A stretch of 63,086 nt of DNA, filler included, from Hyphochytrium catenoides (taxonomy: Eukaryota; Protista; Hyphochytriomycota), in the NCBI GenBank assembly GCA_900088475.1. It is 10 parts of 10 records of this genome, joined end to end, with 100 filler letters (N's around TTAATTAATTAA, not from the genome) between each part and the next. Parts side by side here need not be neighbours in the genome. Positions count along the whole stretch, not along the records: positions 24,270 to 35,729 come from FLMG01001129.1; 9 more parts are not named here. One strand, 5' to 3'. Under the pieces are notes generated by a model, which searched no databases, was not told the origin of the DNA, and was given only the letters and a program-made list of their open reading frames with translations. The number at the start of each line of letters is the position of its first letter. The stretch's first letter is position 1. Position numbers and translations under genes: made by a program. Of the stretch, positions 1 to 63,086 are shown piece after piece.

Positions 1-324
1 ATGGATGTTATCAGAAGGGACTAGGAGACAGGGAGAGTCGCGAGGGCCATGGCAGAGTAAGGCAGGAGATAAGCGGAGAGCTGGACAAACCAAAGCCAAG
101 GGAGAGAGAGAGACAGAGAGAGGAAGACAGACAGACAGAGAAGGGAGATTGGCAAAAGGAGGGCAAATTATAGGAAAGAAGCCTACGAGGAGCTCTTCCC
201 TCTCCAGTCGACACATGGACCGGACCGCTTTCTCTCGGCCTCCTCTGACCTAGGGACCGAGGTAGGGCTCGGACGTGCGAATCGAGGGCGGCGAACATGC
301 TTGATGCTGTTTCAGACCGCTCCG

Positions 325-360
<36 letters not shown>

Positions 361-671
361 TCTCTGTCTTTCTCTTTTCTCTCTCTTTTCTCTCTCTTCT
401 CTCTCTCTCTCTTTCTCTCTCTCTCCCCCCGCTGCTGCGGCCCATGCGTTGCCCATTCTCTTCTCATTCTTACCGCTTTTGCTCTCACATTTGCTCCTTA
501 GTACGTGGCTCCGCTGTCCCGTCTCTCTTCATGCCTTCTCTCTACCACAACCTGGGAGCGCAGTGGCTCAAAGCTTTCCTCTTCGTACTTCAGGCAGACC
601 CTGTGTTGCTGAACCTTGCTCTATTTCTGTTCCCCTTGCTTTGTGTCTCCCTGCCCCGCCTCTTACCACTC

Positions 672-733
<62 letters not shown>

Positions 734-3700
734 TCTGTGTATTCGATGCTTCCCCCTGTCTTCGTCTTTCCTCCGGTTTCTCTCTCTTCTCCTCTCCCTT
801 ACTCTTCATATTCTCTCCCTCCCGCGAATCCCATGCCACCATATCTCTCTTTCTTTTTCTTCTCCTTCCTTTCTCTCCCTCGCCTCGTCCTTTCTTAGTC
901 CCCCATTCTCTTTTCTCCTTAGGGTGAAGGCTGAAAGTCATTCTCGACACGATGGAGCCGCAGGATTATTCCTCCTTCATCTCCATCGAGGATGACAATC
1001 CGAGGCTGGAGCTCTCCTTCGATAGAATGGGAGGGTAAGCTCGCTAAAGAAGCTACTCTTGCTCTTTCTTCTCCCCTTTTGTCTCTCTCTCCCTCCTCTC
1101 TCTCACTCTCTCTCACTCTCTTTCCTCTTCATCTGCCGACGCTCTGTCTCGTCGGTTTCTCTCCCTTGCTTCTGACCTCAGGCTGGCCCTTTCCTTCAGT
1201 CTTCCTCGATATCAAAGAGCTTAATGAGCGATATGCTGTTCTTCCTTTCTCCCCTGTTATGCACTCAGGGAGCTCAAGTCCAGCTTTGCCGAGCAGACTT
1301 TGAGGGAGCAGGAGGTGATACTCTTACATGCTTTGCTGTGTCTCTCTCTCGATACGTTTTTCTCTCTTCCGGGCTGGTTCTCGCTCTTTCGGTTCCCTCT
1401 ATCACTGCCGCTAGGCGCATCTCATTGTCATGGCCTTCGGGACCAATAACATTCCATTTGTTCCTTACCTGTCTTTCCAGAGAGACGCTCGCTCTACCGC
1501 CATCTCTATCCTAGGTTCACCGTTCCTTCTTCTCCTCTCTCTTTCTCTCCGTTTTCCTGTCTCTTTCTGGATATGGCAACTGCCCGCCAGCATTTGTCAC
1601 GCACTCCCTTTCCTCGCCATCTCACGCTCGTACATGTCCCTCTCCATGTCTCTCTTTCTGTTCTCCCTTCCGTTTCTCGTATTTTTCTCTCTCTTCCCCA
1701 CCATCTCTCTCTCTCCGTCTCGTCATTTCCTTTGTCTCTTTTCTTCTCCCCCATCTCTCTGGGGAGCTCTCCCGCTCTCTCTCGAGCGAGTAATCATTTG
1801 TTAAGACGAATTGGTGGACTTCTACCCTAGAGTCATCTTCATCTCTCACACTTTGATCTCTCTCCCTCTCTCCTGTGCTCTCTATCTACAGGAGGAAAGA
1901 CAACGGATCTTGAAGTCCAACTTCAATCTAAAGCTGAAGGTCTATTACTTAGAAGAAAGACTAGCGCGGCTCAAACCTGGTGTGTAGCGTGGACCTCAAT
2001 GACATTTGCTGAGGGTCTTCAGGACGACTAGATACCTCTTCTCATCTCTCGCTCTGTCTCTCTTTCTCTTCTCTCTATCGCCTCATCCCTCTAACGCTAT
2101 CCCTAAATCGCGTCCTTATCGTTCTATTTCGCTCTTACTTAGGCCAACGCCTGGGCTTATCTTATCTAACTATTTCTCTTGTCCTCTGTTTTGTCTGGCT
2201 GTAGGGAACGATCAGCTAGAGGAAGACTATGAGGAAGAGATGCTGCAGATGCGGCAATGGGTAGAAGAGAAAGATGAGGAGATACGAAAGAAAACAGAAG
2301 AGAATAGGACGCTCAAGGAAGAGGTTGAGCGTCTTAGAAACGAGCTGAGGACCTTCAGAGATGACAGTGTTCGTTTTGCGACGGAGGCCAAGCTCGTTTC
2401 GGAGAGGGAGAAGGAGAAAGAACGACAGATAGAGCAGTACGTAACATGATTCGCTCTCGTGGAAACTAGCTAACAAAGCAGCGGTAAGTGTCCTACATTA
2501 GCTAAGGATTCCGCTCCTACTTAGGCTCTGTGAGACGATTGAGAGCTTGAGGGCCGAGGACAACAACGCGGCGGATGCGCTGGTAGAGCTGCAGAAGGAG
2601 CTTGATGACGCTCAGAGAGGAAGAGAGGAATACCGGCAGGAGGCGGAGAAGCTGAAGCATGTCATCTCGTAAGTTAGGACTTCCTCCACTTCCTTAGCTA
2701 CCAACGACACTTTTTCTTCTCTGGCACTATACATTCTCGTCTGTGCCCTGAGTAGCTCATCTTCTCCCTCTATTTGCGTCTGAACTTCCTCTTTGACGAA
2801 CATTTCTCTTGGTAGGATCATGGACCAGGAAGTTTCCAAGCTGGCGTTGGAGAGTTCCGAGCTAAAGGTAGGCGAAGGCAGAGCAAATCAAAGAAAGAAG
2901 GAGGGCAATGCCTGCCCTTGAAAGTCAACAAAGAATTTTTATTTCGTGAAGCTATTAGAGAGAAAACTAACTGAAGAAGATGAGAACACAGTGCGGAGAA
3001 GGAGAGAGGACAGTAAGGAAGGCAATGCGGGACGAACTGGGGTGGATGAGGGGAGAGACAATTACAGCGGAAGCTGCAAGAGCTGAAGCGAATCTCTTTG
3101 GCGTCTTTTCTTTGTCTTCCCGCCGTTTTTAGGAGAGGAGGAATGAGCTTAGTGACGCAGCAGCGGGCCTGAAGGAGGAGCTGGAGGCTAGCAGAAGGGC
3201 ACTGGACCAAGCACAGACGGAGATAAAGAGTAAACAGATAGAGATAGAACGTTTGGCAGCGTTAGAAAAGGCGGTAAGCGTAGCCTTTTTTCCGGTTAAA
3301 TGCCAGACAGAGACAGAATGCAGCGAGACCAAAGGCCGTGTCTGCTCCTTAACCTATCAAAGAAGTGTGACTGTCAGATTGCTAACAAGCTCCTCATAGG
3401 ACATACCTCGACTCAGCGACAATCTCCAAGCGGCCCAGCAGAGAGAAAAGGCTCTGCTTCAGGAGCTGGAGGCAAGAAAGGCCCTACTTGCGGAGGTAAA
3501 GAGCTTACATAGGGAGCACTGCTACTATCAGCCCTGCTACCCCATTGCTCCTCAGACAAGAGTTCTCGGTCTTCGTTGCCATACCTTCTTCGTTTATCTC
3601 GACGACTTGCTTCTAATCCACTTGCTGCTTAGACAACGGCCGCTCTGTCAGAGAGCAGTATGAAACTTAACGCCACCACAAACGAGAATTCTCAGCTTAG

Positions 3701-6700
3701 AAGAAAGATTGAGACATTAGAAGGAACCCTTAAGGATCAAATGAGAGCTGTGAGTTCTCTCTTCTGTTCCAAATACTTCCTTCTCAACTTACCGACTCAT
3801 TGCTTGTGTTAGAGCTGAAGCACCTTCTTCTGATGCTCTTCTTTATGATCCTGACGGCTCTATTGTACCTCGTCCACGTAATCTCCTTCAACTTTCGCAT
3901 GTAGACCCTCCTCGCGCCAATGTCGCTTCTTGAGAGCTTAACTCACACCCTGTCTGCCTCTGGTCTCTATAAACCTGCCAGCTGGAACAACAACAAGAGC
4001 AGTTCGTAGGGGAGGGAAGGGAGAGAGAGGCAAGGTTGATGAGAGAAAGTGCAGATCTTCGTGCGGAAGTCAAGGTTCTACGACTGAACAAGGATGAAAG
4101 AGAGCAAAAGCTGGCAAGCCTAAGCGATGAGGTATAAGATGGTGGCAAACAGCGGACTTAAGGAGGGGCGTGGCTCACGGGCCGTCTAAAATATGCTTTG
4201 GTGCTCGCGGGCTGTCCCAAGCTGTCTCAACATCCATTTCCTCTATTCGTATATTTCTCCTTTATCTTGCCCTTCATTCCCTATCTTGCCTCAAGATTCC
4301 CTCATCTTACTCTCCCTTTCTCTCTCACATCCGCTCTATAGCTGGAGAGACTCCGTCGAGAGCTGCAACAGTCAGAACTGCGGCGGTCTTCCGCGGAGGA
4401 GCTAGTGCAAAAGGTAAAGCCCTATGTAACTCTTTACTTCGCCTCGTCCTACTCTTTATTAGTGCTGTCAGATAGCACTTCCCCTAAGTGCCCCTGTCTC
4501 TCTATCTTCTGTTTCCGTTTCCCTGGTGTTGACTGATTGTTGCCTCAATGGTCTTGCTCAATAGCTGGAGGACAAATTCCAGCTAACTAGTAAGAATGTG
4601 AGCGGAAAGATTGACAACATCAAGAGTGAAGTAGAGAAGCAACGAGCGGTGATGGAGAGCACGAAGGAGAGAGAACTCTCTCTTCTGAGACAAGAGATGG
4701 AGCAGGTTTGGAGCAAGGTATGAGGCGGGGGATCTCGATAGGTGAACCGATATCAAGTGACAGAGTCAACTAGGCGGCCAGGCTTAGAGAAGAAGGAAAG
4801 AGAGAGAGAGAGAGAGAGGGAGAGAGAGTGAAGACAGAGGATAGGACGACACTGCTAGGAGGAGGAGAATCGGCTAAGATGGGCCTTGTAGCGTTTAGAG
4901 AATGAGAGACAAGCACGACTTCACCTGGAGAGTCTCCTTCACTCCGCTAAGGAAAACTCAATGCTGCACATCAAGAGTCAGGTAGAAAGTAGAAAGTCTG
5001 CCTATCTTCTGATGACCTCTCTGGGTGACTGGCTGCTTTGTCTTGCCAAGCTCCTTCCTGTCTCTCCCAAATTCCTACCTCCTCGCACTTTCTTTTCTCA
5101 ACCTTGGCCGTGTCAGTCGTGGACTTATCGGTCCTGTCTGTTCAGTTAAAGGACTTCTACTCTGAATTAGCTATGGAGTTCCAGTCTATCGTGCCGGAGA
5201 AGCTTCAGGTAAGCGATACAGCTGATCATTTCTCTTATTCATCTCCACCCTCTGGGCAAAGCTCCTTTACAGGCCTGTTATTCAGATCTAGCTTAGTCTC
5301 ACCCTCTCTTTTTGCTACTCTGCGCTAAGTCAACGCCGTCTGTCGGCATCTTGATCTACCTTTGTCTAACGCTGTAATTGCACAGTTCTCGGCCACCATA
5401 GATCCAATGGATCCGATGCCTCTCCCTTCCTTCATCTCCCTTATTCTAAAGTCTCTGCGGTCGCACCTACGAAAGGTTCTGGAGATAAAAAGGTTGGTCG
5501 CCGAGGTTCATATCCTCTCTTCATCATCTTCACTGCTCTTTTTTTTTCGTTATGTAGTGCACTCCAACCTTCTTCTTCTCCTCTCCCTCTAGGTTCCATC
5601 ATGTCTGTTGTGAAGAATAGCTGAGCCTCTGCCAGTCTTCCTTACCTAATTCTCTCTGCTGCTAACTCCTCAATCTTCAGTAAGTTAGAGATACGATGCC
5701 GCAGTCTTTCGGTGGAGATGGAAGAGAAGTTTCTGGAGCTCACAGCCCGACTTGATGCAAGAGAGCAGGAGCTGCGAGCAGCAAAAGGATTGCTTCAAGA
5801 CCTGCAGAGCAAAGTTCAAATGCAGAGAGAGCATGACAGGGTACGAAGGCACAATTTTTACGCGGGTTCTGTCCTTTTGTCTCTCTCATTGCCTAGTCTA
5901 ATAGCTAGTGCCTCCTGTCTTTTTCTGGTCTATAGCCATGGATTGTGCTAGTCCTTTCGCCCTTTCGTCTCTCCCATGGGCACTCACAAATCTCGTTCCG
6001 CTGTCTTCAGAGCCAGTTTAGTGCCAAGCTCCTCTCCTATGAGCGGCAACAGGCTCAATTGTTAGCAGAAAGATCTGTGAGAGAGAGGCGAGAAGAACAG
6101 TTAAAAACAGAAAAGGAGAAGCTGGCCGCTGAGCTGCATAGAGTACGGACAGAAAACTTACAACTGCAGAACAAGAATGTTGGCCAGCAAGCGCATCTTT
6201 TAGAGGTGACCCAGGCAACACCATTTCCGTCATTTTTCTCTCATCCTGCCTGTGCCTTCTTCTCGTTCTGCTTTCTTTCATCAGCCTCAATGGACGCAAT
6301 ATGGCTTTTGTTCGCTCTTGCGCTTCGGTGTCTTCTTGCGCGCGCACCATTGAGTCTTGCAGTGGCTCAACTTCTCTCTCTTACCGGGTGTGACTTTTGC
6401 CGCTTAACCCTTTATTTTGATGCAGCAGCAGAAGCTGGCTGATCATGAGCGTGACTTGAGGAATGCGCGAGACAGAATAGCGGCGTTGGAAGAGAATAAC
6501 AAGATCCTGACGCTCGAGGTACGTGACGGTCCTGGACTCCTTTAGCTGGCCATCATCTCTATCTATAGTTGTAAGCGGGCGTTCTTTGAAGATGTCGTCT
6601 CTCTCTCCCTCTCTGCGCGGATAGCAGTCTGTCTCACTTATGACTGTGTGTCCTACTCGTCTGGCTCTCTGACTCATCGCCTACATCAACCCCCATAATA

Positions 6701-8911
6701 TTTCCTGCTCTCTTGTTCTGCTTGTTAAATAGCTGAAGGAGCGGTATGACATGTCAGAAAGTGCTCGACAGGCTGCCATACAGCTGCAGGAAGAGAATAG
6801 ATTATTGGCAGAAGCTGTGGACAGACTGACGGAAGAGGTATTTTCATCTTGCCGTTCTCCTCTTCTTTCTGTGTCGAGTGGCATATGCCTTCCTTTTCCT
6901 TCTCTCAATGGTAGGCGTCGCACATTCTCCGTAGTTCTAAGTATGGTGTCGTCTGTTCGCCCTGTGTCTGTTCTCCCCTGGTGGCGATCTCAGGTCAAGC
7001 AGTCAGATAGGCAGAGGAATGGCTTGAGAGCCAACGGAGAGGCAAAACGGTCCTTCTTGATAAACCAGGGCAGAGGACAGCAGACTCATGCTGCCGTTGA
7101 CGGAAGCTCTCTCTCTGTAGGGAGTCTGCGCACACGAGAGTAAGCAAAGGGGGCTCATGCCAGATCTGCACACTTAAGGCGCATTCAAAAAAACTTCTTC
7201 ATCAGTGTCTTATGCCTCTTTATCGCCCTCTCTGTGACTTGCATCAGCTCTCTTGGGGTCAGAATTTCGAGTATGGCCCAGTATTCTCCTTTCCAGGTAT
7301 GTCCTCTTCCCGATCACCGACGTTAAGTGGCAATACATCTTTGCTTCTTCCTCAACTCCTCCTCTTTCTCTGACTTCATCCAACTCTTTCTTTACATGGG
7401 TTTTCTTCTGGCTCTCTTCGGTAGACGTGGGCTTGCCCCTTTGCTCTAAAGTAGATGAGGATTACCTTCTCTTATCGGCGTCTTCAATTATCAAGAAGCG
7501 ACTAATTCCGTCTCCCTCCTTCCCGCTCTGACTCTTGCTCAGATCAAGTTAGAGCTGGATAGCAGTATAGAGCGATTAGATGTTCTTCTTACAAAGGTTC
7601 GGCTCCTGGTGGACTCCAGTAACGGATTTCTCAAGCGATACCAGCAGTTCAAGGCAGATCTGAGGGAGAAAGGCCGAGAAGAGACAAGCAAAAGAGAGAG
7701 ACAAGAGGGCACAAGTTTGGTTGCCAGAGCGGCGATGGCAGAGCTCAATCAGGATTTGAACACACTGCTAGATAGCAACTCGCGGGTCGCGCTTCAGCTT
7801 CAGCAGGTGCCACCACGCCCTCTGTCGTTCATTTCTAATACTTTATCTTAACACGTGTCTCTCTCTCTCTCTCGGATGATCTTCTGTGGGTTTACTGTCC
7901 TTGTCTCCTCTGTAGCTGGGACTGGATCTGCAGAAAGTGTATCATCGCTTCCAACACCTAGAGAGCACGCGGTTGCCCCAGGAGGTAGGGAGAAAGGAGA
8001 AACAAACGCGTGCACGCCTTTAGAAGCCAACCCTTTCTCTGCTCTTCGTAGTCTCTCTCTCCTTTGCTTAGAGTTGTATGGCTGCTGCCCTTCTCCCTTT
8101 GTCGCTTATTCCCCGCTTTCTCCTTAGGAGTTATTGCTTATCCTTTTGCTATACGTTCGTCCTCTCTCTCTTCTCTCTCACCACATCTCTCTTCTTCGCA
8201 CTCTCTCTTTCTCTTCGCGGATTCATATTCTTTTCCGTTTTGCTTCTCTCTCATCACCATCAGAGCAAAGGGCAACAGGGAGGAAGCTCGCCGAGGACCG
8301 TCTCGACTCTCCCTACATATGACATGCAGGGAGAGCGGACAAAGAAGGAAGGGCGAACAAGGCCTTATCTCTCTTCTTCTAGAAGCGCTACGCCAACGTC
8401 TAAAGAGGTGGAAACTTATCGATAATTTCTTCTTCTTGTCTTGCTCCAAACAGTCTCCTTCTACGTGCGACACTCTTGCCAGATAACCTCTCTCTCTGTT
8501 TTTCTTTCTCTCTCTCTCTGTTTCTCTCTCTGTCTGTTTCTCTCTCTCTCTCTCTCTCTCTCTCCCTTTTTCTTTCTCTCTCTCTCTCTTTCCCTTTCTT
8601 TCTCTCTCTCTCTCTCTCTCCCCTGTCTGTTTTTCTCTATTTGTGTCTCAAAGTTAGATGCACCATTCACCTTCCGCTGCTTTTTGATCTGCCGTGTAAA
8701 GGCTGCAGCTCTGACTTCGCCCTCTCTCTCCCTCTTCTCTCTCTCTCTTTCCCCCCTTCCCTCTCTTTTTCTCTCTTCTCTTCCTTTTTCTCCGAAGCGA
8801 CCCAAGTACAACCGCCTGGAGGAGCTGCATCGAGATATGGTGCAGCGCATTGGAAGGATTGGGCTAGATCTGAAGACGACAGCAGACCTGCTGCATTCCT
8901 CGGAGCGATAG
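1..8911 (+). CDS. Centrosomin/CDK5RAP2/Mto1-like CM1 (Cnn_1N) domain long coiled-coil protein, multi-exon, 5' end probably outside the window
   Basis: Splicing exon 1269-1314 to exon 1892-1979 (GT-AG) gives 'EQTLREQE|EERQRILKSNFNLKLKVYYLEERLARL', the CM1 consensus. Many GT-AG-bounded E/K/L/Q-rich heptad exons follow (e.g. ~2205-2437, ~5680-5840, ~6011-6206, ~7543-7806). The putative last exon ends '...DLKTTADLLHSSER*' at 8911. The exact exon chain and ends are approximate. Confidence 0.75.
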
Positions 8912-9239
8912 AGAGGCTGAAGAGGCAGCAAGAAGGACGGAGAGAGAGAAAGCAAAAAAAAAAGAGAGAGAGAAAGAAAGAGAGAGACAAGGCTGGTGGA
9001 CAGATGGGATAGACGAGGTCTGCACATAGTGGCCTCGGGCCTGCGTACATTATATTAACTGTGTCATAGAACGACAGGGGAAAGATATCTTTTCCCTTCT
9101 GACAAAAGTCTCTCTCTTCGCCTTTGAACAGCTGCCAGGTCAGCGTTGAGAGGACAGTCGTGAAATCGCTAGCGCTCTTATATACAGAGAGAGAGACAGA
9201 GAGAGAAAGAAATAGAGAGAAGACGAGAGACCAGGTCCA

Positions 9240-9674
9240 CATGAGAAGTGAATAAGATTAGCGCGCATCTCCGTCATTCTTTTATTGCATTCAAACCTTC
9301 CTCACCGATGCAGAATGAAGGAGAAGAACTCCTGCAAGAAGAGAAAGCCTACCATCTCTGAGCACGGGAGAAGGGGAGATCGAATGGAGTCAAGTCACTT
9401 CTCTCCCTGCGTTCGCGCTTGACGACGGCCGCCGATAGTTTCCTTATCATCAGAGATCAACCGTCTGCCCCCTGCTTGTCTGTTCAGGGCTTTGTAACAG
9501 TGAAGCTTCCCCATTGCTGCCAAAGCGAATCTCTCTTCCTTCATAGAACGCCCGGAACCTCCTGCTTCTGCGTCCGAACTCCTGAGTGTCTCTCTCTCTC
9601 TCTCTCCCGTCTGCCTCCCCCAGAGGAAGGCATGTTAAGAAGGAGGAGCTCAGTAAGCGGGAGAGTGAAAGAGA

Positions 9675-9709
<35 letters not shown>

Positions 9710-9975
9710 CGAGAGAGGGGAGGGAGGGAAAAAGAGAGAGAGAGAGAGAGAATGAGAGAGGCGCGAGAGAGAGAGGTGAGAGAGAGAGAGAATCAGTTGT
9801 GGACAAGGCTGCCGAAAACACTAAGTTACTTCCTCCTCTACCAACAAGGGACAGCTTCAAAAGATACTTGTTAGAAACCGTCTTTCTTGTTCTAAACCTG
9901 CCTTGGAGGGTCATCATGGATCCGTTACAAACGATCCTAAAAAAGTTGTGCACCACGACTTTACAAATTAGAGCA

Positions 9976-10010
<35 letters not shown>

Positions 10011-10331
10011 GTCTCTGTCTNNNNNNNNNNNNNNNNNNNNNNNNNNNNNNNNNNNNNNNNNNNNNNNNNNNNCTCTCTCTCCCCTCTCCCTCTCTCCGGC
10101 TGGCTCGCTTCTCCTTTGCCATCTCTTTCTATACAAAACCTTCACATTCATTTTTCCTGTTCAGCTCTGTGTCAATCAGATGTGCTTCTGAGTCATCTGC
10201 CTCTCTCTCTATCTCTATCTCTCCTACCTCTCTCTTCTATCTCTCCCTTCCGCTGTTCTTTGCGACTTGTTTTCAGACGTGTAATGAGGAGGTGAACGAG
10301 CAGAAAGTTGGCGGTACAACGTCAAGATCAG

Positions 10332-10386
<55 letters not shown>

Positions 10387-10610
10387 AAGAAAGACAGACA
10401 GAGAGAGAGAGAGTGAGGGGAGAGAGTGGGCCACGGCTCTTGTTTCGCCAAAAAGGGAGGAAGAATTGAGGAGGAGAGAGAGAGAATGAAAAAGAAGAGA
10501 GAGAAAGAGAGAGAAGGGAGGAGAGCGGACTCACCAGCGGGAGGTTGCGCAACTCCTGCGCTCCCAGCGTCCACAATCTCAGCAGAGCCAAAACTTCATA
10601 TTTCTTCATT
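9240..10610 (-). CDS. Possible small spliced gene of unknown function, divergent from the 10715 ORF
   Basis: Non-repetitive stretches with minus-strand splice signals (e.g. 'MKKYEVLALLRLWTLGAQELRNLPL|gtgag' near 10535-10608) are separated by minus-strand CT-rich intron-like tracts. No recognisable domain, and an N gap interrupts it. Confidence 0.25.
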
Positions 10611-10714
10611 TCTCTCTCTTTCCTGAGAGCGCCGTCATGCTCCTGCGCGGCTGCCTGAGGCTCCAGCCTCAGAGATAAATAAAGACTCAGGAAAAGAAGA
10701 GAAAGAAGAAGAAA

Positions 10715-13700
10715 ATGTTGGGGCAAACTAGCTTCTTTCTTCTTCTCTTGTCTCTCTGCCTGTGCTCTCTCTCTCTAGCCGAGGAAGAAGAGAATGTCTC
10801 GAAAGTCTCTCGGTCCAGAGAGATTGAGAATGAGAGAGACCCTTCTGTCTTCTCTCTCAATGATAAGCGGGACAGTCTCATCAAAAAGAGTGCGACCGAC
10901 CATGAAAACCTCCGCTCGCTGCTAGATCCGGAGATCCTCTCCCGCATGGCTCTCTTCAGGAAAGCGGGAGAGAGAGAAAGAGAGAAAGGAGAGAGAGAGA
11001 GAGCCTTTGGAAGAGAAGAAGAGTTCCACTTCAACGCTAGGCTCGCTGAGTGGATGGCTGTGGATGTCTCGAGAGAGGATCAAGACCTTAGAAGCCCTAC
11101 TGAGCAAGCTAGGGCATTATGCACCGATTCTCTCTCTTCAGGGAGAGAGAAAGAGAGAGAGAAGTCGCTGTCAACTCTCTCCTTCGACAGGAACTGCACC
11201 GAAGAGGTCAAAGGACTCTTTCTTGATGTCGCGTTCCTTCTTGATCCTCTAGCTAAGGGCTTTCTCTCTCTTCCTTCTTCCTCTTCTTCTCCTTTTCGCG
11301 TGAGAATAGGCAGCAGACCCGGGAGAGAGATCGTGTTCCCTCTCTCTCTTGCATCGTCTCCTCTTTCTAACTCTCCAGGGCCAGTGAAGCTGGCAAAGTC
11401 TCTCGCCTATCGCCTCTGCCTTCGCTATGACTTCTCTCTCTTATCCTGCCGAGAGCTCTCCCACTCGGCCGCGCAGACAGCAAAACTAGCTCTTAGAGAG
11501 GCGAAAGAGAGAGAGAATCACATGTTTGATGGTCTGAAGGAGGGAGAGAGAGAGCAAAAGAAGAAGGAAGAGAGAGAAACTCTGTCGGTTTTGACTAAGA
11601 GAGACGTTCTTGAGAAGCTGCTGGAGGGGAGAAGAGAAGGAAAGTCTGACCGCATTCTCTCTCTTCTGAACGAGGCAACGATGACTTCTTGTGCTTCTCT
11701 CGCCGCAGAGGAAGGGATGCCCCTCTTCTTCTCCCAGACCCAATGCGAAGAACCTCTTCAACGTCTCTTCTCTCTCTCTCTGTTTCACACTTTGGAGAAA
11801 GACGGAGTGTCTCTCTCTTCCTTTCATCAGGAGCATTCTCAGCTGCTACTATGGGCCTGCGGGGTGATTTCTGCCACGAAGAAGTCTCTCTCTCCTCCTC
11901 CAGCAGCTTTTCTCTCTTCCTGCACTGACCTTCTCCTAAGAAAGCTCCAGTGGCTTCTCTCTCACGTGGAAAGAAGAGAAGTGACCTCTCAAGATGAGAA
12001 GAAAGTAGAGGTTGAACCTCAGAGAGAAGAGAAAGAAGAAAGGGAGAGAGAAAAGGAAGTAGAGGTTGAGCTAGTTCAGGAAGAAGCGAGAGAAGAGGTT
12101 GAGACAGAACAGGAAGCAGAGGCTGTGCTTCAGACAGAGGAGAGAGAAGAGGTTGAGACTCCTGCTCCGCGGGTGTCCCTGGTCTCAGATCTCTCCTCTC
12201 TCTCTTTGCCTAATGATGAGGCTATGGAAGAAGCGAAAGAGAAGATTGAGGAGACAGAGCCTCGGGACGTCTCCTTCTTTTCTCCTCTCTCTTTCCGGCT
12301 TGTCGTGTGCTGTGCCATTGTTATCACTCTCTTCCTCCTCTCTTCTTCGTCTTTCTCCAGCATCATCGCTCTGCAGCGGAGAGACAAGGTCATGCACGCA
12401 ACAGAGGAAGACTTACAAGCCTCTCTCCTTATCGAGCGGGAGGAGAGAGCTCTAAACGCTCATCTCACCCTTATCCCCACAAAGGGAAGAGGACACAACG
12501 AAGCACGGCGGCCTCTCTCTCTCTCAAAAGCTACAGCGGAGGTACCTGTGGCCCCTACTGGGTTACGAGAGGATGGAGTCGAGGAGGAAAGAGAAGACGA
12601 ATCAGGAGCTGTTCCTGTCTCTCTCCCTAACAACCAGACGGAGGAAGCAGAAGACGAGGCTTCTTTCTCTCTCCTTGAAAGAGTTAACTCTGAAGAAAGA
12701 GAGGAGCAGATGCCGAAAGGCGAGAGAAAGGAGGAGAGACAAGAGGGACAGAGGTACACCGAACTGGAGGACCTGCTTGACTTTCTCTCCAATCAGCAGC
12801 AAGCAGAGGAGGAGGTGGTTAAAGAGAAGAGAGAGAGAGAGAAAGAGGACAAGGGAAAGGGAGAGAAGAGCGTCTTCCCTCTGGGTCCTGAGACAGGGGA
12901 AGAAGAGAATCAGCTCGATGATGTCGGCGCCTCTTCAACTTTCCTCTACCGCATGGAACTTAGCGGGGAAAGTGGGAGACTCCCTCTTCCAGAACCAGAG
13001 AGAGCCTTCATGGGCTCTGTCCTCTCTCCTGCCACTCTCCCTCTCTCTTCTACCTCTCACCTGTCCGGTGTCTCTTTGAAGAGTCCCATGACCGACAAAG
13101 AGAAACATGCTCAACAGCCACAGGATCAAGAAGAAGAAGGCAGCTTGCCTGAGGGAAATCAAGAGACAGAGCAACAACAGGAGGAAGAGAAAGAAAGAGA
13201 GACAATGGAAAACGTGGAGGATGAAGAGGAGAACTTTGAAGATAGTCTCACTCTAGAGATGGAGCTTCCCGACGACGATGATATCTTCATTGACATGGAA
13301 GCAACAGTCATTGACATGGAAGCAACAGAGGAAGGAGTGCAGAGAAGAGAAGAGCCCGATTTGATTCCTCTCATTTACTCAGAAGCAAGAGAGACGCCAG
13401 CTCTAGCCTCTGCGCCTCAGCCTGTAGAGAGAGAAGAAGAGCGACAGACACCAGGAGAGCCTACTTCTCCTTCCACGCCTGCTCTTGAGAGCAGTGCAGT
13501 CTCTCAGGAACAAAGAGAGACGACGGAAGAGATGGAGAAACGAGAGGAAGAAGCAAAAGAGATTAAAATGTCTCGGAAGAGCCAGGAAGAGAATGAAAAG
13601 GATGGTTCTGATCTCTTGCGGAAGATCTTGGCTTCCCCAGGAGAGCCCCGCCCTCAACCGTCCTTTGTCTCTCAGGTTGCCTGCATGTACAGCCAAGAGA

Positions 13701-14425
13701 GAGGAATCTACAGCCACGGCGCTCCTCGCTATCTCTCCCTTCTCCCTCAGACGCTGGTCGGAGGGAACTATGGCTGGAACGTCATCGTACAGTTAGGAGT
13801 GCGACGTCAGCGTGCTGCTCGCCTGATTCAGAGAGCATTCAAATGCTTCCTGGCGAGAAGAGAGAAGGAAAAATTGAAAGAGGCAAAGGAACAGAGAGTC
13901 CAGTTCTGCGCTGCCTTGCGGATCCAGTGCACGTGGAAGTCGTTTCTGCTAAGAAGAGTGAACAGAGGAAGAGCGGCGCTGCATGTGCAAGTGGAGAGAC
14001 TGCTTCGGAAAGTCGTGGACTCTCCTCGCGAGAGAGAGAAGAGAGGAAAGGAGTTTGAGACGGAGCTGACGCGTGCCACGGCTCAATATGTGCAGCAGCT
14101 CTATAACTCTATGGACTGGAAAGCAGGGTACATTCTCGACCATCAGAACAGTCAGAAACTGCACAGACAGCTAACAAAACTCTGTGGCAAGATCCATCGC
14201 GCTTTTCTAAGAGGAACGCTGAGAGTGTACCCCGTCACTCGCTCTTCTTCTCTCTCTTCCTTACCCTCGTCTCCTGCGCATAAGAGAGGGGACCTGCTTC
14301 TCTCTGGACAGAGGAAGACGAAGGGAAGAAGGAATATTGCGAGAAAGAAGAGCAAGCGGTGCTGCCTTCCCACGATTGACGAGAGCCAAGAGCACATGTT
14401 TGGACCGGTACAGGAGCAGTTTTGA
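10715..14425 (+). CDS. 1236-aa intronless protein: signal peptide, one TM helix, acidic disordered region, C-terminal IQ calmodulin-binding motifs
   Basis: Uninterrupted 3.7-kb ORF from an ATG. N-terminus 'MLGQTSFFLLLLSLCLCSLSLAEEE'; hydrophobic 'FRLVVCCAIVITLFLLSSSSFSSII' (~12292-12366); IQ-like 'AARLIQRAFKCFLARRE' and 'AALRIQCTWKSFLLRR' (~13810-13960). Confidence 0.8.
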   Translation: MLGQTSFFLLLLSLCLCSLSLAEEEENVSKVSRSREIENERDPSVFSLNDKRDSLIKKSATDHENLRSLLDPEILSRMALFRKAGEREREKGERERAFGREEEFHFNARLAEWMAVDVSREDQDLRSPTEQARALCTDSLSSGREKEREKSLSTLSFDRNCTEEVKGLFLDVAFLLDPLAKGFLSLPSSSSSPFRVRIGSRPGREIVFPLSLASSPLSNSPGPVKLAKSLAYRLCLRYDFSLLSCRELSHSAAQTAKLALREAKERENHMFDGLKEGEREQKKKEERETLSVLTKRDVLEKLLEGRREGKSDRILSLLNEATMTSCASLAAEEGMPLFFSQTQCEEPLQRLFSLSLFHTLEKDGVSLSSFHQEHSQLLLWACGVISATKKSLSPPPAAFLSSCTDLLLRKLQWLLSHVERREVTSQDEKKVEVEPQREEKEEREREKEVEVELVQEEAREEVETEQEAEAVLQTEEREEVETPAPRVSLVSDLSSLSLPNDEAMEEAKEKIEETEPRDVSFFSPLSFRLVVCCAIVITLFLLSSSSFSSIIALQRRDKVMHATEEDLQASLLIEREERALNAHLTLIPTKGRGHNEARRPLSLSKATAEVPVAPTGLREDGVEEEREDESGAVPVSLPNNQTEEAEDEASFSLLERVNSEEREEQMPKGERKEERQEGQRYTELEDLLDFLSNQQQAEEEVVKEKREREKEDKGKGEKSVFPLGPETGEEENQLDDVGASSTFLYRMELSGESGRLPLPEPERAFMGSVLSPATLPLSSTSHLSGVSLKSPMTDKEKHAQQPQDQEEEGSLPEGNQETEQQQEEEKERETMENVEDEEENFEDSLTLEMELPDDDDIFIDMEATVIDMEATEEGVQRREEPDLIPLIYSEARETPALASAPQPVEREEERQTPGEPTSPSTPALESSAVSQEQRETTEEMEKREEEAKEIKMSRKSQEENEKDGSDLLRKILASPGEPRPQPSFVSQVACMYSQERGIYSHGAPRYLSLLPQTLVGGNYGWNVIVQLGVRRQRAARLIQRAFKCFLARREKEKLKEAKEQRVQFCAALRIQCTWKSFLLRRVNRGRAALHVQVERLLRKVVDSPREREKRGKEFETELTRATAQYVQQLYNSMDWKAGYILDHQNSQKLHRQLTKLCGKIHRAFLRGTLRVYPVTRSSSLSSLPSSPAHKRGDLLLSGQRKTKGRRNIARKKSKRCCLPTIDESQEHMFGPVQEQF

Positions 14426-15031
14426 GCCGAGAACATTAAGCATCTGCCGGCCGCTCCCGCTCTCGATTCTTCGCCTTTTCTCTCCCTCTTTCTCTCTTCG
14501 TTCCTGGGGCATCAGCCTTCTCTCATGTTCTACTCTGTCTGCTACTTTTTGACCGCTGGTCCTTACATATTTATGCTATTTATAGCTCTGGGAGGAAGAA
14601 AGCCTCCCCTTAGCGATTAGCTCTGCATCACTAGTTTAAAAGGCTATCGGCTAAGTCTAAGAGGATTCAATAGAGTTGTACCATATGTAACTATGGCTGA
14701 TGTCCTTGGAAGTCGACTACCACCTCAAAGTGTATCCCCTATGCCTTGCTAATGGTTCTCGAAAAGGGAAATGCATGTGCTAGCTAAGGTTCTACTCTCC
14801 GGCAGCGTCTTCGTCCATAAGGAGGTGGTGCCAGGATAAGGGGACAGAGAGGCAAGAGCCAAAGTAACATACTTTGTGCGGAAGAGAACTAAGGAGCAGT
14901 TGCTTGCCTGTGGAGCGGATTGCTTTTAGCTTTTTGTCTAAGGTTGGTTGAACAGTGTTACCGGTAGTACCACTATCGATTCTCCTCCTCGTGCTAACTC
15001 ACTCATATATCTAAACTCTTAATAGACTTTC

Positions 15032-18000
15032 TCAAGCTGGAGCTCTAGAGTTTCTGGGGTTTCGTGGACACTTTGTCTCTATGAGGTGATAGCGCCAACC
15101 ATCCTCACCAGGCGGCGTATTCTTGTGACACAATGGACACCTTTATGGGGAATCGAACGAAGAGCGATAAAGTTAGTTGGACGGACAAGAGAGTCTAGAA
15201 CTTCACGAAGAGAGGACAATGACAAGAAGGGAAAAATTCGTCCAGGAAAGTTCATCATACCGGTTGCCATTCTCGGGTTCCGGTGCAGGCGGGCAATCTT
15301 TCCGTTGCACGTGGTTAGCATGGTGTTCAACATTGATCGCTTCTCGGCACCTTGGACATTGCTTGTGCTGGTTCTGCAGCGATATCGAGACATTAGATCC
15401 GTTACATGGGTGCGTTCTCATCTTCGCCAAGTGACGTAGGCTTAAGGTCCTACTAAAGTTTACTGCAATCTGCTGCCCTTCACACTTGTAAGCGAAAGAA
15501 ACTCTTTCCACTTCTCTGAACTTATTGACGCGTCCCCGCTATCTCTGTCGTGCTTCCTTTCTCACTCCGTATTACACCAGCATCCTTGCCCCAATATCCG
15601 ACCTTACTCCGCTGTGCCTTCATTCGTGCAGTCTTTCGCACCTGATACTCGCACTCCGTTAGCAAATGTTCATTCAGACAGGAGACCTCAATCACTTGTC
15701 CACACTGCCCGCAAGTGGCTAGCATGAGGCAGTCTTGCCAGTAATGCAGATCCAGCCCTTCCTCGTTAAACGACTCGTCATAGGTTCCACAGAACTGACA
15801 GGTGAACTCTGGCACATCCTCGCCTTGGTCTCCAGCGGGGTCGTCCTGACAACGGAAAGAGTAGTATGAGTGCCCTCAAATTGCAAGCACAGGATAAATG
15901 GAGGGCATGTAAAGACGATTGAACTCTCCCTCTGGACCTCGACACTATAGGAGAGACATATCGTAAAGCTCTATGAATCGATTAGGAAAAAAAAAAGAGA
16001 GTGAGCAGGCCAGCTGCTGTAAGGACATGGCGGGTCTACGGATTGCGGACAAGTCGACGATATAGCGGGAGAAGAACGATAACCGGAGAAGAGTCAAGTG
16101 GCATACCGTTCTCTCTGCCGGCTGGACCGCCTGCGGCTGTGCTCGACTGGACGAGGCCGTCTGAGGAGGCTTGTTCTGTTGCCTTGCGGTGTTGGGTCGA
16201 GGTGTCTTTCCTCCTCCTTCAAAGTACGCCCGGTACTCTTCGACCTGCTTGGCCTTAAGGAACGGAAGCTCATTTTCTACGGCCTGGGGTCCATACAACT
16301 GCCGGTCGAGCAAGGGCCAAACGGTATACATCAGACAAGGGATGATGCAAGCCATGGAAGAGTCAAAAGCCGGAGAGCAGTATCAGTGGCCAGGCAGGCC
16401 TGGCTTCGGAGCAGCAGCTCTTTTGAAGAAAGACTGGCAAGGTCATGGAAGAGCTCTAACGGAGGATCCTCTAGCGTAGGTGTGTTGGACAAGATCAACG
16501 CCCCTACCTTATACAAGGCCATCATGACCTCTTTTACACCGTCTCTGATTTGAGCGTTGGCATGATTAAAGCCGTTATGTTCTTGCATGAAGGTAATAAT
16601 AGGCTGGCATAGGCATAAGGTGAGAATATGGTGAGATCTGTGCGCTCAGTATTAGTTCTTTCTCCCCCATCTGCCCACTCCTCCCTTGCGGTCTCGTCAA
16701 TAAGCTCAAAACCTTAACTACCTTCATCCTCGTCAACCTCCACCTTATGGTCAATCCATGAGAATGGTACGCCTATCTTCCCCCGCTTGCGCCTCTCAAC
16801 CTCTCTCCTCCTCTCAGTAACAGACAAGTAAGCTATTGTCGTCCTTACCCCTGGACCAGAGCTTTGATCCTGCGTGCTATTCAGGACTTTAGTTACGGCT
16901 TGAAGGCGAGATAGCAGGGGCCGCCACGCCGTCGATTGTTTTGGCAATCCCCTCAAAAGGTGTGGAAGGACAAAGGACGCGCCAAGAAGAGGAGAAGATG
17001 CCATCTAGTGCGAAGAAGAAGAAAGTCCGTGTGACCACAGCGCACTCAGCAGCCTAGACTAGCTGAAGGCCAGCAAGGCAAGGCAGTTCTATGCCAAATC
17101 AAAGTGACTCAAGGGAGAAGAGAGAGCAAAGGACAAAAGCAGAGAGAAGAACGAGACTTGTGATAAACGTAAGACCAGGGCCATTGAGCCAAGCAAAAGA
17201 TTCCGCGTCCTATCTATCGCTAACGGAGGGCTTGCTGGCCGACGAAGTACCTGAACAAGTGCAACTTCTGCCCCGTCGCGAATCCGCGGTTGCGCATCTC
17301 CTAACTTTGAGACCAGGATGCCTGCCACAGGATCCATCTATGGGAAGTGAGTGAGTCATAGAATATAGATGACGGCCAGCGATGAGCTCATAATAGAGAT
17401 ATGTACATATACAGCGAGGATTCGAGAATGCCAGGGCAGATCATCTTACCAGCGGAACAGTTTGCTGTCTTCGAAGAACACCCAAGCCCAGAATCTTTTC
17501 CTGGAGCTGCAGAGAGGAGACAAGTACCTAAATCATATCAACGACGCGATGAGTAAAACGCACAGTTGTGTTTATCTGGAATCTCTCCTTCGCATCCTTT
17601 GTTGAAGGCGTTACTCTTTACTTCCTCTTTAGATCCCTTGTCTGACGTGGTCATCCCACGATATTGTGTCCAAACTCACCTGTGGCACTTTCTCATTATG
17701 GCCAAGCGACAGCACCGAGCATGCTGCGGATATTGTTTGCTGTGCTGTTCCAGGATCCATTGAGTCTAGCTCTAACGTGACCTTCTGTACGGCGGCATCC
17801 CTGAGAGACCACGTCTTGCTATAAAGACAACGCGCGACATATTCGCCAAACACGTTGATGATGGGTTGCGCGGCCTTGTGAAGAAGAATTAACGTTACAG
17901 AATGCTATCACATGTGTTCAACGTAAACCTAGCCCTTCTCTCTGGGACTTGAGGAATGCTATCACATAAAGTTAAGGGCTGTGACACCCACCTTTTCATC

Positions 18001-20635
18001 ATTGGCAGAGAGCTGATCGGGCTCGGGCAGGCCCTCAGACCCGCTAACTCCGGCAAGAGGGTTTACACCTTGCCAAGAAGGCGCCTTTCCATTCCCTCCA
18101 GGTGAAGGGTAGTCGGGATTCCTAACAGCAAAGCCAGCGCTATTTGGCCCTTCTCTTCCTTCTCCTCTTGCGTTGGTGAGGGTTGGTAGTGGCCTATCTG
18201 CAGGGTAATCATTCATCATCCTCTGCCCATGTGCTGACAGATTACTCCGAGCAGAGCCGTTGATTGACGACTCGTCAAGAGTGACTGGCATCGCGTTATA
18301 GGACGAACTTCCTTCCTGCCACCCTCCACGGGCTGGCTGTTGAAAGAGGGGAACTTGGGCCGGGGCTTGCGCTGGATATGATCCGGCATGCTGACTGAAA
18401 GAACTAGGCGGCCTCTGTTGCTGCTGTGTAGGTGGGGCATTTTGATTCTTCACCTGGTCAACAAGATTAAAGCAGCAAGGAGAAAACAATAAATGAGGTA
18501 CGGAACATGCATATTGTCGATTGCTGAGTCCCACTTAGGGGTTCAGTTGCGTCCAAATTGAATGGGAACATGGAGGAATATGTGCACACGCATAACAAAG
18601 TTCACTCCACATGCATAGCCCAGGACAACGTTAGAATAAAGAGCGCAGATCCGCACGAGTTATCAACGTTGCTCGGCCCTCTTCCCGATGGTATGCACGA
18701 GTGTTAGGTGAAGGTACCACGTAAGTCGCGGAGGAACGGCAGAGACATGAACACACACATCACTCGTCTGTACCAATTGTAATATGGCTGGATGCGCTTT
18801 GATCTTGTCCTCTATAACTCCCTTGACCGTATCCATCTCCCGCTTCATATCCTGAGCCAGGTCATAATCTTCTTTTGAGACTGCCTGCCTTTTCTGTATG
18901 TCGAGCTGGGCAAGCTTGATGCCAAGGGACTTAAGCTCCTCCTCCAGCGCCTTCAGCTTCTTAGCCTGAAGTTAAGGAAGGGATGTTTTAAGGGATATGT
19001 TGCACTCCCAGCGATAACATAAAGTAGCATAGCTCTCTGAATGGAGCCTCGCCCTTGGCCATTCCCTCTCTAGAGTGGCATCAAGAGCTACATTCGTCGT
19101 CCTCCCTCATGTCTAAGCGTATCAAGTCTAAGTTTCTAGATGAGTTTTTTTCCAAGCACACCTGCTCATACTCTTCCGCTTTCACAGCAGCTTCTTTGGC
19201 TTGAAAGACAATTTTGATCTTTGCGGCTGTCTCTTGGTCCATATTCATATCCACCGCCAGATCGTCTAGAGCAGACGGCTTCGCAAAAGGCGCAGGGACA
19301 AGCCCAGGGGTTGTAACTCGTCCTCCCACTCCGGGAATAGCAGGTACCGAAGCATGAAGAGGTTCTCCGAGTACGTTGATGGCTATCAAGCCGACCTTTC
19401 AATAGCCGAGAAAGTGGTGAGCACAGTGAGAAGCAGCAGCTAGGACGGAAAGACGGTAGCAGCTGTAATGCAGAAGAGTGATGAAGGGAAAGACTGAACC
19501 ACAGTTACCTGGTTGAAGAGATTATACTTGTTAACATAACACTGGTGAATAAGCAGCTTGACAAAGTTGCCGATCTTGTCGATGTAAACAGACTTCAACT
19601 CCCTGGCCTAACAAGCAGGAAGGGAACCATTCAGAAGCATTAGCAAGAGGCAGACTGGAGGAGAAACCGTTGAGGAAAGATAAAGAGCACGGTGTAATGA
19701 GAGAATGCATTTACCTGATAATCTGTCTTCTCATTGCTGTTCAGAGATAAATACCTTTAGGGAGAAATACGGAGTCAGCGCGCGAAAAATCTAGGTACTT
19801 CTTCCCCTCTTGAACACCTCCGCTCTCTTGTCTCACTGTCTCTCTCAGGGTGTGCTCATGTGCGCTGAGACTTACCCGAGTCTGTCAAACTTCACTTCCT
19901 CAAGAAATTGGCCTTGACCTATGAAGACTTCAATCTTGGTTGCGATCTTGCTCTGGTGCGAGAGTATTTGGAGCTGAACGCAGCGTTACAAAGGCAGGGT
20001 AAGGCTTTCAGCTGCAGGTCAAGCGCCGTAACCCTGACTCTGTTAAGCTCACTTCTTCGCCTAGCTCTATTTGGTCCTGGCCCGCCAATCGGACAACTTG
20101 CTCGCTGGTCCCCTTACTAATTATCGCCTCACTAGCCACTCTACTGTCTTTCTGGGAACCCATAGTACCTGCGTGATTCTTGATGATCCGTCTGTGAGAC
20201 GGAGAGAGATCTCCTGCGGCCATTCGCAGAACCTGCATCATAGGGACAGATTAGGAGAGGGAACTGAACCAAAACAAGGGATAATTGAGGAGAGAGAGGT
20301 ACGTAGACCTACCTAGGGCTCTGCCAGCCCCGAGTTTGGGGCCCATGAACGTTTAGTTCAGAAGCAGGATACTCAGGATCCTGGCCTGCGCAGAGTATAT
20401 ATATATATAAATAGCGAAAGCAGGTAGGTTGTAGTATAAGGGCAAGCCTTGAGGAGCGGACAGACTGCTCAGCATGGACACCATGGCGCAAGGTAAGAGG
20501 ACAAGAAAGAAGGGGTAATGTAGATAATCCCTTGCTAGGAATGTTGACGTTACACAAAGATTGCTTCGTCGGCGACATTCTGAGAAGAGCTGCTCTACCT
20601 GAGCAGGAGGCAACTTCAAACTTTAGCTTGCTCAT
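15032..20635 (-). CDS. CEP104: Centrosomal/ciliary-tip protein CEP104 (FAP256), about 17 exons
   Basis: Spliced translation shows the jelly-roll N-terminus 'MSKLKFEVASCSG|QDPEYPASELNVHGPQTRGWQSPR|FCEWPQEI..LQILSHQSKIATKIEVFIG..ARELKSVYI..YNLFNQVGLIAINVLG', UVR-like coiled coils (EEYEQAKKLK, EDYDLA), a TOG domain (CLYSKTWSLRDAA) and C-terminal Zn fingers (CQFCG..LDLHYWQDC..C..C..EHLL.EC; CPRC; CPLCH..W..HL...C..NPR). TGA stop at 15032-15034. Confidence 0.95.
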
Positions 20636-21499
20636 GTGAGGAGGATATAACTGGGAGCACCTCGCCTAGTAAGACGAGGGCAGCTGAAGGACCTGTGCCA
20701 TGCTGAGGAAGCGAGCTTCGAACTCTGGGCTCGCTTGATTGAGCACTTTAGGACGGAGTCTAGGAATCTCTTACGCTCTATCCCCCTCGACGAAAACGGC
20801 TAAGCTTTCAGAGATTCCTCCTGGCTTGTAGCCCTCAAAAATGTAGTCTACCTCTCCGCAAAGTAAGACACTAGAGCAAGTAGGAGTAGCTGCTGGCCCG
20901 TAGAAGGAAGGAAAAAAGATTGGAAACAGCCATATACAGTGTGATTAGCAGGAAGCGCAGCAGGAGGAGGAGTCTAACAACCTTCTAGCCCTTGCACGAC
21001 CGCTGCGAACTCTGGCTGATCCTGGCACTAAGCAGGAGCTAGCGACAAACAGTGCGAACCGACGGCTGCTGCGTGTCAACTCTTTAGAAGGGGGAAAGAA
21101 TGCATTGACAAGCGCTGACAAGACCTTTGTTTTTCATAAAAAAGAGGACAGACAGATGTGGAGATCGAGAGACAGAGGCCGGGAATGAGAGACAGAGTCA
21201 AACATTAGAAGAGGCTACGAAGCTCGAGAGCTTGAGGGAGACACGTCAATGGGGCGGGATCGCGACTGATGAGCTGATGAGTGATGAGAAGTCGAAGCAA
21301 AGACGAGGAGCAACGCTTTGTCATTTTGTCATGGTCAGATTGCTGATCAGGCACTAAAATCGCCAATTCACACCGCCTCTATCCTTGATGTGAATGACTA
21401 ATTCAAAAAGAAAATACTATTCGGTTACCATATTGCGGTAACTACACCTGAGGGAGTGCTCTTGATTTTATACGGGAAGGAGTTCACTCTTCCACTTGA

Positions 21500-22716
21500 C
21501 TAGTTGATCTTGAACCCTTTAGTTCTCCGTTCCATCCTTCGTGCCTACGAGGATAGTTCTACGCCAGCGTTGGAGGATTCAGTGTGGCTTCATCAGTCTC
21601 GAGTGGGAGGTGTCGGTGTGAGCCATACGCAATCGATCTTCAAAGAGGCCTACATCGGCTCGTCGGGTGCAAACTCGTGATGACATCCGGGCTGCCCTTC
21701 TTCACCGCCCTCTGGATGCCTTCCGGCTATGTGGATCTTCGTTTGGCCCTCACTGCACACAACGCGGAAGTAGATGGGCATAAGACATTAGAGGAGATAC
21801 TCCAGTCTCAGGGCAACGTCCAGAGGCTTCTGTCTGAGGAAGTTTGGATCACAAACGCGACCAGCTACAAGCCCGAGCGGTACGCCTTCGTGATCGAGCA
21901 CGGCGAAGGACGGCAGGGATGAACACGCGGGTCCTGGGTTGGATCAAAGAATACGGGACTCCCGCATCTACCGCCTCATGCTCCGACGACGATACCTGGG
22001 GGTACCGATCCTCGATGCGCCAGGGCGGTTCAAATTGTGCCACTGGGACTTTTTTGACGTGTTTGTTGGGGGCCATGCGATGGTCTGCAGCTTAGCCCGT
22101 CGATGTATGACGGTACGTCATGATGGCTTAGGGGACCTTCTCCTAGGCCTAGCTCGTTCGGCAGGACTTTTGGCCAGAGGTGAACCTCCCGATAGGGTAT
22201 TACCCTATGGTCATCGCCCAGGCGACCTGGCCATTGCGGAATTTGAGCCTCAAAGAGTCTGCACGGTCTTTGACGTTACTGCCTCCGACTCGCTGCAATT
22301 CAACACCCTACCTCATGCAGCGGCTCGGACAGGATACATCGCAGGGGATGCCCATAGGAGGAAAATTGCCTTTTACGCCGAGGAGTGCGAGGATCAAGGC
22401 TATGGTTTCCGGCCCTTGGCGTGGGAGTCCTTTGGCGGGGCAAGGGAGACCGTTCATCATTCGACCCTGAAAGAATGGCTTAGAGCTATCTTTGACAGGT
22501 GTGGGAGTGTGGGTCTTCCTCTCTCATGTCTCACTACCACCGCTTACAGACGTATCTCAGTCCTCTTACAGCGGTGCAATGCAGAGATGGCCTTCCATCG
22601 AATGCCCCTGCCTGCGCATATTGAGAAATCGCTCTTGGGTCAGTTTCCAGATGCCGGTGCCGGAGGGCTTCTCTAGTGGTGATGGAGGACAAGTCTATGG
22701 TACACCTGCATAAAGT
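21500..22716 (+). mobile_element. Decayed, 5'-truncated CRE-like non-LTR retrotransposon (RT thumb remnant, Zn knuckle, restriction-like endonuclease)
   Basis: ORF 21939-22676 contains 'RLMLRRRYLGVP..GGHAMVC..RHDGLGD..EP..RPGD..FDVT..RKIAFY..FRPLAWESFGG..RRISVLLQRCNAEM', the typical RLE C-terminus of the CRE clade. Upstream lies the frameshifted remnant 'SVWLHQSRVGGVG'. Confidence 0.85.
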
Positions 22717-22759
22717 CTACTATGTATAGATATCCAATTATTAGTTTCTCCTACTGGTA

Positions 22760-23010
22760 ACTTTATGCAGGTGTACCATAGATTTCTGTCTACCACCACT
22801 AGAGAGGCCCTCCAGCAACAGCTCCGGAGGAAAGCTGGCCCAGGACCGCATTCTCATGGCAGGGGCATTCGATGGAAGGCCATCTCTGCATTGCACCGCT
22901 ATGAGAGGACTGAGATACGTCTGTAGGCGGTGGCTGAGACATGAGAGAGGAAGACCTACACTCCTACACTTGTCAAAGATAGCCCTAAGCCATTCTTTCA
23001 GGTCGAATGA
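22760..23010 (-). mobile_element. Inverted ~250-bp 3' fragment of the same CRE-like family
   Basis: The reverse complement aligns by eye with 22457-22716 ('tcattcgacc.tgaaagaatggcttag...ctatggtacacctgcataaagt') with scattered substitutions and indels. Confidence 0.9.
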
Positions 23011-23329
23011 ACTGTCTCCGTTATTGTACTGTCTCACCAGCTTTCCCCTTTTTATCTTGAGATATACAGATCTGCATACATACATCCTAGAGTACTTTAT
23101 CCACTTATCAACTTCTTTCTTATACGAGATGTAGAAAGAAGAAGAAAGAGAGTGAAGAGGAAAAAGGGAGCCGAAAATGGCTTTGTATGTAGCTCTTCTT
23201 GTTGTCTCCTTTTCTTCCTCTTCTTCCTCTTTCTTGTTAATCATTTTCTCCTCCTCCTCCTTCGGAGTGGTAAGGCCTCATATATTAGTGGCGATTCACT
23301 TAGCGCCAAAAGAAAGGGAAGTTAGCTTT

Positions 23330-24169
23330 TATTGTGCTCTAACTTCGACCTCCGTCTACGAGCTTTCCTCGCTCGACTACTGGGCCTTCCTTCTCTTTCG
23401 GAGGCAGTTTGGCAACAAGCTATCCTCCCCGTCCACCTGGGCGGCCTGGGTCTTGCGTCTGCCGCCTGCCTGGCGATTCCTGCTTACATTGGGTCCTTGG
23501 GTGCCTCGGCCCAGTTAATCAAACACCTGCTACGCATGCCGGACGCCGAGGGTTACTCTCCTCGGTTAGCTGACGAGTTGCTCGACGCCTTCTGGAATTC
23601 GCTTGAAGTCACTGACGCGGAAGTGCGTGTGCCCTTCTCTCGTCTCATCTCTCGAGAAGAGACTAAACTTCAGCATTATCTATCACAGTTTGTTTGGTCG
23701 GCCTCGGCCAAGGCCCTGTTGTCTCGCGCTGACTTGGACCTGCGCGCGAGGAGGGCTCGCTTACGTGCCACTTCTCTCCCGCATGCCGGGGCTTTCCTTC
23801 GGGCTGCCCCTATTCCTTGGCTGCAGCTGAGGATTTGGTCCCCTTTGGTTTTCCGGGTCATGCTGTGGCGCTTCTTAATTAGGAATCCCTCTTGTGCGGT
23901 CTTCTGTCTCTCTTCCTTGTCAGACCTGCTCTTGCCCTTTGGATGGAGATCATGGTATCGTCTGTTGCCGCGGTGGTGGCGCTAATCAGCGTCATCGTCG
24001 TGTTCAAGAAATTCTATTTCATGCTTTTCGGGACTCTGGCCTCAAAGTCTCTCGTGAACCCCGTCACCTCCTTCCGGGGTCAAATCTGAAACCGGGAGAC
24101 CTGTTGGTTTGCGGCTTCTCGGACTCTTATCAACATACGGCTTTCGATGTGTCCATCACGGACTCGCTG
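23330..24169 (+). mobile_element. Second CRE-like non-LTR retrotransposon fragment from a different subfamily, cut by the scaffold end
   Basis: 'FDLRLRAFLARLLG..VWQQAILPVHLGGLGLASA..AYIGS' (RT thumb) and 'RARLRATSLPHAGAFL', then a frameshift near 23880 into 'CQTCSCPLDGDHGIVCCRGGGANQRH..EPRHLL..KPGDLL..FDVSITD' (CCHC and RLE). Confidence 0.88.
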
Positions 24170-24269
24170 NNNNNNNNNNNNNNNNNNNNNNNNNNNNNNN
24201 NNNNNNNNNNNNNTTAATTAATTAANNNNNNNNNNNNNNNNNNNNNNNNNNNNNNNNNNNNNNNNNNNN
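24170..24269. other. Artificial scaffold linker (44N-TTAATTAATTAA-44N); also at 35730, 44856, 46149, 47379, 49248, 50822, 58550 and 61657
   Basis: The same 100-bp spacer with an all-frame stop cassette occurs nine times. Confidence 0.99.
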
Positions 24270-24633
24270 GGAGGAGAACTAGCAGCAGCGTCAGTGGTGG
24301 CTCGAGAAAGGGGAAGAGATGAAAGGGAGGACGAAGAAGAAGAGAGTGCAGAGCAGCAAGAAAGGGAGCAGAAGGGGCCAACCGGGATACTTTCACTTTT
24401 TATAAAATGCTGTTCTATCTATATTTTGGGGTTGATGTGGCCTTTATTATGAAGAAAATTAGTAGAGAGTGTGAAATCGACTATTGTTTGAAGAAGATGA
24501 AAGAAGCAAATATGTACTTGTACTACGAAGCAACAAAAGAGAATGGAGAAAGAGCTAAAATAGGCCAAGAAGAAAGAAGGAAGATCAGAGTAGCAGGACC
24601 CTTTGGCAAGAAACTGAACTTATTATTTATTGC

Positions 24634-24860
24634 TACTACTTTTATTATCCAGTTTTAAGAATTAAAGAAGTACTACAAATCTCTACACTACCATCCTAGG
24701 AATAAACCTACCACTAGTTCTGACGCTTTCTTGAAGCCGATTACTACTTTTATTATCCAGTTTTAAAAAGAATTAAAGAAGTACTACAAATCTCTACACT
24801 ACCATCCTAGGAAAAAAACCTACCACTAGTTCTTACGCTTTCTTGAAGCCGATTACTACT
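24634..24860. repeat. Direct tandem duplication with a ~108-112 bp unit, two copies plus a few bases of a third
   Basis: 'tactacttttattatccagtttta...gctttcttgaagccgat' starts at 24634 and again at 24742, nearly identical. Confidence 0.95.
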
Positions 24861-26699
24861 ATACTAAGTCTCCTCCGTTTGCTGCTCCTCCTCTCCTTCT
24901 TCGCCGCACCCTCTGCTGCTATTTATTGGTGCTGCTGTAGATGTTTATTGCTACTACTATCGCTACTAACAGACTAATTCTAGAAGAAGAAAAGAGAAGA
25001 AGAAGAAGAGGAAGAAGAAGAGAAGAAAAGCTAAGAAGCCTTAGGCTCTTCCATCATCTCAGCTCGAACCTGCTCCCTGCTCATCATCAGTAAAAGAAGA
25101 ATCATAGTTGATTTCCTCAGAATTGATGAGCGGCGAAGAACGAGGAGGAGGAGGTGAACCATCAGCAACCATGTCATCATCAGCAATCATGTCATCGCCA
25201 GCAACCATCATGTCAACACCGTCGAGCTCAGCCGTCGCGAGACAAGCAAGAGAAGGGTCCAGCTGTTCAGGAGGAACGCGCTTCAAGATTTGAAGTGCAT
25301 TTTCTTCGTGAATGGCCAAAGACACTCGCGTATGAAGGCGTAGGCCCATAGCTAAACGAGACCATATTCTTATGAAAAATAAGGGCGAAGAAGGGCTACC
25401 TTCCCCTGAAATCAGTTCCTTTCCTTAGGGAAATGTTGCGAATCTGGCCTCCTTCTGTAGGAATATTATCTATGGAGTTCTAGGACCTCTGGACGTCCCA
25501 AAGACGAACACCATCCTTCTGAGGTTTTCTCATCCGAACCCCCATAAGCCTTAGTTAATATTCCTAGAGGCCCAGATTCCCAACTTTACCCTAGAGCTGT
25601 ATTCATCCCTTTGCCTGACAATTGTCGCTGAGAGATGAAAGAGTAAGGGGAGTTTAGCTGGGAGTTTGGTTACTTCTGTAGCGCCTTATCCTTGAATTGT
25701 CGCATTTCCCGCTTCTGCCCCGCACTACTCGCACACAATGTTCACGCTTGTCCAAGAGGCCCCGCAGATTAGAGACGCGGATGGCGGGGAAAGCGGGCAA
25801 TCAACGACTGAGAAGGAGGATAATAATAGAGGCCGACCGTCCGCCCTTCCTTCCTTTCCAACAGATGCTGCTGACTGTCCACTGCCAGCGGGCGGATACT
25901 ATGGATGGCGTAGGTGCTGCTGATAGAATGTCTACTAGCTAGCATCCCGGCTGCGGCTGCCTTGTGACTGATGGCATCTGTCCTGTTACTATCACCAGCA
26001 GCAGAGCAGAGTGAGGGAAAGCAGCTGGGGATCATCATCATCAACCACCTAATGTCTCAAGTGATAGAACCCACTCCTACTAACACTCGATGCCTGGTGC
26101 TGCTGCTGCTGCTGCAGCGACTTGGTAGAGCTTCCCTAGGGAAGGAAGTTGCTGGCGGACTAGTAGAACGAGTCACGATGCCTCCTGTTCTTCGGCGTAG
26201 CGCTAACAACTCTTCGAGGGGAGTTTCTTTTTGGCAAGAAAGCAACGAATTATCGCAATGCTGCGGCGACCGACTTTTTTGCTGCAGGTGTCATCACGCT
26301 TCACCTCACTCACAGCAACAAGGATACACATCACCACCACGGGTGAGCATTGTCCTGTGCGGTCAGTGGGCTTTGATGATGAGATTGGCCGCTCTCTTCT
26401 GATGCTTGATTGAAGGTTCCTAAAAGACGACCCAAAAAACCATTGCTCCTCGCTCGCTCATCCTTCCCAGAAGAAGAACAGAAGAAGAGAAATTTTTGTC
26501 GCCGTCCGCCCTTCAACAATCATGAGATTGGCCGCAGTCCTGATGCCGCTTGATGAAAGGGATCTTCCCTCACCAACAACTGCTCCGTCTCCGAAAAGCT
26601 GTCGTGGCAGTGGCAGCTTCTCAGGCGGCGGCCTCTTATTGGGAAACATCTTTACCCCTCAATACAAGGCTGGCTTTTGGCGATGCCGTTGGCTGTGTT

Positions 26700-27910
26700 C
26701 TGGGAAATGATGGTCGCTGTTCTGAAGCTTCAGTGAAGAAGGTTTTAGGCCAACAATGGCGGCTCCATCTGAGAAAAGCAAGAAGCTTAGCAGTAGCGCC
26801 TCGCCCTCCGCCATTCTGTCTCAGACTTCCTCCTCTTTCATTAACACGCGCCGTGATTGGTCTTTCCGTGGTGGTGGGCTTTCGGCTTGTGAGAATGGTG
26901 GATGGTGCTCTGCTGCTTGATGATTCGAGGACCAGACGTGCGGGAAGCAGCACCTCACAGTCGGCCACCAATCCTCCTTCTTCGAAAGCTTTATTCATAT
27001 TAGCACACCCTACGGTTGATGGTCATTGTGTGCGCGGGGCTTTACCTGTGGGATTGGACGCTGCTCTGACGATATGTTGAAGGTTCTTAAGCCAACACTT
27101 TGCTCATGCTGAACAACCTTGATAGTAGAGCCCGCCTCGGCGTTTACTCGGGAACTTTTCTCATAAGCACACGCAGGGTTGGCCATTCCGTGGGCTTGTG
27201 TTTGTGAGATTGGTCGCTGTCCTGATACTGGGCTGATGTTTCCCAAGTCGTAGCGCCAAAACGTTTGCTCATTTCTCCTTAAAGCATTCGCCGCAACGCT
27301 TGTAAGCATCACAGCTGCCCTTTCTTCGAGAATCCCTCTCGTCAACGCACTCATATTGGTTCTAAGTGGTTCATTGCGTGGACTTTGTGATGGTGAGGCT
27401 GGTCGCTGTTCTGCTTTCTGAGTGAAGCTTTCCTAGGGCAAACTCTGCATCATTCTCTTCCAGGTTGGTTCTTCTAAGTCGGTCGCTGTTCTGATATCTG
27501 AGTGAAGCTTTCGTCGAGGAACAAAGCCTTGAACATTCTCTCTCAAGTTGGCTCTAAGTTGGTCATTGCTTGGTGGACTTTGTGATGGTGAGGCTGGCCG
27601 CTGTTCTGACATCTGAGTGAAGCTTTCCTCGAAAGTCTGGATCATCCTCTCAACAAATGGTTGATCTAAGTTCGTCATTGTGGGGTGGACGTTGTGATTG
27701 TGAGGCTGCCTGGTCGCTCTGTTCTGATATGTGAGTGAAGCTTTCCTAGGGCAAAACGTTGATCAATCTTGAAAAAAAGTCTTGACAGTAGCGCCGCTTT
27801 TGCTCTTCTTCTGGAAAGAAGGCAACCTATCCCATTGGTCCTACACATAATGCGGTTGGTGTCATTGTGTTTGTGGGCTTGGGATCCTGGTCTCTTCGCT
27901 GTTTTGCTGT
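26700..27910 (-). repeat. Degenerate repeat array encoding (ESFTQ)xSEQRP-like peptide repeats, probably a pseudogene
   Basis: Core 'ggtcgctgttctga..tctgagtgaagctttcc' at ~27401, 27481, 27596 and 27712, with weaker copies at ~26712, 27056, 27212 and 27896. Minus-strand ORFs read SEQRP/SGQRP repeatedly but in shifting frames with stops. Confidence 0.7.
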
Positions 27911-28024
27911 TATATTCAGGGTTCCTAGGCAACAACTCTGCTCATTCTGAAAAAAGCGAAGTCGGCAGCACCTCCGTCGCCCTTCTCCCAAGGAATTGCC
28001 CTCGTTAACCCATAAGTTGTCAAC

Positions 28025-28654
28025 ATGAAGCTCTATATTGCTGGGATTGCTGCCGCTCTTTTAGCCGTCGTTGGCGCGGCTGAGGATGTCGCCAATGCTC
28101 CACCACCGAAAGACACCATCAAGGTCGACCTTGTCACTCTGAATGGGTCTGGCTGCCCTCCTGGCTCCGCGACTGTCGCGGTCGCTCCCGACAACACGGC
28201 CTTCACTGTCACGTACAGCTCCTACATGGCTGCTGCAGGCTACGGCACTAAGCCGACGGATTCCAGAAGGAACTGCCAGCTGGCCGTTCAGCTGCAGATT
28301 CCTCAAGGCTTCACCTATGCCATCGCAAAGGCTGACTACAGAGGATTTGCTAGCCTTGCTGATGGTGCCACGGCTTCTCAACGCGCTTCTTACTACTTCC
28401 AGGGCATGTCTGAAACCACTCGCACGACTCATCTGTTCCACGGCCCAATGGACGACAACTGGCAGATCACCGACGTCGCAGATGTAGCTGCTATCGTCTA
28501 CCATCCTTGCGGTGCTAAGAGAAACCTTAATCTCAACACTGAGATCCGAGTGAACAAGGGCACCTCTGACCCTTACTCGACCAGCTATGTCGCCATTGAT
28601 TCCACTGATGTTTCCTTCAGCACTATCTACCACTTCCATTGGAAGCACTGCTAA
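28025..28654 (+). CDS. Secreted DUF4360-family protein (actinobacterial type), intronless
   Basis: Signal peptide 'MKLYIAGIAAALLAVVGAA'; motifs NGSGCPPG, DNTAFTVTYS, RRNCQL, PQGFTYAI..ADYRGFA, YYFQG, GPMDDNWQ, PCG..RNLNLNTEIRV, DSTD..STIYHFHWKHC*. Start context is 'caacATG'. Confidence 0.93.
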   Translation: MKLYIAGIAAALLAVVGAAEDVANAPPPKDTIKVDLVTLNGSGCPPGSATVAVAPDNTAFTVTYSSYMAAAGYGTKPTDSRRNCQLAVQLQIPQGFTYAIAKADYRGFASLADGATASQRASYYFQGMSETTRTTHLFHGPMDDNWQITDVADVAAIVYHPCGAKRNLNLNTEIRVNKGTSDPYSTSYVAIDSTDVSFSTIYHFHWKHC

Positions 28655-28776
28655 GCTAAGGGCTCATCAGTTCCCGCTCTGCTGAAAGATGATGGCAGCA
28701 ACCATTACCGTCTATAGCCGTAGTTTAGGACAGGGCAGAGGAAGTAATAACTCCATCATGAAGCAAGTAGTAGTGC

Positions 28777-29274
28777 TCAATGGATGATGATAAGCAGCAA
28801 AGAGAGTAGTGCCACAAAGTTACTTCTGTCAAGGTCAATGCATTTCTTAGGTTGATATAATGAAAAAGTTGGCGTCAGGTATACTCCGTATCTCGCAGCA
28901 ACTATCTCAGACGATGATGAGGATGTTCCCAGCAGTGGACGACCTGCTACTCGTTGCTCTTCTCTAGCCATACTTCAAGGGGAAGAGAACTCTTTGTTCG
29001 TTGCTTCACATTGGTACTTGGCCAGGGACTGGACGGTGGCTGCTTTGACTTCACCGGAGTTTATCGGGACTCTGATCATGAACCTACTCTCTGAGTCTCT
29101 ATCAATAAAAGAGTAGTCAGCCTGCCGCGGTGTGGGTGCTGCTGTCTCTTTGACTATAATCTCCAGCAGCAGGAGATCCAAGAAGTGAGAGCACACGAGG
29201 GCCTTTGAGCAGCGCCATACTCCTCTTGCAGGTCGCCATCCCGCCTTTGCCTCAAGCTCCTCTTGCATCATCAA
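28777..29274 (-). pseudogene. Possible decayed PD-(D/E)xK nuclease-fold gene
   Basis: Two adjacent ORFs read 'RQADYSF...PINSGEVKAATVQSLAKYQ' and then 'EEQRVAGRPLLG'. The D...E-x-K...Q spacing resembles REase folds. Broken by stops; weak evidence. Confidence 0.3.
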
Positions 29275-29949
29275 GACAACGGTCCAATAGCTAGTAGTAG
29301 ACGGACCAGTGGTGGGATCAACGCTCGGTCTTCCTACTCCAGTGATTTTATGTCACCTTGGGTTGGGATCATCAACCCGTGTCCTGCACGATCAACAGCG
29401 GTCCGCAGTCTTTAATAGCCATCAATGAGTTATCCTCGCTAGCAAATAACGGAGAAGTATCGCACGGAAAGCGTGGGCATCTTGGCAGAAGCGTCTTCGA
29501 CTTCCGACTGTTCATGAGCTATAGAGGAGCTTCTTTATAATAAGATCATTCTTCTTCAAGCCTCTCATCACCCTGCAGGGCTCCAGCTCTTCCCCAAGGT
29601 TCACATAAGGAAAACAGCCCAGATATCCTGCTGATCAACGAAGATAATCGCTTCATTGGTTGCAGCTAACTCGCTCCATTATTTTATTATTCAGCAGAGG
29701 GTGCAGCAGGTGATGTCTCCATCACGCAGTCCCAAGCGTTCCTCTTCCTAACCTCATCGTGTAAGACGATAAGGGTACAAAGTAGGAAAGTACTTCGACC
29801 TTGGTAAAGCCCGAACAGAGCACTGCGGCAATGGTCCCAACATTTGAGAGAAAGGAACGAGAGAGAGAAAGAGAGACAGGGTAAGTGAGGAAGAGAGAGG
29901 AGAAAGAGCGTGGGTATGGAAGCAGACAAGGAAAGAGGGGAAGAGAGAA

Positions 29950-31358
29950 AGAAAGAGGGAGAGAGAGACTAAGAGAGGGGAGGGAACACTTCTAAGTAGA
30001 GATGTAAGGCATGGTGTCCACCATGCACTGAGCTTGCACGCCCGCTCAGAATCCTCCTCCATAAGCTGATACATTGTGAGTCTCCTTCATGCGCCGGGAG
30101 CACGAAGGAAGAACCACTTTCCGCACTGCTAACTGAAAAGGCCTTGTAGAAGATCTGTCTTCCTCAGATGGACCTCTTGCTTCTTAGAAGAACCAAGGCT
30201 TATGGACGTGAAGGAATACACTGTCCGATGACCAGAAGAGGAACGACATCGACCTGATGGGCGACCGTTCTCACGTGCTCTAGAGCGAGAGAGAGAAGAC
30301 AGTCCCCGCATCAGGGCAACGCGCGGGAAAGGGAGACGAAAGGATAGAGAAGTGAGAGAGAGAGAGAGAGCTTGCAAGAAAACTCTCGGCCCAGGGGACG
30401 GTAGACATCCTCGACTTGACGGCGTCCACTATGTCCCTTCATCCTCCGGAGAATACCGGTACCAGCCAATATCCGCGTCTTGCTCGTCTTGATATCTCTC
30501 GCATTCTCTCTCTCTGCTGCCGAACCAAGTCTTGAGCTCCATCCTGGTCGACGCCGCGAGCGACTCCTCTCCTGCCTTTCTTGCCCATCTTTCCAAGGAG
30601 GTCAGCATCTGCCACTCCGCTAAGAGAGAGAGAAGACAGAGGGAGACAGAAAAAAAGGGAGAGACAAAGGAGTGAGCAGAAGCAGATGATGGTAAGCCTC
30701 CGGAGTTTTGAGCAGTAGGGACTGACTACACAGGGGAGACACACTCGGAAAAGGATGAATTGCACCGAGAGAAAAAAAGAAAAAACAGAGAGAGGAAGAG
30801 AGAGAGAGAGAGATATTAGAGGTCAGCGCTGCACCTCTTAGAAGGTGTTTAGCTGTGTCTGGGTCTCCTTCTCTGTTGATCTCTCTCCTGAGCTGCTGCA
30901 GCCCATCCAACGCCGTCTGCAATGCTCCCACGGCCTCCTGAAAGAGCTCCTCTCGAGCATAAAGAGAGGCCAAGCTTGCGTGAGAGAGAGACTCCGCTTC
31001 TAAGTCTCCTGGCAGGGGAGAGAGAAAGAGAAAAGTGTGAGAGAAGAGGTATGGCCATGTTGTATGCGTAGGGGAAGCCAGGATGCGATGACGGAGGAAG
31101 AAAAGTAAAAGCCCCAGGAGAAAGAGTGAAAAGGGAGAGAGAGAGAATAAAAATAAGAAAGAGAGAGAGACACGCACAGCGGTCGGCTCAAAATCGAAGT
31201 AAAGACAAAACTATCGCTTTCGGAGAAAGGACAAATCATGATGAGTGTGGTTGTTCGCCGGTAGAAATAAAGGGACAAACAAACAAAAATGGAGGGAGAG
31301 AAAGACAAGGCCACAGAGAGAGAGAGGAAGAGAGAGAGGAAGAGAGAAAAAGAGAGAG

Positions 31359-31389
<31 letters not shown>

Positions 31390-32385
31390 AAGAGACCGAC
31401 AGGGGACAAGACACATTCAAAGTGAGTGAGAAGAGAGCAGAAGAGGACACAGTGCTGGGCTAGAGTCACACTGCTCGAAAAGTACATGACTAATGAAGAG
31501 AGAGAGAAAAAGAGAGAGACTGGCAAAAAGAATGAAGCCAAAGCCTTAAAAAGAGTGAGCGAGAAGGTTGTCAAAACGCAGGAGAGAGAGGAAAGTCTTA
31601 CCGTCTGCCATCCCTAGCTCGCAAGCCATAAGGAAAGCTTGTTCCGCTGCCTCCATTCTCTCTCCCTCCTTCGCTAGCGTAGTGCCCAGCTCCAGCGCTA
31701 GACGGGCAGGACTACTTCTCTTTCCCTTCTCTCTTTCCTTGCGTCTCTCTTCTTCTCCTCTCTCTTTATCTACACTCGTTTCGGACACTCCTCCCCCCAG
31801 TTGCTTGTCTCGAAAGGCTGAGTTGCTCCTGGAGGAGACAGAAAGCTTTCCAAAAGCCACAATGATGCCGAGAGAGAGAGAAGAGAGAGGAGAGAAAGAA
31901 GGGTAACGCGAGAAAAAAGGGTGAGAGACGAGGATGTAGCAAGGAGAGGGGGAGAGAGAGTAAATGGAAAACAGATGGTCACCTCTCACAGTGCCAATGG
32001 GAAAGTAAAGCTACAGAAAACAGAGAGAAGACATAAGAGTGGGAGAGAGAGAGAGAAAAAGAAGAGAGAGAGAGAGAGGGGAGCACAAAAGGGAGGAGTC
32101 TAGCTTACCGCATAGTACTTGAGCCGACCGACATGGCCATAGGGTTGTCCTTCTCTTCCTGCCATAACGAAGCTTCTATAGACAGGCATTGTGCCATAAT
32201 AGTCTCCTCCTTCTCCCTCTCCGAAGTCAAGTCTCTCTCTCTCTCCTCCAGAGAGAATATCACGCCGGAGGAGGTAGTCTCCCTATGAAAATCAAAAGAA
32301 AAGATCAACCAGGATGAGGTAGCGGGAGAAACGGCACGAAGAAGGAAGAGAGCCGCGACCAAGACGAAGGGACTATTTGTTTCTT

Positions 32386-32424
<39 letters not shown>

Positions 32425-32873
32425 GAGAGGGAAAGACACCGGCAGCGAGAACAAAAATAGAGCAAGGAGAGATTGAGAAAGCGAGGAGAAAAGGGGGGAA
32501 GAAGCCAAAGGAACTATGAAAGGGAAAAGGATAGGAAGCAGTGACTGTCCGAGCAGTGATGCACGTACTGCTGGACTGCGATAAGGGAGAGAGAGGCTGC
32601 GTCGCCGCGTCTCTCTCTCACCCCTCTCCTCTGGTGTCCCTACTGCTGGAGGGGAAGAGGGGAACGGCGAAGAGGGAGAAAGAAAGAGATTTGCCTGGAA
32701 ACCAAGGGGCTTTACAGGACGTGATCATGTCAGGCGGAAGAGCGAAAGGGAGAGAGAGAGTGAGGGAGACGAGCTTGGTCAAAATCTGGAGAAAGGGACT
32801 GGGAAGCAGGCAACGGAAGGGAAGGGCCCTTCGATCTAGAGTCTGATGAACGAGCAAGACCAAACCAATAGAG

Positions 32874-32923
<50 letters not shown>

Positions 32924-34427
32924 AAGAGAGAGGCCAGGTTCTACCTCTATGGTCAGTTTCCCATAGCTCCGCCACTGATCCACAAAGTCAGAGAGAGAGC
33001 CGTAGGGCCCAGAACCTCCTAGAAAATAGCCCTATTCACAGTGCAAGTAGGGTCGAAAGAGAGAGAGAAAGAGCCGGGGAAGCACCAAGTAAGACAAGGG
33101 AAAGCGAGAGAGAGAGAGAGAGAGAGAGCAGAGAGAAAGAGAGAGCGGTCAAGGAAAGAGTATGGAGGTAGAGTACAGGGCAAAAACGGGTCCTTCTCCA
33201 TAGCTTTCAGAAGCAGGAAAGAGCGGTAGAGAAGAACACGAAGAGATGAAAGGACTGAAGATTGGAGATGTCGAAGAGAGATATAAAGAGGCTCAGAGAT
33301 GGCCAGAAAGAGAGAGAGAGAGAGAGAAAAGGTTGACACCAAAGGAGAAAAGAGCTCAGACACAAAAGGCCGGTAGAGCAGGGGTGAAATTCAAAAGACG
33401 AAGACTAACAGAGAGACCGAGGGAANNNNNNNNNNNNNNNNNNNNNNNNNNNNNNNNNNNNNNNNNNNNNNNNNNNNNNGGGGTAGAGGGAGAGAGAGAA
33501 AGAGAAAGAGGAAAAGAGAGAGAAAGAGAGAGAAAGACCACGTAATAAACCAATGCCAGTCAAGAGAAGGGACCAGGAGGAGGAGGAATGAGTCCTGTCT
33601 GACCAATTTTACCTCTTTCTCTCTGTATTTGAACTGGTAATGCACAACCTTATCCTTCCCTCCTGAGACCCGAGAGAGGACGAAGGAAGGAGGAAAAGAA
33701 GAGCTCACGCGCACTAGAAAAGTGCCTGCAGAGGAAATAAAAAGAAAGAAAAAATTCATTAGCTCTTCTCTCTCTTTCTCTCTCCTAGCTTGCTATTCTC
33801 AAACAAGAATGACGTTACGCTGACACAATCTTCCTTTCTTTTTCGTGTCTCTCTCTCTCTCTCCCTCTCTTTCCCTCTTATCAACTGAGGGTGAATATAT
33901 CTCTGTTGTTCCCTGTCTCTTCCTTCTCCTACCTGGCACTAGTCTCCCTTCCGTTTCAAGAAAGAGTTCTTCTTCTGCTTCCTTCCTCGTCATTCTCCCA
34001 CGGAACCAGGGAGGCACTCTTTTCTCCCCTCTTTCTTCTACAAGTGACTCATATATCTGATAACAAAGAAGGAGAGACGAGAGAGGAGGCCATAAGAAAA
34101 GGAAGAGAGAGAAAGAGAGTGAGATTATGAGGTGACATATTAGGACGGAGAGATAAGAACACCGCTGGCGGGAAGAGAGAAGAGAGAGAGAGAGAGACAA
34201 AGAAAGACAGAGCAGGAGGGTGCAAGAAAGGGGAGTGAAAAGGGCAAGAAAGAGAGAGAGAGAGAGAGAGGGAGGGGGAGAGACAAAGGAGAACTAATGA
34301 TTAAAGAGGTAAGAAGCTCCATATCAAAAGGCGAGTGAACGGGAGGAAGAAGTCAGGGGAAGATCAGCTGCTGGCCGCGAGGGAATATACGGCCAAGGAG
34401 GAGACAGAACCTCCCAAGCCTAGACTT

Positions 34428-34461
<34 letters not shown>

Positions 34462-34725
34462 AGGGAAGGAAGGGAGATAGGAAGGGAGTGCGAGGAGCCG
34501 ACAGGCAGGGGAGAGGAGAAAGAGGGAGAAAGAGACTTTGTCGGAGATGAGATACTGGGAGCTGAGGAGAGAGACATTTCAGCAAAGAGACGAAGTGGAA
34601 GAGAGAGTCGTAAGTAAGAGAAGCCAGGGGTTGCAAGCCAACGAACCCGCTGTAGCCAGCCATTCATAGGCCCGAAGAGGTGTTCCAGACCCGATAGCTA
34701 CGGGACAGAGTGAGAGAGGGAGAGA

Positions 34726-34778
<53 letters not shown>

Positions 34779-35545
34779 GGGAGAGGGGCCCGGGAAAACA
34801 GGTCGGCGAGAGTTAGAGAAGAGGGACAAAGAGAGAGGGGGAGATGAAAATGAGAGAGTCAGAAAAAAGGAAAGAGGGAGAGAGAGAAAGAGTGAGACCG
34901 TGAGAAAGCGAGAGCTTCAAAAAATGGAGGAGAAGGGAAAATGGAAAGCGAGGATCAGGGAAGGAGAAACGGGAGCTGCGGGTGAGAGCAATATAGAATA
35001 GAGGCCGAAAGAGGGCAGCAAGAGACTTAGACAGAAAGGAACCAGGAGAGAGAAAGAGAGAGAGAGGAAGTTCTAGAAGAGAGATAGAGGTGATCCCGTC
35101 TGAGGAAGTAGAGAGGGCAAGAACAGCAGCTGCACTACCTGATCGAGAGTCACCATCTCTTCTGTCTTTTCCAGCAAACCGTTTTCCCTCTTTCTCATAC
35201 CCAAAGAGAGAGACAGAATTTCAACGAAAAGAGGAGATGCAGTCTGTCTCTCTCCCTCTTCTTCAGCGGAAGACAAGGACGATGAGAGCTACATGTGGGA
35301 GATGATGAAAGGACGAGGGAGAGAGAGAGAGGGAGAGAGAGGGGAGAGAGAGAGAGGGGAGAGAGAGAGAGGGGAGAGAGAGAGAGAGACTACGTTAGTA
35401 TAACTTGTGTGAAGATCTCGCGACCTTGGAAGCACGGAAGAGAAGAGAGAAAGAGAGAGAGTGGGGGACTAGTCTACCTGCAGGCATGGCAGAAGATCCT
35501 CTGAAAGGGAGATGTCAGGTCTTTCGCCGTAACGCGACCGCCTGC
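29950..35545 (-). CDS. Multi-exon SH2-domain protein (EF-hand-like linker and SH2, then a helical TPR-like C-terminal region), 5' part missing
   Basis: Spliced exons give 'VTLDQ|LSGLEHLFGPMNGWLQR|IYESLVEERGEKRVPPWFRGRMTRKEAEEEL..VP|GTFLVRVSSSFPPSFVLS..VVHYQF' (exons 33933-34056 and 33613-33725) and 'GPYGSLSDFVDQWRSYGKL' (32945-33018). Downstream exons include 'ALELGTTLAKEGERMEAAEQAFLMA' and 'HASLASLYAREELFQEAVGALQTAL'. The 3' end is uncertain. Confidence 0.8.
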
Positions 35546-36033
35546 ACGAGGAGAAAGGGCGGCGTTAGGGGAGAGAAGCAGAGAGAGAGAGAGAGAGAGA
35601 GAGAGCAAGAAAGGAGAGGAAGAGAGCAAAAAAAGAAGTAAAAGAAAGACAGAAGGAAAGGAGAAGAAGTGCGGGGAAACAGGAAATGACGTCTGTGTGT
35701 GTGTGTGTGTGAGGAGAGAGAGAGAGAGANNNNNNNNNNNNNNNNNNNNNNNNNNNNNNNNNNNNNNNNNNNNTTAATTAATTAANNNNNNNNNNNNNNN
35801 NNNNNNNNNNNNNNNNNNNNNNNNNNNNNTCTCTTTCCTCTCTTTCTCTCTCGGTCTCTCGGCTCTGATTCTCGCCACTTCCTGCCCATGCCGAACAAAT
35901 CACTTGGGCGGGTTGGTGATCGGTAGTCTGAGAGGAGTTTCTCCTTCTGACTCTCTCTCTCTCTCCTTCTCTCTCTCTCCCTATCTCTCTCTTCTCTTTC
36001 TTTCTCTTTCCCTCTCTTTTCCTCTTTTCTCTC

Positions 36034-36070
<37 letters not shown>

Positions 36071-36389
36071 CTTTCTCTCTTTCTCTCTTTCTCTGTTCCT
36101 CTTTGTCTGGCTATTTGCCGACAATAGAAAACAGAAAGACCAGAGAGAGAGGGCCCACTCCTTTCTCCAAGACCAAGTGCTGGTCCTCCGAGATCAGGAA
36201 AGGAACTCTGGGCTCTCTCTCTCCTGTTCCCGTCTCTCGGAGGCGGAGAGAGAGTTCGCCGCTTCTTTCTTCGTCTCGCGAGGAGAGACCTGTCTGCTAC
36301 TTTGATTATCAAGACCTGGAAGAGAGAGAGAGAAAGAAGAAATTGGGCAAACATCAAAAGTGCTTTGCTATGTATCCAGGTGGGGAAGA

Positions 36390-36425
<36 letters not shown>

Positions 36426-36663
36426 ACTTTGTTTTTTTCTCTCTCTCTCTCTCTCACACACACACTCTTTCTCACGTCCTCTCTTTCTTGCTCTCTCCTC
36501 TTACTCTCTCCCGGTATTTCTCTCTTAGCTCTCTCTCTCTCTGTGGAGATAACTTGCCACTCTCTGCCCTCGCGTTCCCTGCAAGGAAGCTCCTCCTACT
36601 ATTCTCTTCGGGGTTTTGCTACGCACCTTGTGTCTCTCCCTTCTTTGCGTCCTTTAATTCTCC

Positions 36664-36710
<47 letters not shown>

Positions 36711-37009
36711 GCGCTTCCATTGTTGGATAAGTCAACGCATCTCTCTTCCACTATGCCCTGCCATGTAATCTTCTCTGAAGAATGTATGGCCTCACAAAAT
36801 CTCTCTCTCTCTCTCCTCTCCCCCTCTCTCTTTCTTCTCTCCCTCGCTCTCTTTGTTCTTTATTCTGTCTCTTGTCTGCCCTCCTTCTCCCTCATTCTCC
36901 TCTTCCCTCTTATTGGTTCTCTCTTTCTTTTTTCTCTCTTGCTCTCTTCTCTCGCACGTCTTCCTTTTCTTCCTCCTTCTTTTCTTCTGCATTCCTGCAT
37001 CAATGACAG

Positions 37010-39239
37010 TGTTTCGCCAAGAAATGTCTCGCCAGAAGAAGATTTCTCTCTCTTCTTCGACAACAACGAAGAGAGAGAGAAGATAAAGAGAAAGCAGAGT
37101 GTCAGCTCGTGGCGAGCTGGAGAAAGCGAATGAGAGAAGAACTTCTTCTTTCTCTTTCTCTCCCTCTTTCCTACCCAGGAGAGTGCCAGCGTCTCTACGA
37201 CCTCGCCTGCGGGAGAGAGAGACTGAAAAGAGAAGGATCGGAAAAGAGAAAGCAGTCTATGACGAAACAGGAGAGGAGAGGAGATGGAGAAGAGAGAGAG
37301 CTCACAGCATTCAAGCTGGACAAGTTTCTCTCTCTCCTCTTTCCTCTTCTCTCTCTCTCTCGAGGTCCGACTCAAGTGGAAAGAGAGAGCAGAGAAGAGA
37401 AAGGGGAAGAAAGAGAGAGAAAAGGAGAAGAGAAGAGAAAATTGACTGCTGACATCCTCTTCAATCGATGCTCTCCCTCGTGCCCTTCTGCCTCTTTCTC
37501 TGAGTTTGTTCACATGCTACGCCTTATAGCAGAAGAGAATTGCTCCCTCTCTCTCTCTTCTGCTCCTTCTCTCTCTCCCAACCCTTTTCCCCCTCCCGTC
37601 GCTTCTCCCGCTCGTGGGAAAGAGGAAGAGAGAGAAGAGAAGAGAGGAGAGAGAGTTAGAACATCGGTGATCAAAGACACACAAAAAGAGAAAGACTCTT
37701 CTCTTCTTTGGCTCCTTGAAAGGCTTTTATACTTCTCTATGAATCCAAGAGAGAGAGCAAAAGCAGAGCTTTCTCTCTCTCTTCCCTCCGCTTTAAAGAG
37801 CAAGGAGCAAAGATCTGAGAAGAGAGAAGGTGGAGAAGCGAGGAGAGAGAAAAGTCAGAGAGGATCTCTTTCCTCTCTCGCTCTGTCTCCCTCTCTTCCC
37901 TCTCTCTCCGGTCACAAGGTCTCTCGCCTCTGTCATCGCTCAGCGATCTCTCTTCAGGCTCTCTTCCGAGGCTATCTCTCTCGAAAAAGATTGAAAAAAG
38001 AGAGAGAGAAAAGTGAGAGAGAGAGAGCAAAAGAGAAAAGGCATACTGCTGCCGTAAAGATCCAGCAAGCAGAGAGAGGGAGAAGGGCGCGGAGACTAAA
38101 ACATCTTCTCGCTGCCCGTCTCTTTCTCTCCTATTGGGAAGAAGAAAGTCAGTCTCTCTTCTATTATAATCCTAGGCTTAACGCCACCTCGTGGGAGAGA
38201 CCCAGGGCTCTGGGACCTCTGGAGCCGAAGAGAAGGATCATTCTCCCTTCTTCTTCTCTCTCTCTCCGTGTGGAATGTTGGTCATGTCGTGCTTCTTCTC
38301 CTTCTCTTTCTCTCTCTCTCTCCCTTGTCAGCACGTCCTGCTCTCTCTGTCCACAGCTTCTCTGTTCGCACTGTGCGGAAAGGCACCGGAGAGACCATCC
38401 GAACCATCCTGTGCGAACGATCCCACACTGTGCAGAATGCACTTATCAGGTGATTTTCTCTCTCTCTCTCTCTCTGTCTCTTTCACACTCTCTCTATTTT
38501 TGTGTCCTCTTTCTCTCTCGCGTGCGCTTGTCCTTGCTCTATATCTATCTCATTTTCTTTTACTCTCTCCTTCTCTCTCTCTTTCTCTTTCTCTGTTCAG
38601 TTCATCTCTTTCTCTCTGCTCTTCTTTCCATCTGACTCTATCCACTGGCGCTCTCTCTCTCTCTCCCTCTATCTCAAATGTTTGTCTCTCGCATTACCTT
38701 TGCCGTCATCTGTGTCTCTCTCTTCCCCTCTCTCTCCTCTTCTCACATCTCTTTCCTTTCCAAAACCTCTGACAGCGTCAGCGTTCTCGTTATCTGGTCA
38801 AAAGAGTCTTTGTCTTTCCATCAAGCTTCTCTCTCTCTCTTTTTTTTTCTCTTTCTTTCTTTCTCTCTCTCTCTCTCTCTTTATTGACGTCTTCCTCTCT
38901 CTTCTCTCTCCCTTACAGGTGGCGTCTATTTACTGCTTCCATTGCAAGGATTACTTCTGTGACAGCTGTTCCTCTGTCTTCCACCGCTCCGGTCTTCTCT
39001 CTCTCCAGCACGCGAGAGAGAGACTTCTCCCTGCTTGCTCCTCATGTGGAGAGGTAACGGCGAAGAGAAGGCTGTTAATAGAGAAGAAAGACAAAGAGAG
39101 AGAAGAAGAGAGAGACAAGGGAGATAGCCTGGCTACTTCAAAGTTAATGTGCGAAGACTGCGCAAGAAAGAGTTGGCCGAGAGAGGAGGAGAGAGAGCTA
39201 TCGACGGCGCCTATACTGGACTCTCTGCTACTTTATTAG
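37010..39239 (+). CDS. IQ + WW + B-box zinc-finger protein (upstream exon(s) likely from ~36100)
   Basis: IQ motifs 'SAISLQALFRGYLSRKRL' and 'AAVKIQQAERGRRARRL'; WW-like 'WEEESQSLFYYNPRLNATSWERP'; B-box-like 'CSLCPQLLCSHCAERHRRDHPNH' and 'CAECTYQ|VASIYCFHCKDYFCDSCSSVFHRSG..H' across the intron at ~38450-38918. Confidence 0.8.
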
Positions 39240-39509
39240 TGGTTCCTCTCAAGAAAAGAGCAGGGACAGAAGAGAGGAGAGCGGGAGAGAGAGAGAAAGA
39301 GAAAGAGAGAAGAGAGAGAGTAGATGTCCTGTAGGGAGAAGAAAAAGGTGAATGATCAAAGAAAGGCACAGCGGCTGTGCCTTGGGTTATTGATACGTGC
39401 TCTTAAAGAGCCGGTGACCCTTTCAAAACGTATAAGGAGAGACATTCTCTCTCTCTTCTCTCTCCCTCTCTCTTTCCTCTCTGTCTCTTCCTCTCTCTGG
39501 CCGTCCAAC

Positions 39510-40568
39510 TCAGAGCCTTACTCCTCTAAGGCCCCAGACCTCTACTGCCGCAATCTGAAAGCTCTCCTGCTGTTCCGATCTCTGTCTCTCCCTCGCATCT
39601 TCTCTCCCACGTCCCCTGCCATCGTCTCTCTTCTTTCTCTCTCTCTCTCTCTCCTCGTCTCTCTCCTCTCTCTCCACCAGCACCTCGTTCATAAAGGTCT
39701 CACATTCTTGTGAAAAACCGTGGGAGAAATCCCCGTTTAAAAACAGGGCGATACCTTTTCCCCCGCCAATCGCTAAGTAATCGTCTCTTCCCGTCGCAAA
39801 ATACCCATTTCTACCACTCCAATGGAAGATACGAAAGGTGGGTTTTATGGTGAAGAGAAACATGCTGCCCGTCCCGAAAGAGCGGTTCCGTCGCCAGGAC
39901 TCGGAGATGAAGGCTGAAGAGAGAGAGAGAGAGAGAGAGANNNNNNNNNNNNNNNNNNNNNNNNNNNNNNNNNNAGAGAGAGAGAGAGAAGGGGCTCATC
40001 AGACGCGAAAGGAGGGAGGGATAGCAAGCAGATGAGAACGGGAATGGCAGCAAAAGAGAAGAGAAAGTTGCCCTGGGACAAAAAACCTCACGCTCATCGT
40101 AAGACAATGCAGCAAGTAAAGAAGAGATACAATTGCACTTTGTGACTCTCCAAGGTGGAGGATTGGCTGCCTCCCTGCTCTCTCTCTCTCTCTCTCTCTC
40201 CTCCTCCTCTTCTTTATTAGAGAAAGGCTAAGCTTACCTCCGATCACCTCGTCTTTCATCGTTTTAACGAGGAGAATGGACGGACCTAAAGAAAGAATAA
40301 CAATAATTTGATATTGAGTGTAACTCAGAAGAAACAAAAAGAGAGTGAGGGAGAGAGAGGAAAGGAGACAGAGAAAGAGAAATGAGGAAGGGAGAGACGA
40401 GTGAGCGCGAGAGAGAAAAGGAGACAAAGAGAGAGAAAGGACGAAGAGAGAGACAGACAGGGCGAAAGAAGAGCAGAAGAGAAATGAGGAAGAACGAGAC
40501 AGAGAGAGCGAAGAAGAAGCGGAGAAAAGACAGGGAGAAAAAGAGAGTCAGCAGATAAAAAATGAAAA

Positions 40569-40607
<39 letters not shown>

Positions 40608-42119
40608 TGACGAAGATAATGAGGTGCTGGATAGATGTGAAAGGAGAGAGCAATGAGCAAGGAAGGACTGTGAGGGCAAAACAAAGAACTGAAAAGGAGA
40701 GATCATAGAGAGTGAGAAGAGAGACAGAGACATAAAGAGAGAGAGACACACACAGAGGAAGAGAGACACCTTCTGTTTCCTACCTTTATTCTCACAGGCA
40801 TCATAGAAGGTTAGCATGCTTCCCCCATGTATATAGTTAGCCCACAGCAGCACGACCCGGCTCTCCTGGAGAGAGAAAGGGAGAGACCGACGAATTCGTC
40901 TCATGTTTTCCTCCGTAATGATCTTCGATCTCTCTCCTCTCTCTCCCCGAAAGAGAGTAAACACGCCGTCTCTGTCTATTGCCTCTGAAGCTTTAAGCCA
41001 GAAGTCTCTTCCTCTCTCTCTCTTCCCATTCTTCCCATGTCTTCTCTCTCTCTCTTCAAGCTCTCTCAGCGCTTCGAGTTCGTGGCAGGGAAGAGAAGAG
41101 ACATGTGTCGCATGCAAGTCCTTTGTCGGAGGAAACATTGCCGTGGCAACCGAGTCAGAGGCGAGTCTCTTTCCTCCCTCTCCCCCATTCTCTCTCTCTC
41201 TTCTCTTTCTCTCCAGGTACTCTGTATATATGGCAGGTCTTCGAAACGTGATGGAGAGAGGGAAAGAGTTGGTGTCAATGTACCGTTTGAAGGAAGGAAG
41301 AGTCCACCGAGAGGCGTCCCAATCGCCGTCTACCGCCATAATAACATCGCCAGGCTGGAGGAGAGAGAGAGAAGAAGACCGGGACGAGCGAGAGGGAGAG
41401 AGAGAGAGAGAACCGTCGACAGACCAGACTTCGATACTTCCGTACATCCTGGTAGACGGGACAACCTTGATGCCTAAAGGTTTCTTAGGAAAATGGACGT
41501 TAAAGTCCCCTGTCTCTGATAGTAGAGAGAGAGAGAGAGGTGGAGAGAGAGACTCATCTCTTCCCTCTCTCTTCTTCTGCTGTCGGAGTCTCTCCTTGAC
41601 GTCCCTCTCTAAAGACCTTCGCCATTGTGTGGCGGTGGCTCTCGTATTCCACGCCTTGTTCTCTCTCTCTCTCTGCAAGTGGCGGTACTCTTGGGAAGAA
41701 GGGAGGAGAGAGGTAGCCACACTTCTCGAGTCTTTTTCTCTCTCTTGCCGAACAAAGGAGAGGGAGAGAGGTGGAGAGAGAGAGTCGATATTCTCTATAA
41801 ACTCTTCGATGGACCAACCCGCAGCCGCCCTCTCTCCATTAAGTTCTACCAAAACATCTCCTTTCTGGTCAAGGAAAAGAGAGAGAGTGAGTGAGCGTGA
41901 GAAGAGTGTGTGTGTGTGTGTGTGACAGAGAGAGAGAGAGTAAAAGGTAAAAGGAAGAGAGAACAGAGAGACAGAGCCACGGGAAGAAAGACAGCCAAAG
42001 CGCTCTAGGACACGAAGATTACAATGACATAAACACCAAAAGGAAAAGAGAGACAATCGTAAGGTTCTGGTGGGGCAAAAGAACAGGGCGAGAGAGGGAG
42101 GGCGAGAGAGGGAGGGAGA

Positions 42120-42151
<32 letters not shown>

Positions 42152-42510
42152 TAACGCCACACACCTCAACTGGAGAGTTCTCTCTGAAGACCTCTTCCAC
42201 TTCTAAAGAGCCAAAGAGACGTGTGGACGGAATGATGAGCAGTCCCAAGGGCTTCTCATAGAAAGTGACGGTGTATTTTCCATCCACATCCAGTGCAGGA
42301 GAGACAGGACGGTGGGCGGGAGAAGAGAGAGAGAGAGAGGGAGAGAAAGGAGGAGGTGCAGACGAGGAAGAGGGAGAAGAGAAAGAGACAGCGTTGGCGG
42401 GTGACGCCTCTTCCCTGGCGGAGAAGTCTTCAGAGTTTCTCCTCAAGCGATGAAGGTTCTGCCGAAACTTCTCAATGTAAGCGGCGGCAGGAGTCCGGGG
42501 TCGTGCTAGG
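39510..42510 (-). CDS. Tandem PDZ-like domains plus C-terminal TLDc (OXR1/NCOA7-like) protein; may extend upstream towards 44855
   Basis: PDZ-like 'YTVTFYEKPLGLLI..|KGDVLVELNG..PLSLSFVR' and 'FNVHFPKKPLGIKV..LQPGDVIMAVDG..PLSITFRRP'. TLDc 'SKII..LP..LLWANYIHGGSMLTFY|..LLVKT..VIGG|..FLF..FHWSGRNGYF..LAIGGG..ALFLNGDFSHGFSQECETFMN..FQIAAVEVW'. Confidence 0.88.
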
Positions 42511-42898
42511 AGGAGAGAACAGGGAGAGAACATCGACAAGAGAGAGAGGAAATTGGGACAGGAGTAGGGGGAGAGAGAGAGAGAGGGACAGAGAGGGAGA
42601 CAGAGACAGAGAGAAGGAGAGGGAGAGAGAAGAAAGAGGTAGGAGATAAGAGGAGAGGGGAAGAGAAAAAGAGTGTTGCGAGAGAGAGAGACAAGAAGAG
42701 AGAGAAAAAAGGAGATCCATCAGCGTGTGACTCTGTCTTTTTGGTGAGCATCACCTAAGTACGCTGAATAGCCGTCTCTCTCGTTCCCCACATGGATTTC
42801 TCGTGTCTTTTGTCTCTCTCCTGCTCTTTCTCTCCAGCAGCTCTCTCTCTTTCTTGACCCCAACCTTCTTTTCTTTTGCCAAGTTCCACCTGTTCCTG

Positions 42899-42929
<31 letters not shown>

Positions 42930-43590
42930 CTATCTCTTCTCTCACGTGCGCGCTCTGTCACAGACTCCCTTCTCTCTTTATCTCCCGTGCTCTCTCCTCT
43001 CTCTGCTTTTGTCTGTCACAACTGTTCCCCCCTTCTCTCTCTTCACCCGTCTCTTCCTCTTCTCTTCTCTTGCACCTTTCGCACCTTCTCTCTGTGCTCT
43101 TGTCTGCAAGAATCTCTCCAGCGCTTCCTCTGTCTCTGGCAGCTGGAACTCCTTCCTTGTTGGGCTGTTGAAGGAAAATCTCTCCTCCGGGTCCTCCTCC
43201 TCTTTTCTCCACCACATTCTCCCTTTGCTTTCTCTCCCGTTGTCTGTCTCTCTCTTTTCTCTCTCTCTCACTCACTCTCTCACTTTCTCTCTCTCACACA
43301 CAAACTCTCTCTCTGTGTTTGATCTCTCTCTTTGTCTCTCTCTCTGTCTCTCTGTTTTTGTCCTCTCTTTGCTCTCTCTCTCTCTCTTATCTCTTATCTC
43401 TTCCACTTCGTTCTTGTTCTCTCTTCGTTGTTCCCTCTGTCGTCAGAAGAAGCTGCAGTCTTCACTTTGCTCTCTCGTCTGCACCTGTCTCTGATCTCTA
43501 ACGATCAATTCTTACGTGCAGAAAATTCTTTATCTCTATCATGTTCCCTTTTCTACTCTGTCTTTCTCCATGTTTCTCTTCCTCTCTTTT

Positions 43591-43624
<34 letters not shown>

Positions 43625-43806
43625 GTCTTACACAGGTCTTGTCCGGCTCTCTCGCCTGCACAATCGCCCGGATCGATCCTCTGAACTTCAATGTGAAAGC
43701 TTCAGAATAGGGAGACGAAGATCTATATCTTACGAAAGAGAAGCAGAGAGAAAGACAAGAGAGACAATAGGAGAGAAGAGAAGAGAAGAGCGAGAGAGAC
43801 AGAGAA

Positions 43807-43852
<46 letters not shown>

Positions 43853-44955
43853 GAGAAGAGAACAGGAGAGAGAGAGAGAGCAGCGGTCAACAAATGCAGA
43901 AAAGAGAAGAAAAGCATGGCACAGAGCTTTTCCACTGGGCCCACCCGCCCTCCAGCCATTACATACCTCATCTGTTCCTAAGGGTGGGTGGGGCGAAATC
44001 TTGTTGAAGATGCGAGGAGTCATCAGAACCGCAATAGCCGTTAACGGTCGTATATCCTTAGATCTTCGGTATTTTTTGCTTCAGGGAACAGTTTGAGCCT
44101 CAGGTGGTAATTATTTTATCCAGCGCTGCTTAACCTTAGCGTTTATGCCATGAGAATGATGAGGAGCAACCTATTATTGTCGTTTTATCACAAGTCAGAA
44201 GCACCAGAGAATCATGAAGTGGGACAAAAGAACCGGGGTGTGAAAGCGAAAGAGAAAGTAAGAGAGAGAGAGAGAGAGAGANNNNNNNNNNNNNNNNNNN
44301 NNNNNNNNNNNNNNNNNNNNNNNNNAGAGAGGAGAGGAGAGGAAAGGAAAGAGGAGGATGAGAGAGGGAACAGAGGGAACAGAGAGAGAGAGAGAGAGAG
44401 AGAGGAGAGGAGAGGAGACGAGAGGAGAGGAGACGAGAGGAAAGGAAAGGAAAGAGGAGGATGAGAGAGGGAACAGAGATGACGATAGGAAAGGTGTGCG
44501 AGAGAGAGACCAGAGAAGAGAGACAGGGAGAGAGAGAGAGAGCAATAATGCCATCAAGGGCAAGCATCAAGGCAGAGAGATGGAGATGGAAAAAGGTCCC
44601 GCAGTGGGAGAGAGTCAAGGGGAACTGGATAGATTTTTTGTCTTCAAGGGAGAAAGGAAAGAAATCTTGAAGGGAGAAAGGAACCTTTTATTAGGAGAAT
44701 GCTGATTAGACAAAAGAGAGAGAGACTTTCGAGAAAGAGACTCACAAGAGAGAAACAGGGAGAGAGAGAGAGCTGAGGAATAGTCTCCCAGGGGTTGATA
44801 ACTCCGAAAGGCGAAGCTTCAGCAGAGAAAGATTGGCGCTGGGAAAGGCGAAGGGNNNNNNNNNNNNNNNNNNNNNNNNNNNNNNNNNNNNNNNNNNNNT
44901 TAATTAATTAANNNNNNNNNNNNNNNNNNNNNNNNNNNNNNNNNNNNNNNNNNNN

Positions 44956-46037
44956 GGCTGAAGGCTCCAGGTAGGAGGACTGGGTGCTCTATTGACAGAT
45001 TTTTTGATAAGCGCTTGAGAAAGGGTCAACCTTATAATTCAATGAGTTATTGAAGCCGTCGAGTCACACTTTTCATGCTACCAGACCACATAGTTCTCGT
45101 CCCCAGAGCTTTGTGCTCTATATGACTCTCTATTTAATGATTGCTTGAACTCAACGTCTCTGCTTCAAGGTTCCTCAAGCTGAATTATCCTTGATCCCAT
45201 TTTTGCATCGCCATCTACACTTGTCGCTGACATTGTTATACTTCTACTAGAAAGAGCACAAAGGAGCTGGGATACTGTGTCCCGCGGCCCTCCGTACGCT
45301 CTGGACGTCTACTCACTGGCTGCATTGATGTACGAGGTAGGAAATGGCAGTTCGTTTCGGTCTCCGGAGCAGCTCCAGGATACGCTCAACATTCCCGGAG
45401 ACATCGCAAGCGCCTATAAGCGAATGATAGCGCACACGGTAAATCTTTGCTTGATTTCACTCTTCTCGATCCCTTTTAACTCATGCAGTTTGATCTGTCT
45501 ATTACTTCGTATAGCCTGGTAAACTCTTGTCCGAATCAGAATTGCCTGCTATATCACTCTCCTTCCCCTGTGCAAAAGCTATACTGATAGCTCTTGTTGG
45601 TCTTTTCCATTTAAGTGGTGCTCTTGAGTCCCAAGAGCTCTTGGCTCTCCTCTCACTGGTTCCATCGGCTTTTGACCCATTGACCTGAAGTCTCCTTCAA
45701 CAATCACTCCACAGCCGACCTCCAGAATAGAGCCAATCAAGATATTGGAGTCCCCTTACTTTCGCCACCACTTCGTAAGGTAAGAGAGCAAATATCACCA
45801 TGACCTAGGAGAAGAAGACCCTGAATAGCGAAAGACAGACAGACTAAAGTACTTACTTTGAGGGAGACGGGTTAGTTAAACAAGAGAAACTGGACATTTG
45901 GGAGAGTTGTCCGTGAAGTCGTTGACTCACTCTTACGCAGCACCAACATATTCTTTGAAGAGTTCGCTCTAAAGGACTCGCAACAAAAGCTGGACTTTTT
46001 TAACACCCTCCCAGAGCTTCTTGATAACTTTCCCCTG
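44956..46037 (+). CDS. SCYL1: SCY1-like pseudokinase (SCYL1/Cex1 family), internal fragment
   Basis: Spliced exons read 'LKAP|ERAQRSWDTVSRGPPYALDVYSLAALMYEV..IPGDIASAYKRMI..|PTSR..SPYFRHHFV|TNIFFEEFALKDSQQKLDFFNTLPELLDNFP', matching the SCYL1 kinase-end/HEAT junction. Confidence 0.8.
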
Positions 46038-46446
46038 GTCGGTGCAACTCACCTAACTCTTCTTACCATGGTCCTATGGCAGCACTTTGACCTCTTCCTG
46101 CAAGAGACAAATGTGTCTTCATGCGACAAAGCTGAAATCTAACTTTGTNNNNNNNNNNNNNNNNNNNNNNNNNNNNNNNNNNNNNNNNNNNNTTAATTAA
46201 TTAANNNNNNNNNNNNNNNNNNNNNNNNNNNNNNNNNNNNNNNNNNNNTCTCTCTCTCTCTCTCTTCTTCTCTCTCCTCCCTTCTCTCTCTCTCTCTCTC
46301 TCGCACTCTCTTTCCCCTCTTACCCTCGTGTCCATGTTACTTTCCATCATGCTCCCTGCTCCCCAGTACCAATAACGATCCTTTGTCTATTCTCTCTCTG
46401 CCTCATTGACGGTATTTGACTGACATTCTCTTTGTTTTATACCCAG

Positions 46447-47378
46447 CTGGACATCAGTCTTCGCCCCGATTGGGCCTTCCTTATCTCGTTGGAGAAGCTA
46501 GACAGAGTTGTCGCAGAGATCAGGACACACAAGGAGAAGGGAGAAGCGTACTGGCTGCATGAAGAGGTATGTTAAGGAGAGAGACGGCGAGAGAGAGAAA
46601 GAGGGAATAAATGAGGAAGAGGGACCATTGGGAAGAACTCACGATTGATCTCTCTCGCGTGCGCTCCGCCTCCTCTCTCTCTCTTTGGCCCTCCTTCGGC
46701 CTTGGTGTTCAGGTTCAGGGCAATTTGAGGAAGTTTATTAAGGAAACGCTGCACGACTCGCTGGAGGACATCGCCGTCATCTGCACAGAGAATGTAAAGC
46801 GATGCTCTTCTCTGTCATACAAATTTCCCCGGCGCAGCTGTCTATCATATCTCTGTCCTCTCTGTATCTTCCACCTTTCTCTATAATTTCTCTTGGGGCG
46901 GAGTTCTTTCTTGCATATCAGCCTTTTACCTTCGATACATTGCGCCTATTTTTGCACGTTCTCTTTTCTCTCTCTCTCTCACACTCTTCTCTCTCTCTCT
47001 CTCTCTCTNNNNNNNNNNNNNNNNNNNNNNNNNNNNNNNTCTCCACGTGGATGAGCGATGTCCTCGCTCTTCATATATATCTGTCTCTCTCTCCCTCTTT
47101 TGCCTTCAACTTTCTTTGACTCTCCTCTTCCATAATTATGTCTATTTATCGCACGACGTGTCCATCCATCCTACATGTATCTTTGCCTCTGCCCTCCTGC
47201 CTTGGTCAGCACTCTGGTCGTCACATGGGGCTCGCTTCTCTTTTCTCTCCTTCCGTGCCTTTCTGCTCCTCCCTTCGACGGTCTCCCTCAATTCTCATTT
47301 TGTTAGGCTCTTCCTGACGATGTGATGGGTCATTGCTCCGCGCATCTCTTCATTGAGCCCTCGGGTCCCATTCATCTC
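46447..47378 (+). CDS. Internal fragment (3 exons) of an unidentified protein
   Basis: Phase-0 GT-AG exons: 'LDISLRPDWAFLISLEKLDRVVAEIRTHKEKGEAYWLHEE|VQGNLRKFIKETLHDSLEDIAVICTEN|ALPDDVMGHCSAHLFIEPSGPIHL'. Confidence 0.55.
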
Positions 47379-47478
47379 NNNNNNNNNNNNNNNNNNNNNN
47401 NNNNNNNNNNNNNNNNNNNNNNTTAATTAATTAANNNNNNNNNNNNNNNNNNNNNNNNNNNNNNNNNNNNNNNNNNNN

Positions 47479-48968
47479 GTCGTAGCCTCCTGCAGCAGCA
47501 GAAGTGTCAGAAAGGACGCGTCTTGTACCCACTCAGCTGGAAGAAGAATGTGCAAGTTTCCAAGTTGGGACTAGTAGTCGTCGCGGCAAGGAGAGGCACT
47601 AGAAGAGCCAACAGGAGAACAGAGTTAGACCGAGCTATACCTCCAACAAGCACGCCTTTCTCTGCAAGTTGTTCGAGCAGCTTCTCCTGGTTGATCTTGG
47701 GGTCTAGCTGGAAATAAATAATGTTTGTCTCCACTCCAGCGGGATCAAGGATCACCCCGTCCATAGCACTCTGTGTCCAGGGAAGAGGGAGGCAGGGGTC
47801 ACCAAAAGCTTCTAAAGATCAGTGTAAAGCTACCCATCATCATTTCTCTGAGGCCTTAGCTTTTCTCTCTCTGGCCTCGTAGGTCCTGGCTCCTCTCGTG
47901 TTTTCTCTTCTCTCTCTCTTTCTCTCTCTCTGCAACAGTTGGCAGATGGTGTGTTAACCTTGACTCCACAGCCCACAGAAGCTGTCTGCTCCCCATGCTA
48001 AATAATTGATTCTCCGCTTACCAAGGCGCTTGCAAGCTCTTTAGCATGTCGATGGTCATCCGCGAGTCGCTCAACGTTGTTCTCAAGCGCGTAAAGTCCC
48101 GCAGCTGCGATGATTCCTGCCTGTCGCATCCCACCTCCGAGCGATTTCCTTACTCTTCTAGCCTACAACCGGGCGTAGAAAGGGTAAGAGCCTCCAGGAT
48201 GCCGGAAAACGAGGAACAGTAAGCATCCTACACCCTTACTTTTCTGATGAACTCTTCCCTGCCAGCGATGATTGAACCAACGGGTGCCCCTAGACCCTTA
48301 CTCAGGCAAAGCGACACGGAATCCACGCCATCCAGCAGCGCAGAAGCCGCACACTTAGTGGCTACCGCAGCATTCATGAGGCGAGCACCTGGTGGGGATG
48401 AGAAGAGAGGGAGAGAGGTGTAAGAGCGACAAGAAGACGTGGAAAGAGAGGCCGGTGAATAGGGAACGGCTAGAACAACGAAGGATCCACTTTTCACAAA
48501 GTGCAGTGACACTTCTTTACCGTCCATATGAAGGTGTAAATCATGCTCTTGACAAAGGGTAGCTACGGAAGTGATAAAGGCAGGGTCCAGCACTTTCCCT
48601 CCTGCTCGGTTCTGTGTGTTCTCCAGCGCAACAAGACGGCTCCTAGAGACAGCACAGTTACGCCTACACTACGCAGTACGTCATCATGCTCTGCCATCAC
48701 CTACTTTTCTCGTCCCTTCGCAGACCCTCCTTTCCATCGGCTTTGGTTCTCTCTTTCTATCTGTCCGTCTCCCTCTTTATTGGGTCCATCTATGCACATC
48801 CCTCCTTAATATTGTTGCTCCAATGCTCCTCCTTCAAGCCCATTGCCAGCAGCGGCGGTCACCTTGGATAGTGCACATCATCCTCGCGGATGGCACTCCG
48901 AATTGCCTCCAGGCTGATACTCCCGTCCTCATTGTTAGGCAGAGTACGCTGCGTGACTCCGAGATACA
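47479..48968 (-). CDS. GLY1: Low-specificity L-threonine aldolase (GLY1/LtaE family), partial, multi-exon
   Basis: 'IREDDVHYP|..[18 protein letters not shown]|[24 protein letters not shown]..|[32 protein letters not shown]..|VETNII'. The PLP-lysine motif SKGLGAP is intact. Confidence 0.95.
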
Positions 48969-49347
48969 CTAAGTTACGTCAAGATGCAGGCGCAAGGGCA
49001 TCGTCAAAACTCGAAGCGAGCACAAAGCATGGCTTCTGGGACGAAGAGAAGGCACTGAGGGTGGAAGTAGCACAGACCAGTGGAGGAAGGTTGCTAGAAG
49101 AAAGAGCGAGAGCAAACAAGAACAGTAGATTGTAGACAGTTAAAAAGCAAAGAGGGAGAGCGGGGCTGGAGGAGTGCGGGCTTCGGGACGGAGTTTAGAA
49201 GAGCGAGTTTGCGGAAGATAGAGAAAAGGAGGAGAGAGAGAGAGAGANNNNNNNNNNNNNNNNNNNNNNNNNNNNNNNNNNNNNNNNNNNNTTAATTAAT
49301 TAANNNNNNNNNNNNNNNNNNNNNNNNNNNNNNNNNNNNNNNNNNNN

Positions 49348-49948
49348 AAACGAGCTTTGCAGACGCAGGTTCCTCCCAATAAGCCATCGAATGACAGGAG
49401 TGGGAGAGATGAGAAGAGAAGAAGAAATTCCAGAAACCTCGGAAGATTAAAGGGAAGTGCTGGAACTGTTACACTCCTGGCCATATGGCAGAGGACTGCA
49501 AAAAGCCTCCCACCGACGGCAAGAACAAAAAGGGCAGAACAGCTCTGATGGTGCAGAAAGGTCCGCAAGAAGAGGAGCTAATGTCTGGACAGTGGATAGC
49601 GGACTCCGGGGCTACTCACCATATGTGCAATGATAGCAGTGCCTTCGCTACATTGACACTCAAAGATGATGAGGTTGAGGTGGCAGAGGACAGAAGGTAC
49701 GCTCTTTAGGATATGCCACCATTCACATTGACATGCGAGTCAAGGGTGAAGTGAAGCCGTGTACCCTGCATGGAGCGCTGCTTGTTCCACAGCTGCACAA
49801 CAGTCTGTTCTCCGTGCAGCAAGCGTCCGAGCGGGGAGTTAAAACCTCGTTTGAGGGAAAGGCTTGTGCTCTCGAACATGCAGTGACAGGAGTGAGGATA
49901 GGAGAAGGCCAGAGGAAGAACGGTCTCTATTTCCTCAATGCTAGTGTC
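49348..49948 (+). mobile_element. Ty1/Copia fragment: gag Zn knuckle and aspartic protease, degenerate
   Basis: 'KCWNCYTPGHMAEDC' (CCHC), 'WIADSGATHHMCND', 'LHGALLVPQLHNSLFSV' and 'GQRKNGLYFL'. Contains frameshifts and a stop. Confidence 0.92.
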
Positions 49949-49981
49949 TGTAACATTCTCCGTAGCCAGAGGACGATGACA

Positions 49982-50821
49982 TTTTTTGTCCTTGCCGTCG
50001 GTGGGAGGCTTTTTGCAGTCCTCTGCCATGTGACCAGGAGTGTCACAGTTCCAGCACTTCCCTTTTATCTTCCGAGGTTTCTGGAACTTTTTCTTCTTAT
50101 CTTTCTCCTCTCTCTCACTCGTGTCATTCGATGGCTTATTGGGAGGAACCTGCGTCTGCAAAGCTCGTTTCTCCTCGTCTTCAGCTTTCGCAGCTCTTTC
50201 TACTTCGACTTCTTCCATCAGCAGAGCTCCTTTGAGCGTTGAGAGAGTGATCGCGGTCTGACTATTAACAGTCAGAACCTTGGTGATGAGCCTGTACTCC
50301 TCCGGAAGACCCCGGATGACGTAGTTCACCACTGTGCTTTCATCAATCCTCTCTTCACCACCTTCAGAAGCTCGCGCATCATTCCTTTTGCTCGGGCAAT
50401 GTACTGATGGATGGTCTCGTCCTTGCGCTTCTTGATGTTCTGAAGATCGTCTCTGATCCTTATCGCTTCTGCTGGGCGAAGTTTCCCATACTCTTGCTTG
50501 AGTATATCCCATACCTAGGGCGCTGTCTTCACTCCGATAACATCAGAGAAGATTTCGGCGTAAGGGTGGAGAGAATGACGCCCTGCGCTGCATCACTTCT
50601 TCGCCTCCAGTCGGCCAGCTCTTTTGCTGCCTCCTTCGTTGACTCAACTCTGTTCTCTATATCAACAAAGGTTCTGGACCCGCTGGACTTGCAGCAGTTA
50701 GTCACTGAAACATGGCTGTGCAAACGACCATGGAGCATACATTGCAAACCGCGAGCATCCCCAAGCTTACCGGAAGGAACTTCCGCATCTGGAGGGAGCT
50801 GGTTATGCTCGCGCTGAAGCA
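49982..50821 (-). mobile_element. Second Copia fragment of the same family (gag UBN2-like region and Zn knuckle), inverted relative to the first
   Basis: 'W..RSDAAQGVILSTL..VWDILKQEYG..VIRGLPEEYRLI..LKGALLMEE..KCWNCDTPGHMAEDCKKPPTDGK' with in-frame stops. 49982-50170 is the near-identical reverse complement of 49348-49532. Confidence 0.92.
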
Positions 50822-50996
50822 NNNNNNNNNNNNNNNNNNNNNNNNNNNNNNNNNNNNNNNNNNNNTTAATTAATTAANNNNNNNNNNNNNNNNNNNNNNN
50901 NNNNNNNNNNNNNNNNNNNNNTCCTCTCTCTCTCTCTCTCTTTCTCTCTCTGTCTGTCTGCTGATCTTCCCGTGCGCCATACCTATGTTGCTGTAG

Positions 50997-52289
50997 AGGC
51001 TCATAAGCTCTCCATCTACGCTTGAAGCCCATTCGTACATCGCACTTTCTTCGTTGAAGTGTGCCTCTCTCCAGCTATTTTCTTTCTTCTTCTCTCCTCT
51101 CCCGCTCCCAATTCCAATCTTCTTTGGTCTCTTTGACTTTCTCTCGTTCATTCTCTACTCTCTTCTCTCTTGTCCTTTCTTCCATAGTCGCTGCTTTTTC
51201 CAATCTTTCTCCCCTCTCGTCTTTCTATCTTTTCTCTCTCTCTCTTTCTCTCCTTCTCCCTTTCCTCTCCCTCTCTCTCTTCTTTCTCTCATTTGTGTCT
51301 GTTGCCCTAGCGTGCACGTGATCAACGTGGCCCAGAATGGTGTTAGATTCACGGACAAGAAGCTGTCAGCGCTTTCCTCTCGCTTTCAGGAATTGCAGGC
51401 AGAATACGATGAACAGCAGGTACATTCTCCCGTCTCTCTCTCTCTCTCTCTTTCTTCCTTTGTCGCGTTCTCTCTCTCGCTGTCTGTGTAATTCTCGCTC
51501 GTTCTTCCTATGACCTGTTGCGCTGTATCTGTCCCTTTCTATCCCATATTCTCTTTCTATCTCTTGCTGTCTATTTTCAGAAGGTTGAACCTCTCTCTCT
51601 TTCTTTCTCTTACTCTCTCTCTCTCTCTCTGTCTTATCTCTCTTTCCCTTCTAGTACTCTACTATCCTGTTTGTTCTAGAACTAACTACGTTTCTAACTC
51701 TCTTTCTCTCTTTCTTGTCCTCCTTCTCTCTCTCTCTCTCTCTCTCTCTCTTTTGGCAGAGCGGTCTCCTGAAGGCTGCGGTGGAGGTCGCCTCTACTTA
51801 TGTTCCGGTTATCGAATCNNNNNNNNNNNNNNNNNNNNNNNNNNNNNNNNNNNNNNNNNNNNNNNNNNNNNNNNNNNNNNNNNNNNNNNNNNNNNNNNNN
51901 NNNNNNNNNNNNNNNNNNNNTGTCTCTCTTTCTCTCCCGCTCTCTCTCTTTCTCTCCCGCGCATCTTTCTTTCTCTCTATCTCTCTATCTCTATCTCTAT
52001 CTCTCTCCCACCCTCTCTCTCTCACTTGTTCTCTCCCTCTTTGCTCTCTCTCTCTCTTTCCCTCTCTCTCTCATCTCATGGTCCTCTCTCTGTGTCTCTG
52101 CGTCCCCTCTGTTGTCGCAACGCTTATTTGTTCTTTTTACTATACCTATCTCTTCTTCCTGTCTTGCTGCTCTCTCTCCCTTTAGAACTCTCTCTGCTTT
52201 GCTCTTCTTTCAATCCCTGTTCTTCTCCCTCCACTCCCCGTCCAATCGTCTCTTTCCCAAGGGATAACTCTATATTTTACATTCTTAGC

Positions 52290-52339
<50 letters not shown>

Positions 52340-52557
52340 TTTTTCCCCCTCGCACGTCCCGTCTCTTAGCTTTGGTCACGCTGCTGCGTACACTGGCGAG
52401 GGCTATTGCCGTCCAGTTATGAGAGCGATGGGAGAGGGAGACATGACAGTGAAGAGAGGCAGACATCCTTGCCTTGAGCTGCAGGAAGGGGTCAACTTCA
52501 TTCCTAATGACTACTGGTAAGAGAGAGGAGAGAGAAAGTGTGTGCGAGAGGGAGAGC

Positions 52558-52621
<64 letters not shown>

Positions 52622-53843
52622 TTAGGGAGATGATGGAGGGTGGGGTTCTATAACAGAGAGAGAGAGAGAGAGAGTGACTGAGAACTTGTGGACAAATAGA
52701 AGCAGAGGAAGCGTATGAGGAAGACGGATAGGAGGGAGACTCCAAAAAGGAAAGAAAGAGAAAGAGACATAAACGTGTTTGTGGAGACAGAGAGACTTTC
52801 GTTTCGCTTGGACAGAAACCTTGGAGAAGGGAAGGGAAAGAATAAAGACAGAATTCTGAAGCAACGTTGGGTTTGAAGAGAGAAGGAAGAGGGACAGAGG
52901 AGAAGGGGAAGAAAAAAGGAGTTGAATGAGATAGTCACCTGAAAGGAGAGAGATACAAAGGGAGAATGAGAGAGAGAGAGAGAGAAAGAAGAAGAAGTGA
53001 CGAATCCACTGTCTGCTATCTGGCCCACATGCCGCCTCACGCTGTGGCTCTTCGGCCTTTCACTTTCTCTCTCTCCCTCGTCTCTCACCCCTTTCTTTTT
53101 TTGTTCTCTGTGCAGCCTGGAGCGAGGAAAGTCTCAGCTCCAGATCATCACAGGCCCAAACATGTAAGATCTTCTTCTTCTCTCTCCTCTCTCTCTCTCT
53201 CCTCTGCCTCCCTCTCTCTCTCTCTGTCTCGCTCTCTCCTCTCTCTCTCTCGCGCGCGCTCTCTAACTGTCTCTCTCACTCTCTCGCTCTCTCTTACTCT
53301 CTCTCTCTCTCTCTATACTTAGTATCCGTTGCTTCACAAGAGTGGCTAGAGTTGGACCTTTCTTGTTTTCTCGCACGCATCCTTTGGGTTCTGCATGAAC
53401 TTTCTTCTCTCTCTCTTAATGCTCTCGCTGTTCCCAACTGTCTCGGGCGTCTGTCTCTCTCTCCCTCTCTCTCTCCCTCTCTATCAATCCCCCTCTCTTC
53501 TTTTACTTCTTTATCTCCCTTCTTGCTCTCTCTTTTCTTTTCCTCTTTTCATAGCCTACTGGGCTCTGACTCTCTCACTCTCTCGCTCTTTATCTCTCTC
53601 TCTCTCTCTCCATTTTCTCTCTCTCTCTCTCTCTCTCCTTCCCTTCAGGGGCGGCAAGTCCACGTACATTCGTGAGTTAGGTTCTCTCCTGGTGATGGCG
53701 CAGATTGGCTCCTTTATCCCCGCAGAAAGCGCGGAGCTCTGTGTCGTGGACCGCGTGCTCTGTCGCGTGGGAGCGGGAGATGTGCAGCTCAAGGGCGTCA
53801 GTACCTTCATGGCGGAGATGATAGAGGCTGGCGTCATCCTGCA

Positions 53844-53885
<42 letters not shown>

Positions 53886-54424
53886 AGAGAGACACAGAGA
53901 GACACAGAGAGACACAGTGAGAGAGAGATTGAGAGAGACAGAGCCTGACACGGAGAGAGAAAGGGAGAGTGACAGAGAGAGACGGAGAGAGAGGGGGAGA
54001 AAGTGAGAAAGAGAGAGAGTTTATGGCGGTGACTGGGGGAGGCAGAGAGGGGAGGGCACCAGAAGAAAGTGGCAAGGAGACAAAGAGAGAGAATCACGGC
54101 AAGAAAACGAAGGAGGGATGAGGAAAACATTAACGTCGCGAGGGAGAGAGAGAGGATTAGCTTGCGAAAGAGAGAGGAGTGGAAAACGAGCGATTCCTTC
54201 TCGGGAACTGACTGCTCGTTTCTCTCTTCCCTCTTCCTTCCCTCCCTCGGCCTGTGTTTCTCGGTCTCTCCTTCTCTCTCATTTGTTGCCGACCACAGAG
54301 CGCAACAGCTAACAGTCTGGTGATCATCGATGAACTTGGGAGAGGAACCTCGACATACGATGGCTTNNNNNNNNNNNNNNNNNNNNNNNNNNNNNNNNNN
54401 NNNNNNNNNNNNNNNNNNNNNNNN

Positions 54425-54463
<39 letters not shown>

Positions 54464-55161
54464 GAGTGCTTGTTCCTATGGTCTTGACATTCTGTAATAC
54501 ATCTTTGAAAGAGAGGGTTCTTTCTTTATCTCTCTTTCTTTCTCTCTCCTGTTCCTTTTCTGTCTCTCTCTCTCTCTTTCTCTTACCTGAAATTCCTAAT
54601 ACCCTTCTTTACTTCTCTTCAACCTTCTCTCTCTCTCTCTCTGTAGGCCTCGCCTGGTCTATCGCGGAGACTATTGCCCAAGACATCAGTTGCTTCTGTC
54701 TCTTTGCCACACATTTCCACGAGCTCACCACGCTGGCGGACAAAGAGAGAGAGAGAGAAGAGAGAGAAAGAGAAGAAGGACCGACCGGGGAGAGAAAGAA
54801 AGGAAGAGGCGGCGGCGTGGTGAACAAACATGTCAGGGCAGACACTTCGGAAGGGAAGATTTCTATGATGTACGAGGTACATCCAGGACCTTGCCTCCGT
54901 TCCTATGGAATCTTTGTGGCAGAGCTGGCACATTTCCCCTCTTCTGTCATAGAAACAGCGAAGAGAAAGGCTCAAGAGCTGGAGAACTTTGAAGAGAGAG
55001 TGAGCAAAGAGGAGGAGAGAGAAGAAGAGAGAGAGAGAGAAAGAGAGGGAGGAAGAAGATGCCGCCCTAGGCTTCTCTTGGAAGACTTTGCGGGACGGCA
55101 GTTTGAAGGAAAGAGCAAAGAGGAGATTCTTCAATCTTGCAGAGCTCTCATTGCTGGTTAA
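50997..55161 (+). CDS. MSH2: DNA mismatch repair protein MSH2, C-terminal part, multi-exon
   Basis: '[10 protein letters not shown]', '[18 protein letters not shown]', 'QIITGPNM|GGKSTYIR', 'MAQIGSFIP', '[19 protein letters not shown]', '[18 protein letters not shown]|GLAW', 'FATHFHELT' and '[22 protein letters not shown]'; stop at 55161. Confidence 0.97.
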
Positions 55162-55527
55162 TGTACTAATTTGGAAAAGGAGAGAGAGACAAAGAGAGAG
55201 AGAGACAAAGAGAGAGAGAGACAGAGAGAGAGAAAGGGGGTGGGAGGAGAGAGGATGGAGAGAGAAAGTGGATGCAATTTCTCTGGGGGAAAGCAGAGGG
55301 AGATCTCTCTGCTAGCTAATAGTCTTAGCTAATAAATATTCCTGTCACGAGTGTTGTCTATCTTCTTGGTTTAAAGACGGGTCTCTCCTTTCTTCTCTCT
55401 CTCTCTCACTTTCATTCTCTCTCTCTCTCTCTCATTGTCGCCTTCACACTCTGCGTGGTAATTGAAGGTCATCAAGCTTCCTCTTTCTTCCCTTAACTTC
55501 TTTACTGTGCACACCTGTCTCTCTCTG

Positions 55528-55567
<40 letters not shown>

Positions 55568-55586
55568 TTCCTTTATCACCTTATCC

Positions 55587-57112
55587 TCATTGTTCTGTTG
55601 ATTCTCCCTCAAAATTCTCCAGCACTTCCTCTCTCCCGCTGGTGTTTCCTTCTTCTGAGACTCTCGTGTGCCTCTCTTCTCTCTCTCGTGCCTCTCTCTC
55701 TTCTTCACACCATTCAATAAACGTGGAAGGGAACCATCCAGTCTCTCCTGTCTCTTCTCTTCTTCCCAGCCACCAGCCTGATGGCTCCATATGCAGAACA
55801 GAGAGAGTCTCTCCCTCCTGCAGGCGCAACTCGCTCTCTTCTTCTCTCTCATAGTCTCCTAGCACTCTCACTCTCCCGATGGAAGGGAGATAGAGAGCGG
55901 ACACCTCTCTCTCTTCTTCCTGCTTGCTGTCTTCTCTCTCTTCCACTTTCTCTCCGTCTGGAGTTTCTCTTTCATCTAGAGAAAGGACCTCACAGTAGGA
56001 AGAGGGAAACCACCCAGAGGATGTGGAAGTCGGTGTAGAGAGAGTCTCTTCTTCTCTCTCTCTTTCCCCCGTCTCTCTCTCTCCTTTTTCTTCTCTCTCC
56101 TCTCCTCCTTTTTCTCTCTCTCTCTCTTTTCTCCTGCCATACCACCAGCCCGACTCATCCTCATGAAGAACCTCTATTATCTCTCCAGGAGAGAGAGAGA
56201 TCTGGTTCGGTTCCTCTGCTTTGTATTCTGCTTTGGCTCTGAGGAAGAGAGGAGCCGAAGATATGGAAGGAGAGACCAGAAAGAGTTGTTCTTCTCTCTC
56301 TTCGTGCCCCTCTCTCTCTCTCGCTGTAAAGTTGTCGAGGTCGCTTGGATCTTTGATAGAGAAGACGTCGTCCTCTCCAACAGTCTCTCCCTCGTCGAGA
56401 GAGAGCCAATCTTCGTCTTGAATAGCATTTTCCGCAACATTTCCTGTCACGCCTTCCTCTCTCTCTCTCTGTTCTTCTCTCTCTTCTCTCTTTTTGGCTG
56501 TCTCTTGGCTTTCTTGTGAGTCTTTCAAGAAGACCTGGGCGAATTGATACCGAAGTCTCTCTCTTGCCTGTTCGAGCCAGAGAAGAAGGAGAAGAGTGTG
56601 GGAGAAGCTGAGGTTCTCTTCGTTTCCTCGTCGCCATCTCTCTCTTGTCTCTCTCTCTTTTCCACTTCTCTCTTCTCTCTCTCTCTCCAAGATTTCCTGG
56701 CAGCTGCTCAGCCAGAGGCCGAGGTGAGAGTCATACCAAGCCGGAAGGTCCAGGTCATATTGCCAGCGATGGAGAAGTAAGAAGGGAGAGAGAGAACCTG
56801 TAATACGTGTAAAGCAAGAGAGAGAGAGAGAGAGCGAGGAGTTAAGAGGATTGAAGATCAACTAAAACCAACGGAAGAGAGGGACAGAGACAACGAGACA
56901 CAGAGAGAGGAAACGAGGAACAGAGAGTGAGAGAGAGAGAGTGAGAGCGAGAGAGAGAGAGAGAGAGAGAAGGACTATCAACCAGTGCAGGCAAACAGCC
57001 AGAGACGGATTTCAGATATTCACTAACAGCTCCTGTCAAAGGCGAAGGCGGAGGACACTACGTCAAGACAGTGAGAAGAACAGAAAAGAGACAGAGACAG
57101 AAACACACACAG

Positions 57113-57146
<34 letters not shown>

Positions 57147-58432
57147 GGGAGAGAGAGCGGAGGCACGTACATGGACAGAAGAAAGAAGAGCGCGAGACAG
57201 AGTGATGCAGTAGAAAGAGAGGAAGCAAGAACGAGAGAAGAAGGAGGAAAGGGAGAATTCAAAGAGAGATGTCGACAGGGAGAGGAGAGAGAGACAATGG
57301 GAGAGAGAGATACTGAGAGAATAGAAGGGTAAAGAGAGTCACCTTCTGAGCCCGCTTCTAGATGGGAAAGAGAAACCGAAGAAGAATGGGAGAGAGAAGA
57401 CTGGCCCCTGGGAGAAAAAGAGAGTATCAGCATCGAGGAGCTGCGACAGAGAGAGCGACAGACAAACAGAGAAAGGAGACAGAGCGAGACAGAACGGCTC
57501 CTCCGACAGAAGAAATTTCAGAAAGAGGGAGAAGGAGAAGGAAAGGTCCGATCTAATTCTATTCAAAGCTGGCCATGGATCAGTCTTGAAAGCAAGAGAT
57601 AATGTAAAAGAATGAATACACACACAACGACACACACACACAAAGAGAGAGAGAGAGTGAGAGAGAGAGAAGAGAGAGAGAAGAGAGAGAGAAGAGAGAG
57701 AGAAGAGGGAGAAAGAAAGAGAGAGAGAAAAGAGAGAGAGAGAGAGGGAGGAGAGAGCAAGAAAAAGAAGACAGAGAGCAACGGAGAGCAACAGAGAAAT
57801 GATATAAGCTCTCTCGAAAAGAGACAGAGGTGTATACCTGTTCTCTTTTGCGATGGTAGAGACAGACTCAGTAGGAGAGGAACAAACATTTCCCTCTCTC
57901 TCCACTTTCAGCCATTCTTCCACTTCGAGCTCCGCACTCGTTGGTCTCTTCCTCCAATCAATTGCAAAGCAGCGAGAGAGAAAAGAGTGACATTGAAGAG
58001 AGAGAAAAGGAGGGACAGGAGGCCCTTCTTTTGCCGTAGCAATGTAGTACATTGCAGAGAGAGGGTTCGAAAACTCGTGCTAGGGAAAGGAACGCAGACA
58101 GAGATACATTGAGAAGGAGAGAGAGAGGAGAGAGAAAGAGAGAGAGATGAAAGAAGAGAGTCCAACGAGGAGAAGGACGAGACGGGTAGAACGAGGGCGG
58201 GGGAAGAGGGAGGAACGAGAAAGAGTAAGCAATAGGGAAAGACAGACAATTCTCTTTTATCGACGGAGCCTCTCAAGCAGCCGTCTCTCTCTCACCCAAC
58301 TGTTCTCTTTCTTTGATCTGTTTCTCTCGCCCTTCCTCCTCTGGTCACAGTCACTTCTCTGCCCACACCTTTCCTTCCTTTCTAGCTTTCAGCTTGTTCC
58401 CTTGGCTCCCTTTGACCTTTCTCACTCCCCTT

Positions 58433-58463
<31 letters not shown>

Positions 58464-58549
58464 CATCTCTCTCTTTTTCTCTCTCCCCTTCTCTCTCTCT
58501 CTTTCTCTCTTCCCCCTTCTCTTACCCAGGGCGGTCTCCCTGTGACCAT
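55587..58549 (-). CDS. STE11/MAP3K-type protein kinase (C-lobe visible) fused to two C-terminal SH3 domains, 5' part missing
   Basis: Exon 58526-58549 'MVTGRPPW' splices to exon 57838-58079 'HEFSNPLSAMYYIA..PPVPPFLS..SFLSRCF..DWRKRPTSAEL'. The last exon has 'AKAEYKAEEPNQISLSPGEIIEVL..ESGWWYG..GWFPSSYC' and 'VLGDYEREEESELRLQEGETLSVL..SGWWLG..GWFPSTFI'. Linking exons are only partly resolved. Confidence 0.82.
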
Positions 58550-58649
58550 NNNNNNNNNNNNNNNNNNNNNNNNNNNNNNNNNNNNNNNNNNNNTTAATTA
58601 ATTAANNNNNNNNNNNNNNNNNNNNNNNNNNNNNNNNNNNNNNNNNNNN

Positions 58650-59486
58650 GCAATTGACGATGAGATCTTCCCCTGTCAGCTGCCTGGAGCCAATAGCCCA
58701 TCGTAACTCTGTGCCGCCTTTGAAGACCTTAAGAACCATGCTGGCGGAGAGCAACGAGTAGAGCAATAGCCCAAACAAGTATGCCCAAAAGTTGCTTGAA
58801 GGCCGTCGGAAGCGATAATGATGGCAGTCTGCTACGGGCCCGCCAGCAAATCCCTGCAGTAGCCCAGTAGACGCCAAGAACGTGCCGCGGAGGCCGCCAA
58901 GCATGACAGCTACCAGGACCCAGAGGCACACGGCCAGACTATAGAGTGCCCAGAATTGGGCTGACATTGTCGCCTTCTTTAGCAGTGACGGGTTGATACT
59001 CAGCATGAGCTGCACGACGCCCGGCAGGATTCCAACGGCTGCAAAGATGGAAATGTAGGCACCAGGAACCTCTCCGAAGAGTAAGGCAGCAGCCAGGCAA
59101 CCGATGGAGAGGTTATAGAAGAAAACAGTCAACTGCACGATATGTCTGTGCCTCCTTAACAGGCAGAAGTACTCTGAATGCCTTCGAGGACCGAAGAGCC
59201 GTGCACAGATAGAGTCATTGAAGTCCACCATCATAGATCCCACACGCTCCTCTTCCTCAGTGTCCCAAAGAGGCGCTATCGTCCAGCGACAAATGTCTTG
59301 GACCTCCTCCTTCTGCTGCAGGAAAGTTTCTTCTCTACTGCTGCTGGGAGTATCTCTTTCTTCTTCTCCCTTGATCTCTTCCTTCCCTGCCGCTGGTCCC
59401 ATCCTTGAGAGGCTTGACTTCGTATCAGTCGTGCTGACATCGCTCGCCACGGTTGATGGCTGGTGCTCGGCTAACACCTGTGCCAT
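58650..59486 (-). CDS. Multi-pass membrane protein of unknown function, 3' truncated
   Basis: Long non-repetitive ORF with a hydrophilic N-terminus and at least five hydrophobic segments (e.g. 'SAQFWALYSLAVCLWVLVAVMLG'). Confidence 0.75.
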
Positions 59487-59921
59487 CTTCGCATAAGGGT
59501 ATGATCTTATTCCTCTCAGAACATCTCTACGGTCATGATGAAGTCTGCCGTCGATGCCTACTTCCTACGTCGTCTTTCTCCACCAGCCTCCTCCTGGTTC
59601 TGAGCCCTGTTCTCCATCGGAGCATCATCGTCGTCTTCTCTCCTAGTAGTTCTTTGGCGCTTTATTGGCCATCACTCGCGCTGAAGGTGTGGCGCTCTAG
59701 TATACCTCGTACTGATATCCTCACGGCCGCCAAGTTGTTGGTGCGTGCGGCTCTATGGAAGGCTGAAGAAGGGCCGACCGACCAACATGCACGAGCAACC
59801 TCTTCTTACTTGCCGATGATGCTATTAGTCATGACAACAGACAGCCAAGAGGAGAGAGAGAGACGGAGACGACAAGGGAAGCAACAAAATGTCATAAGAG
59901 GAGAGAGAGAGAATAGAGAGA

Positions 59922-59968
<47 letters not shown>

Positions 59969-60836
59969 CTGCTGCAGGTGGGGCAACCTGCAGACAGAGA
60001 GAGCAACATCTTTCCCGTTGCGCCTTTCAGTAGGGAAGAAGGCAATCAGCTGTTTATTCGGTAAAAGCGCGGCGGAGACAGACTCATAAGGAGAGACGTT
60101 ACAAGAGCTAAACCCCGGCCACCCGGAGTCCAGACGTTTCCCTCCATCACGACTCTTAGTAAAAGAAGCTGAAGAAGCTAGGGGTCACCCCCCCAGGGAT
60201 TAACCTTCAGCCTATGACGTTTTCCCTTGTTTGGTGGGGTCTTCCCCCCCCCCTCCATACATTTCCACTCTCTCTCTCTCTCTCTATCCCCTTTCTCTCT
60301 TTCTCCCTCTCTCTGTCTCTCTCTCCCACACATTTTCTCCCCCCTGCCCCTTGCCAACCCTCTCTTTCAGGCTCTCTCCTCTCTTTCAACCTGACCATCT
60401 CTTCTTTCATCCTCTTTCTCTGTCTATCTCTCCTTTTTTCCATCTGATGACCATCTTCCACCATCCTCTCTGTCGGTCACTATCCACCATTCTCTCCTCT
60501 CTCCTTTCCTTGTTGTTGGCTTCCCTCTTCTCTCAGTCTCAAGCTTTGTCTCTCACTCTTCATTCGCGCCCTCAAGCTCCTCTCCCCTCGCTCTTCGTAA
60601 GGATCTTCCGGGCCTTAGTGGTTCCCATCGCGTTTCTCTCTGTCTCCAAAGCATCAGCGCTCTCTACTATATAGTGCCACACTCACGGCCATGCACCTGC
60701 TCACCTGCTTGAAGCCGCCAGCGGTGAGAGAAGAAGAAAGACACTATCCGCTGCAAGCTTTGATTCACACTTCCTCCTTCTAGCAGACAGAGCTTCCTCA
60801 TCTCTCTCTCTCTCTCTCTCTCTCTTCCTCTCTCTC

Positions 60837-60871
<35 letters not shown>

Positions 60872-61069
60872 TAAAGCCGCATGGTCTCTTCAACTTAGCG
60901 CTAATGACGGCTCTTCCTCACTTTATCTAGGCCAAGGAACCAAGCAAGACTGCTTATTAGAAGTAGCAGATCCAATAGGAAGGTCTGACATCAGGGCCAA
61001 GCTCCTTCATCCTCTCGCTCTGCTACGCGTTGCTTTGGGCCTCCTACAGGCCGGTCTCCCAACCATAAG

Positions 61070-61656
61070 ATGGAGCTCAGCGTCAGCATATCGCGAGAGA
61101 GCCTTAAACTTCTTGAGCAGCTGTCAAGGACGCAGCAGGAACCTCTGACAGGAGCAGCAGTCACGCCTCGTGAGAAACTGAGACAGGTTCATCCCATCGT
61201 CCAGGCGGTGAACTTAGCTGGGACCCAAGAAGAATTGTCTCAAATCCTTGAGGAAGTCTCTGCCATCCTCGCTAGGAACGTCGCCCTCCTTCTTCAGCAG
61301 CAGAAGAGCTCAAGAGCTGCTGCTGGCACCACAATGTCTAGGGCAGCCGGGCCCAGCCTTGGAGAAGAAGAGGGCACTGATATGCCACAGGATGATGCAA
61401 GAGAAAAGAGTCGGACAAGGCAGAGGTATATCCTTGTGGCTGTGGACGGATGTCTGGACTTATCTCAGCTCGGCGGAGGGAGAGAGAGTCTCATGCAAGC
61501 TGCCGTAGGAAGACGTTGTCCCGCCGATGTCCTGTCCTGGTTCTGCCAGGCTCTGGGCTATGACAAGCTTCTGTGGGCCTCATATCTATTCTTTCTCCTC
61601 GGCTACTGCGTAGGCTTCTTCCTGGAGCTGTCGGGTGCTCAGCGGAACCTGACGAG
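61070..61656 (+). CDS. Probable membrane protein, 3' truncated, possible paralog of the 59486 gene
   Basis: Non-repetitive ATG-initiated ORF with a soluble N-terminus, then 'RESLMQAAVGRR..WFCQAL' and a TM 'LLWASYLFFLLGYCVGFFL'. Confidence 0.65.
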
Positions 61657-61903
61657 NNNNNNNNNNNNNNNNNNNNNNNNNNNNNNNNNNNNNNNNNNNN
61701 TTAATTAATTAANNNNNNNNNNNNNNNNNNNNNNNNNNNNNNNNNNNNNNNNNNNNAGAGAGAGAGAGAGAGAAGAGAGAAAGGCACGGGGCTCACATCA
61801 TCCATGTTGTAGTTCTCAGGGTTATTTAAGATAGTGGATGATCTTCTCCCAGCATTCTTGAGGCAAACCCTTGCTCTCTCTCCCCCTTTCGACTGTCTCA
61901 ACT

Positions 61904-63086
61904 CTACGACGAGGAGAGGAGGAAGATAACCTGGTTGAACTGTCTACTATATAACGAGGCTCTCTCTTTCCTCCATGGCTTCTCGGCCTCCAACAGGAGA
62001 GAGAGACACTCTCTCTTTCTCCTCTCCGCCTGTGCTATGTCTCTCGCTGTCTCTCCCCGGTAGTTAACGTCATGATGGATCCGTGCTCCTGCCCTTAGTA
62101 AGCGCCTCAAGAAAGATCTCATTAGTGTTCCCTCTGTAGGCTGCCCACATCAGCGGAGTCGCTAATATATGAGGAGGAGGAGGAGGAAAGGATGCCGAAC
62201 AGGAAGAGAAGACGGACGGAGAGAGAGAAGAAGAAGAACAGCGAGTGGAAGGCGAGAGAGAGAAAGAGGTTTGGCCCCGCTACTGCCTTCAAAAGCAAGA
62301 TGTTATCTCCTCCGAGTTTTTCTCTGCAGCGATGATAAGGGGAGCTATAGAGTTGAAGGAGTATATAATAAGACACATTCACGTCTGCGTCGAGAAGGAG
62401 GAGAGATATGAAAGAGGGACTTCTCTTTCTCTCTCTCTATCGCTTCCAACAGCGCTGTCCATTCGTCTTCTGCTCTATCGTTCACATTATTGGTCCCTAA
62501 GAGAAGACGTTAGGGATGTGCGGAGCAATAAGGAGACAGCAAAGAGAGACCTGGCCAGCGATAGAGCCCAGTAATAAGGTTATATCATTCAAAAAACTGC
62601 ATCTCCACGACGACGTTGGAGCGGAAGGTGCGCAGTATATTAGGGCTGTTCGTTATCCTCCCAAAGACCTCTTCAAATTTAGCACTGGTATTGGAGAGGT
62701 AGTAGCTCTTCGCGGACCCATCTTCTATCAGCTGTACAAGAATGCTATCTCCAGAGTCAGAAGAAGAATCGGCATATAATAGAAGAGAGAAGGATGATTT
62801 GATATGATGGTTCTTTATATATTACGGACTAATAACTCGTTTCTTCTCTCTGCCTAATATTTTAATAATAACCCACCACCATAAGTAATTTGCAGCCGCC
62901 ATCCAAACAAATAATAAAGCGTCTCTACCCTCGCTCTCACTTGTTTTTTCGCGCTCACGCTCTTGCTCTATCTCTACCATCCGCAACCCTCGCCACTGCT
63001 CATCAGGTCCAGAAGATGGCCAGGAGCGGAGCGGAGTAGTAGTGATGATGTCCCTTATTGCAAATAAGTTCATCATCGCTCAACTC
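61904..63086 (-). pseudogene. Frameshifted ankyrin-repeat gene
   Basis: Ankyrin pieces occur in changing frames: 'EGRDALLFVWMAAA', 'NVNDRAEDEWTALLEAI', 'PLIIAAEKN', 'TPLMWAAYRGN' and 'LLRAGARIHHDVNYRGETARDIA..CLSLL'. Confidence 0.7.

Follow-up and report, generated by a model that had tools for sequence, protein, structure and literature searches.

A probable horizontally acquired DUF4360 gene of actinomycete type in eukaryotic DNA of the Hyphochytrium catenoides assembly

The window analyzed here is a stretch of 63,086 nucleotides, filler included, from the genome assembly of the protist Hyphochytrium catenoides (GCA_900088475.1), in which ten parts of ten records are joined end to end. One of these parts, positions 24270–35729 (record FLMG01001129.1), carries an open reading frame whose product belongs to DUF4360, a large secreted family of actinomycetes, predatory bacteria, fungi and some algae. 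The locus raises the question of how a protein of bacterial type came to lie in this assembly, whether as a working gene of a eukaryote, and then from which source, or as a stray or dying piece of sequence. A preliminary description, made from the DNA alone, had proposed an old, ameliorated horizontal transfer kept under selection. The results below, in particular the actinomycete-only nearest relatives, the host-like third-position composition, a strongly supported sister copy and a low rate of amino acid change relative to silent change, uphold that proposal, and a functional DUF4360 gene acquired horizontally from an actinomycete is the probable explanation of the locus.

The open reading frame at 28025–28654 on the plus strand is the longest in its piece and runs from an ATG to a stop codon, encoding 209 residues. 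Its product matches the PF14273 profile over positions 2–178 of 178 with 224 bits (E 1.5e-66, cut-off 27 bits), and such a full-profile match means that the frame is not a product of chance. Bacterial homologs align to it end to end and without gaps; thus, the coding sequence is intronless as well as intact, as had been described. The start codon at 28025 stands in the context caacATG, which had been read as a eukaryotic start. Residues 3–18 are hydrophobic (mean Kyte-Doolittle value of 2.34) and are followed by a polar stretch, and the AlphaFold2 (AF2) model has a low pLDDT of 51–54 across residues 1–20. By its hydropathy and the small residues near positions 17–19, the N-terminus fits the signal peptide predicted earlier; the putative peptide extends from residue 1 to about residue 19 (28025–28081), with small residues at −3/−1 around A18/A19. 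The DUF4360 domain occupies residues 31–209 (28115–28651) and contains C44, C84, C162 and C209, all of which are in invariant columns of a 44-sequence alignment. Of the 34 family columns with a conservation of 90% or more, 32 are retained, and the other two differ by the conservative exchanges K-to-R and L-to-I.

The nearest relatives of this protein are all from Actinomycetes. A word-indexed search of 5.8 billion clusters gave 2675 matches, and every named match among the best 120 is from an actinomycete, at 58–68% identity over nearly the whole length; the genera include Allokutzneria, Actinophytocola, Phytohabitans, Streptomyces, Kitasatospora, Lentzea, Micromonospora and others. Actinomycete proteins of the family, such as those of the first five of these genera, are also like the window protein in their length of about 210–225 residues, their single domain, their signal-like N-terminus and their four cysteines. 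When 1.84 billion representatives were searched exhaustively with HMMER, 3735 clusters were returned, and names were given to 30 of the best 150; all named representatives with a single domain are from Actinomycetes. Three of the named proteins have two domains; they belong to Chara braunii, to a chytrid, Quaeritorhiza haematococci, and to a bacterium, Pseudobacteriovorax. Their single domains reach 120–136 bits and 36–37% identity, compared to 275–306 bits for the actinomycete matches. In 185,579 bacterial and archaeal species genomes, relatives are encoded at no fewer than 591 loci, of which the best 80 are all from Actinomycetota (Kitasatosporales 67, Pseudonocardiales 8, Micromonosporales 4, unassigned 1). 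A search of viral contigs for relatives, which would have pointed to a viral route, found none.

The earlier statement that the protein is closer to actinomycete than to fungal proteins was borne out in part: it holds against the domains of the chytrid, with the identities given above, while the ascomycete proteins lay outside the direct comparison. Ascomycete clusters are the nearest by features in a language-model protein atlas, but this nearness was not taken as kinship, since alignment scores and trees disagree with it.

The best match overall is a protein (P0001, 64% identical) encoded on a 981-base Logan contig (L001) from run SRR26283930. Its N-terminus bears a predicted signal peptide visibly of the same type as that of the window protein. 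The gene has a GC content at third positions (GC3) of 0.59 and lies between non-coding flanks on a contig with a GC content of 0.51; no polyA tail is seen on this contig, which may be a transcript. A profile of the window protein and P0001 found no third member in the 5.8 billion clusters, where P0001 scored 460 bits and the next match 324 bits. Thirteen metagenome loci considered as further eukaryote-type copies were rejected, since all have a GC3 of at least 0.76 and are bacterial. The eukaryote-like copies of actinomycete type found are therefore two only, the window gene and the copy on L001.

The trees left out ascomycete DUF4360 sequences. In the maximum-likelihood tree of 85 rows (IQ-TREE, LG+C20+F+G4 PMSF; supports as UFBoot/SH-aLRT), the window protein and P0001 form a pair (100/99). 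This pair is placed within a 53-row set together with Phytohabitans, Actinophytocola and an unclassified actinomycete (86/96), within a 74-row crown set (95/81), and within a 79-row clade of otherwise actinomycete sequences that is separate from Chara, the chytrid and Pseudobacteriovorax (100/99). The pair is likewise nested in a FastTree tree of 258 rows and in a quick IQ-TREE tree of 122 rows. On these sequence comparisons, the assignment of the window protein to the actinomycete-type clade is firm, and the maximum-likelihood tree favors a donor from a group that holds members of Micromonosporales and Pseudonocardiales.

The alternative that survives best, although it is unlikely, concerns the history of the gene rather than its presence: an old eukaryotic DUF4360 lineage could be the sister of, or the donor to, the actinomycete proteins, with the root on the stem of the pair, or the two copies could stem from separate transfers out of related actinomycetes. 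Two AU tests are compatible with it. Keeping the 77 bacterial rows together, so that the distant outgroups attach beside the pair, gives a tree no less likely than the free one (p 0.50), and when the distant outgroups are omitted, a tree that excludes the pair from the crown loses 7.9 log-likelihood units without being rejected (p 0.33). Additionally, DUF4360 proteins are present in fungi, in Chara and in a chytrid (bioRxiv 10.1101/2023.02.12.528195). However, the outgroup stem and the stem of the pair are both long, conditions under which long-branch attraction is expected. The distances favor nesting of the pair, provided that rates are roughly equal: the median identity of the window protein to crown bacteria is 62%, compared to 65% of crown members among themselves, and its identity to the deep, non-crown paralogs is 44%, the same as that of the crown. 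The probable direction from bacterium to eukaryote is founded mainly on numbers and not on a resolved root, since members of the actinomycete-type clade run to thousands in several orders, against two sequences on the eukaryotic side. Two separate transfers are opposed by the monophyly of the pair and by the signal-peptide features that its members share.

Base composition agrees with residence in a eukaryote. Third codon positions of the window gene comprise C 89, T 64, G 39 and A 17, or a GC3 of 0.61, in line with the preference for T- and C-ending codons, short of an extreme GC3, that had been pointed out. In contrast, 98 bacterial copies (5, plus 13 metagenome loci and 80 genome loci, the last with a median of 0.94) have values of 0.76–0.99. 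The window gene and the copy on L001 are thus far outside the bacterial range and near the neighboring host exons, which have a GC content of 0.54 and a GC3 of 0.55 in a sample of 256 codons. The GC content of the frame as a whole is 0.55 and that of its flanks 0.48–0.50. The composition of the window gene is host-adapted and unlike that of the donors, and amelioration to this extent requires long residence. The settings differ as well: the bacterial homologs that were fetched lie on gene-dense contigs, often beside a second DUF4360 gene and once in an array of eight, whereas the window gene is single and lies among repeats and exons.

Upstream of the gene, a degenerate tandem repeat array extends over 26388–27950 (repeat families D1/D2; TRF period 80 at 27401–27564), the final copies of which, judged by eye, reach the start codon. 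Its recurring core of about 28–57 bases is repeated at an irregular spacing of 80–344 bases, and the minus-strand open reading frames of the array share a short recurring peptide motif without a Pfam match. The array may be what is left of a repetitive gene, or else a minisatellite, and would now supply the 5′ region of the DUF4360 gene. Downstream, on the minus strand, four exon-like segments (30442–30624, 30836–31006, 31603–31707 and 32111–32224; borders approximate) have frames free of stops and a GC3 of 0.49–0.63. Further on, also on the minus strand, two SH2-domain exons (33933–34017 and 33613–33725; Pfam SH2, E 1.8e-6) are joined across a GT...AG intron with a pyrimidine tract, its splice sites being read from the sequence. 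The four segments are taken to belong to the same gene as the SH2 exons. The exons of this gene were scanned singly, not as a joined spliced model, and the segments gave a weak hint of TPR_7 (E 0.12). A protein that combines SH2 and TPR domains is known from amoebozoans.

A run of N at 33427–33469, within a simple-repeat intron, is an assembly gap that separates the DUF4360 gene from the SH2 exons. The two had been said to share one gap-free stretch, which is incorrect for the SH2 exons. What stands is that, in the assembly, the open reading frame is contiguous, with no gap, with the upstream repeats and with the segments at 30442–32224, and that the SH2 exons are on the same scaffold. A Pfam scan of open reading frames in the 3.7 kb upstream and the 1 kb downstream of the gene gave no match and no bacterial gene, in keeping with the decayed surroundings described before. 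Neither tRNA or Rfam families nor conserved genes were found in the piece at 24270–35729. The piece is intron-rich eukaryotic DNA with GT-AG introns that are largely simple repeats, and its flanks have no bacterial look. In Physarum polycephalum, which has 18 SH2 proteins, introns are often extended repeats flanked by splice signals and assembly gaps fall at simple repeats (PMC4758236); the resemblance of the present piece is a likeness only.

These surroundings bear on a second alternative, in which a fragment of a bacterial contaminant was misjoined into a eukaryotic scaffold. Such an artefact would account for the high identity to actinomycete proteins, the scaffold does contain an N gap, and the exact protein has no match in the gene-position collection. 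It is nevertheless very improbable. A GC3 of 0.61 is foreign to all 98 bacterial copies; with no bacterial neighbor within kilobases, a misjoin would need to have hit the two ends of the gene precisely; the closest bacterial sequence among the matches listed is no more than 68% identical to the window protein; and the sister copy, which is alike in composition and lies between non-coding flanks, comes from an independent data set.

Selection supports a resident gene in function. Between the window gene and the copy on L001, pN is 0.224 and pS is 0.725, with synonymous sites saturated, and a pN so far below pS indicates that the coding sequence has been held by purifying selection. That the frame is instead a recently inserted, non-functional remnant, still open by chance, would suit the repeats and the DNA without recognizable genes all round and a third-position usage unlike that of the neighboring exons, but it can hardly be maintained given this pN, the conserved columns and four cysteines retained, the long residence, with the frame open throughout, that full amelioration needs, and a tblastn search for paralogs, confined to the piece at 24270–35729, that found no extra copy or decayed remnant.

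The AF2 model calculated from the 44-sequence alignment has a pLDDT of 91.4 and an all-beta fold. The top Foldseek match of this confidently predicted beta-sandwich is Bd1399 of Bdellovibrio (PDB code 8OKH, E 2e-7), which is also the sole strong structural match with VIA (8okh_A, Z 13.2, rmsd 3.2 Å, 158 of 166 residues). The next VIA matches, viral jelly-rolls, carbohydrate-binding modules and TNF-like lectins, have Z scores of 8.6 or less, which a common architecture can produce. CBM4, CBM27, CBM61, PLTL and BC2L-C share the general jelly-roll beta-sandwich (Foldseek E 4e-4 to 5e-3; VIA Z 6.5–7.8), but these scores are within reach of unrelated beta-sandwiches and the likeness is one of fold only, with no shared sequence or binding residues shown. 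To our knowledge, no binding or catalytic residue has been reported for DUF4360, and no activity has been assigned to the family.

Bd1399, the only solved DUF4360-like structure, has the same elongated beta-sandwich as the model and is secreted, as is predicted for the window protein; it is implicated in prey invasion, and two conserved disulfides lock its fold (PMC10792529). One of them joins a strand with an N-terminal loop, and the other joins the C-terminus with a late loop. This pattern would recur in the window protein, where by analogy C44 would pair with C84 and C162 with C209. The sequence identity between the two proteins is only 10–11%, and the link to prey invasion belongs to Bd1399 alone. 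Eukaryotic members of the family are known as well. Fungal DUF4360 proteins are secreted and induced during host colonization, and two of them trigger plant cell death (PMC7170778; bioRxiv 10.64898/2026.09.14.751338). Verticillium VdSCP27 and Parastagonospora PnSsp1, secreted PF14273 members with four cysteines (same sources), can be set beside the window protein by description. Chara has at least 21 expressed DUF4360 genes, which have been described as fungus-like. The genes of Chara braunii and the chytrid are likewise eukaryotic and encode secreted family members with four cysteines (same sources and bioRxiv 10.1101/2023.02.12.528195), but their products, which have two domains, are placed outside the actinomycete clade.

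Given that its fold resembles those of lectins and carbohydrate-binding modules, and that predatory bacteria and invasive fungi use the family, the window protein can tentatively be viewed as a secreted, disulfide-locked, non-catalytic protein that binds other microbes at their surface or wall. In the scheme that results for a transfer from an actinomycete, a eukaryotic lineage would have taken up a DUF4360 gene from a member of the class Actinomycetes before the window copy and the SRR26283930 copy split. The base composition of the gene would then have drifted to a host-like state, a signal peptide functional in the host would have been kept or evolved at the N-terminus, and the gene would have stayed under purifying selection. 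The product would be a secreted jelly-roll-like beta-sandwich of about 190 residues with two disulfides, which may act outside the cell on microbial prey or competitors, binding a component of their surface or wall without catalysis. A bolder version, in which a phagotrophic or otherwise microbe-interacting eukaryote has, to judge by the saturated synonymous sites, very long kept the captured actinomycete protein as an extracellular factor that recognizes or attacks the walls of prey or competitors, is rather doubtful. If true, it would parallel the use of this fold by the predator Bdellovibrio and by invasive fungi, and the same secreted module would repeatedly, in different domains of life, have been put to use in attacks of one cell on another.

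The gene adds to the cases of transfer from bacterium to eukaryote an actinomycete-type copy that is ameliorated and selected, and it offers a second, genetically distant setting in which the extracellular role of DUF4360 can be asked about. Since microbial eukaryotes are well known to carry genes of bacterial origin, and the family is known too, the case is solid and not surprising.

Several further features were observed in the bacterial and eukaryotic relatives. A Logan contig with neighbors of Mycobacteriales type (MurB, TtfA, GH76) carries eight DUF4360 genes head-to-tail (L003:7374–13983), and adjacent pairs are present in Phytohabitans (L007) and on a JGI contig; the family expands locally in actinomycetes. 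The two-domain proteins (P0121, P0123 and P0122/P0276) are those of Quaeritorhiza haematococci, a parasite of algae, Chara braunii and Pseudobacteriovorax. Both domains of each protein pair together in the tree, which suggests that their internal duplications were independent.

Other observations concern the piece itself. Third positions show a preference for C and T in the DUF4360 gene and for G and A in the exons at 30442–34017, a contrast that may reflect amino-acid make-up or expression level. Between 29700 and 35729, the introns of the minus-strand gene consist mostly of (GA)n/(TC)n, and the plus strand is therefore strongly purine-skewed. In the AT-richer left end of the piece, at 24634–24860, about 111 bases are directly duplicated with 96–98% identity (families D5–D7).
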